The position numbers and the translations under genes are program-made. The notes beneath the pieces are model-generated. The model worked only from the letters and a program-made list of their open reading frames with translations. It was not told where the DNA came from and ran no database searches. From contig MFTF01000018.1 in NCBI GenBank assembly GCA_001786745.1, forward strand, positions 23,577 through 87,576: a stretch of 64,000 nucleotides of DNA. Reading direction: 5' to 3'. The DNA is from Candidatus Nomurabacteria bacterium RIFCSPHIGHO2_01_FULL_36_23 (GTDB taxonomy: Bacteria; Patescibacteriota; Minisyncoccia; Phycocordibacterales; UBA9973). Positions 1 to 64,000 of the stretch are shown in pieces; the stretch's first letter is position 1, and each line of letters starts with the position of its first letter.

Positions 1-976
1 GTTTAAAAAAGAACAAGATGGAGAAAAAATTTCTTTTCGCGTATCAACTTTGCCAACTTTTTTTGGAGAAAAAACTGTTATGAGAATTTTAAAAGAAAAT
101 GCGCGCGGGTTTTCACTGGAGACGCTCGGTTTTCATGGTGAGGGTCTTGAAAGAATTCATGATTCATTAAAACAAAAGACGGGCATGGTTTTAGCCACCG
201 GACCTACTGGAAGCGGAAAAACGACGACTCTTTACACCATGATTGAGATTTTGAACAAGCCCGAAGTAAATATTTCCACAGTGGAAGACCCGATTGAATA
301 TCAAATGCCCAGAGTGAATCAAACACAAGTGAAACCGGAGATAGGATTATCTTTTGCCAATGGACTTCGTTCACTTCTGCGTCAAGATCCGGATATAATA
401 ATGGTGGGGGAGATTCGTGACGGTGAAACAGCCGGACTGGCCGTGAACGCTTCGCTGACAGGCCATTTGGTTCTTTCCACTATTCATACTAATTCCGCGG
501 CCGGCGCGATACCCAGAATGATAGATATGGGCGTTGAGCCCTTTTTAATAACGGCTACAGTTAAAACAATTATTGCGCAAAGATTGATTCGCAAGCTTCT
601 TCCCAATAAAGAAAAATATTTTTTATCGGCGGTTGAAATAAAAAATCTATCTAAGGTCGTAGATTTAGATAGAATGCTTGTATTGTTAAGGGATGAAAAA
701 ATCATCGGCGCAAAAGATACATGGGATAAAATTCCTTTTTACAAAGCGGTAAAAACTAGCGAATTTGAAGATGGATATTCTAATCGTATTGGCATGCATG
801 AAGTATTGACAGTGACATCTACCATAAAAGAAATGATTATCAAAGGAAGTTCTCAAAATGATTTAGAAATACAAGCGAAAAAAGAGGGGATGATGACAAT
901 GCTTGAAGATGGGGTTTTTCAAGCAGTCTTGGGCGTGACTACTTTAGAAGAAGTATTTCGTGTTGTTTCAGAGTAA
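1..976 (+). CDS. pilB: Type IV pilus/type II secretion assembly ATPase, PilB/GspE family; C-terminal part, gene starts upstream of the window
   Basis: The reading frame is open from position 2. The GspE signature FRVSTLPTFFGEKTVMRIL and Walker A GPTGSGKTTT are present. The track ORF 50..976 uses an internal TTG. Confidence 0.8.
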   Translation, partial: FKKEQDGEKISFRVSTLPTFFGEKTVMRILKENARGFSLETLGFHGEGLERIHDSLKQKTGMVLATGPTGSGKTTTLYTMIEILNKPEVNISTVEDPIEYQMPRVNQTQVKPEIGLSFANGLRSLLRQDPDIIMVGEIRDGETAGLAVNASLTGHLVLSTIHTNSAAGAIPRMIDMGVEPFLITATVKTIIAQRLIRKLLPNKEKYFLSAVEIKNLSKVVDLDRMLVLLRDEKIIGAKDTWDKIPFYKAVKTSEFEDGYSNRIGMHEVLTVTSTIKEMIIKGSSQNDLEIQAKKEGMMTMLEDGVFQAVLGVTTLEEVFRVVSE

Positions 977-2201
977 AATAAAGATGTTATTTTCATATAG
1001 GGCGAAATCAAATAATGGAGAAATTTTGGAAGGCACATTAAATGCTACAGATCGTTTTTCTCTTGCTCGTGAATTAAAATCTCGCGGGTATATTCCTTTA
1101 TCAGTTTCAGAAAAACGAGATAATTTTTTTAGTGAAATATCAAAAGTTACAAATATATTCTCAAAAGTAAGCATTGGAGAACAGATTATTTTAACAAAAA
1201 ATTTAAGCGGAATGCTCAAAGCCGGACTTTCTCTTTATCGGGCGCTGTCAGTTTTAGAAAAGCAGACAAGGAATTCAGCGCTTACTAAAATTTTAATGTC
1301 TCTGTCCAGTGATATAAATTCCGGAGAGACGCTTTCCTTCGGGCTGGCAAAATTCCCTGATGTTTTTTCCAAGCTTTTTGTGTCAATGACGCGCGCTGGC
1401 GAAGAATCAGGCAATCTCTCCGGCGCTCTCTTTGATATCGGTATGAATTTGGAAAAAGCGCATTCTTTAACAAAGAAAATACGCGGAGCGCTCATTTATC
1501 CCGGAGTAATTCTTTCCGCCATGGTTGTTATTGGCGTTTTAATGTTTGCTTTTGTGGTGCCAACTCTGGCCGGCACCTTTAAAGAGCTTGGCGTTGTTTT
1601 ACCCATATCCACTCGCATTATTGTTTGGCTTGGTAATTTTTTCTCAAACAATTTGACATTAACTTTTGTCAGTATTGTGACAGTGGCTTTTTGCATATAT
1701 TTCCTCTTTCGCGCTAGATTTATAGCAAAATATATAGATTTTATTATTTTAAGACTTCCCATCATTGGCAATATAGCAAAAGAATTAAATACTGCCCGCA
1801 CCGCTCGAACCATATCTTCCCTTTTACTTGCTGGGGTTTCTATTACTAGGGCGATTGAAATCACCGAAGATGTGGTGCAAAATATTTATTACAAACAAGT
1901 TTTAAATCAAGCGAAAACATCGGTGGAAAAGGGGACTCCATTTTTTCAAGTTTTTGGAGCTAATAACAATCTTTATCCCATAATGATGTCCGAAATGATT
2001 CAAGTTGGAGAAGAAACCGGAAAACTGTCAGATATGTTGCTTCAAATTGCTTTGTTTTATGAAGAAGAAATTGAAAATAAAACAAAAAATCTTTCGACGA
2101 TTATTGAACCAGTGCTAATGATAGTAATTGGAGCTGGGGTGGGATTTTTCGCCATATCAATGATTTCACCGCTTTATTCAGTTTTAGATAATATAAAATA
2201 A
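960..2201 (+). CDS. pilC: Type IV pilus assembly platform protein PilC (GspF family)
   Basis: 413 aa polytopic membrane protein with GspF-type repeats (EETGKLSDML). It overlaps the pilB stop, suggesting an operon. Confidence 0.8.
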   Translation: MLFQSKIKMLFSYRAKSNNGEILEGTLNATDRFSLARELKSRGYIPLSVSEKRDNFFSEISKVTNIFSKVSIGEQIILTKNLSGMLKAGLSLYRALSVLEKQTRNSALTKILMSLSSDINSGETLSFGLAKFPDVFSKLFVSMTRAGEESGNLSGALFDIGMNLEKAHSLTKKIRGALIYPGVILSAMVVIGVLMFAFVVPTLAGTFKELGVVLPISTRIIVWLGNFFSNNLTLTFVSIVTVAFCIYFLFRARFIAKYIDFIILRLPIIGNIAKELNTARTARTISSLLLAGVSITRAIEITEDVVQNIYYKQVLNQAKTSVEKGTPFFQVFGANNNLYPIMMSEMIQVGEETGKLSDMLLQIALFYEEEIENKTKNLSTIIEPVLMIVIGAGVGFFAISMISPLYSVLDNIK

Positions 2202-2656
2202 TGCTTAATTTTAAAAAGGGACTTACAATCTTGGAAGTGATAATTGTTTTATCAATTCTGGGGTTTTTGATTGCAATTGTTTTGCCTTCTTTTAAAACAA
2301 TGAGGGATAATCAGATTTTAAAGTCCGCTATTTCTAACGTATCTTCATCTCTTAATAAAGCCAAGTCACAAACGCTTGCCTCGGTAGATTCTTCAGAGTA
2401 CGGAGTGCATTTTGAGTTCGATAAAATAATAATTTTTAAAGGTCAAACCTTTTCGTCCTCTGATGCCAACAACGAAAATATACTTATTTCTCCTCCGGCA
2501 TTTATCTCCGCCATAAATCTGACGGATGGCGTGGCTGATCTTTACTTTAATAAATTGTCTGGAACACCAGATAGAACAGGAACAATTACTATATCCATAT
2601 CTTCTTTGTCAAAAATCATTACTATATCCGCTACCGGCGCAATTAGTGTAAATTAA
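2201..2656 (+). CDS. Prepilin-type N-terminal cleavage/methylation domain protein (minor pilin or pseudopilin)
   Basis: N-terminus KKGLTILEVIIVLSILGFLIA matches a class III signal (G|LTILE) followed by a hydrophobic helix. Confidence 0.6.
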   Translation: MLNFKKGLTILEVIIVLSILGFLIAIVLPSFKTMRDNQILKSAISNVSSSLNKAKSQTLASVDSSEYGVHFEFDKIIIFKGQTFSSSDANNENILISPPAFISAINLTDGVADLYFNKLSGTPDRTGTITISISSLSKIITISATGAISVN

Positions 2657-2661
2657 AATAT

Positions 2662-2706
2662 AAAAGGACGGTCCTTAAAAGAGTTTCCCCAAGGACAGTC
2701 CTTAAA
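2662..2706. repeat. Palindromic repeat element family 1, intergenic copy (AAGGACGGTCCTT-aaaagagtttcccc-AAGGACAGTCCTT)
   Basis: Two 13-nt palindromic units AAGGACNGTCCTT. A near-identical 44-nt segment lies in-frame in recJ at 8680-8722. Confidence 0.8.
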
Positions 2707-2737
2707 TTAAAGAGAAAAAGTATGATAAAATTATTAT

Positions 2738-3220
2738 ATGAAAACTGTCGGTAGTTTAGAAAAATTAAGAGGTTTTATGATGGTTGAGATACTGATTGTT
2801 ATTTCTATTATTGTCGTTTCGGTTTTAGCGGCTTTGGCTGTTGCTCAAAAATCTATTTATTTATCTAGACAATCTCTGCATCAATCTCAGGCGGCTTTTC
2901 TTCTTGAGGAAGGGGCAGAAGCGGTTAGAATTGCGCGCGATAATGCTTGGGTTAATGTTTCCAGCTTGAATCTTTCCACAGATTATTATTTATCTTTCTC
3001 CGGCGGAACTTGGACTCTGTCCACTTCTCCTTCGGGGATTGATATTTTTACCAGAAAAATTATATTTTCTTCCGCTTATAGAGATGCAAATGAAGATCTT
3101 ATTTCTTCCGGCGCATTAGATAGCCAGACAAGACTTGCGACCATAGATGTGTCTTGGCTAGAAGGCGGGCAAACTTTTTCCAAAACTATTCAATTTTATT
3201 TAGCTGATATTTTTTCGTAA
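2738..3220 (+). CDS. Minor pilin-like protein (prepilin-type N-terminus)
   Basis: N-terminus RGFMMVEILIVISIIVVSVLAAL carries a G-F-x-x-x-E motif plus a TM helix. Confidence 0.55.
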   Translation: MKTVGSLEKLRGFMMVEILIVISIIVVSVLAALAVAQKSIYLSRQSLHQSQAAFLLEEGAEAVRIARDNAWVNVSSLNLSTDYYLSFSGGTWTLSTSPSGIDIFTRKIIFSSAYRDANEDLISSGALDSQTRLATIDVSWLEGGQTFSKTIQFYLADIFS

Positions 3221-3223
3221 TCT

Positions 3224-3724
3224 ATGGAAAATAAAATACGAAAAATCAAAGGAGGTTACACATTAGTTGAAATGCTTTTTTACATTGCCCTTTTTTCCGT
3301 GCTTGCTTTGGCAATTATTACCTCTCTTATTTCCATGACCAAAGCTTTTAGAGTAACCACGGCGCAAGCCGATTTAGTTCAAAGTTCTGCTGTCATGGAA
3401 CGGATATCGCGGGAAATCCGACAAGCATATGAGATAATTTCTATCAGCGCAAACGATTTGAAACTTAATGCTAAAGATGAATCAGATAACAACAAAACCG
3501 TAGAGTTTTTACTTTTTGGCTCTAATTTACAACTTATTGAAAATAATGTATTTACAGGAGATCTAAATTCTTCAAATATTCAAATAACCGCTCTATCTTT
3601 TACGGAAATTACAACACCAGCGGGAAAAGCAGTCAAAGCAAGTTTGTCAGTAAAAAGCGTGAGAGATGCAACAGGCCGAATTGAAAATTTTTATAATACA
3701 GTCGTATTGCGAGGCGACTATTGA
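3224..3724 (+). CDS. Minor pilin-like protein (prepilin-type N-terminus)
   Basis: N-terminus KGGYTLVEMLFYIALFSVLALAII carries a G-x-T-L-x-E motif. Confidence 0.55.
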   Translation: MENKIRKIKGGYTLVEMLFYIALFSVLALAIITSLISMTKAFRVTTAQADLVQSSAVMERISREIRQAYEIISISANDLKLNAKDESDNNKTVEFLLFGSNLQLIENNVFTGDLNSSNIQITALSFTEITTPAGKAVKASLSVKSVRDATGRIENFYNTVVLRGDY

Positions 3725-5043
3725 TTAGCTATAAAGTTCATAAAGCAGAAAGTTATAAAATAAAAATGAAAGAATTAAAGGAAATTAACCCTCGCCACGA
3801 CGGGGCAAGCAAAAATAAAGGTCAAGCAATGCTGATATCGGTAATATTTTTTCTCTTCATCTCGCTTGCCATAACTTCCGGACTTGTTTCACCTTCGGTG
3901 CGTGAATTCAAAATAGCCAATGATTTAATAAAATCTCGTCAGAGTTTTTTTCTTTCCGAGTCAGCGTTAGAAGATTCATATTTTCGTCTAAAAACTGGAA
4001 AAACCATAGGTTCAACGAACACTATTACCTTGGGGAGCAACTCAGCCACAGCCGTCATAACAGATTCAGGCTATAATGAAAAAACCATTTCTTCTTTGGG
4101 AGATGTCTCTTCCAGGCAAAGAAAAAATGAAATTATATTAACTACTGGCGATGGGGTTTCTTTTAATTACGGTATTCAGTCTGGATTAGGGGGTTTTGTG
4201 ATTGGTAATGCAATAGTCAACGGTAATGTTTATTCAAACGGCACCATTACTGGAAACAATGGCGCTACCGTTACGGGGTCTGCTATTTCTGCTGGTCCCT
4301 CTGGTTTTATTGATAACATAGACATTGGACAGAATGGTATAGGAGACGCAATAGCGCGTGGGGTTACTAATTCTACTATTGCCGGTAATCTTTTCTGTCA
4401 AACCGGAACAAATAATAACAAATCTTGCAATACATCACAAACCGACCCTCCCTCGGTTGGTTTTCCTATTTCACAAGATATGCTTGATCAATGGAAACTT
4501 GACGCTGAAGCAGGAGGTGTTATTGTTGGCAATTTAACCATCTCGGTTCCAACGAGCTTGGGTCCCAAAAAAATTACTGGTGATTTGGCTATCAATAGCG
4601 ACTTAACTATCACTGATACTATTTATGTGGTCGGAAATATTACCACGAACAACAATGCTCATATTTCCTTAAGTAGTTCGTATGGTTCTATGGGCGGTAT
4701 TATCGCGACTGACGGACGAGTAATCTTATCCAACAATGCTCAATTTTTTGGTTCCGGAACGGAGGGCAGTTATATTTTACTTGTAACCACGAGTGTTTGT
4801 CCCACAGGATGTTCTGGTCAAAATGCCATAGAAATTTTAAATAATGTCGGCGCCATACTTGTAAATGCTCAAAATGGGACAGTGCATCTTAATAATAATG
4901 TTGAATTAAATGAGGTAGTAGGATATAAAATTATTATAGATAACGGCGCAGAAATTAATTACACATCAGGGTTAGCAAATAATTATTTCACTTCTGGGCC
5001 CACTGGCGGATGGAGCATTAAAAGTTGGAAAGAGGTAGAATAA
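3721..5043 (+). CDS. Large PilX-like or minor-pilin-associated protein (putative pilus tip or adhesin subunit)
   Basis: PilX_N-like segment KGQAMLISVIFFLFISLAITSGL followed by a Gly/Asn/Thr-rich beta-type region. It is last in the minor-pilin operon. The true start is probably the internal Met near 3766. Confidence 0.4.
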   Translation: MISYKVHKAESYKIKMKELKEINPRHDGASKNKGQAMLISVIFFLFISLAITSGLVSPSVREFKIANDLIKSRQSFFLSESALEDSYFRLKTGKTIGSTNTITLGSNSATAVITDSGYNEKTISSLGDVSSRQRKNEIILTTGDGVSFNYGIQSGLGGFVIGNAIVNGNVYSNGTITGNNGATVTGSAISAGPSGFIDNIDIGQNGIGDAIARGVTNSTIAGNLFCQTGTNNNKSCNTSQTDPPSVGFPISQDMLDQWKLDAEAGGVIVGNLTISVPTSLGPKKITGDLAINSDLTITDTIYVVGNITTNNNAHISLSSSYGSMGGIIATDGRVILSNNAQFFGSGTEGSYILLVTTSVCPTGCSGQNAIEILNNVGAILVNAQNGTVHLNNNVELNEVVGYKIIIDNGAEINYTSGLANNYFTSGPTGGWSIKSWKEVE

Positions 5044-5062
5044 ATAATGATATAATAAAACG

Positions 5063-5833
5063 ATGACTAAAAAAATAATTATCGGCAACTGGAAAATGAA
5101 TCCGCAAACGGAAAAAGAAGCAGAAAAGTGGTTCACCAGTATATCTCAATCAGTTGGGAGAGTTAAGAATACAGAAGTTGTAATTTGCGCGCCATTTATT
5201 TACTTAGATAAATTAACAAAAATTATAACTAGTAAAGTAAAGCTCGGCGCGCAAGATGCTTTTTGGGATGATATCGGGCCTTATACTGGAGAAATTTCTC
5301 CCGAAATGCTTTACAATATCGGCGCAAGATATGTAATCTTAGGACATTCAGAAAGACGAGCAATGGGAGAGACGAATGAACTAGTTAATAAAAAAATAAA
5401 ATCCACGCTGGCTTCCGGTCTTGTGCCCATCGTCTGTATTGGGGAAAAAGAGCGAGACCCAAATCATGAATATTTTAAAAATTTAAAAACACAAGTGAAT
5501 GAATGCTTGAAAGGAGTTGCTAAAACTTCTATCTCAAAAATTATTATTGCTTATGAACCAATTTGGGCAATTTCTTCGACTCTTAATCGGCGCGATGCCA
5601 CTTCCGCCGATTCTCGAGAAATGGCAGTATTTATTCGAAAAATACTTTCTGACATCAGTTCACCTGAAATAGTTTCCAACACCCGTGTTATTTACGGTGG
5701 TTCAGCCAACGAGCGCGATGCCGAAGATTTTCTCCAAAATGGAGGAGTAGATGGTTTGCTTCCCGGTCGAGCAAGTTTAGATCCAAAGAAGTTTTCCGAA
5801 ATTATAAAAATATGCGAGGCATTAAGCAAATAA
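5063..5833 (+). CDS. tpiA: Triosephosphate isomerase
   Basis: Motifs IIGNWKMN, AYEPIWAI and GGS..NE are present. Confidence 0.9.
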   Translation: MTKKIIIGNWKMNPQTEKEAEKWFTSISQSVGRVKNTEVVICAPFIYLDKLTKIITSKVKLGAQDAFWDDIGPYTGEISPEMLYNIGARYVILGHSERRAMGETNELVNKKIKSTLASGLVPIVCIGEKERDPNHEYFKNLKTQVNECLKGVAKTSISKIIIAYEPIWAISSTLNRRDATSADSREMAVFIRKILSDISSPEIVSNTRVIYGGSANERDAEDFLQNGGVDGLLPGRASLDPKKFSEIIKICEALSK

Positions 5834-6927
5834 AAAACATAAGAGGCAGAAAAATCTTGATAAGAGTTGATTTTAATTTGCCGATCAAAAACGGGAAAGT
5901 AGAGGACGATTTTAGAATAAAAAAAGCATTACCCACAATAAATTTTTTGCAAAAAAAAGCAGCAAAGATAATTTTAATCACCCATTTGGGTAAGGGGGGT
6001 GATACATTAGCACCGGTTGCCGAAGTTTTAAATAAATTTATAAAAATTAAATTTGTTCCAGATATTATCGGCGAAAAAACGCAAAAAGCAGTCAGAAATA
6101 TGAAGAACGGCGAGATAATTTTACTTGAAAATTTAAGGAATAATGCGGGGGAGAAAGAATGCAGTAAAATTTTTGCTGTAAATTTAGCAAAATTAGGCGA
6201 TATTTATGTAAATGAAGCCTTCCCGGTCTCACACAGAGAAGATGCATCAATTATTCTTTTACCCAAGCTTTTGCCTTCTTATGCCGGATTGCAATTAGAA
6301 AAAGAAGTAAAAAATTTATCTCATGCCTTCAATAAACCCAAACACCCTTTTTTATTTATCTTGGGAGGGGCTAAATTTTCAACAAAAATACCTTTAATTA
6401 AAAAATACTTAAAACTAGCCGACCATGTTTTTATTGGTGGAGCTCTGGCTAATGATTTCTTAAAATCTAAAGGATATGAGGTTGGACAATCTTTAGTTAG
6501 TGATACAAATTATGGAATTTCAAAAATTATAAAAAATAAGAAATTAATTTTACCAGATTATGTTGTTGTAAAATCAGGGGATAAATTAATCAACAAAAAG
6601 GCAAATGAAGTTAAAAAAGATGAAATTATTTTAGATAATGGCAGTCAAGCAGTGGGAAAACTTGCCTCATTGATTAAAACAGCTAAATTGATTCTTTGGA
6701 ATGGACCTCTTGGCAAATATGAAGTTGGTGGCGCAAGATCTACCAAAGAAGTATTAAAATTGGTTGCTTTATCAAAAGCGGAAAGCATTATCGGTGGCGG
6801 GGATACCGTTACCATGATTTCTGAAATGAATATGGAACATAAATTTTCTTTCGTATCCACTGGCGGTGGCGCCATATTGGATTTCCTCGCGAATGGCACC
6901 TTACCGGGCATTACAGCGTTGAAATAA
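5812..6927 (+). CDS. pgk: Phosphoglycerate kinase
   Basis: Motifs RVDFNLPI, ILGGAKFSTKI and GGGDT are present. It overlaps the tpiA stop by 22 nt. Confidence 0.9.
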   Translation: MRGIKQIKNIRGRKILIRVDFNLPIKNGKVEDDFRIKKALPTINFLQKKAAKIILITHLGKGGDTLAPVAEVLNKFIKIKFVPDIIGEKTQKAVRNMKNGEIILLENLRNNAGEKECSKIFAVNLAKLGDIYVNEAFPVSHREDASIILLPKLLPSYAGLQLEKEVKNLSHAFNKPKHPFLFILGGAKFSTKIPLIKKYLKLADHVFIGGALANDFLKSKGYEVGQSLVSDTNYGISKIIKNKKLILPDYVVVKSGDKLINKKANEVKKDEIILDNGSQAVGKLASLIKTAKLILWNGPLGKYEVGGARSTKEVLKLVALSKAESIIGGGDTVTMISEMNMEHKFSFVSTGGGAILDFLANGTLPGITALK

Positions 6928-7303
6928 TTTTCTTTGCTATTTCACCTGATTGCCCTTCTTGATACTTTTTGCCCGGCCATTTAGGCAGACCATCGTTAAA
7001 ATAGCGCGGTATTAAATGTATGTGAAAATGCGGAACATCTGCGCCGGCTACGGAAACATTCACATAATCGCATCCAATTCCAGTTTTCGCCGAGCGCATT
7101 AATTTTTTAACTAGTTTAAAAATACCCAATATCATTTCTTCATCAGCCTCTTGCATCCAAACCACATGAGTTTTAGGAATGACCAAAATATGCCCTTCCG
7201 AGACGGGTTCTATGTCCAAGAAAGCTAAAAAATTTTTATCTTCATAAACTTTTTCGCAAGGAATTTCTCCTTTTATAATTTTGCAAAAAATACAATTTTC
7301 CAT
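6911..7303 (-). CDS. HIT-family (histidine triad) nucleotide hydrolase
   Basis: Histidine triad HFHIHLIP. It is convergent with pgk and overlaps it by 17 nt. Confidence 0.8.
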   Translation of the reverse strand: MENCIFCKIIKGEIPCEKVYEDKNFLAFLDIEPVSEGHILVIPKTHVVWMQEADEEMILGIFKLVKKLMRSAKTGIGCDYVNVSVAGADVPHFHIHLIPRYFNDGLPKWPGKKYQEGQSGEIAKKIISTL

Positions 7304-7339
7304 AAGTATATTATAGCAAATTGTGTTAAAATTCGCTCT

Positions 7340-9073
7340 ATGGAAAAATATGGAGAATTATTGCGGAGTTTGCTCGCCAAAAGAGGAATTACTGATCCGG
7401 CGCAAGCTGAGATTTTTTTAAACCCGAATTATGAGCGTGATTTGCATGACCCCTTTTTAATGAAAGATATGGAGCGAGCTTGCGTTCGGCTTTTTGAGGC
7501 AATTGAAAATGAAGAAAAGATTATTATTTACGCGGACTATGATTGCGATGGAATTCCCGGAGCAGTTATAATTCAGGACTTATTTTCTGCCATAGGCGGA
7601 TCCGCCTTGGACGGAAAAAAAATAAATTATGAAGTCTATATGCCCCAAAGAAATTCGGAAGGATATGGGCTGAACCTTGATGCCGTTAAAAGTTTTGCCG
7701 AATCGGGAGTAAAACTTTTAATAACCATTGATCTTGGCATTACGGCTGTAGCTGAAGTAGCGCAAGCAGAGGCGGATGGTATTGATGTGATAATCACAGA
7801 TCATCACTTGCCTCGCCGAAGCGAAAGCGAAGGCGGGTTTGCCCCCCATGATCTTCCGCGCGCTTATGCAATCTTAAATCCAAAAGTAGATAACTATCCG
7901 GAGAAAATGCTATGCGGAGCCGGAGTGGTTTTTAAATTAGTACAGGGATTTGTCAAGAAATACAGTGAGTATTTTAATATAAAAAATGGTTCTGAAAAAT
8001 GGATGCTAGACATGGCGGGGCTTGCCACGTTTTCTGACATGGTTCCACTTTTAGGTGAAAATCGCGTCATTGCCTATTTTGGGATGAAGGTTTTAAGAAA
8101 ATCTCCTCGTCCGGGATTGCAAAAACTTCTGGCAAAAATGAACATTGATCAGAAATATTTAACCGAAGATGATATCGGTTTTATGATAGTCCCGCGATTG
8201 AATGCCGCTTCTCGAATGGATGATCCGATGCGCGCCTTTGAACTTCTTTCTACGCAGTCCGAGACAGAAGCCGGCGCACTCACAGAGCATTTATCAAAAA
8301 TAAATGATGAAAGGAAAAACGCTGTTATGGGAATTATGCGCGAAGTACACAAGACATTTGAAAAATTTGAAACGCGCGAAACAAGAGAAGTGATAGTCGT
8401 AGGCAATCCAAGATGGCGAGTGGGTGTTTTGGGTTTAGTGGCAGGAAAAATTTTAGACGAATACAAAAAACCTGTTTTTGTTTGGGGTAAAGATGAAAAT
8501 GATTGTATTAAAGGATCTTGTCGAAGTAATGGGTCGGTATCTGTGGTTGAACTTATGACAGAAACTAATGAATCTTTTATAGATTTTGGTGGTCATGAGC
8601 TGGCGGGCGGGTTTACAGTGCATCATGATAAAATTCACTTTTTAGAAGAAGCTCTATCGATGACTTTCGTTGAAATACAAAAAGGACAGTCCTTAAAGAA
8701 TTCCCCAGGGATTGTCCTTGGGAAGGAAGCCGACATTGCGGGCGATTTAAGTTTGGTAAACATGAAAAATTGGCGTGAAATAGAAAAACTTGCTCCTCTG
8801 GGTTTAGGAAATCCAAAACCTGTTTTTTTATTTAAAAATGTAAAAATAGAAAAAATTAAAAAGTTCGGCAAAAACGGCTCGGGAGAACATCTAGAAATTA
8901 TTTTTTCTGATGCAAACAATAAAAAAGTCAAGGCAATTTCTTTTTTTTCCAACCACAATTCTTTTAAAATACCTTTAATGGAGAAAAAAATAGTTAATCT
9001 TTTAGCCACTTTTGATTTGTCTCGTTTTCAAGGCAAAGAAGAGTTAAGATTAAGAATAGTTGATATCAAATGA
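7340..9073 (+). CDS. recJ: Single-stranded-DNA-specific exonuclease RecJ (DHH family)
   Basis: Motifs DYDCDGI, ITDHHLP and DHHA1-type GGH..AGG are present. It contains an in-frame palindromic element at 8680-8722. Confidence 0.85.
   Translation: MEKYGELLRSLLAKRGITDPAQAEIFLNPNYERDLHDPFLMKDMERACVRLFEAIENEEKIIIYADYDCDGIPGAVIIQDLFSAIGGSALDGKKINYEVYMPQRNSEGYGLNLDAVKSFAESGVKLLITIDLGITAVAEVAQAEADGIDVIITDHHLPRRSESEGGFAPHDLPRAYAILNPKVDNYPEKMLCGAGVVFKLVQGFVKKYSEYFNIKNGSEKWMLDMAGLATFSDMVPLLGENRVIAYFGMKVLRKSPRPGLQKLLAKMNIDQKYLTEDDIGFMIVPRLNAASRMDDPMRAFELLSTQSETEAGALTEHLSKINDERKNAVMGIMREVHKTFEKFETRETREVIVVGNPRWRVGVLGLVAGKILDEYKKPVFVWGKDENDCIKGSCRSNGSVSVVELMTETNESFIDFGGHELAGGFTVHHDKIHFLEEALSMTFVEIQKGQSLKNSPGIVLGKEADIAGDLSLVNMKNWREIEKLAPLGLGNPKPVFLFKNVKIEKIKKFGKNGSGEHLEIIFSDANNKKVKAISFFSNHNSFKIPLMEKKIVNLLATFDLSRFQGKEELRLRIVDIK
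8680..8722. repeat. Palindromic repeat element family 1, in-frame copy inside recJ (encodes KGQSLKNSPGIVLG)
   Basis: Sequence aaaaggacagtccttaaagaattccccagggattgtccttggg matches 2662-2706 apart from a 2-nt indel and a few substitutions. Confidence 0.75.
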
Positions 9074-9573
9074 ATAAAGATAAAATCATAATCTATACAG
9101 ACGGGGCGGCGAAAGGGAATCCAGGGAAAGCCGGTTGGGCCGCCGTCATTTTGTTCTCACAAAATTATGGTGGTCCAGGGCACGCGCATGAAATAGGGGA
9201 CAGGGTAGAACATGCGACAAATAATCAAATGGAACTTACGGCGCCGATAGAAGCACTGAAGTATTTAAGGAAGTACAAAGATACACAGGCAACGCCTGTG
9301 TATGATATAGAAATTGTCTCTGATTCTAAATATGTCATTTTAGGAATTACTGAGTGGATTTTTAATTGGCAGAAAAATAATTGGCGCAATGCCGCCAAAA
9401 AACCGGTTTTAAATCATGAACTTTGGGAAGAATTGTGTAAATTAAATATAGAATTAAAGCCCAAATGGACTTATGTAAAAGGGCACAACGGAGATAAATA
9501 CAACGATCGCGCCGATCTTATTGCCACAAGTTTTGCCGAAGGTTTTCCAGTAAAATTAAAAGATGCGAGATAA
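9070..9573 (+). CDS. rnhA: Ribonuclease HI
   Basis: Motifs IYTDGAAKGNPGKAGWAAVI, SDSKYV and KGHNGDKYNDRADLIA are present. Confidence 0.85.
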   Translation: MNKDKIIIYTDGAAKGNPGKAGWAAVILFSQNYGGPGHAHEIGDRVEHATNNQMELTAPIEALKYLRKYKDTQATPVYDIEIVSDSKYVILGITEWIFNWQKNNWRNAAKKPVLNHELWEELCKLNIELKPKWTYVKGHNGDKYNDRADLIATSFAEGFPVKLKDAR

Positions 9574-11044
9574 AATTTTTTATGTAATATGTTTCGGTTT
9601 TGTGTTTGGAGTACTTTTTCGTTCTTTTATTTTTGTGAATCTTTTTGTGGCGATATTTTTAGGTGTTATTGCGTTGGCTCTCATTTTGTTTTTTGACTTA
9701 ATTTCTAAAAACAAATGGGGAGTTATCACTGGAGTTTTTATATTGGCAATTTCACTGGGGATTTTGAGATTTCATGTAACAGACAGACTCGCGCCAGATA
9801 TTTTTGAATCACAAGTTAACCAACAGGTTTCTTTTTCTGGGAAGATAGTAGATGAATCAGATATCAGGGAAAATAATCAGAAATTAACTGTTGAAACTAT
9901 GAAAAATGACGAAAAAATTAAGATTTTAATAACCACCAATTTTAGTGAAAGTTTTAGATATGGCGATGAAATAAATTTCTCTGGTAAATTGGAAAAGCCG
10001 GGAAATTTTATCACTGATCAAGGAAAAGAATTTGATTATATAAATTATTTAAGAAAAGACGGCATTTATTACATAATGAATTACGTAAATGTTGAAATAA
10101 TTTCTTACGGCAATGGAAATTTTATAAAAAGTGCTCTATTTTCTGTTAAAGAAAAGTTTTTAGAAAAAATGAATTTTGTCATGGCAAGCCCGGAAAATCT
10201 CCTTATGGGCGGGTTAATTTTAGGAGAGAAATCTTCTTTCAGTCAAGATTTAAGGCAAAGTTTCGTTGATACTGGCACGATACATATCGTCGCGCTTTCT
10301 GGATATAATATTACGATAGTTGCTGAATGGTTTATGAAATTGTTCAGTTTTTTGCCGAAAAATCTCGGTATTGGAATGGGTATTTTAGCAATTTTACTTT
10401 TTATATTAATGACTGGGGGGAGTTCTACGGCAGTACGGGCGGGTATAATGGCAACCTTAGCATTAATTGCTCGCGCGACTGGCAGAAATTATGATGTCGC
10501 GCGGGCTCTCATTCTGGCGGGTATTTTTATGATTCTTTTTAATCCATTTATTCTTGTTTATGATGTTTCATTTCAACTTTCTTTTATTGCCACTGTCGCT
10601 GTGATATTCTTGGCGCCAAAAATTGAAAAACATTTTTTGTGGGTTACCACTCGTTTTGAATTACGAGACATCATATCGGTAACTTGCGCTGCTTATGTTC
10701 TTGTTTTACCTTTTATTCTTTACAAAATGGGCAATCTTTCTTTGGTTGCGTTACCGGCAAATATTTTAATCTTACCTTTCATTCCATTTACGATGCTTTT
10801 AGGATTCCTGACTGGCTTTATGGGGGTGTTTTGGTATGTATTTGCTGTTCCCTTGGGTTATATCTCATATTTATTTTTACATTACGAGCTTGGTGTTATT
10901 AATTTTTTTGCGAATATTCCTTTTGCGTCATTTTCCATTCCTAACTTTCCGCTTATACTTACACTCTTAATTTACGCCTATTTTATTTACAAACTTTTCG
11001 GCAGGAGTTTAAAAAGTTTTTTTAAACCCGAAAAGGAAATATAA
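9563..11044 (+). CDS. comEC: ComEC/Rec2 DNA-uptake channel protein, N-terminal DUF4131 plus competence (TM) domains only
   Basis: Polytopic membrane protein with a ComEC-type competence domain (HIVALSGYNI). It lacks the C-terminal metallo-beta-lactamase domain, which is encoded separately at 11758. Confidence 0.7.
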   Translation: MRDKIFYVICFGFVFGVLFRSFIFVNLFVAIFLGVIALALILFFDLISKNKWGVITGVFILAISLGILRFHVTDRLAPDIFESQVNQQVSFSGKIVDESDIRENNQKLTVETMKNDEKIKILITTNFSESFRYGDEINFSGKLEKPGNFITDQGKEFDYINYLRKDGIYYIMNYVNVEIISYGNGNFIKSALFSVKEKFLEKMNFVMASPENLLMGGLILGEKSSFSQDLRQSFVDTGTIHIVALSGYNITIVAEWFMKLFSFLPKNLGIGMGILAILLFILMTGGSSTAVRAGIMATLALIARATGRNYDVARALILAGIFMILFNPFILVYDVSFQLSFIATVAVIFLAPKIEKHFLWVTTRFELRDIISVTCAAYVLVLPFILYKMGNLSLVALPANILILPFIPFTMLLGFLTGFMGVFWYVFAVPLGYISYLFLHYELGVINFFANIPFASFSIPNFPLILTLLIYAYFIYKLFGRSLKSFFKPEKEI

Positions 11045-11103
11045 AAATTTTCTTGTGGGCAATACAGTAGCTTCCCACTGCGAAAACTTTTATATTTCCT
11101 TTT

Positions 11104-11697
11104 CTATTTTACTTCTATAAAATTTTTTTCCGCAACTTCCCAATTTAAATTTTCAAAAAATATTTCTATATATTGTTTTTTACCGCTTGGCTGAAAATCA
11201 AAAACAAAAGCATGTTCCCACATATCTAAAGCTAAAACAAGTGTACAATCCTGAAGTTGACCCAAATGCTGTTCATCTACCCATGCGTTTAATAATCTAT
11301 TTTCTTTTCTATCAAAATAAAGCATTACCCAGCCGATACCTCTTGTTGTCGCAATTGTTTTAAACAATGTAAGCCATTTGTCAAATGACCCCCATTCTAA
11401 CGATATGGCTTTTTTTAATTCGCTATTTTCTTTTAGTGTGTTGGCTTTACCCGATAGTGAATTGAAATAAACTTCATGGTTTCGCATACCATTATATTCA
11501 AATCCAAATCTTTTTTGCAGTCCGCTTAAGATATCCATATTTTTTTCCGCATCTACCGATAATTCTTCTATTTTAGACAAAACAAGATTTGCATGATTTA
11601 CATAACCAATATACAATTTCAAATGCTCTTCTATATTTTTAGCCGAAATGCCTTTAAGCGGTCCAATATTAAATTTCATTTCTTCAAATTTTTTCAT
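11104..11697 (-). CDS. sodA: Fe/Mn superoxide dismutase
   Basis: C-terminal ligand motif LDMWEHAFVFDFQ and second ligand region RNHEVYF are present. The N-terminal His-rich motif is partly divergent (EEHLKLY). Confidence 0.75.
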   Translation of the reverse strand: MKKFEEMKFNIGPLKGISAKNIEEHLKLYIGYVNHANLVLSKIEELSVDAEKNMDILSGLQKRFGFEYNGMRNHEVYFNSLSGKANTLKENSELKKAISLEWGSFDKWLTLFKTIATTRGIGWVMLYFDRKENRLLNAWVDEQHLGQLQDCTLVLALDMWEHAFVFDFQPSGKKQYIEIFFENLNWEVAEKNFIEVK

Positions 11698-11757
11698 GGT
11701 TCGGTCTTACTCACCATGACCCTGATTATTTTAGAAGGGTCATGCTAGTATTATAAC

Positions 11758-12627
11758 ATGACCCCAAAACGCCAGAAGTATGGTTTGTTAATATCAGTTT
11801 TCATTCTCGTAATTATAAATATTTTCCTTTTTCGCCTTGATTTACAAAGCTCTAACAGAGGTCTTACCTTTGCCATGCTGGACATAGGACAAGGCGATAG
11901 TCTTTTTATAGAGTCGCCAACGGGAACACAAATATTAGTAGATAGCGGTTCACCCAGAAAAATTTTAAGTCAGCTTGCTCGAGTAATGTCACCATTTGAT
12001 AGGAGCATAGATGCCATTATTATAACCAATCCAGACCAAGACCATATCGCTGGATTTTTAGATGTTTTAAAAGTTTACAAAGTAGATAAGGTGTTTGAGT
12101 CGGGCACTCTGAATGATTCCAAAACTTATCAAAATCTTGAAGCAGAAATAAAAAATAAAAACATTCCAAATATCTTAGCGAAAAAGGGGATGCGTCTAAA
12201 TATCGGCGGCGGCGCAAGGATTGATATTTTATTTCCCGATAGAGATGTTTTTGATTGGTCCCCAAATGATGGCTCAATTGTCGCGAAGTTAACTTATGGC
12301 AAAACCTTGGTGATGCTTACTGGTGATGCCACCACCAAAACAGAAAAAATAATTCTTGATAAAAATTCTCCGGCGCAACTCGCAAGTACTATTTTAAAAG
12401 TCGGACATCATGGTTCCCGCACTTCTACTTCTACCGAATTTGTGAAAGCCGTTTCGCCCGTATATGCTGTTATATCCAATGGCAAAGACAACAAATATGG
12501 TCATCCGCATCAAGATACGTTGGATGTCCTTTCTTTATTTGGCGCAAAGATTTTTAGAACCGATTTGCTGGGCACGATAATTATGAAATCCAATGGTGAA
12601 AAAGAAACTTTTAGTTTTCATAAATAA
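11758..12627 (+). CDS. ComEC-type metallo-beta-lactamase domain protein (stand-alone ComEC C-terminal domain with an N-terminal TM anchor)
   Basis: Motif MLDIGQGDSLFIESPTGTQILVDSG and the HxHxDH-type NPDQDHIAG, plus an N-terminal hydrophobic helix. Confidence 0.65.
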   Translation: MTPKRQKYGLLISVFILVIINIFLFRLDLQSSNRGLTFAMLDIGQGDSLFIESPTGTQILVDSGSPRKILSQLARVMSPFDRSIDAIIITNPDQDHIAGFLDVLKVYKVDKVFESGTLNDSKTYQNLEAEIKNKNIPNILAKKGMRLNIGGGARIDILFPDRDVFDWSPNDGSIVAKLTYGKTLVMLTGDATTKTEKIILDKNSPAQLASTILKVGHHGSRTSTSTEFVKAVSPVYAVISNGKDNKYGHPHQDTLDVLSLFGAKIFRTDLLGTIIMKSNGEKETFSFHK

Positions 12628-12688
12628 TAAAATTTTTTAATCAAAAAGAGTTTTGTGTAAGTAAAACAATATATGATACAATAAAATT

Positions 12689-13933
12689 ATGCGAGATAAA
12701 AATGTCGAGAAATTGATAAAAGGTGAAGAGAAAAGACAAGCAGAAGGGTTGGAATTAATCCCATCCGAGAACTATGTGTCGGAAGATGTTTTAAAAGCGA
12801 ATGGCTCTGTTTTTACCAATAAATATTCTGAAGGATATCCAGGACGTAGATATTATGGCGGACAGGAATTTACTGATCAAGTGGAACGTTTGGCCATAGA
12901 ACGTGTGTGTAAACTTTTTAAATGTAAATTTGCCAATGTGCAACCGCACTCTGGCGCTCCAGCCAATTTAGCTGTATATGCCGCGCTTCTTGAACCCGGA
13001 GATACTGTTTTAGGAATGGATCTTTCGCATGGAGGGCATTTGACTCATGGACACCCGATGACTCTTCCGGCCAAAATTTATAACTTTGTCAGATATAAAA
13101 TGAAAAATTCCAAAACTGGGGAAATTGATTATGAAGATTTACGCAAAATAGCGATAGAAAAAAAGCCGAAAATAATTTTGGCTGGATTTTCGGCCTATTC
13201 GCGCACCCTCAATTATAAAAAATTTGTAGAAATTGCTCACGAAGTGGGCGCTGTCACTATGGCGGATATGGCGCACATTGCCGGACTTATAGTCGCTGGC
13301 GTACTGCGCAATCCATTTGACGATGGTTTTGACATTATCACTTCCACTACCCACAAAACGCTTCGCGGTCCGCGCGGAGGAATAATTCTTACTCGCGAGA
13401 ATGAAGAAATTGCCAAGAAAATTGATAAATCAATTTTCCCCGGAATTCAAGGCGGACCGCATATGCACACTATCGCCGCCAAAGCTGTTGCTTTCGGAGA
13501 AGCGATGACGCCCAAATTTAAAAAATACGCCCAACAAATTTTAAAAAATGCCAAAGCAATGGAAGAAGTCTTTCACAAGAACAAAATTCGCATGATAGGT
13601 GGGGGCACGGATAATCATCTTATTTTAGCCGATGTTTTTGGGTCTCTTGGCGTGACAGGTAAAGAAGCGCAGACAGTGCTAGACGAAGTGGGTATAACTC
13701 TTAATATGAATATGATTGCTGACGATACAAGGAAACCTCTAGATCCTTCAGGAATTAGGTTTGGCACTCCGGCCATCACTACGCGCGGTTTCAAAGAAAA
13801 AGAATGCAAACAGGTTGCAGAGCTCATGATTCTAGTCCTAAAAAATAAAGATAATAAAAAAACAAAAGAAGCTGTGCGCAAAGAAATAAAATCTCTGGCA
13901 AAAAAGTTTCCGATACCAAAAAAGTTCGTGTAA
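12689..13933 (+). CDS. glyA: Serine hydroxymethyltransferase
   Basis: Motifs LELIPSENYVS, SHGGHLTHG and the PLP lysine region TTHKTLRGPRGG are present. Confidence 0.9.
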   Translation: MRDKNVEKLIKGEEKRQAEGLELIPSENYVSEDVLKANGSVFTNKYSEGYPGRRYYGGQEFTDQVERLAIERVCKLFKCKFANVQPHSGAPANLAVYAALLEPGDTVLGMDLSHGGHLTHGHPMTLPAKIYNFVRYKMKNSKTGEIDYEDLRKIAIEKKPKIILAGFSAYSRTLNYKKFVEIAHEVGAVTMADMAHIAGLIVAGVLRNPFDDGFDIITSTTHKTLRGPRGGIILTRENEEIAKKIDKSIFPGIQGGPHMHTIAAKAVAFGEAMTPKFKKYAQQILKNAKAMEEVFHKNKIRMIGGGTDNHLILADVFGSLGVTGKEAQTVLDEVGITLNMNMIADDTRKPLDPSGIRFGTPAITTRGFKEKECKQVAELMILVLKNKDNKKTKEAVRKEIKSLAKKFPIPKKFV

Positions 13934-13977
13934 AATCATAATTTTCAATTTCGGATTTTTTCTGCTATATTTTATAA

Positions 13978-14682
13978 ATGGTCAAAGGAAATAAACGAGG
14001 CAAACTCATAGTTATAGACGGCACGGATGGGAGTGGAAAGGCGACCCAGACCGAACTTCTAGTGAAGGCTCTGAAGAATGAAGGGCGGAAAGTTAAAATT
14101 ATTGATTTTCCTGAATATTACGCTAATTTTTTCGGAAAATTCATCGGGCACTGTCTTTCTGAACAGTATTATAACTTTGTAAAAGTACATCCGAAGATTG
14201 CTTCTATACTTTATGCGGCGGACCGCCTTGAGTCAAAAGATAAAATTAAAAAATGGTTAAAAAACGGCTATATCGTTGTTGCCAATAGGTATGCGAGCGC
14301 CAATCAAATTCACCAAGGCGGAAAAATTGTAAATACAAAAAAGAGGGAAGCATTTATCAGATGGCTGGCAGAAATGGAATACAAAGTTTTTAAAATTCCG
14401 AAGCCAGATGTCGTGTTTTACTTAAGTGTGCCTATTCCGATTGTGTTAAAATTAATTACCGAGCGGAATAAAAATAAAAATAGAAATTATTTGGGCAAGA
14501 AAAAAGATGTGCATGAGAAAGATGTAAAATTTCTAGAAAATTCTCGCCAAAGCGCGCTCTGGCTCACCAAGACACAAAAAGGTTGGATTAAAATTGAATG
14601 TGTAAAAAACGGGAAGCTTGATACTCGTGAAAATATTCATAATAAAATTTATGAAAAAATTAAAAAAATCATCAAAAAATAA
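13978..14682 (+). CDS. tmk: Thymidylate (dTMP) kinase-like P-loop kinase
   Basis: P-loop LIVIDGTDGSGKATQ and a DR(Y/L)-type motif YAADRLES are present. Confidence 0.65.
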   Translation: MVKGNKRGKLIVIDGTDGSGKATQTELLVKALKNEGRKVKIIDFPEYYANFFGKFIGHCLSEQYYNFVKVHPKIASILYAADRLESKDKIKKWLKNGYIVVANRYASANQIHQGGKIVNTKKREAFIRWLAEMEYKVFKIPKPDVVFYLSVPIPIVLKLITERNKNKNRNYLGKKKDVHEKDVKFLENSRQSALWLTKTQKGWIKIECVKNGKLDTRENIHNKIYEKIKKIIKK

Positions 14683-15238
14683 AAAACCCGTAGTTATTTT
14701 TATTTATGGACAAATTGCAGTAGGGAAGCTTACTGTAGCAAAAATTTTAAGTAAAAAACTTGGATATAAGTTAACGCACAACCATTCATTAAATGATTTT
14801 GTTGATGAAGTATTTACTCGAGGTATGAATGCTCATAATTCAATAATTGAAAAAATAAGATATGACTTGTTAGAAAATGCAGTTAAAGCAAAAATTAATT
14901 TTGTCACTACTCATTGCTATGCACATAATTTTGTTTCTACCACTGGGCTTTCAGATTCTAAATATGTTGAAACATTAGAGAAAAAACTTACAAAATTGGG
15001 TGCAGGATTTTATCCTATTCAGCTTAAAGCTACTGATGAGGAATTATTGCGTAGAGTAAATGCGGATTCTCGCAAAGCATTTAAAAAATTAAAAGACAAA
15101 AAAATTATGAGAGAGTTAACACTCCAACACGATTGGCAAACTTCTCCCAAATTAAAAAATAATCTTATAATTGACAATACTAATCTTTCTCCCAAAAAAG
15201 TTGCACAAATGATTATTAAACATTTCAAACTGAACTAA
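14618..15238 (+). CDS. P-loop NTPase or kinase-like protein with a deviant Walker A
   Basis: Motif IYGQIAVGKLTVAKIL is GxxxxGK followed by L instead of S/T. The likely start is the internal Met at 14651. It overlaps the tmk 3' end. Confidence 0.4.
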   Translation: MILVKIFIIKFMKKLKKSSKNKKPVVIFIYGQIAVGKLTVAKILSKKLGYKLTHNHSLNDFVDEVFTRGMNAHNSIIEKIRYDLLENAVKAKINFVTTHCYAHNFVSTTGLSDSKYVETLEKKLTKLGAGFYPIQLKATDEELLRRVNADSRKAFKKLKDKKIMRELTLQHDWQTSPKLKNNLIIDNTNLSPKKVAQMIIKHFKLN

Positions 15239-15248
15239 AAAACCTATT

Positions 15249-15282
15249 TAGCATTAATAAGCGGTCGCACACTATTGCTAAA
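15249..15282. repeat. 34-nt palindrome-containing direct repeat, copy A (tagcattaataagcggtcgcacactattgctaaa); abuts the stop codon of the 15283-15846 gene
   Basis: 32/34 identical to 15857-15890. It contains the outer inverted repeat TAGCATTA/TAATGCTA. Confidence 0.85.
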
Positions 15283-15846
15283 CTAGCATAAGTTAAATTT
15301 CTTCATTAAATGCAGTTCATTGTCTATTTTATCAGCAAGAACGAATCGCACATACCTCCTGGCATTATAAAGCTCCAAAATAAATTCAATTTCATTATCG
15401 CAAGGATAAGGGAAAACCAATACAGATTTTTGAAGTTCAATGAGACCTATTTCTCGAAAATGAAAACGCAAAGAGTCACGTAACCTTTTTAATTTCTCAG
15501 GAATATCAAACATCACTATACGCCATTTCTTGTCCCATTTTGTCGGTTTTTTAATCCCCATTTTATCAATGTTAAATTTAAGAGCTTTTTGTTTTCCTTC
15601 TTTGTTTAAAATAAGAATAGTTGTTCCGTCTTTGTGATATTGTTCTTTAACTAAATGAGAAGTATATAAAGAATTGATGGCTCTCTGTAATGCTTGACGA
15701 TTTTCTTTCTCCCATTCTTTTGGTATTTGTTTCAAAATCCACAGCTGTTTCCTGGCTGATTTAGTTAGGCCAAGTGCAAGACCGGCAAGTAAAAGTAAAA
15801 GCACTTTCCTTTTTAGATTTCCTATTCTTGGCATGTTGTGTCCCAT
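15283..15846 (-). CDS. Hypothetical DNA-binding protein, family member 1: N-terminal winged-helix-like region plus C-terminal Cas2/VapD-like motif
   Basis: C-terminal motif WRIVMFDIPEKLKRLRDSLRFHFREIGLIELQKSVLVFPYP...RYVRFVLAD is shared with ORFs at 23442 and 28481. The gene is bracketed by 34-nt repeats. Confidence 0.6.
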   Translation of the reverse strand: MGHNMPRIGNLKRKVLLLLLAGLALGLTKSARKQLWILKQIPKEWEKENRQALQRAINSLYTSHLVKEQYHKDGTTILILNKEGKQKALKFNIDKMGIKKPTKWDKKWRIVMFDIPEKLKRLRDSLRFHFREIGLIELQKSVLVFPYPCDNEIEFILELYNARRYVRFVLADKIDNELHLMKKFNLC

Positions 15847-15856
15847 CTGCTTATTA

Positions 15857-15890
15857 TAGCATTAATAAGCGGTCGCATACTAATGCTAAA
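15857..15890. repeat. 34-nt palindrome-containing direct repeat, copy B (tagcattaataagcggtcgcatactaatgctaaa); 10 nt upstream of the start codon of the 15283-15846 gene
   Basis: Direct repeat of 15249-15282. Perfect 8-bp inverted termini with a 16-nt spacer. Confidence 0.85.
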
Positions 15891-15918
15891 TTGGTTTTTG
15901 CGTGGAAAAGATATATAA

Positions 15919-16434
15919 TTGAATAACAATATGAAAATTCCCATTGTTGATGAACAAGATAATTTTTTATATTATAAAGATCCCAAAGAACGTGATCCGC
16001 GCAAGGAAATTACGCGGGGCTCTGTTCTATGGGTTGTGAATGAAAGAGGAAAAATATTGGTGGCTAAACGTTCAAAAAACAAAGAACACTTCCCGAATAT
16101 TTGGGGACCTTCAGTTGCTGGGTCCCTTGAAGAAAATGAATCTTATAGGGACAATCTCATCAAGGAGGCAAAAGAAGAGATAGGGGTTAATTTAGATACA
16201 ATTATATTAGGCTCTAAAATAAGAGAATCCGATGATCACGAATATTTTAGTCAATACTTTTTTACTAAAATTTCTTCAAATACAAAATTTACTCTTCAAG
16301 AATCAGAAGTTGATGAAGTACACTGGGTTTCCCTAAAACAATTAAAAAATTGGTATCGTAAAAATCCAGAAGAATTTCTGCCCACTTTTAGCGGAAGTTT
16401 AAAAATTATTGAAAATTATGAAAATCAGAGTTAA
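15919..16434 (+). CDS. Nudix hydrolase (IDI/MutT-like)
   Basis: Nudix box GSLEENESYRDNLIKEAKEEIGV. Confidence 0.75.
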   Translation: MNNNMKIPIVDEQDNFLYYKDPKERDPRKEITRGSVLWVVNERGKILVAKRSKNKEHFPNIWGPSVAGSLEENESYRDNLIKEAKEEIGVNLDTIILGSKIRESDDHEYFSQYFFTKISSNTKFTLQESEVDEVHWVSLKQLKNWYRKNPEEFLPTFSGSLKIIENYENQS

Positions 16435-16840
16435 AAAATTAAATAAAAATGCAAAATTGCCGAAATACCATCACCCAGGGGATATAGGGATGGATTTGTA
16501 TGCGATGGAGACAATCACCGTAAAACCTGGTGAGCATCATCGTTTTTGGCATGGGTTTGCTCTTGAGTTTCCAGAGGGCTATGGAGGGATTATAATGGAT
16601 AAGGGGAGCATTTCTAAGGCAGGTCTGCACCATATGGGTGGAGTTTATGATGCGGGCTATAGGGGCGAATACAATACACTTTTAGTAAACTTATCCGATA
16701 AGCCGTATGTTTTTGAAGAAGGGGACAAAGTCTCCCAGCTCATCATAATGCCCGTAGTAATTGGAGAGTTGGAAGAAACTGATACATTAAAAGAATCTGC
16801 CCGAGGAGAAGGAAAATTTGGGAGCACTGGCAAAAAATAA
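16409..16840 (+). CDS. dut: dUTP diphosphatase
   Basis: Motifs KLPKYHHPGDIGMDLYA, GVYDAGYRGE and GKFGSTG are present. Confidence 0.85.
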   Translation: MKIMKIRVKKLNKNAKLPKYHHPGDIGMDLYAMETITVKPGEHHRFWHGFALEFPEGYGGIIMDKGSISKAGLHHMGGVYDAGYRGEYNTLLVNLSDKPYVFEEGDKVSQLIIMPVVIGELEETDTLKESARGEGKFGSTGKK

Positions 16841-18579
16841 TGCAAGACAAAATAAAAAATTTAATAAAAAATGCTCTTAAAAATCTCGGGATTGAAGGGG
16901 TAGATTTTGTTGTAAAGCATTCAGAAGATTTGAAAAACGGGGATTACTCTACAAATGTGGCTATGGTTTGCGCCAAGAAGTTAAAAAATAATCCCAAAGA
17001 GCTTGCAGAAGAAATTACTAAAGAATTGTCAAGGGGCATCCTTGACATAATAGAAAAAATAGAAACACAAGCTGGTTTTATTAATTTCTACTTATCTCGC
17101 AAATTTTTTGCCGGAAGTATTGAAGAGATTTTAAACAATAAAAATTTTGGACAAAATAAACTTTTTTCTGGCAAGAAAATTATGGTTGAGTACACTCAAC
17201 CGAATCCATTCAAGCCTTTTCATATCGGACATTTAATGAGTAACGCCATTGGTGAGTCGATTTCGAGAATTATCGAATTTTCTGGTGCAGAAATTATTCG
17301 TGCCAACTATCAAGGAGACATAGGGCTACATATTGCTAAAGCTATTTACGGACTTTTAAAAAATGAAAAATTACAAAACAAAACAATTTCTAATACTTTA
17401 CAGTCAGAAAATATTGGGCGGGCTTACTTCGGGGGCGCAGAGGCATATGAGAACAATACTAAAGCGAAAGAAGAAATAGATGTAATAAATAAAAAAATTT
17501 ATGATAAGAGTGATGAAAAAATAAATGAAATATATGACTGGGGTTTCAAAGTAACGATGGAAGCTTTTGAAGATCTGTATAAAATGCTCGGTACGAAATT
17601 CGATTTTTACTTTTTGGAAAGCCAAATGGTGGATACTGGCAGAGAGATTGTTAATGCGAATATCGGCAAAATTTTTGAGAAGTCAGATGGCACAATTGTC
17701 TTTAAAGCCGAAAAACATGATCCTAAATTGCACACTAGGGTTTTTATAACTTCTGAGAATTTGCCCACTTATGAGACGAAAGAACTTGGTTTAACTGAAG
17801 AGAAATTTAAAAGTTATCCCAATATGAATTTATCCATCGTCGTCACCGCAAATGAACAGGCGGGTTATATGCGTGTTGTCGCGAAAGCCATATCTCTGAT
17901 TCATCCAGAATACACAGACAAAATGAAACATATTACACACGGCATGATGCGCCTCGCCCATGGGGCTACGGCCGAGGGTTTTACAGATGGGAAGATGAGC
18001 TCCAGAAAAGGGAATGTGGTGACCGGTGAAACTCTTTTGAGTGAAGTCCGTGATAGCATTTTAGAAAAAATGACTGATCGAGATTTTTCCAATATTGAGC
18101 GAGAAAAAATTGCAACGGATGTTGGCGTGTCAGCAATAAAATATTCAGTACTTAGACAAGCTACTGGCGGAGACATTATTTATAATTTTGAAAAATCAAT
18201 TTCATTTGAGGGCGATTCTGGACCATATCTTCAGTATTCCTATGCTCGGGCTAATTCAATTATAGAGAAAGCGAAAAAAGAAAATATCTTGCCAGATCTG
18301 CATCCTCAAGCTTTGCTAAAAGAAATTTTTGAAGTGGAAAAATTATTGTATAGATTTCCAGAAGTTGTTCTGCGTTCTGCATCCGAATATGAACCACATT
18401 ATATTGCAAATTACCTTATAGAACTTGCGCGGGCTTTTAATAGTTTCTATGGCAACACTGTTATTGTGGATCAAAAAGATAAAACTTCACCCCACAAAGT
18501 TGCTCTTACTTTTGCTTTTACTTTCGTAATGAAAAAAGGTCTCTGCCTACTTGGCATCGAGGCGCCGGAGAAAATGTAA
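16840..18579 (+). CDS. argS: Arginyl-tRNA synthetase
   Basis: N-terminal Arg-tRNA-binding domain, HIGH region PNPFKPFHIGHLMSNAIG, and a C-terminal DALR-type anticodon domain. Confidence 0.9.
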   Translation: MQDKIKNLIKNALKNLGIEGVDFVVKHSEDLKNGDYSTNVAMVCAKKLKNNPKELAEEITKELSRGILDIIEKIETQAGFINFYLSRKFFAGSIEEILNNKNFGQNKLFSGKKIMVEYTQPNPFKPFHIGHLMSNAIGESISRIIEFSGAEIIRANYQGDIGLHIAKAIYGLLKNEKLQNKTISNTLQSENIGRAYFGGAEAYENNTKAKEEIDVINKKIYDKSDEKINEIYDWGFKVTMEAFEDLYKMLGTKFDFYFLESQMVDTGREIVNANIGKIFEKSDGTIVFKAEKHDPKLHTRVFITSENLPTYETKELGLTEEKFKSYPNMNLSIVVTANEQAGYMRVVAKAISLIHPEYTDKMKHITHGMMRLAHGATAEGFTDGKMSSRKGNVVTGETLLSEVRDSILEKMTDRDFSNIEREKIATDVGVSAIKYSVLRQATGGDIIYNFEKSISFEGDSGPYLQYSYARANSIIEKAKKENILPDLHPQALLKEIFEVEKLLYRFPEVVLRSASEYEPHYIANYLIELARAFNSFYGNTVIVDQKDKTSPHKVALTFAFTFVMKKGLCLLGIEAPEKM

Positions 18580-18611
18580 AAATATATATTTTATGTTAAA
18601 ATCAGCCAATA

Positions 18612-21600
18612 ATGATTGAAAACGAAAAGAATAAGAAATCTGATATGGCGTTTCGCGAGGAGCGGGTTTTGGAATTCTGGCGGGAAAATAAAATTTTTGA
18701 GAAATCACTAGAAAAAGAATCACCGAAAGGGGAATTTATTTTTTACGATGGCCCAGCCACCGCAAATGCCATTCCGCCCCTTCACTCGCTAGTGCCGCGT
18801 GTTTTCAAAGACGCTATTCCTCGTTATAAAACAATGCGTGGCTATCATGTCCGTCGCAAAGTTGGTTGGGATACTCATGGCTTGCCGGTGGAACTGCAAA
18901 TAGAAAAAAAACTTGGTTTAAAATCCAAAAAAGAAATTGAAGAATATGGAATCGCAGCTTTCAATAAGCTTTGCAAAGACAGCGTATGGGAATTTATTGG
19001 AGCGTGGAATAAGTTTACTGCTCGGAGCGGTTACTGGATAGATTTTAAAAATCCATACATTACTTACGAGAATCCATATATTGAATCCATTTGGAATATT
19101 GTAAAAAAAATAAATGATCAAGGACTTTTATACAAAGACTATAGAGTAGTACCCTGGTGTCCGCGTTGTGGTACGGTTTTGTCCTCGCATGAGCTTGCGC
19201 AAGGATATGAAGACGTGAAAGATTTGTCGGTTTATATAAAATTTAAAGCAAAAGGGCAAGACAATACTTATATCCTCGCATGGACGACGACACCCTGGAC
19301 ATTACCTGGAAATGTTGCACTTGCGATTGGTGAAAAGATTGAATATGTAAAAATAAAAGTTGGAAATGAAATATTAATTTTAGCTAAAGCGCGACTTCCA
19401 ATACTCACTGATCCATATGAAATTATTGATGAAGTTAAGGGCAAAGATTTGGTTGGTTTAGAATACGAACCACTTTTTCCATATTTAAAAGAACAAATTG
19501 AGCAAAAGGGAGAAAAAACAGACAAAGCATTCAAGGTTTATTCAGCGAATTTTGTAAATACGGAAGAAGGAACCGGGATTGTGCATACCGCCGTTATGTA
19601 TGGTCAAGACGATTTTGAACTTGGCGCAAAAATTGGTCTGCCCAAATATCACCTGGTAAATCCTGAAGGAAAATTTATAAAAGGCACAGGGTTTTTAGAA
19701 GATAGATTTGTCAAAGAAAAAGATGAAAATGGCAAACCTACTTTAGATGTGGATATTATTAAATACCTGACAGACAAAAATCTATTTTTAAAAAAAGAAA
19801 ATTACGAGCATCCGTATCCACATTGCTGGCGTTGCTATACAGCGCTCATATATTATGCGCGCGATTCTTGGTATATCAAAATGTCTGATCCGAAAATTAA
19901 GAAACAATTAATCAGCGAAAATAAAAAAATAAATTGGGAACCAGCGCATATTAGAGATGGTCGTTTCGGCGAATGGCTAAGAGAGATTAAAGATTGGGCA
20001 ATATCCCGCGAACGTTATTGGGGCACGCCCCTACCTGTCTGGATAAATCAAAACGATGAAAAATTAATAATCGGCTCAATTGATGAATTAAGAAAATATT
20101 CCCAAAAATCCGGCAATGAATATTTTGTATTGCGTCACGGAGAAGCGGAAAACATTATCCTTAATATCACTACTTCAAATAAATCCGAATATGACAAGTA
20201 TCATTTGACCGAAAAAGGAAAAAAAGAGGTACTAGCTTCAGCTGGGAATTTAAAAAATAAAAAAATTGACCTAATTATTTCATCTCCCCTTATTCGCACG
20301 AAAGAGACGGCGGAGATCATCGCTGAAGCAATAGGATTTTCCAAAAGTGATGTTATTTATGATGAACGACTTCGCGAGGTGGATACGGGGGATTTTCGCG
20401 ATAGAAAAAACACCGAGTATCACTCTTTCTTTTTTTCACTAGAAGAAAAATTCACCAAAAGACCGCCCAATGGGGAAAATTTGACTGAGCTTCGGCGTCG
20501 AATAATGGAATTTCTCTATGAAACTGAAAAAAAATATCAAGAAAAAAAGATTTTAATTGTATCTCACGAATATGCTGTTTGGATGATGTTTACTGGAACC
20601 TTCGGTTGGAGTAATAAGCAAAGCGCAGAAGAAAAAAGCCATAAAGATGATTTTATTAAAACAGGGGAAGTGCTGGGTTTACCTTTTGTGCCATTACCAC
20701 ATGATGATAATTTTGAACTTGATTTACATCGTCCATACATTGACGATATTGTGCTAGAAAAAAACAATAAAGAATTTTATCGCACAAAAGAAGTGATGGA
20801 TGTTTGGTTTGACTCCGGGACAATGCCTTTTGCGCAAGATCACTATCCTTTTTCCGCCAGAAACGAACTCGCCTCTGGCGGAGACAATCAAAAATCACAA
20901 AAACTTCTTTACCCTGCAGATTTTATCTCTGAAGGAATTGATCAAACTCGGGGGTGGTTTTATACTTTGCACGCCGTTGGAGTGCTTATGGGTCGTGGCA
21001 AGGCGTATAAAAACGTCATCTGTCTGGGGCATTTACTGGATGCTATGGGCAAAAAAATGTCTAAATCTCTCGGCAATATCGTTGATCCGTGGGTAATGAT
21101 GGATAAATATGGCGTGGATACGCTTCGTCTCTGGATGTATTCAATCAATCAACCGGGCGAGTCTAAAAATTTTAATGAAAAAACAGTATCTTTACTGCAT
21201 CAACAAGTTTTCACTCTATTGTATAATGTGCTTGCTTTTTATGAATTATACAGAGATAAAGAATTAGAAAATAATGACAGACCTAAATCAAAAAATATTT
21301 TAGACCAATGGATTTTGGCGCGATTAACCGAATTAATTAGTGAATCCACAAAAAAAATGGAAGATTATAAATTACTTGAGCCGACTAGAGCAATTAGAGA
21401 TTTTATCGGAGATCTCTCCACTTGGTATTTGCGCCGTTCTCGCGAGCGAATTAAAGAGGAGGCAACAAATCCCGAACTAGAGCAAGCTCAATACGGGGCA
21501 AGAGCAACTTTATATTTTGTTCTAAAAAATTTAACAAAAGTTATGGCACCACTAGCACCATTTGCAGCCGAAGATATTTGGTTAAAACTCAAGAATGGCA

Positions 21601-22142
21601 ATGATACAGAGAGTGTCCATCTAACAAAATGGCCCCTCGCTTTCGCTCGGGACCTTCGGTCAAAAGTTTTGAGAAATATGTCAGAAGTTAGGAAAATAGT
21701 TTCACTTGGCTTTGAAGCTCGGCAAAAAGCAAAAATTCAAGTTCGTCAGCCACTGGTCAAACTGGAAGTGAAGAATTTTGATTTAAGTCAAGAATATATT
21801 GAGCTCATAAAAGAAGAACTCAATGTGAAAGAGATAAAACAGAATAAAAATCTTAATAACGATGTTATTCTTGATGTAAATATTACTCCAGAATTGAAAC
21901 AAGAAGGGAGCTATCGCGAGCTTTTGCGGGCGATTCAAAATATGCGCAAAAAGATGGAATTAACGCCAAATGATATAATTTTACTTACTTTGGACACAAA
22001 CAATGAGGGCAAAAAATTGGTCCAAAAATTTAAATCTGACATGAAAAAAGTTGTATTAGCTTCTAAAATAGAATTCGGGGAAAATGACGGTGATGAAGTA
22101 AAAATAGATGAACTGGTGTTTAAGGTTAAAATTGATAAATGA
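18612..22142 (+). CDS. ileS: Isoleucyl-tRNA synthetase with an inserted histidine-phosphatase (PGAM-like) domain
   Basis: IleRS motifs are present: FIFYDGPA...RYKTMRGYHV..GWDTHGLPVE, WCPRCGT, GTGIVHTAVMYGQDDF, DVWFDSG, DQTRGWFY and KMSKS. An extra block of about 180 aa carries VLRHGE...SHE. Confidence 0.85.
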   Translation: MIENEKNKKSDMAFREERVLEFWRENKIFEKSLEKESPKGEFIFYDGPATANAIPPLHSLVPRVFKDAIPRYKTMRGYHVRRKVGWDTHGLPVELQIEKKLGLKSKKEIEEYGIAAFNKLCKDSVWEFIGAWNKFTARSGYWIDFKNPYITYENPYIESIWNIVKKINDQGLLYKDYRVVPWCPRCGTVLSSHELAQGYEDVKDLSVYIKFKAKGQDNTYILAWTTTPWTLPGNVALAIGEKIEYVKIKVGNEILILAKARLPILTDPYEIIDEVKGKDLVGLEYEPLFPYLKEQIEQKGEKTDKAFKVYSANFVNTEEGTGIVHTAVMYGQDDFELGAKIGLPKYHLVNPEGKFIKGTGFLEDRFVKEKDENGKPTLDVDIIKYLTDKNLFLKKENYEHPYPHCWRCYTALIYYARDSWYIKMSDPKIKKQLISENKKINWEPAHIRDGRFGEWLREIKDWAISRERYWGTPLPVWINQNDEKLIIGSIDELRKYSQKSGNEYFVLRHGEAENIILNITTSNKSEYDKYHLTEKGKKEVLASAGNLKNKKIDLIISSPLIRTKETAEIIAEAIGFSKSDVIYDERLREVDTGDFRDRKNTEYHSFFFSLEEKFTKRPPNGENLTELRRRIMEFLYETEKKYQEKKILIVSHEYAVWMMFTGTFGWSNKQSAEEKSHKDDFIKTGEVLGLPFVPLPHDDNFELDLHRPYIDDIVLEKNNKEFYRTKEVMDVWFDSGTMPFAQDHYPFSARNELASGGDNQKSQKLLYPADFISEGIDQTRGWFYTLHAVGVLMGRGKAYKNVICLGHLLDAMGKKMSKSLGNIVDPWVMMDKYGVDTLRLWMYSINQPGESKNFNEKTVSLLHQQVFTLLYNVLAFYELYRDKELENNDRPKSKNILDQWILARLTELISESTKKMEDYKLLEPTRAIRDFIGDLSTWYLRRSRERIKEEATNPELEQAQYGARATLYFVLKNLTKVMAPLAPFAAEDIWLKLKNGNDTESVHLTKWPLAFARDLRSKVLRNMSEVRKIVSLGFEARQKAKIQVRQPLVKLEVKNFDLSQEYIELIKEELNVKEIKQNKNLNNDVILDVNITPELKQEGSYRELLRAIQNMRKKMELTPNDIILLTLDTNNEGKKLVQKFKSDMKKVVLASKIEFGENDGDEVKIDELVFKVKIDK

Positions 22143-22145
22143 AAT

Positions 22146-22745
22146 ATGAAACTAATTCTTTTTGATTTTGATGGGGTGCTGATTGATACCTTTATTATTA
22201 GTTTGAAAATTAGCAGAGAAGTTAATAAAAAAATGTCCCTTAATTTATTCCGTTCTATTTTTAATGGTAATATTTATGATTCATTAAAAAATAATACTAA
22301 AGTAAAGCAACATCCAGAATTTTTTAAACTATATGAAAAACAATCCCGAAAACTTGAAATTCCAAAAAAATTAAAAGATTTAATTTGTAAATTAAGTAAA
22401 AATTATACACTTGCTATCATTTCAGCGACTCCTTCAACGCTCATCGCAACAATTTTAAAACAAGCGAATGTATTTAAGTATTTTTCCGATATATTGGGAG
22501 GCGATATTCACACGAGTAAGGTCGTAAAAAATAAAATGCTTTTAGAAAAATATAAAATTGAACCCAAAGACGCAGTTTTTATTACGGATACTACAGGCGA
22601 TATTCTTGAAGCGCGAGAATGTGGCATAGAATCTATTGCCGTAACCTGGGGTTTTCACGAAAAAGAAACATTGCAAAAGGAGAAACCCTTTAAAATCGTT
22701 AGTACTCCTGAAGATTTAGAAAAAGCCATAGAAGAAATTTTGTGA
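22146..22745 (+). CDS. HAD-superfamily hydrolase
   Basis: Motif I LILFDFDGVLIDT, motif II SATPS, and a C-terminal D..GD. Confidence 0.75.
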   Translation: MKLILFDFDGVLIDTFIISLKISREVNKKMSLNLFRSIFNGNIYDSLKNNTKVKQHPEFFKLYEKQSRKLEIPKKLKDLICKLSKNYTLAIISATPSTLIATILKQANVFKYFSDILGGDIHTSKVVKNKMLLEKYKIEPKDAVFITDTTGDILEARECGIESIAVTWGFHEKETLQKEKPFKIVSTPEDLEKAIEEIL

Positions 22746-22757
22746 TAAAATAGAGTC

Positions 22758-23396
22758 ATGAAAATTAAAAAACTTGGGCATTGTTGCTTGATTATAAAGG
22801 TAAATAGCAAAAGAGTAATGACAGATCCGGGATCTTATACAATTTCTGAACAAGAGATAGAAAAAAATATTGACCTAATTCTTATTACGCATGAACATTC
22901 AGATCATCTCCACGTTGATTCGCTAAAAAATATTTTAGTCAATAATCCTAATGCAATAGTTGTGACAAATAGTGCAGTGGGGAAAATTATAGCCGAAGCC
23001 GGAATTAAATATAAAAAGTTAGAAGATGGTCAATCAGGTGAATTTGCCGGAGTTTTCCTTGAAGCTCACGGAGATAAGCATGCGGAAATTTACGAAGAGT
23101 TTGGACAAGTTCAGAATACAGGATATTTTATAGGTCAAGATTTATTTTATCCCGGTGATGCTTTTACTAATCCAAATAAAAAAGTTGAAGTATTAGCACT
23201 TCCTGTTTTGGCACCGTGGCTTAAAATTAAAGAATCAATAAATTATGCTATTTTATTAAAACCTCACATATGTTTTCCTGTTCATGATTGGAATATTAAA
23301 ATACCCGGCATTGTGCACAAAACTCCAAGTATTGTCTTAGCAGAGCACAACATCAGTTTTAAAGTTTTAGAAATCGGCAAAGAGGAAGAAATTTAA
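22758..23396 (+). CDS. Metallo-beta-lactamase-fold hydrolase
   Basis: Motif LITHEHSDHLH (HxHxDH). Confidence 0.65.
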   Translation: MKIKKLGHCCLIIKVNSKRVMTDPGSYTISEQEIEKNIDLILITHEHSDHLHVDSLKNILVNNPNAIVVTNSAVGKIIAEAGIKYKKLEDGQSGEFAGVFLEAHGDKHAEIYEEFGQVQNTGYFIGQDLFYPGDAFTNPNKKVEVLALPVLAPWLKIKESINYAILLKPHICFPVHDWNIKIPGIVHKTPSIVLAEHNISFKVLEIGKEEEI

Positions 23397-23398
23397 GT

Positions 23399-23432
23399 AT
23401 AACAAACTATCGCGGCCGCGAAAATATGTTAT
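23399..23432. repeat. 34-nt palindrome-containing direct repeat (ataacaaactatcgcggccgcgaaaatatgttat); 9 nt upstream of the 23442 gene
   Basis: 28/34 identical to 23912-23945. It has inverted termini ATAACA/TGTTAT and a central perfect palindrome CGCGGCCGCG. Confidence 0.85.
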
Positions 23433-23441
23433 GATAAATCT

Positions 23442-23915
23442 ATGGAACTGACAACACTAGATCACTTAATAGCGTTTTTGCTTTCTGCTCGTTCAACGAG
23501 GATATATAGAAAAATATTATGGTCAAGAGTGTATATGAGACAAAAAAACTTAAGCACCGAAGCTTTTCGCCAGCATATTTACCGTTTACATAAAAAGGGA
23601 ATTATTGAAGCAAAAGGTAATAAAGTTTATATTTATCGAGAAAATCTTTTAAAGTTTTCAGTCAAAAGGAATTCAATAATGAAAAACATTTTTCCAGACA
23701 AAACAGAAAAAGTTCTCATATCTTTTGATATACCCGAGAAAAAGAAAAAAATGAGAGATTGGTTACGGAATCAAATAAAGTATTGGGATTTTGAAATGAT
23801 TCACGAAAGTTTATGGCTTGGGTATGGGCCACTACCCAAAGCGTTTAATGATAGATTAAAACATCTTGGTATTTATAAAAATGTTCGGGTATTTAGAGTT
23901 AGAAAAATAGCATAA
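23442..23915 (+). CDS. Hypothetical DNA-binding protein, family member 2 (winged-helix plus C-terminal Cas2/VapD-like motif)
   Basis: N-terminus FRQHIYRLHKKGIIEAKGNKVYIY is wHTH-like. The C-terminus VLISFDIPEKKKKMRDWLRNQIKYWDFEMIHESLWLGYGP...VRVFRV is paralogous to 15283 and 28481. Confidence 0.6.
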   Translation: MELTTLDHLIAFLLSARSTRIYRKILWSRVYMRQKNLSTEAFRQHIYRLHKKGIIEAKGNKVYIYRENLLKFSVKRNSIMKNIFPDKTEKVLISFDIPEKKKKMRDWLRNQIKYWDFEMIHESLWLGYGPLPKAFNDRLKHLGIYKNVRVFRVRKIA

Positions 23916-23945
23916 CAATATATCGCGGTTACGAAAAAATGTTAT
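23912..23945. repeat. 34-nt palindrome-containing direct repeat (ataacaatatatcgcggttacgaaaaaatgttat); overlaps the stop codon of the 23442 gene
   Basis: Direct repeat of 23399-23432. Confidence 0.85.
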
Positions 23946-23984
23946 ATATGGATTTATGAAGGAAAAGTGTAGTAAAATAAATAA

Positions 23985-24566
23985 ATGCACCACATTTATC
24001 ACACGGAAGGAATAATATTGGGGAGCAAGAACTTCGGAGAAACGGAAAGATATTATTCCATATTTACCAAAAATCTGGGAATGATTTATGCTTCGGCGCA
24101 AGGGGTGCGTAAAATGTCTTCAAAATTGCGTTTCATGTTGCAGGATTTTGCCTACCTTAAAATTGATCTGGTGCAGGGCAAAGATTTCTGGCGCGTGACA
24201 AATGTGTCAAAGACAAATAAATTAGAACAGATTGCTAAACAGTCAGAACATTTTGTAGTTTTTTTTAATATTGCGCGGTTATTGAAACGTTTGCTGGCTG
24301 GCGTTGAACCTAATCCAGCTTTATTTCTTGATCTTTTAAACGGTTTATTTATTTTAGAAAAATCAGAAACGAAGGAAGAGTTGCATAACATTGAAGTAAT
24401 TATTGTTTTGCGCATACTTAATAATTTGGGATATATTGGTGAAAATGAGACGTTGCAAAATATAATTAAATCGCCCTTTGAAAAAGATTTAATCTTTGAA
24501 GTTTCAAGAAGTAGAACTAAAATACTCTCGGCAATTAATAAGGCGCTAAAAGAGACACATCTGTAA
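23985..24566 (+). CDS. recO: DNA repair protein RecO
   Basis: RecO N-terminal OB pattern IILGSKNFGETERYYSIFTKNLGMIYASAQGVRK. Confidence 0.75.
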   Translation: MHHIYHTEGIILGSKNFGETERYYSIFTKNLGMIYASAQGVRKMSSKLRFMLQDFAYLKIDLVQGKDFWRVTNVSKTNKLEQIAKQSEHFVVFFNIARLLKRLLAGVEPNPALFLDLLNGLFILEKSETKEELHNIEVIIVLRILNNLGYIGENETLQNIIKSPFEKDLIFEVSRSRTKILSAINKALKETHL

Positions 24567-24586
24567 ATTATGCTATAATTCCTCAT

Positions 24587-26530
24587 ATGTCGTTGAATGA
24601 TGGAGATAAATTAAACAGAATAGAGGAACTTAAAAGCAAGCTCTTCAGTAAAAACTATCAGACAAAAATAGAACATCAAGATAATTTTACTCATTTAAGT
24701 AATAAGAATGATGTACCAGATTTTTGGCAAGATAATACCAGAAAGAGATTTAACTCTGGAGAAAAATTTTTTATGAAAACCCCCATATTTAAGAATTTTT
24801 TTATCTTTTCAGTAGTTTTTTTTATTTTAACTCTAGGATATGCTTCTTATGTGTTTTTTGTTGGAAGCAACACTATCTCTAAAGATAATATTGATATCTC
24901 TATACTGGGAAATACTTTTACTGCTGGGGGAGAAGAGCTTTCGCTTGTTGTTGGAGTTACAAATAGAAATAGTTCTTCCTTAGATTTAGTTGATCTTGTT
25001 ATAGAATATCCTAAAAGTTCTTTGAATTCCCAAATTGATTCGTCTAATCAAACTGAGAGACTTCGCATGTCATTGGGAATGATTCCCACTGGAGCAATAC
25101 GAAATGAGAATGTGAAAATAGTGCTTTTCGGTGAACAAGGAAGTATTCTTCCCATAAAAATTTTTATTGAGTATCGGGTGGAAGGGTCAAATGCTATTTT
25201 TGTGAAAGAAAAGCTCTACGAAGTCACTATAAACTCTACACCCATAAATCTTTCTGTTGATGCTCCTATGTCAACAAGCCCCAACCAAGATATCGTTCTT
25301 AATATAAAATCAACATTAAATGCCACTAAACCAATCTCCAAAATACTTCTGAAACTTGATTATCCAGCCGGATTCCAATTTATGTCATCCAAGCCAGCGC
25401 CTTCCCTCGGTAATAATATTTGGAATTTAGGAGATCTTGCTCCCGGCGCAGAGCGTAATATTTCTATAACAGGTAAAATGCTTGATGTTTTTGAGGGAGA
25501 AGAAAAAACATTCCAAATATGGAGCGGATCGCAATCCAAGTCAGATAAGTCCATGATTGATGTTATTTTTAATTCTTTGGCGCATACTATTATGATAAAA
25601 AAACCCTTTATTGAAGCAAAACTTTTTGTAAATGGTGAATATCAGAAAGAATATGCGATAGATTCAAGAACTATGGTTAATGGAGAAATTCGTTGGATAA
25701 ATAATTTAGATACAAATATAAATGACCTGGAAATTCGGGCAAAAATTCTCGGAAATGCGGTTAATCGCAAAACCATAAACGCGATGCAAGGTTTTTATAA
25801 CTCATCCGATGATATAATAATTTGGGACAAAAATTCTTATAGCCAATTTAAAGAAGTAAATCCTGGTGATTCTGGGTCTGTTGATTTTTCTTTCTCCCCG
25901 CTGTCATTATTCTCGGTCTCGGGCGGAGTGCTTTCTAACCCTTCCATTGATATAGAAATAAATATTGCCGGGAAACAAGCGCTTGAAGGTTATGATCTCA
26001 AAGATTTGAATAATTCAGGATCCTCAATAATTCGTATTATTTCTGATGTTGGGTTTGGGACCAAAGCCTTGTATTACTCCGGACCTTTTAAAAATGCTGG
26101 TCCTACATCCCCAACAGTTGAAAAAGAAACAACCTATACTGTTATTTGGACTCTTTCCAATAGCGCAAACAATATTTCAAAAGCGCAAATACGTTCTACT
26201 CTTCCATCGTGGATGCGTTTTGTGGGACCTTTTTCTCCCGCAGTAGAAGATTTGACTTACAATTCTTCTACCAAAGAAATAACTTGGAATGTGGGGAATA
26301 TTCCCAAGGGCACCGGTATTACCGGGGCAGAGAAAGAAATTGCCTTTCAAATAGCGTTTATTCCTTCGCTCTCTCAAATCGGTTCTCTTCCTGTTATTAT
26401 CAACGATAGCATTTTGACTGGACACGATGATTTTGCTAATGTGGATGTGAGAGTAAGTAAAACATCATTAAATACCAGACTTGATAATGACCCGTTATTT
26501 CCTTCTTCTGAGGGAGTAGTCACAGAATAA
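24587..26530 (+). CDS. Hypothetical membrane-anchored protein with a large extracytoplasmic beta-rich domain
   Basis: Single N-terminal TM (IFKNFFIFSVVFFILTLGYASYVFFVG) followed by about 560 aa of Ser/Thr/Asn-rich sequence. No recognisable catalytic motif. Confidence 0.5.
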   Translation: MSLNDGDKLNRIEELKSKLFSKNYQTKIEHQDNFTHLSNKNDVPDFWQDNTRKRFNSGEKFFMKTPIFKNFFIFSVVFFILTLGYASYVFFVGSNTISKDNIDISILGNTFTAGGEELSLVVGVTNRNSSSLDLVDLVIEYPKSSLNSQIDSSNQTERLRMSLGMIPTGAIRNENVKIVLFGEQGSILPIKIFIEYRVEGSNAIFVKEKLYEVTINSTPINLSVDAPMSTSPNQDIVLNIKSTLNATKPISKILLKLDYPAGFQFMSSKPAPSLGNNIWNLGDLAPGAERNISITGKMLDVFEGEEKTFQIWSGSQSKSDKSMIDVIFNSLAHTIMIKKPFIEAKLFVNGEYQKEYAIDSRTMVNGEIRWINNLDTNINDLEIRAKILGNAVNRKTINAMQGFYNSSDDIIIWDKNSYSQFKEVNPGDSGSVDFSFSPLSLFSVSGGVLSNPSIDIEINIAGKQALEGYDLKDLNNSGSSIIRIISDVGFGTKALYYSGPFKNAGPTSPTVEKETTYTVIWTLSNSANNISKAQIRSTLPSWMRFVGPFSPAVEDLTYNSSTKEITWNVGNIPKGTGITGAEKEIAFQIAFIPSLSQIGSLPVIINDSILTGHDDFANVDVRVSKTSLNTRLDNDPLFPSSEGVVTE

Positions 26531-26567
26531 GTTATAAAATTTCTAAAGTAAAAAGTTATAAAGTAAA

Positions 26568-27959
26568 ATGAAAGAAGAAAAATTAGATAAAAATAATTTA
26601 ATGGAAAAAATAGTTTCACTTTGCAAAAGGCGAGGCTTTGTTTTTCAAGGTTCGGAGATTTACGGAGGATTTGCCGGAACCTATGATTGGGGTTCGCTTG
26701 GTGTTGCCCTTAAAAGAAATATTACTGATACTTGGAATAAGGCGATGCAAGATCATCCAAATATGACTTTCCTTGACTCAAGTATTTTTACTTCTGGAAA
26801 AGTTTGGGAAGCGAGTGGGCATGTCTCAGGATTTTCAGATCCTCTCATTGTTTGTAATAAATGCAAAGAAAAATCTCGCGCTGATCATTTACTGGAAAAT
26901 ATTGGAATAAAAGCTGATGAAAAATTGAGCGAATTAGAAATCAACAAGATTTTTAACGAGAGTAGAAATAAAATAAAATGTCCAGGATGTGGTGCTAAAG
27001 ATTTTGGAAAAGTTCATGCTTCAAATTTACTTGCTACCTCTAATCTCGGAATGCTCGATGAAAATGAACAGCAAGTATATCTTCGTGGAGAAACTGCGCA
27101 AGGTATTTATATAAATTATAAAAATGTTTTAGATACTGGTTTTGTGTCTATTCCTTTTGGTATTGCTCAAATAGGGAAGGCTTTTCGTAATGAAATTAGT
27201 CCACGTCAGTTTTTATTTCGTAAGCGTGAATTTGAGCAGATGGAAATGCAGTATTTTTGTAATCCAAATGAAGCAATGGATAATTATGAAATTTGGAAAA
27301 AAGAAAGAATGGAATATTATCAAATGTTGGGAATAAATCCTAAAAAGCTTAGATTTAAACCACACGAAAACCTTGTTTTTTATGCGAAAGCCGCCTGTGA
27401 CATAGAATATGAATTTCCTTTCGGTTGGAATGAGCTTGAAGGAATACATTATCGTGGAGATTATGATCTAACTCAGCATCAAAAATTCTCTGGTGTAGAT
27501 ATGAAATTTTGTGACGAAGAAACAAAAGAAAAATATATTCCACATATAGTTGAAACATCAGTTGGGGTGGACCGAACAGTACTTATGGTTTTATGTGATG
27601 CTTATTGTGAGGACAAAATAGGAGAAAGTGAAAGAGTTGTTTTAAAATTTCCTCCCAAACTTGCTCCGATAGTATGCGCCGTATCTCCATTACTTAAAAA
27701 CAAGCCAGAACTTATTAGTAAAGCCAAAGATGTTTTTGATGTTCTCAAAGCCGAGTTCGGTCGTGTGGCGTGGGACGACAATGGCAATATCGGCAAACGT
27801 TATCGCCGTCAAGATGAAATCGGCACGCCATATTGCATTGTGGTTGATTTTGATACTCTTGCTGACAATACTGTGACCGTGCGAGATCGTGATACTGGAG
27901 AACAAGAGAGAATAAAAGTAGAAAATTTGAAAAGTTATATAAAAGAGAAAATACAATGA
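26568..27959 (+). CDS. glyQS: Glycyl-tRNA synthetase (alpha2 homodimeric type)
   Basis: Motifs RRGFVFQGSEIYGGFAGTYDWGSLG and class II motifs 2 and 3 are present, with a C-terminal anticodon-binding domain. Confidence 0.85.
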   Translation: MKEEKLDKNNLMEKIVSLCKRRGFVFQGSEIYGGFAGTYDWGSLGVALKRNITDTWNKAMQDHPNMTFLDSSIFTSGKVWEASGHVSGFSDPLIVCNKCKEKSRADHLLENIGIKADEKLSELEINKIFNESRNKIKCPGCGAKDFGKVHASNLLATSNLGMLDENEQQVYLRGETAQGIYINYKNVLDTGFVSIPFGIAQIGKAFRNEISPRQFLFRKREFEQMEMQYFCNPNEAMDNYEIWKKERMEYYQMLGINPKKLRFKPHENLVFYAKAACDIEYEFPFGWNELEGIHYRGDYDLTQHQKFSGVDMKFCDEETKEKYIPHIVETSVGVDRTVLMVLCDAYCEDKIGESERVVLKFPPKLAPIVCAVSPLLKNKPELISKAKDVFDVLKAEFGRVAWDDNGNIGKRYRRQDEIGTPYCIVVDFDTLADNTVTVRDRDTGEQERIKVENLKSYIKEKIQ

Positions 27960-28387
27960 AAAAAGGAGAAGATTACACTGGCATTGCTGTAGTATATTTA
28001 TATCATGATGGTAAGGGTAATGTACTACTTGCTAAAAGAAGTAATAACGCTAGAGATGAACAAGGTAGATGGGATATTAGTGGCGGTGGAGTAGAGTTTG
28101 GAGATACTATTGAAAATACTTTAAGAAAAGAAATTAAAGAAGAATACTGTACTGATGTTTCTGATTATCAATTTTTGGGGTATAGAGATGTGCATAGAGA
28201 ACATGATGGTGGAAAAACACACTGGATTGCCCTCGATTTTAAAGTTCTTATAAATAAAGAAAAAGCTAAAATTGGCGAACTACATAAATTTGATGCTTTG
28301 GAATGGTTTACCTTAAAAAATTTGCCCAGTCCAGTGCATTCTCAATTTCCAAATTTTTTAGAAAAATATAAAGATAAATTACCGTAA
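27956..28387 (+). CDS. Nudix hydrolase (MutT-like)
   Basis: Nudix box GGGVEFGDTIENTLRKEIKEEY. Confidence 0.75.
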   Translation: MKKGEDYTGIAVVYLYHDGKGNVLLAKRSNNARDEQGRWDISGGGVEFGDTIENTLRKEIKEEYCTDVSDYQFLGYRDVHREHDGGKTHWIALDFKVLINKEKAKIGELHKFDALEWFTLKNLPSPVHSQFPNFLEKYKDKLP

Positions 28388-28422
28388 AACCCCCTTGTTT
28401 TAACTTGAACAACTTTTTAACT

Positions 28423-28457
28423 ATTTACTTAACATACGCTATAGCGTGAGTCTAGTA
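28423..28457. repeat. 35-nt palindrome-containing direct repeat (atttacttaacatacgctatagcgtgagtctagta); 23 nt upstream of the 28481 gene
   Basis: 29/35 identical to 29104-29138. Core ATACGCTATAGCGT (13/14 palindrome). Confidence 0.8.
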
Positions 28458-28480
28458 AATTATGATAAGATAATTAAATT

Positions 28481-29070
28481 ATGGGGAATATAGAAAAAGA
28501 AGTAAAAAAAAGAGACAAAAGAGCAAGGTTGCAAAAGATTATTTTATCCACTATTTTTGCTCTTGGTGGCTTAAGTGTCGCTTTAATAGCTCCGAAAATG
28601 ACAAAAGTATTGGTAAAGTTTGAACCGGAATTTATGAAAGATAAGTATAGAAAATACTCTTTTAATAGATCACTGGTTAGACTCAAAGATGCTGGTTTTA
28701 TTGTTTTTGAAAAAACAGAAAGAGGGAATTTTGCCTGTCTGACCCCAAAAGGAAAAGAAAAGTTGCGCCAGCTAACAATTCATAATTTTAAAATAAAAAA
28801 ACCTAAAAATGGGATGGAAAATGGAGATTACTCATGTTTGATATTAAAGAAAAAAGAAAAAGCACTAGAGATAAAATTCGGCATAATTTATTTAAAATTG
28901 GATTTATAAGATTGCAAGATAGCGTCTGGGTATATCCTTATGATTGTGAAGATTTTATTAACTTAATGAAAGCTGATTTTAAAATAGGGAAAGACTTGTT
29001 GTATGTAGTAGCGGATAAAATTGAAAATGATAAATTCCTCGCCCAACATTTTAAATTATTTAATAGTTAA
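28481..29070 (+). pseudogene. Family member 3 of the wHTH plus Cas2/VapD-like family, disrupted by a -1 frameshift in an A5 run near 28805-28809 (track ORFs 28481..28909 and 28834..29070)
   Basis: Frame 1 upstream of 28834 reads KWDGKWRLLMFDIKEK, matching KWDKKWRIVMFDIPEK of member 1. The upstream frame carries the wHTH part. It could be a sequencing error in a homopolymer. Confidence 0.5.
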
Positions 29071-29103
29071 TTTTTTTATATTTTTCTTATTTACATATTT
29101 CAG

Positions 29104-29138
29104 ATTTACATAAGATACGCTATAGCGTAGTTATAGTA
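29104..29138. repeat. 35-nt palindrome-containing direct repeat (atttacataagatacgctatagcgtagttatagta); 33 nt downstream of the 28481-29070 gene
   Basis: Perfect 14-bp palindrome TACGCTATAGCGTA. Direct repeat of 28423-28457. Confidence 0.8.
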
Positions 29139-29180
29139 GATTTGAGTTCAATAAAAAACTTTAGTATAATACTTATTATG

Positions 29181-30446
29181 CGATTTTCAAAAAAGGTTTT
29201 AAAAAACGGATTGCGGGTTGTTATTGTGCCGATGAAGGATAATCCAACGGTCACGGTTTTGGTTTTAGTAGAAGCAGGATCAAAATATGAAACAAAAAAG
29301 GTAAATGGCATCTCCCATTTTCTAGAACATATGTGTTTTAAGGGGACAATAAAAAGACCCAAAGCCATTGATATTTCAAAAGAACTGGATGCCTTAGGGA
29401 GTCAATACAATGCCTTTACTGCGCAAGAATATACGGGATATTATGCGAAGTCCGATGCTTGGCATTTCAAGCAAATTTTTGATATTGTGTCGGATATATA
29501 TCTTAACTCTACTTTTCCTGAGGCAGAAATGCAGAGAGAAAAAGGCGTAATCACAGAGGAGATAAATATGTATAAAGATATGCCCCAGAGACACGTTCAG
29601 GATTTAATGACAAAGTTGCTTTATAAAAATCAGCCAGCTGGATGGAATGTTGCCGGTGAAAAGACAAATATTTTAAAAATGAAGCGCAATGATTTTGTGA
29701 AATATAAAAAGGAGCATTATGTTCCAGAAGCCACCGTATTAATAATAGCTGGACAGGTAACAGAGAAAGAAGTAATGAGCAAGATAAATAAAATTTTTGG
29801 CAAAATTCCACGAGGAAAGAAAGGTCATAAAATAAAAGTAAAAGAAAAACAAATAAAACCGCAAGTATTAATTAATTTTAAAAAAACAGACCAGACGCAT
29901 TTTGTTTTGAGTGTACGTACCTATGATTTATTTAATAAAAAAAATGCAATTCTTTCTGTTCTTGGCGGAGTGCTTGGTGGGGGAATGAGCTCACGCTTTT
30001 TTCAAAAACTTCGCGAAGAAATGGGTGTTGGTTATTATGTTCATGCGCACAATGATTCTTTTACTGACCATGGGTTTTTTCAAATTTCAGCCGGAGTGGA
30101 TAATAAAAGAATAAATGAAGTTGTCGGGGTTATTCTTGATGAATGTAATAAATTAAAAAAAGAAAAAATTAGCGCAGAAGAATTAAATAAAGTAAAAGAG
30201 TACTTGATAGGTAACATGAAACTATCTTTAGAATCGACTGACGATATAGCTAATTTTTATGGTGGGCAGGAACTTTTAAAACATGAACTGAAAAATGTGA
30301 AAGAAAAAGCAAAAGAAATCCGTAAAGTCACCGCCAGCCAAATCCAAAATCTGGCCAAAAATATTTTCCAAAACAAAAAGCTCAATTTAGCGCTCATTGG
30401 GCCTTTTAAAGAAAAATCAAAATTCTTAAAATTACTTAAATTTTAA
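29181..30446 (+). CDS. M16-family (insulinase/pitrilysin-like) zinc peptidase
   Basis: Inverted zincin motif HFLEHMCFKGT. The track ORF starts at 29142; the Met at 29181 (MRFSKKVLKNGLRVV) is the more likely start. Confidence 0.75.
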   Translation, partial: RFSKKVLKNGLRVVIVPMKDNPTVTVLVLVEAGSKYETKKVNGISHFLEHMCFKGTIKRPKAIDISKELDALGSQYNAFTAQEYTGYYAKSDAWHFKQIFDIVSDIYLNSTFPEAEMQREKGVITEEINMYKDMPQRHVQDLMTKLLYKNQPAGWNVAGEKTNILKMKRNDFVKYKKEHYVPEATVLIIAGQVTEKEVMSKINKIFGKIPRGKKGHKIKVKEKQIKPQVLINFKKTDQTHFVLSVRTYDLFNKKNAILSVLGGVLGGGMSSRFFQKLREEMGVGYYVHAHNDSFTDHGFFQISAGVDNKRINEVVGVILDECNKLKKEKISAEELNKVKEYLIGNMKLSLESTDDIANFYGGQELLKHELKNVKEKAKEIRKVTASQIQNLAKNIFQNKKLNLALIGPFKEKSKFLKLLKF

Positions 30447-30456
30447 ATTAAACCCC

Positions 30457-30488
30457 CCCCAACGAGGGGTTGGGGAGGAGTGTTTTTT
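30457..30488 (+). terminator. GC-rich hairpin (ccccaac-gaggg-gttgggg) followed by a T-run; putative intrinsic terminator after the peptidase gene
   Basis: 7-bp G/C stem at 30457-30475 and TTTTTT at 30483-30488. The 7-nt gap to the U-tract is longer than ideal. Confidence 0.5.
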
Positions 30489-31578
30489 GTGCTATTATAT
30501 TTCTATGTTTGAAAAAAATGAAATTACCCCTATTTCTATATCCACCGATACAATGATTCGAGTCATCTTAATTGCGCTTGGCGTGTTTTTATTGTGGTTC
30601 TTGCGAGATTTAGTTCTTATTGTTTTGACCTCTATCGTGATAGCTTCTTTTGTAGAATCAGCTGTTCCTCATTTTAGAAAAATAGGAATTGGTAGAGTTT
30701 TTGGAATTGTGATTGTGTACGTCTTTTCTATCCTTATTTTGGCCGGACTTTTTTATCTTTTTGCTCCTCTTCTTATAACTGAACTTTATAATTTTTCCAG
30801 TTTTCTCTCCTCCTACATTCCAGATGTCTCATTTTTACGTTTTTTTCAAAATGAAGCTTTTTCTGGCGCTAAAGATATAGTCGGCGCTCTTTCCAATGAT
30901 TTTTCAGTGACTACGCTTATGTCAGTATCAAAAGCTTTCATTTTAAATCTTTCCGGGGGATTTTTTACGGCGTTTTCAATTGCCTTCGGCAGCATTTTTA
31001 ATTTTATATTGATTATCCTTATTTCCTTCTATCTCTCAATTCAAGAAAAGGGAATAGAAAATTTACTTCGACTTATTTTCCCAATTCACCACGAAGATTA
31101 TGTGGTGGATTTATGGGAACGTTCAAGTAGAAAAATAGCTCTTTGGATGAAAGGGCAAATGCTCTTAGGTTTGGTTGTTGCCGTTTTAATTTATTTAACG
31201 CTCTCACTTTTAGGCATAGAATACGCGCTTCTTCTTTCTCTTATCGCCGGAATAATGGAACTTGTGCCTTATGGTATTTTAATCGCCTTAATTCCGGCTT
31301 TTTCTTTTTCCTATATTTCTGGGGGGATAGCTAATGCATTAATGGTCACCGGAGCTTATATAATCGTCCACCAATTTGAAGTTTTTCTTTTTGCTCCATT
31401 GATTATCAAAAAAATAGTCGGTCTTTCGCCTATTGTCATAATTTTATCTGTTTTAATAGGTTTTGAGTTGGGCGGAATATGGGGAGGGGTGCTTGCTATT
31501 CCAGTAGCCGTTGTTGTAATGGAATTTTTGAGTGATATTGAAAAAAATAAAACTTTAGCCAGAACAAATATTAAATAA
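30487..31578 (+). CDS. Polytopic membrane protein, AI-2E (UPF0118/PerM)-family transporter-like
   Basis: 363 aa with about 8 TM helices and a central loop, typical of that family. Assigned from architecture only. Confidence 0.45.
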   Translation: MCYYISMFEKNEITPISISTDTMIRVILIALGVFLLWFLRDLVLIVLTSIVIASFVESAVPHFRKIGIGRVFGIVIVYVFSILILAGLFYLFAPLLITELYNFSSFLSSYIPDVSFLRFFQNEAFSGAKDIVGALSNDFSVTTLMSVSKAFILNLSGGFFTAFSIAFGSIFNFILIILISFYLSIQEKGIENLLRLIFPIHHEDYVVDLWERSSRKIALWMKGQMLLGLVVAVLIYLTLSLLGIEYALLLSLIAGIMELVPYGILIALIPAFSFSYISGGIANALMVTGAYIIVHQFEVFLFAPLIIKKIVGLSPIVIILSVLIGFELGGIWGGVLAIPVAVVVMEFLSDIEKNKTLARTNIK

Positions 31579-33017
31579 TGACCGAAAAAAGACCTTTCTA
31601 TATTACGAGTACTATTCCTTATGTGAATGCAGAGCCCCATATTGGTTTTGCATTTGAACTTGTGCAATCAGATGCAATCGCGCGTTATAAGCGTCTTATG
31701 GGAAAAGATGTTTTTTTTAGTACAGGCACGGATGAATATGGTCAAAAGATTTGGGAAGCAAGTCAAAAAGAAGGTAAAACTGTTCAAAATTACGTTGATT
31801 ATTATGCGCAAAAATTTTTAGATCTCAAAACCACCTTGAATCTTTCCTGTGATAATTTTATTAGAACTACAAGCCAAGAACATATTTTAGCCACGCAAGA
31901 ATTTTGGCGTCTTTGTGATGCCAAGGGTGACATTTATAAAAAGATATATAAAGGGCTTTATTGTGTTGGCTGTGAAAAATTTATTACTAAAAAAGATCTT
32001 ATAAATGACAAATGTCCGTTTCATTTGACTGGCGAGCTTGAGACAGTTGAAGAAGAAAATTATTTTTTTAAGTTGGAGAATTATCAAAAACAACTGCTAG
32101 AATATCTTTCTAATGAAAAAGTAATCTTTCCAGAATGGAGAAGAAAAGAAGCTATTGATTTTGTGCAAAATGCACTAGAAGACTTTTCAATTTCTCGTTG
32201 CAAAGAGCGTGTTTCTTGGGGAATACCAATACCAGATGATGATAAGCAAGTTATGTATGTTTGGTTCGGCGCTTTTGTAAATTATATTTCAACTTTAGGC
32301 TGGCCGGACAGCAAAGGATCTTTTGAAAAATTTTGGCTACGAGGAGAAAAAGTTCAAACTGCCGGCAAAGATATGGTAAAGTTTCAATCAGTCATGTGGC
32401 AAGGCATGCTTATGTCGGCCGGTTTTCCGACAACCGATACTATTATCTACCATGGTTTCATTACCGGTGAAGGTGGCATCAAAATGTCTAAATCTCTTGG
32501 CAATGTAATTAGTCCCAATGACATTGTGAAAGAATATGGCACGGATGCCCTGCGTTATTTTCTTTTGCGTGAAATTTCCCCATTTGAAGACAGTCCGTTT
32601 ACAATGGAACGTTTTAAAGAAGCCTACAATGCCAATCTAGCGAATGGATTAGGGAATTTGATTTCGCGCATACTAACACTTTCAGAGAAATATTTAGATA
32701 AATGTCCAAAGATTCCAGAAAAGTCCGATTTCACTGAGTTCTTTGGTTTTTTTGAAAAATTTGATATTAAACAAACGATGGATTATATTTGGAATGAAAT
32801 AGGAGAACTTGATAAATTTATACAAAAAACTGAACCATTTAAGGTTGTAAAAGTTAATGAGAAAAAGGGAAAAGAATTAATTTCTGATATAGTTATTCGT
32901 TTGTACAGGATTGCTGGGATATTAAACCCGATAATGCCAGAGACAAACATTTTACTAAAGAAGTTGATTAAAGAAAATAAAAAACCAGAAAAACCTTTAT
33001 TTCCTCGCAAAAATTAA
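31578..33017 (+). CDS. metG: Methionyl-tRNA synthetase
   Basis: Motifs YITSTIPYVNAEPHIGFAF, zinc knuckle CVGCEKF...CPFH and KMSKS are present. Confidence 0.9.
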   Translation: MTEKRPFYITSTIPYVNAEPHIGFAFELVQSDAIARYKRLMGKDVFFSTGTDEYGQKIWEASQKEGKTVQNYVDYYAQKFLDLKTTLNLSCDNFIRTTSQEHILATQEFWRLCDAKGDIYKKIYKGLYCVGCEKFITKKDLINDKCPFHLTGELETVEEENYFFKLENYQKQLLEYLSNEKVIFPEWRRKEAIDFVQNALEDFSISRCKERVSWGIPIPDDDKQVMYVWFGAFVNYISTLGWPDSKGSFEKFWLRGEKVQTAGKDMVKFQSVMWQGMLMSAGFPTTDTIIYHGFITGEGGIKMSKSLGNVISPNDIVKEYGTDALRYFLLREISPFEDSPFTMERFKEAYNANLANGLGNLISRILTLSEKYLDKCPKIPEKSDFTEFFGFFEKFDIKQTMDYIWNEIGELDKFIQKTEPFKVVKVNEKKGKELISDIVIRLYRIAGILNPIMPETNILLKKLIKENKKPEKPLFPRKN

Positions 33018-33018
33018 A

Positions 33019-33837
33019 ATGCAACCTAAATACATAGACATACACAGTCATATTAATTTTAAGGCTTTTGACAAAGATAGAGATGAGGTAATAAGGCGCG
33101 CTTTGGAGAATAATACTTGGATTATAAATGTCGGTACGCAAATAGATACTTCCCAAAAAGCTGTTGAAATTGCCAATCAATATAAGGGAGGCGTGTATGC
33201 AACAATTGGATTACATCCAATACATACAGATGTTTCTTTTCACGATAAACAAGAATTGAGCAGTGAAGGTCAAGAATTTACTTCGCGGGGAGAAGTGTTT
33301 AATAGAGAAGAGTATAAAAAACTTTTAAGCAATACCAAGGTGGTTGGAATAGGCGAATGTGGGTTGGATTATTATCATTGTACTAAAGAATCAATCTCAA
33401 AACAAAAGAATGCTTTTATTGAACAGATAAAACTGGCGAATGAATTTAATAAACCCTTGATGCTTCACATTAGAAATGCTTATAAAGATGCCTTAGAAAT
33501 TTTAAAAGCATACGCCAAAGTGAAGGGCAATGCGCATTTCTTTGCTGGCAATTTAGAAGATGCAAAAAATTTTTTGAATTTTGGTTTTACGCTTTCTTTT
33601 ACGGGAGTCATTACCTTCACCCATGATTATGATGAAGTTATAAAAAATACTCCACTGAATATGATTATGTCTGAAACAGATTCCCCATATGTTACTCCTG
33701 TTCCTTATCGTGGTAAACGAAACGAACCCTTTTATGTAAAAGAAGTTGTGAAAAAAATCGCCGAGATTAAAAATTTGCCTGAAGAAGAAGTTGCGAAAGC
33801 AATTATAGAGAATACTAAACGAGTCTTTACTTTATAA
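33019..33837 (+). CDS. tatD: TatD-family metal-dependent hydrolase/DNase
   Basis: Motifs IDIHSHINF, GECGLDY and a C-terminal SETDSPY are present. Confidence 0.85.
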   Translation: MQPKYIDIHSHINFKAFDKDRDEVIRRALENNTWIINVGTQIDTSQKAVEIANQYKGGVYATIGLHPIHTDVSFHDKQELSSEGQEFTSRGEVFNREEYKKLLSNTKVVGIGECGLDYYHCTKESISKQKNAFIEQIKLANEFNKPLMLHIRNAYKDALEILKAYAKVKGNAHFFAGNLEDAKNFLNFGFTLSFTGVITFTHDYDEVIKNTPLNMIMSETDSPYVTPVPYRGKRNEPFYVKEVVKKIAEIKNLPEEEVAKAIIENTKRVFTL

Positions 33838-33852
33838 AAATTTTTTGTTAGT

Positions 33853-34359
33853 ATGGAATCCATGCAAGATGCGGAAAAAGAAGTAGAACAAAATGCAAAT
33901 TCTAGGGTCTATGAACTCGGTTATCTTTTAGTTCCTACTATCAAAGAAGAAGATATCGTGATTAGCTACGGCAATCTTAAAGAACTCATTTTATCTTTCG
34001 GTGGTGAGATTGTTTCTGATGAAATGCCCAAAATAATTTCCTTAGCTTATACCATGCGAAAAGTTGCATCTAATGTGCGTAGCAAATTTAATACCGCCTA
34101 TTTTGGCTGGATTAAATTCACAATGAATGCTCAAAAAGTTTTGGAGTTGAAAAAAAAGATTGATTTAGACCCAAATTTTGTTCGATTTTTTATATTAAAA
34201 ACAGCGAAAGAAAATACCATCGCTGCGAAAAGATTTGTTCGTGGGAATATGGTACATCGAAAAAGTCCAACCATAAAGAGAAGTGGAGACAATAAAGAAG
34301 TTATTTCTATCAATAAAGATGAAATAGACAAAGAAATAGACGCTATGGTTGCAGTGTAG
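33853..34359 (+). CDS. rpsF: 30S ribosomal protein S6 (extended)
   Basis: YELGYLLVPT and KIISLAYTMRK align to the S6 core. It sits in the conserved rpsF-ssb-rpsR arrangement. Confidence 0.7.
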   Translation: MESMQDAEKEVEQNANSRVYELGYLLVPTIKEEDIVISYGNLKELILSFGGEIVSDEMPKIISLAYTMRKVASNVRSKFNTAYFGWIKFTMNAQKVLELKKKIDLDPNFVRFFILKTAKENTIAAKRFVRGNMVHRKSPTIKRSGDNKEVISINKDEIDKEIDAMVAV

Positions 34360-34409
34360 AATAGTAATAAAGTCGAAAGTTTATAAAGTTATAAAGTAAA
34401 ATCAAAGAT

Positions 34410-34865
34410 ATGTATTTAAATAAAGCAATAATAATAGGAAATCTTACTCGTGATCCGGAACTTCGCTCACTTCCCTCAGGAGTAAAAGTCTGTTCATTTT
34501 CTCTCGCCACAAACCGTGTTTGGAAAGATAAAAATGGCGTACGGCAAGAATCTGCCGATTATCATAATGTTGTGGTTTTTGGACGTCAGGCGGAAACAGT
34601 TGCGCAATACATGAAAAAAGGCAGCTCTATGTTAGTTGAAGGCAGAATACAGACAAGAAGCTGGGAAGACAAGACAAGCGGAGAAAAAAAATATCGCACA
34701 GAAATTGTCGCTGATCGCACGCAATTTGGACCTAAAGGTTCGGGGGGAAATGCAAGTACTGGAACCTCAAATACTTCATCTCCTAAAACATCATCAGATT
34801 CTGAAGAAATAGATACTATAGAATATCCAGAAGAAGATATTAATCCCGAAGATATTCCATTTTAA
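34410..34865 (+). CDS. ssb: Single-stranded DNA-binding protein
   Basis: OB-fold N-terminus NKAIIIGNLTRDPELR and an acidic tail ending DIPF. Confidence 0.85.
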   Translation: MYLNKAIIIGNLTRDPELRSLPSGVKVCSFSLATNRVWKDKNGVRQESADYHNVVVFGRQAETVAQYMKKGSSMLVEGRIQTRSWEDKTSGEKKYRTEIVADRTQFGPKGSGGNASTGTSNTSSPKTSSDSEEIDTIEYPEEDINPEDIPF

Positions 34866-34870
34866 TTTTT

Positions 34871-35071
34871 ATGAAACAAGACTACTTTTCAGCTAATAAT
34901 ATAAAATATATAGACTATAAGGATATTGAAATCCTAAAGAAATTTTTGAATCCCAATGGCAAAATAATGAATCATAAACGTACCGGTGTTACTTCTAAAA
35001 ATCAACGAGAACTGGCTTCAGCCATCAAACACGCGCGATTTCTAGGTCTTTTGCCTTTTATGGTTAAATAA
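34871..35071 (+). CDS. rpsR: 30S ribosomal protein S18
   Basis: Motif KRTGVTSKNQRELASAIKHARFLGLLPF. Confidence 0.8.
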   Translation: MKQDYFSANNIKYIDYKDIEILKKFLNPNGKIMNHKRTGVTSKNQRELASAIKHARFLGLLPFMVK

Positions 35072-35099
35072 CTTTTTACTCATCTTTTTTAATACAAGA

Positions 35100-36374
35100 T
35101 TATCTTGGTTGTAAGTTTTGAGTAATACTGTAAATCGGTGTAATGATTGAAATGGCGATAAAACCAACAAGTATCCCCATTATAATCATTAGCACAGGTT
35201 CTATCATACTTGAGAGATTTTTAGTGAAATCATCAACTTCAGTTTCATATAATTCAGATAGATAAATAAGGGAGTTTGATAGATTTCCACTGCGTTCTCC
35301 CACCGAGATTATTTGAGTCAAGATGTCAGGAAAAAGATTTCTGGATGTTGTGAGATAGACCGACATCCTTTCTCCGCGATTGACAATTTCTGCCATAGAC
35401 TTGAATTCTTCTTTATAAACTAAATTTCCCGACACTTTTGTTGTAATTGATAAAGTTTCACCTAGCGTAATACCGCTTTTTAAAAGTAATCCCATGGTGC
35501 GGGTAGAATTAGCTAGATTATAATTTTTTATAACGTTTCCAATCATCGGAATTTTCATAATAATTTTATCAAAATTAAAATGGAACATTTCACTTTTTTT
35601 AAGGGTAATAATTATAATCACAACTAGGATTATTAATCCTGCAATCAATATTAATCCATGATGATTTAGGAAATTACTCAGAAAAATGACGATTCTAGTG
35701 GAAAGAGGAAGAATTATATGCAGACTTGAAAATACGGGCATAATTTTAGGAAAAAGATAAACCATCAGAAATCCCGTGATGCCGATAGTGGCGATGGTTA
35801 TAATGATAGGATAAATAAAAGCGCTAATAATTTTTTTACGTAAAGCATCTTTCTTTTTTAATTCACTTGCGAGATATTCAAGGTTGTCGCTTAACATTCC
35901 GGTGGATTCTCCGAACGAAATTATATTTATGGAAAAATCACCAAACGTCTTGCGAAATTTTGCCAGACTAGCGGATAAATCTTGTCCCCTTGAAACATCC
36001 GCAATAATTGTTTTAAGAATTAAAACATGGCTTTTTTTACGTGTTTGCTCTTGTATCATCGCCAAGCTTTCTAGTACAGGCACGCCGGCTTTTATAAGGA
36101 ATGATAATCGTTTTACAAAAAAGGTTTGTTCTTTTATGGACATGCGGGACAATGAAATATTTTTAAATATACTTTTTAAATTATCCCAAAATTTACCAGC
36201 GAATTTTTTTATTTTTGCCTCATCCGCAGGTCTATGGCCGAGAGAAAGGTCTTTATTTACAGATTTACTGTTTTCTTTTGGTATTTTTTTAACGGTTGCT
36301 TGGATAAATTTAGCTTTCTTCTCTATTTTACGAAGAGCAATATCAAATATTTTTTTATTCTTTTTTATTTCCAT
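35100..36374 (-). CDS. pilC: Type IV pilus/T2SS platform protein PilC (GspF family), second copy
   Basis: GspF repeats (GERSGNLSNSLIYLSELYE) and a polytopic TM profile. Confidence 0.8.
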   Translation of the reverse strand: MEIKKNKKIFDIALRKIEKKAKFIQATVKKIPKENSKSVNKDLSLGHRPADEAKIKKFAGKFWDNLKSIFKNISLSRMSIKEQTFFVKRLSFLIKAGVPVLESLAMIQEQTRKKSHVLILKTIIADVSRGQDLSASLAKFRKTFGDFSINIISFGESTGMLSDNLEYLASELKKKDALRKKIISAFIYPIIITIATIGITGFLMVYLFPKIMPVFSSLHIILPLSTRIVIFLSNFLNHHGLILIAGLIILVVIIIITLKKSEMFHFNFDKIIMKIPMIGNVIKNYNLANSTRTMGLLLKSGITLGETLSITTKVSGNLVYKEEFKSMAEIVNRGERMSVYLTTSRNLFPDILTQIISVGERSGNLSNSLIYLSELYETEVDDFTKNLSSMIEPVLMIIMGILVGFIAISIITPIYSITQNLQPR

Positions 36375-36375
36375 A

Positions 36376-37608
36376 TTATTCGTGTACGACGCGCAAAATT
36401 TCTTCTATCGTAGTGTCGCCAGTTTTTACTTTATGGAAACCATCTTCAAGCATAGTAGTCATACCACGGCTTATGGCTAAATTTTTTATTTCACTGGCTG
36501 ATGCTTTGCGCAAAATAGCTTCACGAATAACTTCATCTGCTACCAGCACTTCATTAATGCATAATCGGCCGGAATATCCGCTCATATTGCATTTTTGGCA
36601 TCCTTTGCCCTTATAAAATTCATGATTGTTTTTCATAAGTTTCCCAAGTGGCGTGTTTTCTAGGCTCTCTTTGAGAGCCGGAGTTATTTTTTGCTTTTCT
36701 TTACAATGCGGGCAAATTTTTCGTACCAATCTTTGACCTATAGCTATGGAGACCGTAGAGGCCACCAAATATTCTTCTATGCCCATGTCAAGTAGACGTG
36801 GTAGGGTAGTAGCGGCGTCGTTGGTGTGTAGTGTTGAAAGTAACAAATGTCCAGTCAGAGCGGTGTTGACAGCTATATTTGCGGTTTCGGCGTCACGAAT
36901 TTCACCAACCATAATAATGTTTGGATCTTGTCTTAGAATACTTCGCAGACCGTTGGCAAAGTTCAGACCCTTGTGTCCGTTGACCTGTATCTGTTTAATG
37001 GCATCTATCGCGTATTCGATAGGGTCCTCAATAGTAATAATTGAAACTTCCGGAGAGTTTAACATTTTTATAAGAGTATAAAGAGTGGTAGTTTTTCCGC
37101 TTCCCGTCGGACCGGTGGCTAAAATCATGCCGTTTGTTTTTTTAAGGGCAGTCATGATTTTTTTCTGGTTATTCTCACTAAAGCCGAGATTTTCTAAATT
37201 AAACTGCTCCGCTTTATCCGAAAGCAGTCGCATCATAGTATTTTCACCGTGATAAGTGGGCGCAATAGAGACACGAAGATCTATAAATTCATTAGTTTCG
37301 GGAAAGATATATCGAAATCGACCGTCTTGAGTAGCTTGATGTTCGTCTGAACGCAATTTAGAGAGGACTTTAATTCGGGAAATTATTTCACCGTGAATTT
37401 GTTTTGGAAATTTATAGACTTCCTGAAGAACACCATCTATGCGAAATCTCACACGAATGTCGCGCGCTTCCGGATCAATATGAATATCAGAAGATCTATT
37501 TTTGTGAGCTTTTTCTATTAAACAATCAACAAGATTAATAATGGAAATATTTTTTCCGAGAGATATTTCTTGCTCCAATGTGTCTTGTTTTTCTTGTGTT
37601 GTTGTCAT
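36376..37608 (-). CDS. PilB/GspE-family secretion ATPase (short form with a C-terminal zinc knuckle)
   Basis: Walker A TGPTGSGKTTTLYT, GspE motif RFRIDGVLQEV, and a tetracysteine CPHCK...CQKCN. Confidence 0.75.
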   Translation of the reverse strand: MTTTQEKQDTLEQEISLGKNISIINLVDCLIEKAHKNRSSDIHIDPEARDIRVRFRIDGVLQEVYKFPKQIHGEIISRIKVLSKLRSDEHQATQDGRFRYIFPETNEFIDLRVSIAPTYHGENTMMRLLSDKAEQFNLENLGFSENNQKKIMTALKKTNGMILATGPTGSGKTTTLYTLIKMLNSPEVSIITIEDPIEYAIDAIKQIQVNGHKGLNFANGLRSILRQDPNIIMVGEIRDAETANIAVNTALTGHLLLSTLHTNDAATTLPRLLDMGIEEYLVASTVSIAIGQRLVRKICPHCKEKQKITPALKESLENTPLGKLMKNNHEFYKGKGCQKCNMSGYSGRLCINEVLVADEVIREAILRKASASEIKNLAISRGMTTMLEDGFHKVKTGDTTIEEILRVVHE

Positions 37609-37612
37609 AAAT

Positions 37613-37704
37613 TGGCGGAGCCGGCTGGATTCGAACCAGCGGAGGGGTTTAAAGCCCTCACCTCTTTAGCAAAGAGGCACCTTAGACCGCTCAGACACGG
37701 CTCC
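37613..37704 (-). tRNA. tRNA-Ser (anticodon GCU), type II, CCA encoded
   Basis: Minus-strand fold: acceptor GGAGCCG/CGGCTCC, D-loop GAGCGGTCTAA, anticodon stem CCTCT/AGAGG with loop TTGCTAA, a long variable arm, and T-arm GCTGG-TTCGAAT-CCAGC. Discriminator G plus CCA. Confidence 0.75.
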
Positions 37705-37852
37705 AACTTTTACTTTATTACTCTAGCATATTTTTACTATTTCTCCACCGTTTTCTATTTATTGATTTTTACATTGTATGATATAATTATTATGGTCGCT
37801 TATTATGAATTTTTTAAAAGTAATTTTTATGATTAAAGGAGACCACTAAGAA

Positions 37853-39097
37853 GTGACTTACTTACCCAAAAAGACAGCATTAAGCTGTTTTTTTGGTATT
37901 GTTATGCAACAAAAAAATGAACCGTTGGTAAAAAAAAGTTTCTGTTCTTATTGTGGAGATGCTCCCATTAACCATTCTTTTTCTTTCCTAGAGAGTTTTA
38001 TTTCAATTACGCTAGAAACTCATGCAATCAAGATTATAAAATATGTTCCCAAGTTTATAAAAAACTTTGTTGATTTAATTCCTAAATTTTTATTTGAAAC
38101 ATTGGCACTTTTTAAACTGGTGAAATTTTCTGGAGACATTGACGGGGCGCATACATTTCGCTCTAGAGTTATCTGGGAAGAAGCAAAAAAGAGAGGAATA
38201 ATAATGGAACAAGTAATATTTCTGAACAAACCTCTAGATTTCTATCGTGCGACGCTAAACGGCAAAAATATTTACTTTGAAAGTATGCCCATAAGGTCAG
38301 AATTTTTAGAAATGAGAAAAAATTGGGATGATAAAATTGTGCTCAAGCGAGAATTTAAAAAGCATAATATTCCGGTTCCATCTTGTTTTGAACTATTATT
38401 TTGGAACTTTAAAAATAGAGAAGAAATATTTTTCAAACTTACAAAACCCATAATTGTTAAACCAAGAGTGGGCTCTCGCGGCCGGCATACCATTACTAAC
38501 ATTAATACCCTACAACAATTTCGCGAGGGCATTAATATTGCCGGACAAATATGTTCCCATTTGGTTGTTGAAGAGCATTTAAAAGGCAGTGTTTGCAGGG
38601 TAACTCTAGTGGGCGGAGTTCTAGCGGGATTTTACAGAGGGCAAGCTCCAGCTATCATAGGTGACGGCAAAAAAACAATTAAAGAACTCATAGAAGAAAA
38701 AGATAATAAACGCCAGAATCGAGTCGAGCCCATACGTATTTCAAAAGAATTACACGAGCATATTCTACGGTCGGGATTTGTCGTTGATGATATTTTACCT
38801 GAAGGAGTTTCTTTGTCTCTTTCTCATCGTATCGGTAGATTATTTGGAGGCACAACCAAAGAAATGCTTAATAATCTCCATCCAAGCTTTATTCCTATTT
38901 TAAAAGAGGCTGCGAAAATAGTGAGTTTATTAGTAGTGGGTTTTGACTGCATAATTCCTGATCCGACAAAAGAAGCTAGTTCACAAAAATGGGGGATTAT
39001 TGAATGCAACTCTTTGCCATTTATAGATTTACACTATTATGCGTTGGAAGGAAAACCGAAAAATATCGCTGGTATGATTTGGGATATGTGGAATTAA
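37853..39097 (+). CDS. ATP-grasp domain protein (RimK/cyanophycin-synthetase-like ligase)
   Basis: ATP-grasp signature IIVKPRVGSRGRHTI and a downstream Gly-rich loop. The N-terminal region carries CSYCGD. Confidence 0.55.
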   Translation: MTYLPKKTALSCFFGIVMQQKNEPLVKKSFCSYCGDAPINHSFSFLESFISITLETHAIKIIKYVPKFIKNFVDLIPKFLFETLALFKLVKFSGDIDGAHTFRSRVIWEEAKKRGIIMEQVIFLNKPLDFYRATLNGKNIYFESMPIRSEFLEMRKNWDDKIVLKREFKKHNIPVPSCFELLFWNFKNREEIFFKLTKPIIVKPRVGSRGRHTITNINTLQQFREGINIAGQICSHLVVEEHLKGSVCRVTLVGGVLAGFYRGQAPAIIGDGKKTIKELIEEKDNKRQNRVEPIRISKELHEHILRSGFVVDDILPEGVSLSLSHRIGRLFGGTTKEMLNNLHPSFIPILKEAAKIVSLLVVGFDCIIPDPTKEASSQKWGIIECNSLPFIDLHYYALEGKPKNIAGMIWDMWN

Positions 39098-39153
39098 TTA
39101 TTATTTGTATAATTTTCTAGCATATGCGGAAATCTTATACATTGGTAAATTTT

Positions 39154-39804
39154 CTAATGCGCCACGGTAAAAGCTATTATTTTTCTTGCGCCGGCGCGCT
39201 TGAGGATTTTTCTTGCTTCACTTAAAGTTGCGCCAGTGGTGGTAACATCGTCTATAAGAATTATATTTTTATTTTTTATTTTTTCTGTATTTTTCACTAC
39301 AAAAGAATCAATAATATTTTTCAGGCGTTCACTACGGTTTTCAATGCGCGCTTGATGTTTTGTATCTTTTATTTTGATTAAAATATTATTCTCAAGCTTA
39401 AAATTCACGTTATTATCTAACTTTGTCAATTCTTTACATATCAATTCTGCTTGATTGAATCCCCGTTCTCGGTATCGGTCAGAAGAAAGTGGAATGGGGA
39501 TTAGAATAATATCCGTAAAGTTTTCCATTATAGATAAATCAGACAATTCTTCTAAAATCCTTCCATAAACAACTTCCGCAAAAACGCTCGCAAGAAGTTT
39601 TTTACCTTTATATTTCAAAAACCACACAGCTTTTTTTATCGGCGGATACCGATAGTCAAAAATAGGGAAAATCCAATTGGCGCTTTCACGCTCGGCGGGA
39701 GGAGAATCTAGGAGACATTTTACACATAAAAATGTCCCACTTTTTGAGCAGGATAGACAATACGTAGGGAAAACTAAATCTAATATAGCGCTTAAAAAGC
39801 TCAT
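39154..39804 (-). CDS. comFC: Competence protein ComFC (phosphoribosyltransferase-type, N-terminal zinc finger)
   Basis: Motif CLSCSKSGTFLCVKCL and PRTase motif IILIDDVTTTGATL. Confidence 0.75.
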   Translation of the reverse strand: MSFLSAILDLVFPTYCLSCSKSGTFLCVKCLLDSPPAERESANWIFPIFDYRYPPIKKAVWFLKYKGKKLLASVFAEVVYGRILEELSDLSIMENFTDIILIPIPLSSDRYRERGFNQAELICKELTKLDNNVNFKLENNILIKIKDTKHQARIENRSERLKNIIDSFVVKNTEKIKNKNIILIDDVTTTGATLSEARKILKRAGARKIIAFTVAH

Positions 39805-39825
39805 TATGATATAATATTAGCACAA

Positions 39826-40974
39826 ATGAACAATTCATTGAAAAATTTTTTTGCAAAAATAAAGAGTATTGTCAGTGACCCAGAGAGTAGTGCTGTCGGT
39901 ATTGATATTGGCTCTTCGGCAATTAAAGTGGTTGAAATTAAAAAAAAAAGAGGCAAAGTGATACTTGAAACTTATGGAGCAATAGCGCTTGGTCCCTATG
40001 CCAGTCTTGATGCAGGACAAGTTACCAATCTTTCAGTTGAAAAAATAGCAGAAGCTTTAAAGGAAGTTTTAAAGCAATCCGGCGTATCTAGTTCTTCTTT
40101 AGCTTTTTCTATTCCAGTGCAAGCAAGTTTAATTTTTACCATTGAACTTCCGGCGCAAATAAAGGAAAATGAAGTGGCGGTGATTATTTCCACAGAAGCG
40201 CGTAAATATATTCCAGTGCCAATTACGGAAGTTTCTCTTGATTATTTTATATTGCCGAAAAAAGAATCTTCTTTTGAAGAAGCAAACACTGACATAGCTG
40301 ATATAAAAAATGCCAATCTTCCACCAGCGCAAAAAGAAAAAACAAATGTGCTTGTCGTTGCTACACAAAATGATGCAGTTTCCAGGTTTCGTTCCATTGT
40401 TTCTCAATCTGCTCTTTCCGCTTCTTTCTTTGAAATTGAAATATTTTCTTCAATTAGAGCTAATTTTGAACATGAACTTTCCCCTGTCCTTTTAATGGAT
40501 TTTGGCGCATCGCGTACTAAACTTTCTATTGTTGAATTCGGCATGATTAAGGGTTATCATTCAATAGAAAGAGGCGGAGCTGATATATCTTTGTCCATTT
40601 CTCAATCTTTAGGTGTTCCTTTTTTTGAAGCAGAAAAAATGAAAAAAGAATTTGGTCTTTTTGAAAATCCCGCAGAAAAAAGTTTATCTGATATTATTAA
40701 AATTCATACTAATTATATTTTTTCTGAGACAAATAATCTATTATTGGGGTATGAAAAGAAATATAATAGAACGATAAGCAAGGTAATATTTTCGGGCGGA
40801 GGCTCTCTTTTAAAAGGATTAACAGAAGAAGCGGTCAATAATTTTCGAGCTGAAATAGTAATTGGTCATCCATTTAATAAAGTGGGCGCGCCGGCATTTT
40901 TAGAGAGAGTTCTTGGGGCGATTGGTCCTGAATTCGCGGTTGCCCTCGGTTTAGCATTGCGAAAATTACAATAA
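39826..40974 (+). CDS. pilM: Type IV pilus assembly protein PilM (actin-like ATPase)
   Basis: Motif VGIDIGSSAIKVVEI and an actin-fold phosphate loop. Confidence 0.8.
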   Translation: MNNSLKNFFAKIKSIVSDPESSAVGIDIGSSAIKVVEIKKKRGKVILETYGAIALGPYASLDAGQVTNLSVEKIAEALKEVLKQSGVSSSSLAFSIPVQASLIFTIELPAQIKENEVAVIISTEARKYIPVPITEVSLDYFILPKKESSFEEANTDIADIKNANLPPAQKEKTNVLVVATQNDAVSRFRSIVSQSALSASFFEIEIFSSIRANFEHELSPVLLMDFGASRTKLSIVEFGMIKGYHSIERGGADISLSISQSLGVPFFEAEKMKKEFGLFENPAEKSLSDIIKIHTNYIFSETNNLLLGYEKKYNRTISKVIFSGGGSLLKGLTEEAVNNFRAEIVIGHPFNKVGAPAFLERVLGAIGPEFAVALGLALRKLQ

Positions 40975-41066
40975 AAACTATTAACAAGAACAGTTCTTGC
41001 CAATAGTAAAGTTATACACAATATACTTCATTAAAAGTTGTTTTTGTAATATAATAATATGGTAAA

Positions 41067-41720
41067 ATGGAGCAAAATTTTCAAACATCATTTATACCTA
41101 AAAAATCTATAGTCAAAGAACGCGCTGTTGTGGCGCGACCTGTTAGTTTTTTGGTTATTATTTCCATTTTTATTTTATTTTCTATGTTAATCGGGACAGG
41201 TGGTCTTTATTTCTATAAAAAAATTATGGAAAAAAATATCACAGAAATGGAAAACAGCCTAAACGCAGCCAAAAATCGCTTTGAACCTTCTAGAATAACA
41301 GAACTTCAGGTGCTAGACAAGCGTTTGCGCGCGTCAAGTGAAATTTTATCTAAACACATAGCAGTAACGCCTATTTTTAAGGCATTGCAACTAATTACTA
41401 TGAAAACTGTTCGTTATATTAAATTTAGTTATGATTTTACAAATGAAATAAATTCTAAAGTGCTTGTAAAAATGAATGGACACGCAGTCGGGTATCGTTC
41501 TATCGCCCTTCAGGCGGATCTCTTTACTAAAAATAAAAACTTAATTGATCCAATTTTTTCCAATCTTACACTTGACGACAAAGGCAGTGTCCTATTTGAT
41601 TTGGAGTTTTCGGTCGATCCAAGTTTTGTTGGTTATAAACAGACACTCTTAACAGAAAATGAGAGTGGCCAAAATGATAATTCTTTTAATCCTCTTGCGG
41701 AAGTTGGCACGGAAAATTAA
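41067..41720 (+). CDS. pilN: PilN-like bitopic membrane protein
   Basis: Single TM near the N-terminus followed by a coiled-coil. Gene order is pilM-N-O. Confidence 0.55.
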   Translation: MEQNFQTSFIPKKSIVKERAVVARPVSFLVIISIFILFSMLIGTGGLYFYKKIMEKNITEMENSLNAAKNRFEPSRITELQVLDKRLRASSEILSKHIAVTPIFKALQLITMKTVRYIKFSYDFTNEINSKVLVKMNGHAVGYRSIALQADLFTKNKNLIDPIFSNLTLDDKGSVLFDLEFSVDPSFVGYKQTLLTENESGQNDNSFNPLAEVGTEN

Positions 41721-41729
41721 TTTATTTTT

Positions 41730-42332
41730 ATGATTAGATACATTATAGCGATTATTTTAATGGGAATCAGTCTTGTCGGGTTCTTTTCTTTTTCCAGTCC
41801 TCTTTACAAAGATATATCCGATCTAAAGATGCAAATAGCATCTTACAATGAAGCGCTTGATAATTCTAAAGCGCTTGAAAACGAGCGAGACAAATTGACT
41901 GCTAAGTATAATGCTATTAACCCGGAAAATTTAGTAAGAATTCAAAAACTTTTGCCCGATAATATTGACAATATACGTTTGATTCTTGAAATAGAAAAAG
42001 TAGCTTTGCCTTATGATATGGTCTTAAAAAATGTTAAATTTAATACAGTAAAAAAGGAAAATACAACACCAGAAACAGGAGCAACCCAAGGGGGTGGAAC
42101 TCAAGTGGATCAATCTTTTAACAAAGATTATGGATCATGGGATCTAGAATTTTCTACGAGTGGCACTTATAATAATTTCATTAACTTTACAAAAGATTTA
42201 GAAAGCAATCTAAGAATTGTGGATATATCATCAATTCAATTTTCATCCGGTCCAGACACGAAACTGAATCCCTCCTTGCCTGAAGTTTATAAATTTGATT
42301 TTAAAATTAAAACTTATTGGCTAAAAAATTAA
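41730..42332 (+). CDS. pilO: PilO-like bitopic membrane protein
   Basis: N-terminal TM, a coiled-coil, and gene order. Confidence 0.5.
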   Translation: MIRYIIAIILMGISLVGFFSFSSPLYKDISDLKMQIASYNEALDNSKALENERDKLTAKYNAINPENLVRIQKLLPDNIDNIRLILEIEKVALPYDMVLKNVKFNTVKKENTTPETGATQGGGTQVDQSFNKDYGSWDLEFSTSGTYNNFINFTKDLESNLRIVDISSIQFSSGPDTKLNPSLPEVYKFDFKIKTYWLKN

Positions 42333-42378
42333 AATAATTTTGCCCGAGCTTAAAAAGCTTTAGGGCTAAAAAACTAAA

Positions 42379-42744
42379 ATGTCTCCAAAAATAAAAAACA
42401 TCATAATATTTGTAGGAATTGCAGCAGTTTTTATTTTGATTTATATTTTTTTTATAAAAAAGCCCCAACCCCAGGCTGATTTAGTTTCTTCTTCCAACCC
42501 CACATTTTCTTCTTTTTCCAGTATACCCGATACAATGATTTCAAACCAGAGACCCCTGATTGCCAAAGATTTTCTTTCTTTGCTTTTGAATGTTAAAAAT
42601 ATAAAATTAGACGATGCTATTTTCTCTGACAGCGCATTTAATAATTTGCGCGATTCTAGTATCATACTTATACCTGATGGAAATGAGGGGCGGCCCAATC
42701 CATTTGCTCCGCTTGGAACCGATAATGTTGAGGCACCCATATGA
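42379..42744 (+). CDS. Small bitopic membrane protein associated with the pilus cluster (PilP-position)
   Basis: One N-terminal TM helix. No assignable domain. Confidence 0.4.
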   Translation: MSPKIKNIIIFVGIAAVFILIYIFFIKKPQPQADLVSSSNPTFSSFSSIPDTMISNQRPLIAKDFLSLLLNVKNIKLDDAIFSDSAFNNLRDSSIILIPDGNEGRPNPFAPLGTDNVEAPI

Positions 42745-44489
42745 GTTTTTTAGAAGAATTAAGTAAAAAAGGCGTAATCAATGAGAGCCAAATAGGTGAA
42801 ATTAAAAATCGCGCAAAAGAGAAGTATAATGGAAATATTGACGAAGCCCTTATTGAATCTGGCGTTTCAGAAGAAAAAATTCTTGAAGTAAAAGGGGAGT
42901 ATTTGCGAATACCAGTGAAGAAAATAAATGTTCAAGATGTGTCTTTTGACGTTCTTCAATATATTTCAGAAGATTCGGCGACACATTATCATTTTGTTCC
43001 AATTGATCTTAAGGAAGGAGTATTGGAAGTGGGCATTACAGATCCAGAGAATACACAGGCGATGGATGCCTTACAGTTTATTTCAGCCAAGCTCGGTATT
43101 CCTTTTAAAATTTTTCTCATTTCGGAAAGTGACTATAAAAATATAATAGAAACCTATAAAGGCATATCGAGCCAGGTAGAAGAAGCGCTTAAAGAATTAA
43201 ACCAAGATGAAGCAATTGATGCAAAAAGTTTAAGCAAGGAAAATTTAGATAAAGAGATAAAAGATATAAAACCGGGAGAGGAAGCCAAAATAATAGAAGA
43301 TGCGCCAGTTATAAAAATTGTTGCTGTAATGCTGAGTAATGCCATAGAGGGGAATTCTTCTGATATCCATATTGAGCACGGAGGAGACAAGATAAAAGTA
43401 CGTTATCGCGTAGATGGCTCCCTTTACACTAGCATAGTATTACCCCTCAATGTTTATAGTGGAATAATTGCGCGTATAAAAATTCTTGCCAAATTGCGAT
43501 TAGACGAGAAAAGAAAACCCCAAGACGGGTCTTTTAGCGCAACTATTAATGGACGCAAGGTTGATTTTCGTGTTTCTACAATGCCGGCATATTATGGCGA
43601 GAAAATTGTTATGCGTATTTTAGATTCTGAAAAGGGAGTTAAGCCTCTGGATCAATTAGGTCTATCAGAAACAAATCTCAAAATGACCAGAGAGGCGCTT
43701 GCCCAGCCGTATGGAATTATTCTTATCACTGGTCCGACAGGGTCTGGAAAATCCACCACTCTATATTCAATGATGAATGAACTTGATCAGGAAAAAAACA
43801 ATATTGTATCCTTGGAAGATCCAGTAGAATATCATATGCCCAATATTAATCAATCTCAAGTAATGCCCGAAATCGGATATACTTTTGCGACGGGGCTACG
43901 TTCTATTTTTCGTCAAGATCCGGACATAATAATGGTTGGAGAAATTCGTGATAAAGAAACAGCCCAACTTGCTATTCAAGCGGCTTTGACTGGACACCTC
44001 GTTCTTTCAACTCTCCATACAAATAGCGCTATTGGCGCAATTCCTCGTCTTATTGATATGGGTATTGATCCGTATCTTATCGCGCCAACCCTAATTCTCT
44101 CTATAGCTCAACGTTTGGCTAAAACGATTTTTCCCGCTTCTAGAAAGCTTATATCAATGGATCCAAGTACTAAAATTCAAATTGAAGAGCAATTTAAAGA
44201 TTTGCCGGATGAATATAGAAAAAAAATTATTTTCAAAGATAAAATGTATGAAGTTGTTCCATCTCCCGAATGTCCTTCTGGCACAAAGGGTCGTATTGCT
44301 ATTTTTGAAATGTTTAAAGTAGATAAGGAAATGGAGGCTACAATACTAAAAAATCCCACCAATGCGGAAATTTACAAAATAGCCCGCAGAAAGGGAATGC
44401 TGATGATGAAAGAAGATGCCATATTGAAATCTCTACAAGGCATTATTCCTTTTAGGGAAGTATATAATTTTAGCAATGAAAATGAGTAA
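42741..44489 (+). CDS. pilB: Type IV pilus assembly ATPase PilB (full length with N-terminal GSPII_E_N domain)
   Basis: Walker A ITGPTGSGKSTTLYS, GspE motif VRYRVDGSLYT, and the N-terminal domain. Confidence 0.85.
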   Translation: MSFLEELSKKGVINESQIGEIKNRAKEKYNGNIDEALIESGVSEEKILEVKGEYLRIPVKKINVQDVSFDVLQYISEDSATHYHFVPIDLKEGVLEVGITDPENTQAMDALQFISAKLGIPFKIFLISESDYKNIIETYKGISSQVEEALKELNQDEAIDAKSLSKENLDKEIKDIKPGEEAKIIEDAPVIKIVAVMLSNAIEGNSSDIHIEHGGDKIKVRYRVDGSLYTSIVLPLNVYSGIIARIKILAKLRLDEKRKPQDGSFSATINGRKVDFRVSTMPAYYGEKIVMRILDSEKGVKPLDQLGLSETNLKMTREALAQPYGIILITGPTGSGKSTTLYSMMNELDQEKNNIVSLEDPVEYHMPNINQSQVMPEIGYTFATGLRSIFRQDPDIIMVGEIRDKETAQLAIQAALTGHLVLSTLHTNSAIGAIPRLIDMGIDPYLIAPTLILSIAQRLAKTIFPASRKLISMDPSTKIQIEEQFKDLPDEYRKKIIFKDKMYEVVPSPECPSGTKGRIAIFEMFKVDKEMEATILKNPTNAEIYKIARRKGMLMMKEDAILKSLQGIIPFREVYNFSNENE

Positions 44490-44559
44490 AACCCCTCCCG
44501 ACCTCCCCTTATCAGAGGAGGTGGAAAAAGTCCCCCTGACAAGGGGGATTAGAGGGTTG
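44490..44559. repeat. GC-rich palindromic repeat element family 2, intergenic copy (CCCCTCCCGACCTCCCC...CCCCCTGACAAGGGGGATT)
   Basis: About 75% identical to the segment at 53221-53299 inside ligA. It forms a long imperfect hairpin. Confidence 0.8.
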
Positions 44560-44586
44560 TATTAAAACTGGCTTGTAGTACAATTA

Positions 44587-45033
44587 GTGTGTATGGAAGG
44601 AGAAAAAACAAAAATTTTAATAATTGATGACGATAATTTTCTTTTAGATATGTATGCGCTTAAATTTAGCCAAAATAATTTTGAGGTGTACACGGCCTTA
44701 AGTGGCATACAGGCAATAAAAAAACTTCAAGGCGGACTTAACCCTAATATTATTTTAATGGATGTAATTATGCCTGAAATGGATGGCTTTGAAATGTTAG
44801 AAAAAATGAACACTAATCAATTATCTCCAAATTCTATAAAAATAATTTTATCCAACAAAAGTCAACAGGAGGATATTGATCGAGGCAACGCATTGGGAGT
44901 AGCAGGTTACATTGTAAAGGCAAATTCCACTCCAATGGAAGTGATAAACCAGGTGACAAGCATTTTAACTAAGAAAGTTAACCCCGACGCAAAGTCAGGA
45001 TCCCGACCTGAAAGCGTCGGGATTAAAAAATAA
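44587..45033 (+). CDS. Stand-alone response-regulator receiver domain (CheY/PilH-like)
   Basis: Motifs ILIIDDD...LMDVIMPEMDGFE...K are present. It sits inside the pilus gene cluster. Confidence 0.7.
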   Translation: MCMEGEKTKILIIDDDNFLLDMYALKFSQNNFEVYTALSGIQAIKKLQGGLNPNIILMDVIMPEMDGFEMLEKMNTNQLSPNSIKIILSNKSQQEDIDRGNALGVAGYIVKANSTPMEVINQVTSILTKKVNPDAKSGSRPESVGIKK

Positions 45034-45038
45034 ACATT

Positions 45039-46097
45039 ATGAACCATAAGGAAAAACTTGCAGAACTTATTTTAACTGTTATCCGCGAAGGGGGATCGGA
45101 TTTGCATTTGGGCGCAGGGCGGGTACCAGCTATTCGTGTCACTGGTGAACTTATCTTTCTTGTAAAGAATTCGGTTTTTACTCAAGAAGATATGATTGGA
45201 ATTTTGAGTGAAGTATTGGATAAAGTAAAAGTTGATAGATTCATGGAAAATCAAGAAGCGGATTTTTCTTATGATTTCCGTGGAGAAGCGCGACTGCGTG
45301 GCAACGCTTTTTTTCAAAAAGGATTAATTAATATTGCTTTTCGGTTATTACCGAAAGTAAAAACTCTGGCAGAGTTGCATTTACCTCCCATCCTCGCAGA
45401 TTTGACTCGTAAAAGACAAGGTTTTTTTCTGGTGGTTGGTCCTGTCGGACAAGGTAAGTCAACCACTATCTCATCAATGATTAATTTAATCAATAATGAA
45501 CAAACACGTCATATTATAACAATTGAAGATCCGATTGAATATTTATTTGTTCCTAATAAATCCATAATTAATCAACGAGAAGTCGGTATTGACACTAAAG
45601 ATTTTCATACGGGGCTTAAGTCAGTTTTTCGCGAGGATGTGAATGTGATAATGATCGGCGAGATGCGCACGCCTGAGACCATAGCAACTGCCGTAACTGC
45701 CGCGGAAACTGGGCATTTGGTGTTTTCAACCTTGCACACTAACAATGCTTCTCAAACAATAGATAGAATAATTGATTCTTTCCCGGGTGATCAACAGGAC
45801 CAAATTCGCGCTCAACTTTCATCCAGTCTGCTGGCCATTTTTTCAGAAAGGCTCATTCCCAGAATTGCCGGAGGGCTTATTCCCGCTTATGAACTTCTTT
45901 TAAATAATAATGCGGTAGCGAATTTAATTCGCGAAAAACGCACGCACGAGATTGATGTAGTTATAGAAACAGGCACGGAATCCGGGATGGTGGATTTAAA
46001 TCATTCACTTATAGAACTTGTGCGTACCGGAGAAATTTCAATAGAAAATGCCTATCAATATTCACTTAATCCTAAAGGGCTTGAACGGATGATTTAA
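45039..46097 (+). CDS. pilT: Twitching-motility retraction ATPase PilT
   Basis: Motifs GPVGQGKSTT and GHLVFSTLHTNNA, with a length typical of PilT. Confidence 0.85.
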   Translation: MNHKEKLAELILTVIREGGSDLHLGAGRVPAIRVTGELIFLVKNSVFTQEDMIGILSEVLDKVKVDRFMENQEADFSYDFRGEARLRGNAFFQKGLINIAFRLLPKVKTLAELHLPPILADLTRKRQGFFLVVGPVGQGKSTTISSMINLINNEQTRHIITIEDPIEYLFVPNKSIINQREVGIDTKDFHTGLKSVFREDVNVIMIGEMRTPETIATAVTAAETGHLVFSTLHTNNASQTIDRIIDSFPGDQQDQIRAQLSSSLLAIFSERLIPRIAGGLIPAYELLLNNNAVANLIREKRTHEIDVVIETGTESGMVDLNHSLIELVRTGEISIENAYQYSLNPKGLERMI

Positions 46098-46113
46098 TAC
46101 TTTATAAATAACC

Positions 46114-47322
46114 ATGTTATTTAAATATAAAGCGGTAGATGATGAAGGAATAAACAAGGAAGGAGAAATTGATGCGCCGAGTCGCGATATGGCGATAAGC
46201 GGACTTCAGCACAGGGGGCTTGTTATTATTTCCATAAAAAATGAAGAAGAAAAGAAATCATTTCTTTCAATTTCTTTTTTTAACAGGGTGTCGACGAAGG
46301 ATATTGTGATTCTTTCCCGTCAGATTTCAACTTTATTTGAAGCGCAAGTGTCTGCCTTAAAAGCTTTCGGCATGCTCGCAACTAATGTAGAAAATAAATT
46401 TTTAGGTCTCAAGCTTGTTCAAATTTGCGATGATCTTAAAGCGGGAGTTTCTATTTCCGGCTCCTTGGCCAAGCACCCCGATGTCTTTTCAAGTTTTTAT
46501 TTGAATATGGTAAAGGTGGGAGAAGAAACCGGAAAACTCAATCAAATTTTTTTGAACTTGGCAGAATATTTAGATCGTCAATATGCTCTTACATCCAAGA
46601 CCAGAAACGCGCTCATTTATCCGATATTCGTTATTATCACTTTTTTTGTTGTCATGGGTCTTATGTTTGTAGTTGTGATTCCAAAACTTTCCGCCATTAT
46701 ATTGGATTCTGGCCAAGCAGTGCCTATTTATACTTCTATCATCATTGCGCTTTCAAATTTTTTCGTTCATTATGGTTTTTTTGTTATAATCTTTTTGGTA
46801 TTTTTAGCTATTTGGCTTTGGAGAATATCCACAACAGAGAAAGGGAAAACATATCTTGACAAAATGCGTCTCTCTATGCCATATGTGGGTAATTTATATA
46901 AACAGCTCTATCTCTCCAGAATAGCCGACAATATGGAAATAATGCTTTCTTCAGGCGTTCAAATTCTTCGGGCAATAGACATCACTTCAGAAGTAGTTGG
47001 CAGTCGCGTCTATAAAGAAATTTTAAATGAAGCGGCGGATGGCGTAAAATCAGGATTGGCTCTTTCGGTTGCGCTGGAAAAACATCAAAAAGAAATACCG
47101 TCTATTTTGATACAGATGGTGAAGGTGGGTGAAGAGACGGGTTCTTTGGATGTTATTTTAAAAACTCTAGCTATTTTTTACAAGCGTGAAGTGGATGATG
47201 CGGTTGATACATTAATTGGTCTAATAGAACCGGTAATGATTGTGGTTTTGGGTTTAGGCGTCGGACTGCTTTTAGTTTCTATCTTAGTGCCGATTTATAA
47301 TATCGCCGGGGGGATTAGTTAG
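46114..47322 (+). CDS. pilC: Type IV pilus platform protein PilC, third copy
   Basis: GspF repeats (GEETGKLNQIF / GEETGSLDVIL). Confidence 0.8.
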   Translation: MLFKYKAVDDEGINKEGEIDAPSRDMAISGLQHRGLVIISIKNEEEKKSFLSISFFNRVSTKDIVILSRQISTLFEAQVSALKAFGMLATNVENKFLGLKLVQICDDLKAGVSISGSLAKHPDVFSSFYLNMVKVGEETGKLNQIFLNLAEYLDRQYALTSKTRNALIYPIFVIITFFVVMGLMFVVVIPKLSAIILDSGQAVPIYTSIIIALSNFFVHYGFFVIIFLVFLAIWLWRISTTEKGKTYLDKMRLSMPYVGNLYKQLYLSRIADNMEIMLSSGVQILRAIDITSEVVGSRVYKEILNEAADGVKSGLALSVALEKHQKEIPSILIQMVKVGEETGSLDVILKTLAIFYKREVDDAVDTLIGLIEPVMIVVLGLGVGLLLVSILVPIYNIAGGIS

Positions 47323-47325
47323 ATT

Positions 47326-47348
47326 CTAGTTGTTAGTAACTAGTTTTT
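47326..47348 (+). terminator. Putative intrinsic terminator after pilC (ctagtt-gttagt-aactag plus TTTTT)
   Basis: 6-bp inverted repeat followed by a T-run. Confidence 0.5.
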
Positions 47349-47393
47349 AGGAAATGATAGAGTATGGGCAGGTGTGGATAACTTTATTAATTT

Positions 47394-47404
47394 TGTGATA
47401 TAAT
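47394..47404 (+). promoter_or_regulatory. Extended -10 promoter element (TGtGaTATAAT) 6 nt upstream of the 47411 start; possible leaderless transcript
   Basis: Sequence tgtgatataat at 47394-47404. Confidence 0.35.
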
Positions 47405-47410
47405 AGAATT

Positions 47411-47653
47411 ATGATTAGTAAAAAGAAAAAAATAATAGCAATAGATGAATTAGCGGTCATGGTTGCAAAGGGTTTTGAAGGTGTTGATAGAAAACTTGAA
47501 GAGGCAAGCAGAAACATGGCCAGAGTTGAAAATAATTTGCTTTACCATATCGGAAGTATAAATAGAAGGCTTGACGATATATCATTTAATAAAGTAAAAT
47601 ATGAAGACCATGATGCTTTGAAGAAGCGAGTGAGTATTTTGGAAAAAGTTTAA
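47411..47653 (+). CDS. Small hypothetical coiled-coil protein
   Basis: 80-aa ORF that is intergenic with respect to other calls. Confidence 0.35.
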   Translation: MISKKKKIIAIDELAVMVAKGFEGVDRKLEEASRNMARVENNLLYHIGSINRRLDDISFNKVKYEDHDALKKRVSILEKV

Positions 47654-47719
47654 TGTTTGTTTATTATTAATCAAGTCGAAATTATTATAAGTTAATATTA
47701 TTAAATAAAAAAATAGGTT

Positions 47720-48205
47720 ATGAAAAAAATAAGTTTCAAAAAAGGTTTCACCTCGGCTTGCCGAAGGCGAGACGGATTTACATTAATTGAACTCTTGGTC
47801 GTGGTTGCCATCATCGGTATTTTAGCTTCCGTTGTGCTCGCTAGCCTAAACAGCGCTAGAACGAAAGGTGCTGACGCGGCCGTTAAATCTAGTATGGCTA
47901 ACTCTCGTGCTCAGGCAGAGCTATTCTATGATACTGGACAGACTTACGCTGGTGTTTGTGCTGTTGGCGCGACTACTATTAATGCAATCTTAGCTGGTGC
48001 TGTCAAGCAAAGTGCTGATGCAGACCAAGTTGTTGGTGATGATGCAGCTGCTACGGCAACCGTAGCTGTCTGTAATGACAGTGCTGCCGCTTGGGCATCC
48101 GAAATGCCACTCAAGGGTGGAAGTTTCTTCTGTGTGGATAGTAGTGGAAAAAGTCAGGTTAATACCGCTGTTGGCCTGGCGGCTGCTGCAGACTACGCTT
48201 GTTAA
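47720..48205 (+). CDS. Type IV major pilin (PilA-like), paralog 1
   Basis: Motif GFTLIELLVVVAIIGILASVVLASLNSAR and a Cys-containing C-terminal D-region. Confidence 0.8.
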   Translation: MKKISFKKGFTSACRRRDGFTLIELLVVVAIIGILASVVLASLNSARTKGADAAVKSSMANSRAQAELFYDTGQTYAGVCAVGATTINAILAGAVKQSADADQVVGDDAAATATVAVCNDSAAAWASEMPLKGGSFFCVDSSGKSQVNTAVGLAAAADYAC

Positions 48206-48338
48206 TAACTATTAACATATTTAATTGTTGCAATAAAAAACAAAAACTACCCTTTTGATTTATCCACAGGGTGTTTTTTGTTTTTATGAATGTGCTATAA
48301 TATAAAAGTTCATTATAAATTTTAACTTTTTTATAAAT

Positions 48339-48851
48339 ATGTTAAAAAATTCTAAAGGTTTGGTCTTGGGGGATTCGAAAGGTTTTACATTAATTGAGCT
48401 CTTGGTCGTGGTTGCTATCATCGGTATTTTGGCGTCGGTTGTACTGGCTAGTTTAAACAGCGCCAGAAACAAAGCTGTTGATGTCGCTATAAAGTCCGCA
48501 ATGGCTAACTCTCGCGCGCAAGCAGAGCTATATTACTTTCCAGATGAAACATATAATAATCTCTGCACCGCTGTCGGTGGTGTTGGCCCTATGGTTTTAA
48601 ATGCTGCGCAGAAATTAAATATAGCCGCAGTTGTGGGTGATAATACTCAGCCATTTATTTATGATGATACAGGTACTCTTGCTGGTGCTTCCGTTTGTCA
48701 CGACAGTGATACTGCTTGGGCAGCTGTTACATCCTTAAAGAATCCTACGCTTCCCCCTGGCGGTCCTTTTGCCGGCGGATGGTGTGTTGATTCTACTGGG
48801 GCCTCTAAGGAAGCAACTGCTCTTCTTTCTGGCGAATATGTTTGTCCGTAA
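48339..48851 (+). CDS. Type IV major pilin, paralog 2
   Basis: Motif KGFTLIELLVVVAIIGILASVVLASLNSAR and a variable C-terminus with Cys residues. Confidence 0.8.
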   Translation: MLKNSKGLVLGDSKGFTLIELLVVVAIIGILASVVLASLNSARNKAVDVAIKSAMANSRAQAELYYFPDETYNNLCTAVGGVGPMVLNAAQKLNIAAVVGDNTQPFIYDDTGTLAGASVCHDSDTAWAAVTSLKNPTLPPGGPFAGGWCVDSTGASKEATALLSGEYVCP

Positions 48852-48889
48852 TAAAAATTAATTTTTATTAATTTTAATATTGTAAAAAA

Positions 48890-49438
48890 ATGAATTTCAC
48901 GGAAAATTTTAAGAAAGGTTCCGCCTCGGCTTGCCGAAGGCGAGACGGGTTTACATTAATTGAACTCTTGGTCGTAGTTGCCATCATTGGCATTTTAGCT
49001 TCAGTGGTTTTGGCTTCGCTTAATTCAGCCCGAGGCAAGGGCGCTGATGCTACTATAAAATCAAACCTAGTCAATATGCGTCCGCAAGCGGAGATTCTTT
49101 ATGATTCATGGGGAAATTATGCTGTGGACGCCACGCCTACATACTTTGCTCTTGGTCAATGTACAAATGTTGGTACTGGAGCGGATACCCTTTTCTCTAA
49201 TCCTACCATCTGGAGTCAGATAACATCTGCTTATAATGCTGGTGCCGGAATTGCATCTACTAGGTGTTATTCATCATCTGGAGCTTATGCAGTTGCAGTA
49301 CAGCTTAAAACTAGTGATGGGAACACAGCTCCATTACCAGATTCTTGGTGTGTAGATAGCACAGGAGCAAGTAAGGCATATACCTGGGCTGCAGCTGAGA
49401 CAATCGCTACTTCCATCAACGCTACTTTTTGCCGATAG
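48890..49438 (+). CDS. Type IV major pilin, paralog 3
   Basis: Motif DGFTLIELLVVVAIIGILASVVLASLNSAR. Its leader is shared with paralog 1. Confidence 0.8.
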   Translation: MNFTENFKKGSASACRRRDGFTLIELLVVVAIIGILASVVLASLNSARGKGADATIKSNLVNMRPQAEILYDSWGNYAVDATPTYFALGQCTNVGTGADTLFSNPTIWSQITSAYNAGAGIASTRCYSSSGAYAVAVQLKTSDGNTAPLPDSWCVDSTGASKAYTWAAAETIATSINATFCR

Positions 49439-49453
49439 TTTAAGGAAGGCAAG

Positions 49454-49478
49454 CAAGGATACTCCTTGATATTTTTTA
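49454..49478 (+). terminator. Intrinsic terminator after the pilin triplet (caagga-tac-tccttg plus TTTTTT)
   Basis: Perfect 6-bp stem and a U-tract 3 nt downstream. Confidence 0.6.
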
Positions 49479-49519
49479 TTAAATTAGTTTTTTAGTTTAT
49501 ATATTGTTATAATACGGAA

Positions 49520-50353
49520 ATGGAAAGTCTTGTAGTATTTATCTTTTTTATCTTTGGCCTGATTATTGGGAGTTTTTTAAATGTTGTAATTTACCGATAT
49601 AATACGCAAAAATCCTTCGGTGGGCGGAGCGCGTGTATGTCTTGCCAAAATAAACTTTACTGGTATGAACTTATGCCGCTTATTAGTTTTTTAGGGTTGA
49701 AGGGGAGATGCCGAAGTTGTAAAACTAAAATTTCAATTCAGTATCCGCTGGTGGAGTTGGCTACTGGATTAATTTTTGCCTTACTTTTTCTAAAACTTTC
49801 CGCCCAAGACGGATCTGCCTATGGCGGACAAAATATTTATAATTTTTTTAATTTAGCATTCATCGCTACTTATGCTTATTACTCCACAATGTTTTCACTG
49901 CTTATAATCATCGCAGCCTATGACCTTCGGCATAAAATAATTCCAGATGCTCTTTCTCTGGTTTTTGGTATTCTCGCATTTTTAGGCCTATTTTTTTTCA
50001 TTAGTTATAGTCTGCCTGCGCAGACAGGTTTTTATCTGCATCTTCCATCAATTTTTGAATTCTTGTCGGGCGGATTGATCGCTTTGCCCTTTGCTTTATT
50101 TTGGCTTATATCAAGGGGTACTTGGATGGGGCTGGGAGATGCTAAGCTGGCAGTGGGTTTGGGTTGGCTCCTCGGTTTATCTCGGGCGCTCTCTGGTCTA
50201 GTGGTCGCTTTTTGGTCCGGGGCTATAATAGGGCTTTTTCTTATTATTTTTTCAAAAAAGTATGGAATGAAAAGTGAAATTCCTTTTGCTCCGTTTTTAG
50301 TTTTGGGCGCGCTTTTAGCATTTCTTTTTGAATTACACCTTTTTGCTTTTTAA
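49520..50353 (+). CDS. pilD: Prepilin peptidase PilD (A24 family)
   Basis: N-terminal tetracysteine CMSCQNK...CRSCKTK and a polytopic TM domain with conserved Asp residues. Confidence 0.8.
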   Translation: MESLVVFIFFIFGLIIGSFLNVVIYRYNTQKSFGGRSACMSCQNKLYWYELMPLISFLGLKGRCRSCKTKISIQYPLVELATGLIFALLFLKLSAQDGSAYGGQNIYNFFNLAFIATYAYYSTMFSLLIIIAAYDLRHKIIPDALSLVFGILAFLGLFFFISYSLPAQTGFYLHLPSIFEFLSGGLIALPFALFWLISRGTWMGLGDAKLAVGLGWLLGLSRALSGLVVAFWSGAIIGLFLIIFSKKYGMKSEIPFAPFLVLGALLAFLFELHLFAF

Positions 50354-50979
50354 TGACAATATTTAATAAAAAAATAAAGAAAAATGCGGGAATGACTTAT
50401 GTGGAGCTTATTGTTGTTTTAAGTATTTTTGCTGTATTATCTTCTGTGATTATTTTTAATCATGGCAAATTTCAAGCAAAAGTGGACCTAAAAAATTTGG
50501 CCAGCGATATCGCTTTAAAAATTGTTGAAGCGCAAAAATCGGCTCTTTCCGGCAAATGGAATTCAAACGCTCTCACGAACTGGAAACCCTCCTATGGCGT
50601 TTTTTTGACTTCATCCCTGTTACAAGATTATTCTGATAATATTTATCTTAACAAAAAATTTATTTATTTTGCCGATTTAGATCAAAACAATTCTTTTGAC
50701 GATTCTCCAAGTTGCACAACAACGGAATGTTTGGAAAAAATTACCATAACGAAAGGTAATTATATAGACCGGATAGATCGTTATTCAGGCATTACTTCCA
50801 CTCAAATTCTAAACCCTCTATCTGTTACTTTTAAAAGACCAGATTCAAGCGCGGTTTTCAAAGACTCAAATGGTGTAACATTGACTGGTTTTGATTATAT
50901 GCAAATTACAATTAAATCACCCAAAGAAGTAGTGGCTTTTATAAAAATCTATCCTTCCGGCAGAGTGCAGGTGAATTAG
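50353..50979 (+). CDS. Minor pilin or pseudopilin
   Basis: N-terminus AGMTYVELIVVLSIFAVL. Confidence 0.6.
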   Translation: MTIFNKKIKKNAGMTYVELIVVLSIFAVLSSVIIFNHGKFQAKVDLKNLASDIALKIVEAQKSALSGKWNSNALTNWKPSYGVFLTSSLLQDYSDNIYLNKKFIYFADLDQNNSFDDSPSCTTTECLEKITITKGNYIDRIDRYSGITSTQILNPLSVTFKRPDSSAVFKDSNGVTLTGFDYMQITIKSPKEVVAFIKIYPSGRVQVN

Positions 50980-51019
50980 GTTTTAGATTATAGTTGCTAA
51001 GTTCTAGGAATACAAAAAA

Positions 51020-51649
51020 ATGCAAAATAACAACAACAAAAATGGATATACGATAATAGAAACAATGATTGCAGTTTCTCTTTTTTTAGTTATTGCCATA
51101 ACGGGCATGGGCACGCTTTTAAACGCCAATGTACTTCACAATAAATCACAAAATATGCGTTCCATTATGGATGATTTAAATTTTATTATGGAAGATATGT
51201 CCAGAAATATAAGAACGGGATATAGTTATCGTTGTTTTGCCTCTGGTCAATCAATTCCAACTGGCAGTAATGACCCTACTATGGACGATCCAAGAAGTTG
51301 CGCCAATGGCTGGGCAATAGCTTTTGAATATGCCTCTGGTAATTCTGATCCTACTGTTACCAATGATCAATGGGTTTATTATATAGACAATACTGGCAAG
51401 ATTTTTAAATCAACCCAAGGTCCTTACATTGCTTCTAATTTTGTTCAACTAACTCCTGATGAAGTTGTTATCAATACGACGGCTTCTGGTTTTTCAGTAT
51501 TAGGAGCAGGACCATCACCAGACCAACAACAATCTTTTGTTAGCATTAGATTGGTTGGAACGATAACTTATAAACCTGGTACTTCGAGCAGTGTTGTTAC
51601 CCCTTTTTCTTTACAAACTTCAGTGTCTCAAAGGTTGATAGATATTTAA
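51020..51649 (+). CDS. Minor pilin or pseudopilin
   Basis: N-terminus NGYTIIETMIAVSLFLVIAI. Confidence 0.6.
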   Translation: MQNNNNKNGYTIIETMIAVSLFLVIAITGMGTLLNANVLHNKSQNMRSIMDDLNFIMEDMSRNIRTGYSYRCFASGQSIPTGSNDPTMDDPRSCANGWAIAFEYASGNSDPTVTNDQWVYYIDNTGKIFKSTQGPYIASNFVQLTPDEVVINTTASGFSVLGAGPSPDQQQSFVSIRLVGTITYKPGTSSSVVTPFSLQTSVSQRLIDI

Positions 51650-51653
51650 AATT

Positions 51654-52268
51654 ATGAAAATTTTTTTAAAACAAAAGAATAAAGGTCGTCAGATTCTGAG
51701 CTTGTCAAAGGGCTTTACTTTAGTGGAAACACTTGTTGCCATTTCTATTTTTACTACATCCATTTTGGCTTTACTGGTGATTTTATCTGGAAGTATTTCT
51801 AATACCGGTTACGCTAAAAAGAAAATAATAGCTTCATATCTAGCGCAAGAAGGTATTGAGTATATTAGGAATATGCGAGATACTTTTGTACTTTATGGCG
51901 CCACTAGTCAAGCTGGCTGGAATGCATTTAATACCAAAGTTGCGGGACCTTCGGGTAATACTGTTTGCGCAAGCGCAGATGGTTGTTATTTCGGTGATCT
52001 TAATGCGGGGGACTTTACCAATCCTTCGCAACCCATGGCAGGAATTGCAGTTACTGCTTGTGTTGGAGCATGCCCGGAGCTTAAATATGATATTACAACA
52101 GGTAAATATAATTATACCACAGGGGCATCTTCTGGATATATTAGAAAGATTATAGTGAGTCCGATTAGCGTCTATGAAACAAAAATCTCCTCTACTGTTT
52201 ATTGGACGCAAGGTTCTGGTAATTACAATATGGTTTTTTCAGAGAATTTATTTAATTGGGTAGAATAA
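51654..52268 (+). CDS. Minor pilin or pseudopilin
   Basis: N-terminus KGFTLVETLVAISIFTTSILAL. Confidence 0.6.
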   Translation: MKIFLKQKNKGRQILSLSKGFTLVETLVAISIFTTSILALLVILSGSISNTGYAKKKIIASYLAQEGIEYIRNMRDTFVLYGATSQAGWNAFNTKVAGPSGNTVCASADGCYFGDLNAGDFTNPSQPMAGIAVTACVGACPELKYDITTGKYNYTTGASSGYIRKIIVSPISVYETKISSTVYWTQGSGNYNMVFSENLFNWVE

Positions 52269-52269
52269 G

Positions 52270-52731
52270 ATGATAAAAGAAATCAAAAAACTTAATATTT
52301 TTAAAAAAGGGCCTGCCCCGCACGCCCCGACGATACGTCGGGGTCGTTCGGGGTTTGTGATACTCTTTGCGGTTACGCTTTCAAGTATTCTTTTAGCAAT
52401 AGCGTTAGGAGTTGCCAATATAGCGCTTAAAGAAGTGAAATTTGGCACTTCAGCCCGAGATACTAATAACGCTTTTTTTGCAGCTGACACCGGTATAGAA
52501 CTTACGCTTTTTAATGATAAATCTCCTGGCAGTATTTATACACCAGCCCCGGGATTTTGGAGTTTTGTTTTATCTGGCTTGAACTCTAGTGGGCAAGGCT
52601 GTGCCAAGGTGACTGTGGATAAAACTGTTCCACCAGCGACCAAAATTATTTCAAAAGGATACAACGATGGAGGCGCTTCTTGTACTCAGGGATCAAATAG
52701 CGTAGAACGACAGCTAGAAGTAAATTACTGA
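52270..52731 (+). CDS. PilX-like minor pilin
   Basis: PilX_N-like N-terminus RRGRSGFVILFAVTLSSILLAIALG. Confidence 0.5.
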   Translation: MIKEIKKLNIFKKGPAPHAPTIRRGRSGFVILFAVTLSSILLAIALGVANIALKEVKFGTSARDTNNAFFAADTGIELTLFNDKSPGSIYTPAPGFWSFVLSGLNSSGQGCAKVTVDKTVPPATKIISKGYNDGGASCTQGSNSVERQLEVNY

Positions 52732-52735
52732 TTGA

Positions 52736-54880
<2,145 letters not shown>

Positions 54881-54890
54881 ATTTCCTAAC

Positions 54891-54978
54891 TGGCGGAGGG
54901 TAGGAGATTCGGACTCCTGATGGATTTCTCCATACACGCTTTCCAAGCGTGCGCACTAGACCTCTATGCGAACCCTCC
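54891..54978 (-). tRNA. tRNA-Ser (anticodon GGA), type II, CCA encoded; T-loop has C at position 55
   Basis: Minus-strand fold: acceptor GGAGGGT/ACCCTCC, D-stem GCA/TGC with loop TAGAGGTCTAG, anticodon stem CACGC/GCGTG with loop TTGGAAA, variable arm ATGGA-GAAA-TCCAT, T-arm AGGAG-TCCGAAT-CTCCT, then G-CCA. Confidence 0.65.
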
Positions 54979-55039
54979 TTATTCTTAATTTACATTATTT
55001 TCAGCAAAAAGAAAGTTCTCCATGTTATAATTAGTACAA

Positions 55040-58000
55040 ATGAAGCAAAAACTTGAAGGAGAATTTAATGTTGAATATAAAAAGCTGAATAAAGAACAGA
55101 AAGAAGCTGTGGATACCATAGAGGGTCCAGTCATGGTGGTTGCCGGACCTGGCACAGGCAAAACGCAAATATTGGCGTTGCGCATCGGCAACATTCTGCT
55201 CAAAACAGACACTCCGGCAGACGGTATTTTATGTCTTACTTTTACCAATGCAGGAGTTTTCGCGATGAAAGAACGTTTAAGTAAATATATTGGCGCCACA
55301 AGTTCCAAGATAAATATTTTCACTTTTCACAGTTTTGGAATGAAAATCATTGAAGAGTATTATGGCATACTTGAACTGGAAACTGCGCCGAAGCTTCTGG
55401 ATGATACAGATATAATCATACTCTATGATGAACTTCTTTTTGATCACGAGTGGGAATATTTGCGTTCACGCGCCGACTCCACTAGGCATTTTGGAGACTT
55501 AAAATCTTTAATTTCAATTTTTAAAAAAGATCGTATCAGCCCCCAAAATTTTTTGAAAGAAATAGAGAACGATATTTATAATCTAAAAAACGATCCTAAA
55601 AGTATCTCTATCCGCGGGGAAAGCAAGGGAGAAATAAAAAAAGATATTTTACGGAAAATTGAAGGACTGAACCGCACGCTTGAGGTGGCAAAATTTTTTG
55701 AACTCTATGAAAAAACAAAAAAAGAAAAAAATGTTTTTGATTATGATGATGTTTTAGAAAATCTGGTAAGGATTGCGGAGATTTCTCCGAGTTTCTGCGC
55801 CGACATTAGAGAAAAATACATTTATGTTTTGATTGATGAGCATCAAGATTCGAGCGGGGTACAGAATGAATTTTTAGAGAAAATTTGGGGAGAAGTTGAA
55901 AAGCCGAATATTTTTGTGGTTGGAGACGATCGCCAGCTAATATACGGCTTTGGCGGGGCTTCTATCGCTTATTTTGAGGGTTTTAAGCATTCTTTTGGCA
56001 AAGCAAAGCTTATTACGCTAGTAGATAATTATCGCTCTACGCAAGTCATTTTAGACGCATCTGATTCTCTCTTAAAAAGCTCTCTGTCAACGGAAAAACT
56101 TTTAAGTCACCGAAAAGAAACTCATCCTGTTCGCCTAGTGGAAGCCGACTATCCCAGAGATGAAATTATTGCTTGCGCATTGGATATACAAAAAAAAATA
56201 TCCGCCCAAAGCAGGAAAAATAAAATAAATGTAAATGATTGCGCTATTCTTGTACCCAAAAATAAACAAGCGCGTAGCGCCGCCTTAATTCTTCGCGATA
56301 TGTCTTTGCCGGTTTCCAGCTTGAATGCTTTTCTTTTTTTTGATTCTGATGAAGCGCAATCTTATTTGCGGGTTTTAAAAATAATCGGCAATCCTTATGA
56401 CAGCGGAAACCTAGCTTTATCTTTTTTTGATAAACTGTCCGGTCTTGATTTGATTTCGGCGCATAAATTTATTACCGAGAATGATATGAAAAAATTTTCC
56501 TTAATTAATCTAGCGGAACAAAAAACTTCTTTGTTTAAAGATACCAACCCCGCGAATAGCTGGACAAACAAACTCCTTTTTTGGTTAAAAGAGTCGCAAA
56601 AATTGAATGTCTATTCTCTGACCCAATTAATCGGCGATGAGTTGCTCTTAAAAAACGCTTCTGACCACGAAACCTTGATTTCTCGAGTAGAAATAGTCCG
56701 CACCGTTTTAAATTTAATTCTTTCACAAATAGAAAAAAATCCCAAACTCACTCTTTCTGAATTTTTATCTTTTATTGATCGGCTGGAAGCCTATGGGGAA
56801 AATATACCGCTTGCCATATTTTCTGCTGACGAGGGAGTAAAAGTTTTAACTTTGCATGGATCAAAGGGGCTTGAGTTTGACTATGTATGGATCGCGCATA
56901 TGGATGAAAGATCTTTAATGTCTGGAAAAAGGCCGGGTTTTGTTTTGCCGGAGATGATTGAAAAAAATATGGAAAAAAAAGATGAAGAAGTGGTAAAACG
57001 GCAGCTCTATGTGGCGATAACTCGAGCCAGACGTTTTTGCGCTATTTCTTTTGCCAAGCATTCTTATACCGGGGGAGATCAAGAACTTGCTCATGTTGTG
57101 GCGGATTTACCGGAAGGAATTTTAGAGAAACAAGACAGCGCTAAAACAGAAAAATCTATTTTAAAACATAACCCAAAAGCTTATGTCAGCAAAAAATCCC
57201 AAGCGAAAGAACATTTTGATATTAAGACTCTCAAAAAAATAGTGGCGAAGAAATATGAAAAAAGAAAAGTTTCCGTCTCGCTTCTAAATAATTTTTTTGA
57301 ATGTCCGTGGAAGTGGTATTTTAGAAATTTATTGCAATTACCGGAACCAAAAAGAGAGAGTTTAGAGTTCGGGAACGCCGTACATGCTTCTATTGATAAA
57401 ATTTTAAAAATGAATAGCCGACCCTCTCTAAAAGAAATTGAAAATATAGTGAAAATTGAAGTTTCTAAAAGAAAATATGGAAATGAAAAGATACAAAAGC
57501 AAATGCAAAAAGATGTTCTAAAAATAATTTCTAAATGGGTAACAAATCGTTTGCCCCAAATAAAATCAAACAGGGAAAATGAAAAAAGTGTTTCATGTAA
57601 GTATGAAAAGTTACCACATCTAAATATTTATGGGAAAATAGATTTAGTAGAAAAACTTGATGCAAAAACTTTAAGAGTTACCGATTTTAAAACCGGAGGC
57701 ATAAGAAAAAAGAATGATATGGAGAAAATGGATGAAGAAGGAAGAATGAGCGCATATTTACGCCAACTTGCGATGTATTCTTATTTATTGGAACATAGTT
57801 CAAGGGGTAAATTAAATGTGCGAAAGAGCCGACTAGAATTTTTGGAATCTAAAAACAAAGAAGAAACTTTTTACGATAGAATAATTACAAAAAAGGAAAT
57901 TGAGCTTTTAATGAAAGATATCGTAGATTATGATACTTTTGTAAAAAGTGGAAAATGGTTAGAGCGTGATTGTTATTACAATTCATATGGTAAAGACAGC

Positions 58001-58063
58001 GAGTGCGAATATTGCAAATTAGCGAAAATTTACACTGGGCCATTATCTAGCCAACCAAGATAA
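55040..58063 (+). CDS. UvrD/PcrA-family helicase fused to a C-terminal RecB-like (Cas4/AddB-type, Cys-cluster) nuclease domain
   Basis: Helicase motifs VMVVAGPGTGKTQ, DEHQD and VGDDRQ. The C-terminal PD-(D/E)xK carries GKIDLVEK...VTDFKTG plus Cys residues CPWKW...CYYNSYGKDSECEYC. Confidence 0.75.
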   Translation: MKQKLEGEFNVEYKKLNKEQKEAVDTIEGPVMVVAGPGTGKTQILALRIGNILLKTDTPADGILCLTFTNAGVFAMKERLSKYIGATSSKINIFTFHSFGMKIIEEYYGILELETAPKLLDDTDIIILYDELLFDHEWEYLRSRADSTRHFGDLKSLISIFKKDRISPQNFLKEIENDIYNLKNDPKSISIRGESKGEIKKDILRKIEGLNRTLEVAKFFELYEKTKKEKNVFDYDDVLENLVRIAEISPSFCADIREKYIYVLIDEHQDSSGVQNEFLEKIWGEVEKPNIFVVGDDRQLIYGFGGASIAYFEGFKHSFGKAKLITLVDNYRSTQVILDASDSLLKSSLSTEKLLSHRKETHPVRLVEADYPRDEIIACALDIQKKISAQSRKNKINVNDCAILVPKNKQARSAALILRDMSLPVSSLNAFLFFDSDEAQSYLRVLKIIGNPYDSGNLALSFFDKLSGLDLISAHKFITENDMKKFSLINLAEQKTSLFKDTNPANSWTNKLLFWLKESQKLNVYSLTQLIGDELLLKNASDHETLISRVEIVRTVLNLILSQIEKNPKLTLSEFLSFIDRLEAYGENIPLAIFSADEGVKVLTLHGSKGLEFDYVWIAHMDERSLMSGKRPGFVLPEMIEKNMEKKDEEVVKRQLYVAITRARRFCAISFAKHSYTGGDQELAHVVADLPEGILEKQDSAKTEKSILKHNPKAYVSKKSQAKEHFDIKTLKKIVAKKYEKRKVSVSLLNNFFECPWKWYFRNLLQLPEPKRESLEFGNAVHASIDKILKMNSRPSLKEIENIVKIEVSKRKYGNEKIQKQMQKDVLKIISKWVTNRLPQIKSNRENEKSVSCKYEKLPHLNIYGKIDLVEKLDAKTLRVTDFKTGGIRKKNDMEKMDEEGRMSAYLRQLAMYSYLLEHSSRGKLNVRKSRLEFLESKNKEETFYDRIITKKEIELLMKDIVDYDTFVKSGKWLERDCYYNSYGKDSECEYCKLAKIYTGPLSSQPR

Positions 58064-58162
58064 AAACCCAAAATCATAAAGAGGATTATTAAAATAATTA
58101 AAATCCAATAGGTTTTTTGCACCTTTTTATTGTATCAAATTTTTGATATAGTTTAACTATTA

Positions 58163-58879
58163 ATGAATTCAGAAATTAAAAAAGGCACGGAACATCCGCT
58201 TTCAATGGTTATAAATGAAGCAGTAAAGATTTTTATTGACTTGGGTTTTGAAGTTGCTACAGGACCAGAACTTGAAGATGTTTGGCATAATTTTGATGCG
58301 CTAAATATTCCCAAAGATCATCCAGCGCGAGACATGCAAGACACCTTTTTTATTAAGGATAAGAAAGAATCTGTGCTTCGTACACATACTACGACTGTGA
58401 CAGTTCGTTCCATAGAACAAGCAGGAAAAGAAGAGAGACTACCTTGTGCTTTTATTTCTATCGGCAAAGTTTTTAGAAATGAAGCCACAGACATAACGCA
58501 CGAAATGCAATTTTATCAAATAGATGGAATAATGGTGGGTAATATAGATGACGATATTTCGCTTGCTGATTTAAAAGGCGTGCTCATGCGATTTTATAAA
58601 AAGATGCTTGGAGAAAATACTGATATTGAGTTTCGTCCAAGTTTTTTTTCTTTTACTGAGCCCTCCATCGAAGTGTATGTAAAATTTAATGGCAAATGGT
58701 TGGAAATGATGGGCGCAGGAATGATTCATCCGAATGTTTTACGCAATTGCGGGCTAGATCCGGCGAAAGTTCAAGGTTTCGCTTTCGGTGGAGGACTTGA
58801 TCGCATCGCTATGATTAAATGGGGCATTCCTGACGTCCGTCTTTTTTATCAAGGGGATTTAAGGCTCAATCAGTTCTAG
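58163..58879 (+). CDS. pheS: Phenylalanyl-tRNA synthetase alpha subunit (catalytic core, short N-terminus)
   Basis: Motif 2 FRPSFFSFTEPSIEV and motif 3 GFAFGGGLDRIAMIKWGIPDVRLF. Confidence 0.85.
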   Translation: MNSEIKKGTEHPLSMVINEAVKIFIDLGFEVATGPELEDVWHNFDALNIPKDHPARDMQDTFFIKDKKESVLRTHTTTVTVRSIEQAGKEERLPCAFISIGKVFRNEATDITHEMQFYQIDGIMVGNIDDDISLADLKGVLMRFYKKMLGENTDIEFRPSFFSFTEPSIEVYVKFNGKWLEMMGAGMIHPNVLRNCGLDPAKVQGFAFGGGLDRIAMIKWGIPDVRLFYQGDLRLNQF

Positions 58880-58895
58880 TTTTAAATTTTTATTT

Positions 58896-59288
58896 ATGGA
58901 GTATAAAAAACATTTTGATTCTTGGAATAAAAAGAAAAAAGTTCTTGACCAGAAAGAAGTTTCTGAGCAAATGTTTTTTAACGAACGAGAAATTTGGTGG
59001 GGTTCAATTGGTGTAAATATTGGTTATGAGCAAGATGGAAAAAATGATAATTTTGAAAGGCCACTTTTAATTGTTAAAAAATTTAATAGATCTATAGTAT
59101 GGATTGTACCACTTACGACAATTGCAAAAGACAATAAATTTCATCACAAGTTGAAAAAGAGTGGTTCTTTTGTCATACTTTCACAGATACGACTTGTTAG
59201 TACAAAAAGATTCTTGCGTTTAGTTGAGACGATCAACGAGAATGAATTCAGGGATATTATCAGTAAAATAAAGAATTTTCTGCCATAA
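58896..59288 (+). CDS. PemK/MazF-like protein (putative endoribonuclease toxin fold) with an N-terminal extension
   Basis: Pattern EIWWGSIGVNIGYEQDGK..RPLLIV, IVPLTT and ILSQIRLVSTKRF aligns with the MazF/Kid core (IWxVDFDPxxGxEQxGxRPAVVLS, CVPCTT). No adjacent antitoxin ORF was seen. Confidence 0.45.
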   Translation: MEYKKHFDSWNKKKKVLDQKEVSEQMFFNEREIWWGSIGVNIGYEQDGKNDNFERPLLIVKKFNRSIVWIVPLTTIAKDNKFHHKLKKSGSFVILSQIRLVSTKRFLRLVETINENEFRDIISKIKNFLP

Positions 59289-59454
59289 AAGCGAAACCCC
59301 GCCTTTCAGCGGGGAATCTCGGAGGGCTAACGCCCATTTACCTCATGAGTATATACCCAATGGAAACAAAAGTCAAGCAAGTAAATATGGAGTCATTTAA
59401 CATCAATTTTGGCCTTTTTATCGGCGAGACTTAAGACTTAATCAATTTTAGTAT

Positions 59455-60078
59455 ATGGTAAATCCCATAGAACAGGGCAATATAAAAGATTTCAAAGAAA
59501 AGAAAGATAGCATTCAGCGCTCTTTGTTTATTGCTGTCACTGTATATGCGACCTTTTTGTTAACTTACTATTTATTGCTTAATTTTTTCTGTTTTAATTT
59601 TCTATTAGAAATAAAAAAAGCTTTTTGGATAATATTTATCTCAAACTCTATTATTGTTTTAATTAATCATATATTTCATTTTTGCATCAGCATCAAACTT
59701 TCTTATAAAACTTATCTCAAGGATCATGTTTTTGAATCGTTTTCTGACTGCTATGCTAGGTGTATAGCCGGATTTCTTGAGATGGTTTTTTACACAATAT
59801 CTTTTGCTACAGGACACTATGAGTTAGTTGTTGGATATTTGGTGTTAAAAACTATTTCTGCATGGGGTAAGGGTGAGGCAGTCACTGTTCCTTTTGATAA
59901 AAAAACTAATGACGAACAAGAGACAATAAAAAATGAAGAAAAAATTATGAGTAATAGGAAAAAAGGAGGGCTTTCTACTACTATCCTTAGGATCGCAACT
60001 GTGATTGCTCTAATGTCTTCTTTAATTGCTGCTCAATTTATACCTTTGTCTATTATTAATTTTTTAAAACCAATTTAA
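59455..60078 (+). CDS. Hypothetical polytopic membrane protein
   Basis: 4-5 predicted TM helices. No motif. Confidence 0.4.
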   Translation: MVNPIEQGNIKDFKEKKDSIQRSLFIAVTVYATFLLTYYLLLNFFCFNFLLEIKKAFWIIFISNSIIVLINHIFHFCISIKLSYKTYLKDHVFESFSDCYARCIAGFLEMVFYTISFATGHYELVVGYLVLKTISAWGKGEAVTVPFDKKTNDEQETIKNEEKIMSNRKKGGLSTTILRIATVIALMSSLIAAQFIPLSIINFLKPI

Positions 60079-60081
60079 TTT

Positions 60082-60336
60082 ATGAAAGAAACATTCAGAA
60101 GAATATTAATAGTTGTAGACATTATAATTTCTATTGGATTATTAATAATTCCAATATTTGTAGTATTTAATAGAGGTAACTCAGAAGGTTTTTTTGAAAT
60201 GTTATTTCTGTCTCTTTTGTCCGTAAGTATAATTTATGTATTTTATTCGACGATAGTTTGGATTATACAACCGACACTGAAAAGATTCAATATACAGTTT
60301 GTTCAATTATTTTTTAAATTCTTAAGAAGAGATTAA
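60082..60336 (+). CDS. Small hypothetical membrane protein (two TM helices)
   Basis: 84-aa ORF with two hydrophobic helices. Tight spacing suggests an operon with 59455 and pheT. Confidence 0.35.
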   Translation: MKETFRRILIVVDIIISIGLLIIPIFVVFNRGNSEGFFEMLFLSLLSVSIIYVFYSTIVWIIQPTLKRFNIQFVQLFFKFLRRD

Positions 60337-60337
60337 T

Positions 60338-62242
60338 ATGAAGGTCTCTTTTAATTGGCTTAAGTGGTATATACCTGACGTACCTGAGGCAAATAAGCTC
60401 GCAGATATTTTCACCCATCATGTTGTAGAAGTGGAGAGTGTGGAGAAGAGCGCAGATGACGATAATATTTTCGATATAAATGTTTTACCAAACAGGGCGC
60501 ATGATTTACTTTCTCACCTCGGTATAGCAAAAGAAATTTCTTCGCTTTTAGATATTAAATTTATTGACCCGACGCCCAAATATAAAATTCCAGAATCTCA
60601 ACCGACTAAATTAAAAATAGAAATAGAAAGTGATAAATGTCGTCGATATATGGGAAGAATTGTGCGAAATATAAAAGTTGGTCCTAGTCCAGAATGGGTA
60701 GTCAAACACCTAGAATCAATCGGACAGAGAAGCGTAAATAACATTGTAGATGCAGCAAATATTGTGATGTTTGATTGCGGTCAGCCATGTCATGCGTTTG
60801 ATTTGGATAAAATTAAAGATGACATAATTATTCGTAGTGCAAAGGATGGCGAAGAGATAACTACGCTAGATAATAAGCAGATAAAACTAAAATCTCCCAA
60901 TGTTGTAATTGCTGATAAAAAGAATATCTTAGCTATTGCCGGGATAAAAGGAGGGAAAATTGCGGAAGTAGATAATAATACAAAAAATATCATTATTGAA
61001 GTGGCAAATTTTGATCCGACGAGCATAAGAAAGACTGGTAAAGACATAGGAATTTTTACAGATGCATTAAAAAGATTTGAAAATGATTTATCTCCAAAGC
61101 TTTGTGATTTTGCTATGTTGGAAACTTCTGGTCTTTTAGCTGAATATGGCTTTAATGATTTTGAAGATATTATAGATATTTATCCCCAAAAACAAGCAGA
61201 GCGCCAACTCTCTTTTTCAGCTGAAAGAATATCTAAAATTTTAGGTTTAAATGTTTCTATAAAAGAAATTGAAGATATTTTAAAAAGATATAATTTTGAG
61301 TATAAAAAAAATAATGGTAAATTTAAAATTATTGTGCCATTTATGCGCCTTGATTTAATTATAGAAGAAGATATAGCAGAAGAGGTGGGTAGAATTTTGG
61401 GTTATGATAAAGTAAAACCAAAAATTCCAAAAATCAATTTTAAACCCAAAACTGATGAAACACATGCGAAAATTTCTTGGGTGAGAAATAAATTACTAAC
61501 GGATGGATACTCTGAAGTTATGACTTATGTATTTTGCGAAAAAGGGGAAATGGAAGTAGAAAAGAGTGCAAGCGATAAAAAGTTTTTGAGAACAAATTTG
61601 ACGGATGGGTTGAAAGAAAGCTTGAAATTAACTCAAATAAATGCGTCACTACTTGGCTTAGATGAAGTAAAAATCTTTGAAATTGGAACAGTTTTTCAGA
61701 AAAATGGAGAAGAAATTCATGTTGCGTATAATGAAAAACCTGCCCGCAATGCTTCGCCCGCCAGCAACGCTTCGCGTAGCGATTCGGGCTGGCATAGCGA
61801 TGCAGGCGGGGAAAAAATAAAAGAAATGAGTTTGGAGGATTTTTGTAAATCAGCTGAGCCTGATGCTTTTGTTCAAGATCTCCTACTTCGCAACGGAGAC
61901 CATTCACAAAAGCATTCAGATTCAGCTTTAATTTCTCAAAAGTTTAAAATGTGGTCTCTATTTCCTTTCATTGCGCGCGATATAGCGGTGTGGGTGCCAC
62001 AGGAATTAAAAAGCAGTAAAGTCAAAGAGAACATACAGCAAATTATAAATAAAAATGCAGGGGAATTGCTAATCAGGGGTCCGGAACTTTTTGATGAATT
62101 CAAAAAAGGAGATAAAATTTCATATGCTTTTAGATTAGTTTTTCAGTCTTATAATAGGACTCTTACAGACACAGAAGTAAATGAAATTATGACTAAAATA
62201 ACCAATAAAATCAAGGAGAATAATGATTGGCAAGTGAGGTAA
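60338..62242 (+). CDS. pheT: Phenylalanyl-tRNA synthetase beta subunit (short form)
   Basis: N-terminus MKVSFNWLKWYI, B3/4 and B5 (FDINVLPNRAHDL) domains, and a C-terminal FDX-ACB-like region. It carries a GC-rich in-frame insertion at 61739-61810. Confidence 0.8.
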   Translation: MKVSFNWLKWYIPDVPEANKLADIFTHHVVEVESVEKSADDDNIFDINVLPNRAHDLLSHLGIAKEISSLLDIKFIDPTPKYKIPESQPTKLKIEIESDKCRRYMGRIVRNIKVGPSPEWVVKHLESIGQRSVNNIVDAANIVMFDCGQPCHAFDLDKIKDDIIIRSAKDGEEITTLDNKQIKLKSPNVVIADKKNILAIAGIKGGKIAEVDNNTKNIIIEVANFDPTSIRKTGKDIGIFTDALKRFENDLSPKLCDFAMLETSGLLAEYGFNDFEDIIDIYPQKQAERQLSFSAERISKILGLNVSIKEIEDILKRYNFEYKKNNGKFKIIVPFMRLDLIIEEDIAEEVGRILGYDKVKPKIPKINFKPKTDETHAKISWVRNKLLTDGYSEVMTYVFCEKGEMEVEKSASDKKFLRTNLTDGLKESLKLTQINASLLGLDEVKIFEIGTVFQKNGEEIHVAYNEKPARNASPASNASRSDSGWHSDAGGEKIKEMSLEDFCKSAEPDAFVQDLLLRNGDHSQKHSDSALISQKFKMWSLFPFIARDIAVWVPQELKSSKVKENIQQIINKNAGELLIRGPELFDEFKKGDKISYAFRLVFQSYNRTLTDTEVNEIMTKITNKIKENNDWQVR

Positions 62243-62254
62243 ATTCTGATATAA

Positions 62255-64000
<1,746 letters not shown>

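Follow-up and report, generated by a model that had tools for sequence, protein, structure and literature searches.

A natural frameshift allele of a PaaX-like regulator gene bracketed by paired palindromes in groundwater Parcubacteria

The locus studied here raises the question of whether a gene that appears to be frameshifted between its two domains is truly broken in its host, an uncultured groundwater bacterium of the Parcubacteria/Paceibacteria type, and what role the palindromic repeats around it play. The earlier note on this stretch of DNA (64,000 nt, hereafter the window) had described the locus as a third paralogous cassette, with a winged helix-turn-helix (wHTH) half and a Cas2-like half in different frames, and had proposed that the two halves are one gene broken in a run of five A residues. 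In this assembly, the 5' part of the gene lies at 28481-28909 on the forward strand and encodes 142 amino acids, in which the native residues 1-109, forming an N-terminal helix and the wHTH, are followed by a 33-amino-acid out-of-frame tail containing NGMENGDYSCLILK. The wHTH peptide quoted in the note falls within this open reading frame (ORF), while the 3' part (28807-29070, forward strand) is in the +2 frame, which is open from 28807 to the stop codon at 29068-29070 and gives the translation KWDGKWRLLMFDI...KLFNS, a Cas2-like PaaX_M domain; the two halves are indeed in different frames. Alignment and the lengths of the A runs place a 1-nt deletion in the A5 run at 28805-28809 on the same strand, relative to an A6 allele that reads CCT AAA AAA TGG (P K K W) at this site. 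Because a TAA is present at 28804-28806 in the +2 frame, the shift must fall in or after the A5 run. When one A was added to the run, a single 196-amino-acid protein was obtained, consisting of the wHTH and the Cas2-like PaaX_M domain with a junction peptide containing KIKKPKKWDGKWR, and this repaired protein matches the Pfam family PF20803 (PaaX_M) with an E value of 3.7e-20 (72.2 bits against a cutoff of 24), which bears out the proposal of a single broken gene. We regard 28423-29142 as one transcription unit encoding this two-domain protein, and the change from A6 to A5 as a genuine single-base deletion in the Lys-Lys codon pair at the domain junction.

Could programmed -1 ribosomal frameshifting or transcriptional slippage still yield the full-length protein from the A5 allele? 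The required shift is indeed -1, the site is rich in A, and GGAG follows downstream. However, the sequence CCT AAA AAT provides T AAA AAT at the site, not an X XXY YYZ slippery heptamer; moreover, five A residues are too few for efficient slippage of RNA polymerase, and neither the A6 allele nor any of the orthologues needs such recoding, so we consider this explanation extremely improbable. Slippage in the upstream A7 run (28795-28801) was also considered and rejected, since it meets the TAA at 28804-28806 in the +2 target frame. As read from the sequence, a 78-amino-acid ORF (28834-29070, forward strand) starts at an internal ATG with GGAG 7 nt before it, and, more speculatively, it could let most of the Cas2-like domain be translated on its own.

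Whether the deletion exists in nature or only in this assembly was the next point to be settled, given that homopolymers are classic error sites and that A6 contigs with identical context do exist. At least 24 contigs (32 indexed blocks) encode exactly the same truncated 142-amino-acid product, and the A5 run was found in 10/10 loci examined, each from a different sample assembly (ENA or JGI) and on contigs of up to 204 kb. These loci come from ENA k141 and k127 assemblies, ANAN16 scaffolds and JGI 3300002502, and thus from differing runs, samples and pipelines. Furthermore, no other gene in the window was seen to be obviously broken on a coarse ORF map. An intact gene in the organism, misread at the homopolymer, is therefore very improbable, and this option of the earlier note can effectively be rejected. 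The repaired protein (P0001) is in turn encoded, with 100% identity, on four short A6 contigs from at least three sample assemblies. In the public assemblies sampled, A5 is thus the common allele, with the intact A6 allele still present beside it.

The sequences around the deletion indicate a recent event. Over 833 nt, the indel is the sole difference between the window and the A6 locus L003, and within the 720-nt cassette the only other variable site is a G/A polymorphism at 29139. This site belongs to the right outer box of the downstream palindrome, which reads GTAGAT in the window; with A, carried by the loci L001, L002 and L091, the box becomes symmetric, and other haplotypes have GTAAAT. 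Every combination of A5 or A6 with G or A at 29139 exists. The A5 backgrounds differ by 0-1% in their flanks, A5 is present on at least two haplotypes of the Nudix gene, and the flanks are mosaic, with a 42-SNP block in L001 and a 15-16-SNP block in L090 and L091. The earlier note had named comparison with orthologues as a way to judge the lesion; in this comparison, ORFs of 186-221 amino acids are intact in 80/80 genome loci, with a frameshift at this site in 0/80, and the closest orthologue, L115 (88% identity), also carries A6. The option of a decaying copy in a family undergoing turnover is weakly supported: the gene has no other lesion, its orthologues are syntenic and intact (80/80), and its paralogues are old. 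We conclude that A5 is a recent natural null or split allele, neither an error nor an old pseudogene, and we hold with high confidence that the two halves form one gene and that the A5 allele is real. Since this allele parts the DNA-binding half from the Cas2-like half, regulation by the protein is probably lost or altered.

The remaining option was phase variation, in which slipped-strand mispairing would reversibly set the regulator OFF (A5) or ON (A6). In contingency genes, frameshifting homopolymer length polymorphisms likewise lie within coding sequence and both states are found in one population, and here both tract lengths occur in otherwise identical sequence (L003 and the window, over the 833 nt above). 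Recurrent indels could also yield the four haplotypes defined by the tract and site 29139, A5 occurs on at least two Nudix-gene haplotypes, and A6 at this site is specific to the present lineage. Nevertheless, the tracts of homopolymeric contingency loci are typically at least about 7-8 nt long, well above the 5-6 nt here, and the product of the present gene is a regulator of the cytoplasm, not a protein with a surface or restriction-modification function. In addition, recombination, as indicated by the mosaic flanks, explains the four haplotypes equally well, only two tract lengths were seen, and none of the 80 related genome loci is frameshifted at this position. Such a switch is, in our view, unlikely.

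The identity of the intact protein was examined by profile and structure comparisons. A total of 2336 homologues were found, and the best 120 of them are 174-204 amino acids long, nearly all 190-204. In the AlphaFold2 model, the C-terminal domain adopts a beta-alpha-beta-beta-alpha-beta fold (pLDDT 85-92), and the N-terminal domain, modelled with low confidence (pLDDT 46-74), consists of two helices, a beta-hairpin wing and another helix. The top Foldseek match was PaaX of E. coli (8A39; 182 aligned columns, E value 1.2e-5), followed by Rv0674 and then by Cas2 proteins, with TM-scores of 0.45-0.65 on the target for the Cas2 structures. PaaX is a repressor of phenylacetate catabolism that binds palindromic operators at promoters and is autoregulated, and its domain order resembles that of the present protein as modelled, with a winged-helix DNA-binding domain at the N terminus and a Cas2-like domain after it. 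PaaX is about 305-316 amino acids long, compared with 196 here, and the PaaX_C domain is absent: PF08223 gave no match, and the protein ends about 15 residues past the Cas2-like fold. The N-terminal winged helix of PaaX (PF07848) gave no match at E<=1, the alignment to the equivalog model TIGR02277 spans residues 63-160, and its score of 49.9 bits compares with a cutoff of 264.55. Moreover, no paa genes are near the unit, whose neighbours in the window and at the orthologous loci are genes for GlyRS, a Nudix protein, an M16 peptidase and a permease. The protein is in effect a PaaX-like regulator without the PaaX C-terminal domain.

Several database entries label these homologues as Cas2, and the C-terminal domain does share with Cas2 the ferredoxin-like beta-alpha-beta-beta-alpha-beta fold and the FD(I/V) and LQxSVW motifs; the FDI motif's conserved Asp, D121, does not vary. 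The score against TIGR01573 (Cas2) is slightly over the cutoff (28.3 bits against 24.5), that against the Pfam Cas2 family PF09827 is below it (19.8 against 23.8), and a PDB sequence search with the family profile gave marginal matches to the Cas2 structure 3EXC (E value 0.066) and to 3KFW (E value 0.78), so that a fold comparison was required. In contrast to the present domain, which is fused to a wHTH, Cas2 is a stand-alone protein of about 90-110 amino acids encoded next to cas1 and a CRISPR array. No cas genes were found among the immediate neighbours (GlyRS, Nudix, M16 peptidase), and no CRISPR array or CRISPR-like repeat family appeared in the repeat survey of the window. The Cas2 annotations are most likely over-calls. 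In the literature collection searched, no paper was found that names PaaX together with Cas2-like, Patescibacteria, Parcubacteria or CPR, and nothing of use emerged on the structure and operators of PaaX.

Having defined the gene, we turned to the repeats around it. The earlier note had reported 35-nt repeats at 28423-28457 and 29104-29138, and their identity at 29 of 35 positions was confirmed; they extend to 39 nt (28423-28461 and 29104-29142) with 32/39 identical positions (82%). The upstream copy (28423-28460), a putative operator, has the outer boxes ATTTAC/GTAAAT and the core TACGCTATAGCGTG, with its dyad about 40 nt before the start codon, whereas the downstream copy (29104-29141) has the perfect core TACGCTATAGCGTA and lies 34 nt after the stop codon. 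The perfect 14-bp palindrome described earlier is accordingly true of the downstream copy, while the perfect palindrome of the upstream copy is 12 bp. Against a chance expectation of 0.10 matches in the window, the core TACGCTATAGCGTA was found at 29116 (perfect) and at 28435 (TACGCTATAGCGTG, 13/14), together with an unrelated two-mismatch site at 43399, and nowhere else. The gene is thus bracketed by its own pair of repeats, and the description of it as a third paralogue also holds, for two other members occur in the window, each with its own flanking pair. The first unit (15249-15890, reverse strand) contains an intact 187-amino-acid gene at 15283-15846(-) between 34-nt repeats (15249-15282 and 15857-15890) that are 94% identical and read TAGCATTA..GCGGTCGC..TAATGCTA; the second (23399-23946, forward strand) contains a 157-amino-acid gene at 23442-23915(+), with one repeat at 23399-23432 (ATAACA..TCGCGGCCGCGA..TGTTAT) and a diverged copy at 23915-23946. 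These paralogues match PF20803 with E values of 7.2e-19 and 2.5e-10, and the six flanking palindromes of the three units are the only ones of this class in the window.

This arrangement proved to be a feature of the family. A locus-specific palindrome of about 38 bp was found both before the start codon and after the stop codon in 60/76 loci, with just two copies in nearly every locus of about 5.5 kb, and of 100 such palindromes detected in 393 kb, 83 are situated no more than 130 nt from an end of a family gene; shuffled sequence yielded none. The outer boxes vary between loci and agree across all four half-sites within a locus, and palindrome symmetry and identity between copies run in parallel, with high values in the core and over positions 10-17 and a dip at positions 5-9. 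Of the 60 loci with both copies, 21 have them in direct and 14 in inverted relative orientation, and for 25 the two alternatives are equal; such arbitrary orientation is expected of a symmetric binding site. The upstream copy occupies a fixed position relative to the promoter. In 23/66 loci, exactly 18 nt separate its dyad from the start codon, a second mode being at 36-40 nt, and TATAAT-N7-start was found in 22 of the 27 loci whose dyad is 18-20 nt before the start. At the present locus, the -10-like hexamer GATAAT (28469-28474, forward strand) is 7 nt before the ATG, and in 16/17 loci of the class to which this locus belongs a -10-like hexamer is found 4-9 nt before the start. A -10 box so close to the start codon would imply a leaderless-type promoter.

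These data suggest that the flanking palindrome is probably the regulator's own binding site, and the best reading of the locus is an autoregulated PaaX-like regulator with paired putative operators, although for the operator and autoregulation parts our confidence is only slightly better than even. The flanking repeats would be two copies of a locus-specific, dyad-symmetric site of about 38 bp, made up of a core and two outer boxes, to which the encoded protein would bind as a symmetric oligomer, as their co-occurrence suggests. Since the upstream copy overlaps or adjoins the promoter of the gene itself, binding there would give autoregulation, and the downstream copy may be a second operator that either loops with the first or blocks or insulates transcription at the 3' end of the gene. 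In a comparison of 70 loci, the residues of the predicted recognition helix showed no clear correlation with the centre of the core (TATA, GACC or GATC) and thus lend no direct support to co-evolution at the core. Sites of 36-40 bp with a core and outer boxes, paired around the gene, also differ from those of PaaX, for which we know of no gene-bracketing pairs. A likeness is also found in the immunity regions of lambdoid phages, where the OL and OR operator sets flank the repressor gene and can loop together, and where specificity also varies between related regions; however, there is a single 38-bp site per side here rather than three 17-bp sites, phage context is absent, and the protein family is unrelated. 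The complete account, comprising one gene, a real allele, and an operator with autoregulation, appears to us moderately likely.

The placement of the downstream copy calls for separate consideration. As a general explanation, the downstream palindrome as the operator and promoter of the next gene was rejected, since about half of the downstream neighbours are convergent (34/69 loci) and the distance to a co-directional next gene is not fixed (12-206 nt). In the window itself, this palindrome does directly abut the -35 box of a promoter-like TTGAGT-17-TATAAT (29142-29170, forward strand) for the M16 peptidase gene (ATG at 29179). Solitary palindromes built in the same way are found at other places, often between convergent genes, and a metagenome-wide pattern scan detected lone sites of this design in other organisms, the window's own organism not being recovered. 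For an operator, the downstream copy is oddly placed, and the convergent neighbours and lone sites would also fit an insulator or terminator. At many other loci the palindromes are perfect over 36-42 nt, which exceeds what a simple dimer site needs.

Based on these features, the palindromes could instead act as hairpins or cruciforms, serving as bidirectional terminators or insulators (protein-independent or protein-assisted) or as substrates of the Cas2-like domain in a REP-RAYT-like manner. In many loci with perfect 36-42-nt palindromes, the arms differ between loci yet stay complementary, the downstream and lone copies are often at gene 3' ends and between convergent genes, and the Cas2 fold, with its invariant FDI Asp in this family, is common to RNA- and DNA-cleaving proteins. 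On the other hand, arm pairing falls to 0.64-0.78 at positions 5-9, where identity between copies dips too. The palindromes of the window are predicted to fold weakly (-3 to -6.7 kcal/mol), two of the six no better than shuffled sequence, with no T-tract after them and no Rfam match over 28200-29300. The upstream copy, moreover, precedes the putative leaderless start and would be absent from the gene's own mRNA. The likeness to REP/RAYT systems lies in a gene flanked by two cognate imperfect palindromes, with further intergenic copies often between convergent genes; unlike these systems, the protein carries no HUH/Tyr transposase domain, the upstream copy is tied to a promoter at a fixed distance, and dispersal is low, with very few copies and 83/100 at family genes, as opposed to the tens to hundreds of dispersed REP copies. 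A hairpin role is thus fairly unlikely, and we retain the operator reading.

The word cassette in the earlier note also invites the idea of a mobile element (integron-like, transposon-like, or a palindromic-target insertion with duplication), with the repeats as its ends or recombination sites and the frameshift as a mark of its decay. Consistent with this idea, the gene is bracketed whatever the orientation of its neighbours, several paralogues are present per small genome, the Nudix gene is on either side in different orthologous loci (L015 keeps a Nudix fragment), and lone palindromes could be relics of deletion between repeats. Yet the genomic position is syntenic across orthologues, which hold the context DUF-GlyRS-[unit]-M16-permease down to 58% protein identity, with only the side of the Nudix gene varying, and paralogues within a genome are 23-68% identical and hence not recent copies. 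Copies that are as often inverted or undecidable as direct are unfit for target-site duplication or excision sites, the upstream copy stands in a fixed promoter geometry, the protein has the wHTH and PaaX_M domains and no recombinase or transposase domain, and no relatives were found in phage, plasmid and viral (IMG/VR) collections. The evidence gives mobility no support, since the orthologues stay between GlyRS and the M16 peptidase and the repeats behave like binding sites, and we regard a mobile cassette as improbable.

A broader and quite unlikely possibility is that the wHTH-Cas2-like proteins and their private palindromes of about 38 bp form an undescribed Parcubacteria system that insulates units and gates transcription at gene ends, with A5/A6 as a population ON/OFF switch. 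Each regulator would then have its leaderless gene enclosed by a pair of sites that co-evolve with it, looping or roadblocking might also gate convergent junctions elsewhere in the genome, and the Cas2-like domain might add a nucleic-acid activity.

Overall, the frameshift alone is an ordinary event that produced a natural null or split allele, and the locus is a clean example of how comparing assemblies can tell such a variant in a real population apart from a homopolymer error. In addition, it draws attention to a regulator whose loss a groundwater Parcubacteria population tolerates, or even favours. Bacteria of the Candidate Phyla Radiation (CPR) have very few recognisable regulators, and to our knowledge no regulator-operator pair has been experimentally defined in them. 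Many database entries from these genomes carry misleading Cas2 or PaaX annotations, and for each member of this large family (more than 2300 homologues, several per genome) a candidate binding site is now defined by sequence. Together with the fixed leaderless-type promoter geometry and the unusual two-site bracketing, these candidate sites make regulation in uncultured organisms testable in vitro.

The window has 35% GC and is densely coding, and a coarse ORF map revealed no clearly broken gene in it other than the one in the 720-nt unit at 28423-29142, which consists of a gene (28481-29070) and its flanking repeats. The 29/35 identity reported in an earlier note between the repeats at 28423-28457 and 29104-29138 was borne out, and a repeat survey (family D15) stretched the match to 39 nt at 82% identity. 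The 14-bp core TACGCTATAGCGTA, said there to be a perfect palindrome, fits this description at 29116-29129, in the downstream copy, but not in the upstream copy, where the sequence is TACGCTATAGCGTG. With at most 2 mismatches, the 64 kb contain the core 3 times, whereas chance would give 0.10. The 5' ORF (28481-28909, 142 aa) carries the previously quoted winged-helix peptide, and the 3' half is open in the +2 frame at 28807-29070, reading KWDGKWRLLMFDIKEK...KLFNS. Because a +2-frame TAA stands at 28804-28806, the shift is confined to the run of five A residues at 28805-28809 (A5) or just past it, as previously proposed, and one extra A (A6) yields a single protein of 196 aa (the repaired protein). 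The gene is indeed the third paralog of its family in the window, the others being at 15283-15846 (- strand, 187 aa, 32% identity) and 23442-23915 (+ strand, 157 aa, 26% identity). Elsewhere in the window, a 221-nt segment occurs in three tandem copies at 47731-49124 (67-71% identical, spaced by about 570-610 nt), which correspond to three adjacent small paralogous ORFs of 161, 170 and 182 aa. Moreover, about 600 nt at 62731-63340 hold neither an ORF of at least 50 aa nor a tRNA gene, the window's only tRNA genes being tRNA-Ser at 37613-37704 and 54891-54978.

The repaired protein matched Pfam PF20803, the PaaX central Cas2-like domain, at E = 3.7e-20; its match to Pfam Cas2 was weak, and its NCBIfam Cas2 score (28.3 bits) was barely over the cutoff of 24.5. 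An AlphaFold2 model from 73 input sequences (mean pLDDT 72) showed a confident C-terminal domain of beta-alpha-beta-beta-alpha-beta order (pLDDT 85-92) and, at lower confidence, an N-terminal domain of helix, helix, wing and helix. In a Foldseek search of the PDB, E. coli PaaX (8A39) ranked first (182 aligned columns, E = 1.2e-5), followed by M. tuberculosis Rv0674 (3KFW) and then numerous Cas2 structures. Taken together, the profile matches, the model and the Foldseek ranking indicate that this is a short PaaX-like protein, consisting of a wHTH and a Cas2-like domain. It is not a PaaX orthologue, since it scored 49.9 bits against the NCBIfam PaaX equivalog, far short of the cutoff of 264.55, and does not have the PaaX C-terminal domain. 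Nor is it a CRISPR Cas2, as its Cas2-like domain is fused to a wHTH and its gene neighbours encode glycyl-tRNA synthetase (GlyRS), a Nudix hydrolase and an M16 peptidase. Public names for family members include 'CRISPR-associated endonuclease Cas2', 'phenylacetic acid degradation operon negative regulatory protein', 'PadR family regulator' and 'hypothetical' (for example at the database loci L004, L006 and L010), and several source genomes carry the label 'Candidatus Saccharibacteria' even though Nomurabacteria or Paceibacteria are their relatives; neither the naming nor the taxonomy seems reliable.

The repaired protein matches the database protein P0001 at 100% identity along its entire length, and P0001 is encoded on four short contigs. 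Three of these were retrieved (L001-L003, one sample assembly each), and over window positions 28399-29230 they differ from the window by A6 for A5 and, in two of them, by A for G at 29139, with no other difference. The exact 142-aa product is recorded in 32 index blocks on at least 24 contigs, and the same A5 was present in 10/10 loci shown, from 10 sample assemblies with contigs of up to 204 kb (sources include several ERZ272547xx, ERZ4903125, ERZ4903070, two ANAN16 samples, JGI 3300002502 and SRR1658344 of PRJNA268031), which all but rules out the homopolymer sequencing error considered in the earlier note. The A5 contigs differ from the window at 0-25 positions in the flanking genes, and A5 thus lies on several strain backgrounds. 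Orthologue comparison, suggested earlier as a check, gave the direction of the change: the nearest orthologue (L115, 88% identity) reads CCT AAA AAA TGG and more distant ones have interrupted codons at the A-run position, so that A6 is, to judge from these sequences, ancestral and A5 a recent deletion. We could therefore confirm that the frameshift is real: it is a common allele, recently formed by the loss of one base, and the intact allele exists alongside it.

Among 13 haplotypes, the indel and the G/A at 29139 are the only variable positions within the 720-nt unit. Position 29139 falls in the downstream palindrome, in its right outer box, where A gives the symmetric GTAAAT and the window's G gives GTAGAT; thus, the two polymorphisms fall in the regulator and in one putative site. 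All four combinations of A5/A6 and G/A were found. Since the flanks are mosaic (a 42-SNP block in the GlyRS gene of L001 and a Nudix-gene block in L090 and L091), recombination is enough to explain these combinations and recurrent slippage is unneeded. That the A5/A6 tract serves as a phase-variation switch, as had also been raised, is unlikely, its 5-6 nt being short for a contingency locus. Recoding is very unlikely too: T AAA AAT is no slippery heptamer for -1 ribosomal frameshifting, the A5 run is too short for efficient transcriptional slippage, and slippage in the upstream A7 run would run into the TAA at 28804-28806. From the A5 allele, translation would give the wHTH alone, followed by 33 out-of-frame residues; we speculate that most of the Cas2-like domain may be translated separately from the ATG at 28834, which has a GGAG 7 nt upstream.

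Relatives were compared at 80 genome loci, all in metagenome-assembled genomes of Parcubacteria/Paceibacteria type and often several per genome; their genes are intact in 80/80 loci (186-221 aa). When the 130 nt before the start were compared with the 130 nt after the stop, the best ungapped match in 42/74 loci was above the 99th percentile of a control with mismatched pairs, and a repeat pair in either orientation was present in 60/76, the window's three units among them. Nearly every locus of about 5.5 kb has just two copies, which lie on either side of the gene, before its start and past its stop. Each repeat is a dyad of about 36-40 bp, whose central 8-mer is GCTATAGC in 64/129 cases and otherwise GCGACCGC, ACGACCGT or similar. 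Positions 5-9 from the centre are less constrained, and the outer boxes (positions 10-17) vary among loci and are the same across the four half-sites of a locus. Arm symmetry and upstream/downstream identity follow the same profile, high in the core, dipping at 5-9, high in the outer box and at background past 18. A total of 100 palindromes of this class were found in 393 kb, 83 of them within 130 nt of family gene ends, against 0 in shuffled sequence. By score, the pairs are direct in 21 loci, inverted in 14 and equal in 25, with perfect inverted pairs in L016, L024 and L077 and perfect direct pairs in L032. Locus L023 also has a perfect 108-nt palindrome (about 1515-1625) beginning at the stop codon of its family gene, as well as two identical GC-rich hairpins flanked by A and T tracts (AAAAAACAGGCAAGCCCGCGGGCTTGCCTGTTTTTT; 761-796 and 2359-2394), one 175 nt before that gene and the other 847 nt after it. 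In a distant branch (L098 8526-9059, L109 4199-4762 and L116 3744-4271; 175-187 aa, about 29-35% identical), the stop codon is immediately followed by a palindrome of the ATTTACTAT..ATGCTATAGCAT..ATAGTAAAT type, with no upstream partner copy at 68% identity or more; in L109 and L116 this palindrome faces a convergent gene for a CxxC-rich protein.

A mobile cassette is an unlikely explanation of this arrangement. Orthologues as distant as 58% in protein identity share the same surroundings (DUF protein, GlyRS, unit, M16 peptidase, permease); identity between paralogues of one genome is 47-68% (23-32% in the window), too low for recent copies; no relatives were found in phage, plasmid and viral collections; and domain searches found no recombinase or transposase domain in the protein. 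The Nudix gene alone varies in this context: it lies upstream of the unit in the window (27956-28387), L009 and L015, downstream in L006, L007, L011, L013, L017 and L031, and is missing in L004, L005 and L014, a pattern that points to local duplication and loss near the palindromes, or to rearrangement there. L015 has a full upstream copy plus a 51-aa Nudix fragment downstream, and the window paralogue at 15283-15846 adjoins an unrelated Nudix gene (15919-16434).

In 23/66 loci, the distance from the upstream dyad to the start codon is exactly 18 nt, and a second mode is found at 36-40 nt; in the window unit the distance is about 40 nt. A TATAAT-like hexamer is present in 26/27 loci of the 18-20-nt class (exactly 7 nt before the start in 22/27), and a -10-like hexamer lies 4-9 nt before the start in 16/17 loci of the 36-40-nt class, that of the window unit being GATAAT at 28469-28474. 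This spacing implies that the transcripts would be leaderless, and the geometry that the site would lie over the promoter in the 18-nt class and over its -35 region in the 36-40-nt class. For the downstream copy the geometry is not fixed (15-111 nt past the stop); the next gene is convergent in 34/69 loci, and co-directional next-gene starts are 12-206 nt away. The downstream copy thus goes with the 3' end of the regulator gene and not with the promoter of the neighbour; that of the window abuts the -35 box of the M16 promoter.

A scan of metagenome contigs for ATTTAC-N9-GCTATAGC-N9-GTARAT found 23 stretches, all from organisms other than that of the window, of which 7 adjoin family genes and 16 are lone sites, often between convergent genes (L101, L103, L104 and L111-L113). 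The lone sites in these loci and in L105 (ATTTAC..GCTATAGC..GTAAAT) have no family gene nearby. One position, directly 3' of a pterin-4a-carbinolamine-dehydratase-like gene, is occupied in four contigs by three palindrome variants (L103, L105, L111 and L112); a small TrpR/YerC-like gene and, in L105, a metK-like gene are also near. In L038, the palindrome of that locus occurs a third time (500-535), 2 kb upstream of the regulator gene and about 90 nt past the stop of a TrmB-like HTH gene. Extra sites are thus present; that they favour gene 3' ends is at odds with a simple promoter-operator model.

Overall, the bracketing palindromes are best read as a pair of operators. As a symmetric oligomer, the encoded protein would bind the palindrome specific to its locus and, through the upstream copy that overlaps the promoter, regulate its own gene, a reading that agrees with the dyad symmetry, the core-plus-box profile, the lack of a preferred orientation, the weak hairpins of the window and the promoter geometry. 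No clear link was seen between recognition-helix residues and core type. It is conceivable that the palindromes act as hairpins or terminators, or that the Cas2-like domain acts on them; the window's hairpins are weak (-3 to -6.7 kcal/mol), and 2/6 are no better than shuffles. Within the operator model, the weakest part is the downstream copy, which may serve as a second operator, either for looping or as a roadblock or insulator. Our search of one library of papers found none on the PaaX-like family in Candidate Phyla Radiation bacteria. As an event, the frameshift is ordinary; the paired, gene-specific bracketing by palindromes is a general property of this large family and appears to be undescribed.

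Follow-up and report, generated by a model that had tools for sequence, protein, structure and literature searches.

A GC-rich palindromic repeat beside a pilB-like gene of a Candidatus Nomurabacteria bacterium, probably a slightly decayed copy of a widespread BoxC/PIT-kind family

Triplex-type repeats of the BoxC/PIT kind have been known for about 30 years. Intramolecular triplexes are built from a mirror repeat beside a hairpin: the tail can fold back antiparallel on the purine arm, with G.G-C and A.A-T or T.A-T triplets. The purine motif, on the G-rich DNA strand, allows A and T equally; the pyrimidine motif, on the C-rich strand, needs one of them only. GC-rich hairpins scattered in a very AT-rich genome are also known as the GC clusters of yeast mtDNA and the double-hairpin elements of Allomyces mtDNA, which are located in spacers and sometimes in coding sequence and show signs of mobility with no encoded enzyme. 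These elements are organellar and their sequences are unrelated to the element described here; we know of no report of a mirror-repeat or triplex design for them.

The BoxC repeats of Escherichia coli were re-described as potential intrastrand triplex (PIT) elements (Hoyne et al. 2000, in the form in which it is cited by PMC4666352) and then as TMECO (PMC4666352). The TMECO consensus is 5'-CCCTCNCCC N3-6 GGGNGAGGG N3 GGGNGAGGG-3', a class II purine motif (Holder et al. 2015, PMC4666352). Triplex formation was found with single-stranded oligonucleotides only, and none was detected in vivo (PMC4666352). In E. coli these repeats are always intergenic, have no link to a transposase and are not located on mobile elements; local deletions and rearrangements that distinguish strains are associated with them, and five of the 23 copies occur in inverted pairs, each composed of a TTA-linker and a CCG-linker unit (PMC4666352). 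Earlier work, to the extent that it is cited in PMC4666352, found neither promoter nor terminator activity for PIT/BoxC. Purine-motif triplexes do not form in RNA (PMC4666352, introduction).

The window analysed in this study is a stretch of 64,000 nucleotides of contig MFTF01000018.1 of Candidatus Nomurabacteria bacterium RIFCSPHIGHO2_01_FULL_36_23. The element under study, AACCCC...GGGTTG, occupies exactly positions 44490–44559 and is a 70-nt palindrome. Its G+C content is 0.571, compared with 0.355 across the whole window (57% against 35.5%), in accordance with a preliminary description of this DNA, in which it had been called very GC-rich. The element starts directly 3' of the TAA of pilB (44487–44489), also as described there, although the 72-nt string quoted for it took in the last two A's of that stop codon. 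The naming of the upstream gene as pilB was appropriate, since ORF 42741–44489 encodes a T2SSE/PilB-type ATPase (Pfam E = 7e-118). It is followed, all on the + strand, by genes for a response-regulator receiver protein, a PilT-like ATPase and a PilC-like protein. The element accounts for 70 nt of the spacer between pilB and the regulator gene, which measures approximately 100 nt: 97 nt if the listed ORF is taken to start at its GTG, and 105 nt if the ATG at 44595 is taken as the start. The pilB-side copy was unchanged in seven assemblies of this organism, from different samples. The features of this spacer are:

44490–44559, no strand: intergenic palindromic dimer of two inverted triplex-type units with tails outward, between the pilB-like stop and the response-regulator gene
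44576–44584, + strand: -10-like motif TAGTACAAT, outside the element, read from the sequences; putative promoter

The -10-like motif 5' of the response-regulator gene is kept in four genomes as TAGTATAAT or TGATATAAT (TAGTAYAAT). Its presence just downstream in all four places the element between the pilB stop and the probable promoter of the regulator. The element itself was considered as a promoter and rejected, since a sigma-70 consensus scan of 44300–44750 gave no match and the conserved TAGTAYAAT falls outside the element. When the whole window was compared with Rfam, one tRNA was the sole family at gathering score, and over the element only chance-level matches (E ≥ 0.08) were obtained. 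The regulator gene carries a precise 42-nt indel between strains.

The 16-mer CCCTCCCGACCTCCCC has two exact occurrences in the window, at 44493 and 53226; shuffled sequences gave an expectation of 0.07, and none of them reached two. The second occurrence belongs to a copy located in frame inside the NAD-dependent DNA ligase ORF 52739–54880 (ligA). The pilB and ligA copies are identical at 61 of 79 aligned columns, with the 16-mer exact in both, and the similarity extends over loops and linkers, beyond the G/C runs, which bears out the common framework that had been noticed in both sequences. Further copies of the 16-mer were found in many genomes; the resemblance is neither confined to this pair nor limited to low-complexity sequence. 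The membership of 44490–44559 in a repeat family is confirmed.

Long hairpins are predicted for both copies and on either strand, as expected from the palindromic, hairpin-forming character previously attributed to the element. Predicted RNA folding gave -35 to -49 kcal/mol (z -3.3 to -5.3), values that account for Watson–Crick and G-U pairs only, triplex pairing being outside the models of the tools. The sense-strand RNA of the pilB copy is predicted to form a stem-loop of -35.3 kcal/mol (z = -4.0). The ligA copy, the structure of which is more intact, reaches -48 kcal/mol as RNA; the pilB copy is made less stable by two G-to-A changes, one per unit.

Each copy is composed of two inverted units of approximately 30 nt and a variable spacer. 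In each unit, a hairpin (pyrimidine arm, loop, purine arm) is joined by a 3-nt linker to a G-rich tail, the mirror image of the purine arm. The parts of both copies, and of a further short unit of the window, are:

44492–44521, - strand (G-rich strand): left unit of the pilB copy; reported by the scanner as 44491–44521, stem 8, linker 3, one Watson–Crick mismatch
44492–44498, read on the + strand: tail of the left unit, CCCCTCC
44499–44501, read on the + strand: linker, CGA
44502–44508, read on the + strand: pyrimidine arm, CCTCCCC
44509–44514, read on the + strand: loop, TTATCA
44515–44521, read on the + strand: purine arm, GAGGAGG
44522–44530, no strand: spacer TGGAAAAAG between the units, variable in length and sequence across the family
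44531–44556, + strand: right unit of the pilB copy, G-rich on this strand
44531–44536, + strand: pyrimidine arm of the right unit, TCCCCC
44537–44542, + strand: loop, TGACAA
44543–44548, + strand: purine arm, GGGGGA
44549–44550, + strand: linker, TT(A)
44551–44556, + strand: mirror tail, AGAGGG
44557–44559, + strand: terminal TTG
53223–53300 (78 nt), + strand: in-frame copy of this dimer within the ligA coding sequence, approximately codons 162–187
53225–53256, - strand: left unit of the ligA copy, CCTCCCC-loop-GGGGAGG-TCG-GGAGGGA
53268–53297, + strand: right unit of the ligA copy, (T)TCCCC-TTGATAA-GGGGGGA-TTC-AGGGGGG, its tail a perfect mirror of the purine arm
30453–30477, + strand: lone short unit CCCCCCCC-AACGA-GGGG-TT-GGGGAG, 7 nt downstream of an M16 peptidase stop codon, with a T6 run after it

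On its G-rich strand the left unit consists of the pyrimidine arm and loop, followed by the purine arm GGGGAGG, the linker TCG and the tail GGAGGGG, with the consensus 5'-CCTCCCCTTGATAAGGGGAGGTCGGGAGGGG-3'. On the + strand it reads CCCCTCC-CGA-CCTCCCC-loop-G(G/A)GGAGG, where blocks 1 and 3 are mirror images and block 4 complements block 3. The right unit is 5'-TCCCCCTGATAAGGGGGATTAGGGGG-3' on the G strand. In the pilB copy, the purine arm of the left unit, GAGGAGG, differs by one G-to-A change from the family consensus GGGGAGG, and the tail of the right unit, AGAGGG, by another from AGGGGG. With a mismatch in each unit, the pilB copy may not fold as a triplex at all. The triplex-pattern scanner detected five units in the window (the four of the two copies and 30453–30477), compared with none in 30 first-order Markov windows, and all four units of the two copies fit the plan with stems of 6–8, a loop 1 of 4–8 nt, a loop 2 of 2–3 nt and at most one mismatch.

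A scan of one genome per species located the 16-mer at no fewer than 120 loci. Among the matches listed, nearly all the 16-mers of low- and medium-GC genomes were completed by GGGGAGGAG a few bases further on. The isolates among the matches listed belong to Geomonas, Azospirillum, Luteimonas, Paramagnetospirillum, Emticicia, Aequorivita, Dyella, Undibacterium, Rhodanobacter and Xylanibacter, and the MAGs among them to Bacteroidota, Proteobacteria, Omnitrophota and Patescibacteria; the unit and its hairpin partner are present in isolates and MAGs of these phyla and of others. In addition, 53 viral contigs matched, some of which bear the unit just 5' of a ribosome-binding site and start codon. 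Among the genome matches listed and the viral loci, 105 16-mer units were completed by the hairpin arm, and 101 of them also had the mirror tail with one mismatch at most.

The full-dimer pattern was detected at 73 metagenome loci of 31–63% GC, with the consensus (W)AACCCCTCCCGACCTCCCC-TTRNCA-GGGGAGGAG-spacer-TCCCCC-TGNNAA-GGGGGATTNAGGGGGTT(R). The 43 distinct dimers have conserved ends, (W)AACCCC and GGGGTT(R), beyond which only a mutually pairing AA and TT is conserved. Dimers are present in the window, in the fetched loci L127 and L185 and at the 73 metagenome loci, and single units in L128, in L183 and at 30453 of the window. In many AT-rich copies the spacer is T-rich and then A-rich, so that each unit gives a hairpin and a U-run. 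The dimer is also found in frame in tRNA-guanine transglycosylase (TGT) and UvrA genes of other AT-rich contigs, in other reading frames. A profile-type search with a concatenated peptide of 57 aa, obtained by translation of the element, gave no scoring candidates.

A chance similarity of C/G-rich low-complexity sequence, or an assembly artefact, has negligible probability. The sequence is of low complexity, and by our own arithmetic the 16-mer would be expected a few hundred times in 596 Gb, but only 0.07 copies are expected in the window. This reading is refuted by the completion of the units among the matches listed with a matching hairpin arm (105) and a mirror tail (101), by the presence of the element in genomes of isolates, and by the seven independent assemblies of this organism.

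The relation between tail and stem was analysed on perfect pyrimidine/purine hairpins that do not contain the 16-mer, in 1.5 Mb of fetched loci. A perfect mirror tail was present in 60 of the 94 distinct hairpins with a G-rich 3' flank, compared with 21 ± 3.3 (maximum 33) for permuted tails in 1000 permutations, and the linker was almost always of 3 nt (TTG, TTA, CCG, CTG or TCG). In a second set, from 2.05 Mb of fetched loci and restricted to units in which each G of the mirrored arm has its match in the tail, the tail base opposite a stem A was T in 109 cases, A in 108, C in 13 and G in 8 (132 units, 54 stem types). Neither set is phylogenetically independent, as the loci were ascertained via the 16-mer. 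The equal use of A and T points to a structure at the DNA level and not to an RNA signal. The mirror covariation of tail and stem, an argument drawn from sequence comparison, points to a selected purine-motif triplex of DNA, and the units are predicted to form it.

Runs such as GGGGAGGTCGGGAGGGG on the G-rich strand could also suggest a G-quadruplex or i-motif as the regulatory element, instead of a triplex. Most units, however, hold just two or three G-runs of at least three, and a quadruplex would leave without explanation the complementary pyrimidine arm, the register-specific mirror relation and the positions occupied by A or T only. Such a structure is regarded as very improbable.

The synteny from pilB to ligA is kept in related Nomurabacteria/Paceibacterota contigs. 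L127 and L125 have spacers of 7 and 27 nt, respectively, between pilB and the regulator gene, and neither spacer contains the element; in L128 the spacer is of 90 nt and contains a different GC-rich sequence. The pilB-side copy is read as inserted, now fixed and slightly decayed, a polarity of gain versus loss derived from three relatives only, which are 76–81% identical over the last 200 PilB residues. Its invariance in seven assemblies could reflect either purifying selection or recent common ancestry. A TAAAAC repeat around the pilB copy was considered as a target-site duplication and discarded, since no such duplication was found in the flanks of 43 copies. The search for a mobilising enzyme was negative in the 64-kb window and near the other copies in the fetched loci. 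As neither an enzyme nor a target-site duplication was found, the word mobile describes here only the patterns of presence and absence.

The hairpin had been suggested to be possibly terminator-like at this site. The stem-loop is present, but the sense strand has no U-tract, the hairpin being followed by GTATTAAAAC, and the consensus terminator scan gave terminator-like sites on the minus strand only; on that strand, the spacer 44522–44530 gives a T5 run after the hairpin of the right unit. The canonical terminator reading of the pilB-side element is not supported. A wider RNA-level function was also considered, in which the element would be a signal of the pilus operon (an intrinsic terminator or attenuator, a 3' stabiliser or an RNase III site at the end of the pilB mRNA) that uncouples pilB from the regulator, pilT and pilC. 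It would agree with the start of the element right at the 3' side of the pilB stop codon, with the stability of the sense RNA stem-loop (-35.3 kcal/mol, z = -4.0), with the hairpin and U-run given by the T-rich-then-A-rich spacers of many AT-rich copies, and with the invariance of the pilB copy in seven assemblies. It would also agree with the position of other dimers, since about 12 of 30 intergenic dimers of low-GC loci are within 6 nt of a stop codon, and the gene ends that flank dimers are 28 3' ends and 19 5' ends; closeness to stop codons is, however, expected anyway in such short spacers. Besides the missing U-tract and the restriction of terminator-like sites to the minus strand, several data argue against this function: PIT/BoxC elements acted neither as promoters nor as terminators in E. 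coli, as far as the work is cited in PMC4666352; L127 and L125 manage with a 7–27-nt spacer free of the element; the same sequence is found inside ORFs, where termination would be harmful; and the A/T equivalence of the tail fits DNA, not RNA. An RNA-level signal is therefore considered improbable, and the -35 kcal/mol 3' stem-loop may have an incidental effect on the pilB mRNA.

A REPIN-like origin, in which REP-analogue units would form a non-autonomous transposon, its single-stranded DNA form being moved by a Y1/HUH transposase (of the RAYT or IS200/IS605-like type) that another part of the genome or other elements would provide, is possible but unlikely. The occurrence of singlets and head-to-head dimers in both orientations, with no target-site duplication, would fit this origin, as would the conserved unpaired tail beside the hairpin, similar to that of tagged REPs (PMC3733652). 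REPs have also been reported inside genes, many of which serve replication and repair (PMC3733652), and the hosts here include LigA, UvrA and RecJ. Moreover, a sister Nomurabacteria genome (L126) encodes a Y1_Tnp protein flanked by palindromes, but these palindromes are of a different family, and tblastn with this protein gave no match in the 64-kb window or the other fetched loci. The ends of the element are devoid of the GTAG or CGTC tag, and transposases have never been found near TMECO (Holder et al., PMC4666352); CGTC REPs also lack a dedicated enzyme (PMC3733652). With no Y1 gene in the window or next to other copies, this route has no direct support. An association of the family with a RAYT found no support in the 64 kb of this genome and the other fetched loci, the Y1 gene of L126 being the single one found and its flanking palindromes belonging to another family. 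A heptamer (ATCAAGG/CCTTGAT) common to the loop region of the element and the L126 palindrome was judged to be due to chance, because loops vary freely across the family.

The element had been proposed to act as coding sequence in ligA, and it does form part of the reading frame, as a 22-residue in-frame insertion with respect to E. coli LigA (2OWO). The insertion is located in the adenylation domain, between IPLKLH and LEVRGE (loop IPLxL|LEVRGE). A protein of Candidatus Nomurabacteria bacterium RIFCSPHIGHO2_02_FULL_37, from Rifle groundwater, matches this LigA with 100% identity, which places the window in a CPR/Patescibacteria genome. In the AlphaFold2 model (mean pLDDT 67.5), residues 167–185 are modelled as coil with pLDDT below 50, and the strands that flank the insert are modelled with averages of 93 and 90 over blocks of 10 residues.

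The same loop was compared in 119 homologues of 68–90% identity. It was empty in 51 and filled in 68 (57%), with at least nine kinds of insert. Of ten inserts checked as DNA, eight were triplex-type units and two were plain palindromes:

Window, L127 and L185: the dimer of the window
L128: left unit alone
L183: unit in the opposite orientation
L125, L184 and L268: other sub-families, including BoxC-like ones
L266 and L267: plain palindromes

The last two, two of the ten checked as DNA, rule out that every LigA insert is of triplex type. In L184 the Ile-Pro-Leu codons themselves are the pyrimidine arm of the unit. On a neighbour-joining tree the insert states required 35 steps, against a mean of 38.8 after shuffling, and are nearly as scattered; this tree is unfit for counting gains and losses, because sequences of approximately 70% identity make it too star-like. 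Judging by these inserts, the loop appears to have been hit or remodelled many times.

Taken together, the pilB-side element is probably a fixed, slightly decayed copy of a cosmopolitan repeat of the BoxC/PIT kind, which would act and spread at the DNA level and have no dedicated function at this site. In this explanation, the element would have entered a very short intergenic space, flanked by the pilB-like stop and the promoter region of the response regulator, and a surface loop of LigA would have received the sister copy in frame. The family would be kept and spread via folded single-stranded DNA (hairpin plus third strand), either recognised in this form by a trans-acting enzyme or promoting repair or template-switch copying. 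The host would tolerate it at harmless sites, namely spacers and, as insertions of 3n nucleotides free of stop codons, permissive loops of proteins. A dedicated function at the pilB site would probably be absent, and any effect on the pilB mRNA would be that of an incidental strong 3' stem-loop. The family is probably selfish DNA; we infer both its DNA-level propagation and its lack of function. Propagation as folded single-stranded DNA is favoured, with the REPIN-like route by a trans-acting Y1 enzyme as a live alternative.

A broader idea is put forward only tentatively, and is rather doubtful: the CCCCTCC-CGA-CCTCCCC...GGGGAGG family could be mobile DNA recognised by structure, which crosses phyla, possibly via phages, and is read as a folded single-stranded triplex hairpin and not as a transposase site; in CPR bacteria, together with related units, it would insert again and again in permissive loops of essential proteins of replication and repair. 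If so, the IPLxL/LEVRGE loop of LigA would be a natural hotspot from which the targeting rule could be learned, a possible one being microhomology with the pyrimidine-rich Ile-Pro-Leu codons, which serve as pyrimidine arm in L184.

The literature search on CPR/Patescibacteria with RPE, MITE, REPIN or triplex repeats gave nothing relevant, and the search by sequence strings of the element gave only unrelated eukaryotic primers and sequences. The BoxC/PIT kind itself is already known. No report was found in the literature search of its presence in a CPR host, of the tails-outward dimer, of the cross-phylum near-identity of this family including phage contigs, of its in-frame insertions in LigA, UvrA and TGT, LigA being a marked hotspot, or of the A/T-equivalence argument for a DNA purine-motif structure. 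The BoxC/PIT design, with nearly the same sequence, reaches ultra-small CPR bacteria and phage contigs, and the in-frame tolerance in essential genes, the LigA hotspot and the A/T covariation offer testable handles on the propagation of such repeats. For annotation, the element explains why CPR proteins vary in length and contain odd segments rich in Pro, Gly and Ser, and it advises caution before such hairpins are called terminators.

Compared with described systems, the element differs from a MITE in that the whole of it is an inverted repeat, with no target-site duplication in 43 copies, and from a Rho-independent terminator in that its stem-loop has no U-tract on the transcribed strand. 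With the Rickettsia palindromic elements (RPEs), as presented in PMC10969869, it shares the palindromic nature, a reduced AT-rich host genome and the repeated in-frame insertion in unrelated housekeeping genes, where the added peptide segment is tolerated (here in LigA, TGT and UvrA). However, RPEs are of approximately 150 bp, form ten Rickettsia-specific families and, in that paper, are not described as triplex-type; the element of 70–80 nt, with units of approximately 30 nt common to several phyla, is set apart from them by size and description.

Similarities to REP/REPIN sequences and CGTC REPs (Di Nocera et al. 2013, PMC3733652) include short GC-rich palindromic units with an unpaired tag, singlets and head-to-head dimers, a location mostly at gene ends with some intragenic copies, notably in replication and repair genes, and, for CGTC REPs, the lack of a dedicated transposase. 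On the other hand, the tail of the element mirrors the stem and is not a fixed tetranucleotide, the GTAG/CGTC tag is absent in 43 dimers, and no RAYT association was found for the family in the window or the other fetched loci.

The closest system is BoxC/PIT/TMECO. Differences from TMECO concern the arms, which are CCTCCCC/GGGGAGG and TCCCCC/GGGGGA, of 6–8 nt instead of 9, and depart from the TMECO consensus; the orientation of the dimer, with tails outward, in contrast to the inward tails read directly in the hrpB-mrcB pair of E. coli; the AT-rich CPR host; and the location, since in-frame intragenic copies (ligA, TGT, UvrA) and copies on phage contigs depart from a strictly intergenic one. 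The architecture is otherwise alike, with a C-rich arm, a loop, a G-rich arm, a 3-nt linker and a mirrored second G-rich arm. The left unit has a TCG linker on its G strand and the right unit TTA or TTC, compared with TTA and CCG/TCG in TMECO, and in both systems units occur as singles or as inverted pairs that mix two linker types. Both are multi-copy, highly conserved and widespread in bacteria, have no nearby transposase, and vary in presence or absence between relatives. The inserts in the LigA loop of L184 and L268 are nearly TMECO in sequence.

In LigA, the loop that separates IPLxL from LEVRGE (window positions 53160-53330) is an insertion hotspot, filled in 68 of 119 Paceibacterota homologues (P0001-P0120) and empty in 51. 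At least nine different palindromic kinds of insert were found in these 119 proteins, in both orientations. The loci tied to this observation are the window, the related Nomurabacteria/Paceibacterota contigs L125-L128, and the fetched loci L183-L185 and L266-L268. The LigA loop of L184 holds a BoxC-like unit whose pyrimidine arm is made of the Ile-Pro-Leu codons themselves. Compared with LigA of E. coli, the LigA of the window has two further insertions besides the loop insert, both of which match low-confidence AlphaFold segments (residues 258-266 and 514-535):

53510-53530: LigA insertion, tiny palindrome GAACCTCTactgAGAGGTTC, peptide EPLLRGS
about 54290-54335: LigA insertion, 12-residue segment

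A 42-nt GC-rich palindrome, AACCCCGACGC...GCGTCGGG, of a family other than the element studied, was located at 44984-45025, within the gene that follows the pilB-like gene:

44587-45033, + strand: response-regulator ORF, with the 42-nt palindrome at its 3' end, in frame, near the regulator C-terminus

Exactly those 42 nt are missing from the regulator gene in L262 (3570-3760), a strain whose PilB protein is identical; within the population the palindrome is polymorphic, present or absent as a precise unit that preserves the codons.

A motif conserved 10-25 nt upstream of start codons, TAGTAYAAT (or TGATATAAT), probably represents the -10 promoter element in CPR bacteria, and in L217 and L253 the dimer of the element is placed directly upstream of it:

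44576-44584: TAGTAYAAT-type motif; also upstream of the regulator gene in L125, L127 and L128, and in L217 and L253

Variants of the element were detected in phage and metagenome contigs. A group of related phage contigs (L134, L143, L154, L161, L175, L176 and L177) carries a left unit with a long variable loop insert, directly ahead of a start codon and its AGGAG ribosome-binding site; the gene downstream starts with MPIIEGG in L134 and L143. In the metagenome contigs L189, L198 and L244 (36-37% GC) the inverted repeat runs 8-10 nt past the usual ends (for example, ATATCCCTAA...TTAGGGATAT), which suggests either that this type of element is longer or that a palindrome already stood at the site when the element was inserted.

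The window also contains a lone unit:

30453-30477: short triplex-type unit, CCCCCCCC-AACGA-GGGG-TT-GGGGAG

An M16 peptidase gene has its stop 7 nt before this unit, which is followed by a T6 run and then by an AI-2E transporter gene; the lone unit, in contrast to the pilB copy, could genuinely be a terminator.

Other families of GC-rich palindrome are represented at 7805-7866, 61736-61813, 52302-52360 and 59295-59337. One is within RecJ, a long one of the GCTTCGC/GCGAAGC type is within PheT, another lies close to the N-terminus of ORF 52270-52731, and one directly follows the stop codon that ends a MazF/PemK-like gene. Several have CGTC/GACG and may be CGTC-type REPs.

Downstream of pilC, a repeat of about 221 nt occurs three times in tandem (47731-49124); its copies are 67-71% identical and overlap three adjacent ORFs (161-182 aa), which are probably tandem paralogous pilin-like genes.

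The sister Nomurabacteria contig L126 (1880-2700) encodes in its pilus locus a 223-aa Y1_Tnp protein (IS200-like, RAYT-like). Its gene is flanked, in a REPtron-like arrangement, by copies of the palindrome ATCAAGGATTATCCTTGAT, whose family is not that of the element studied.
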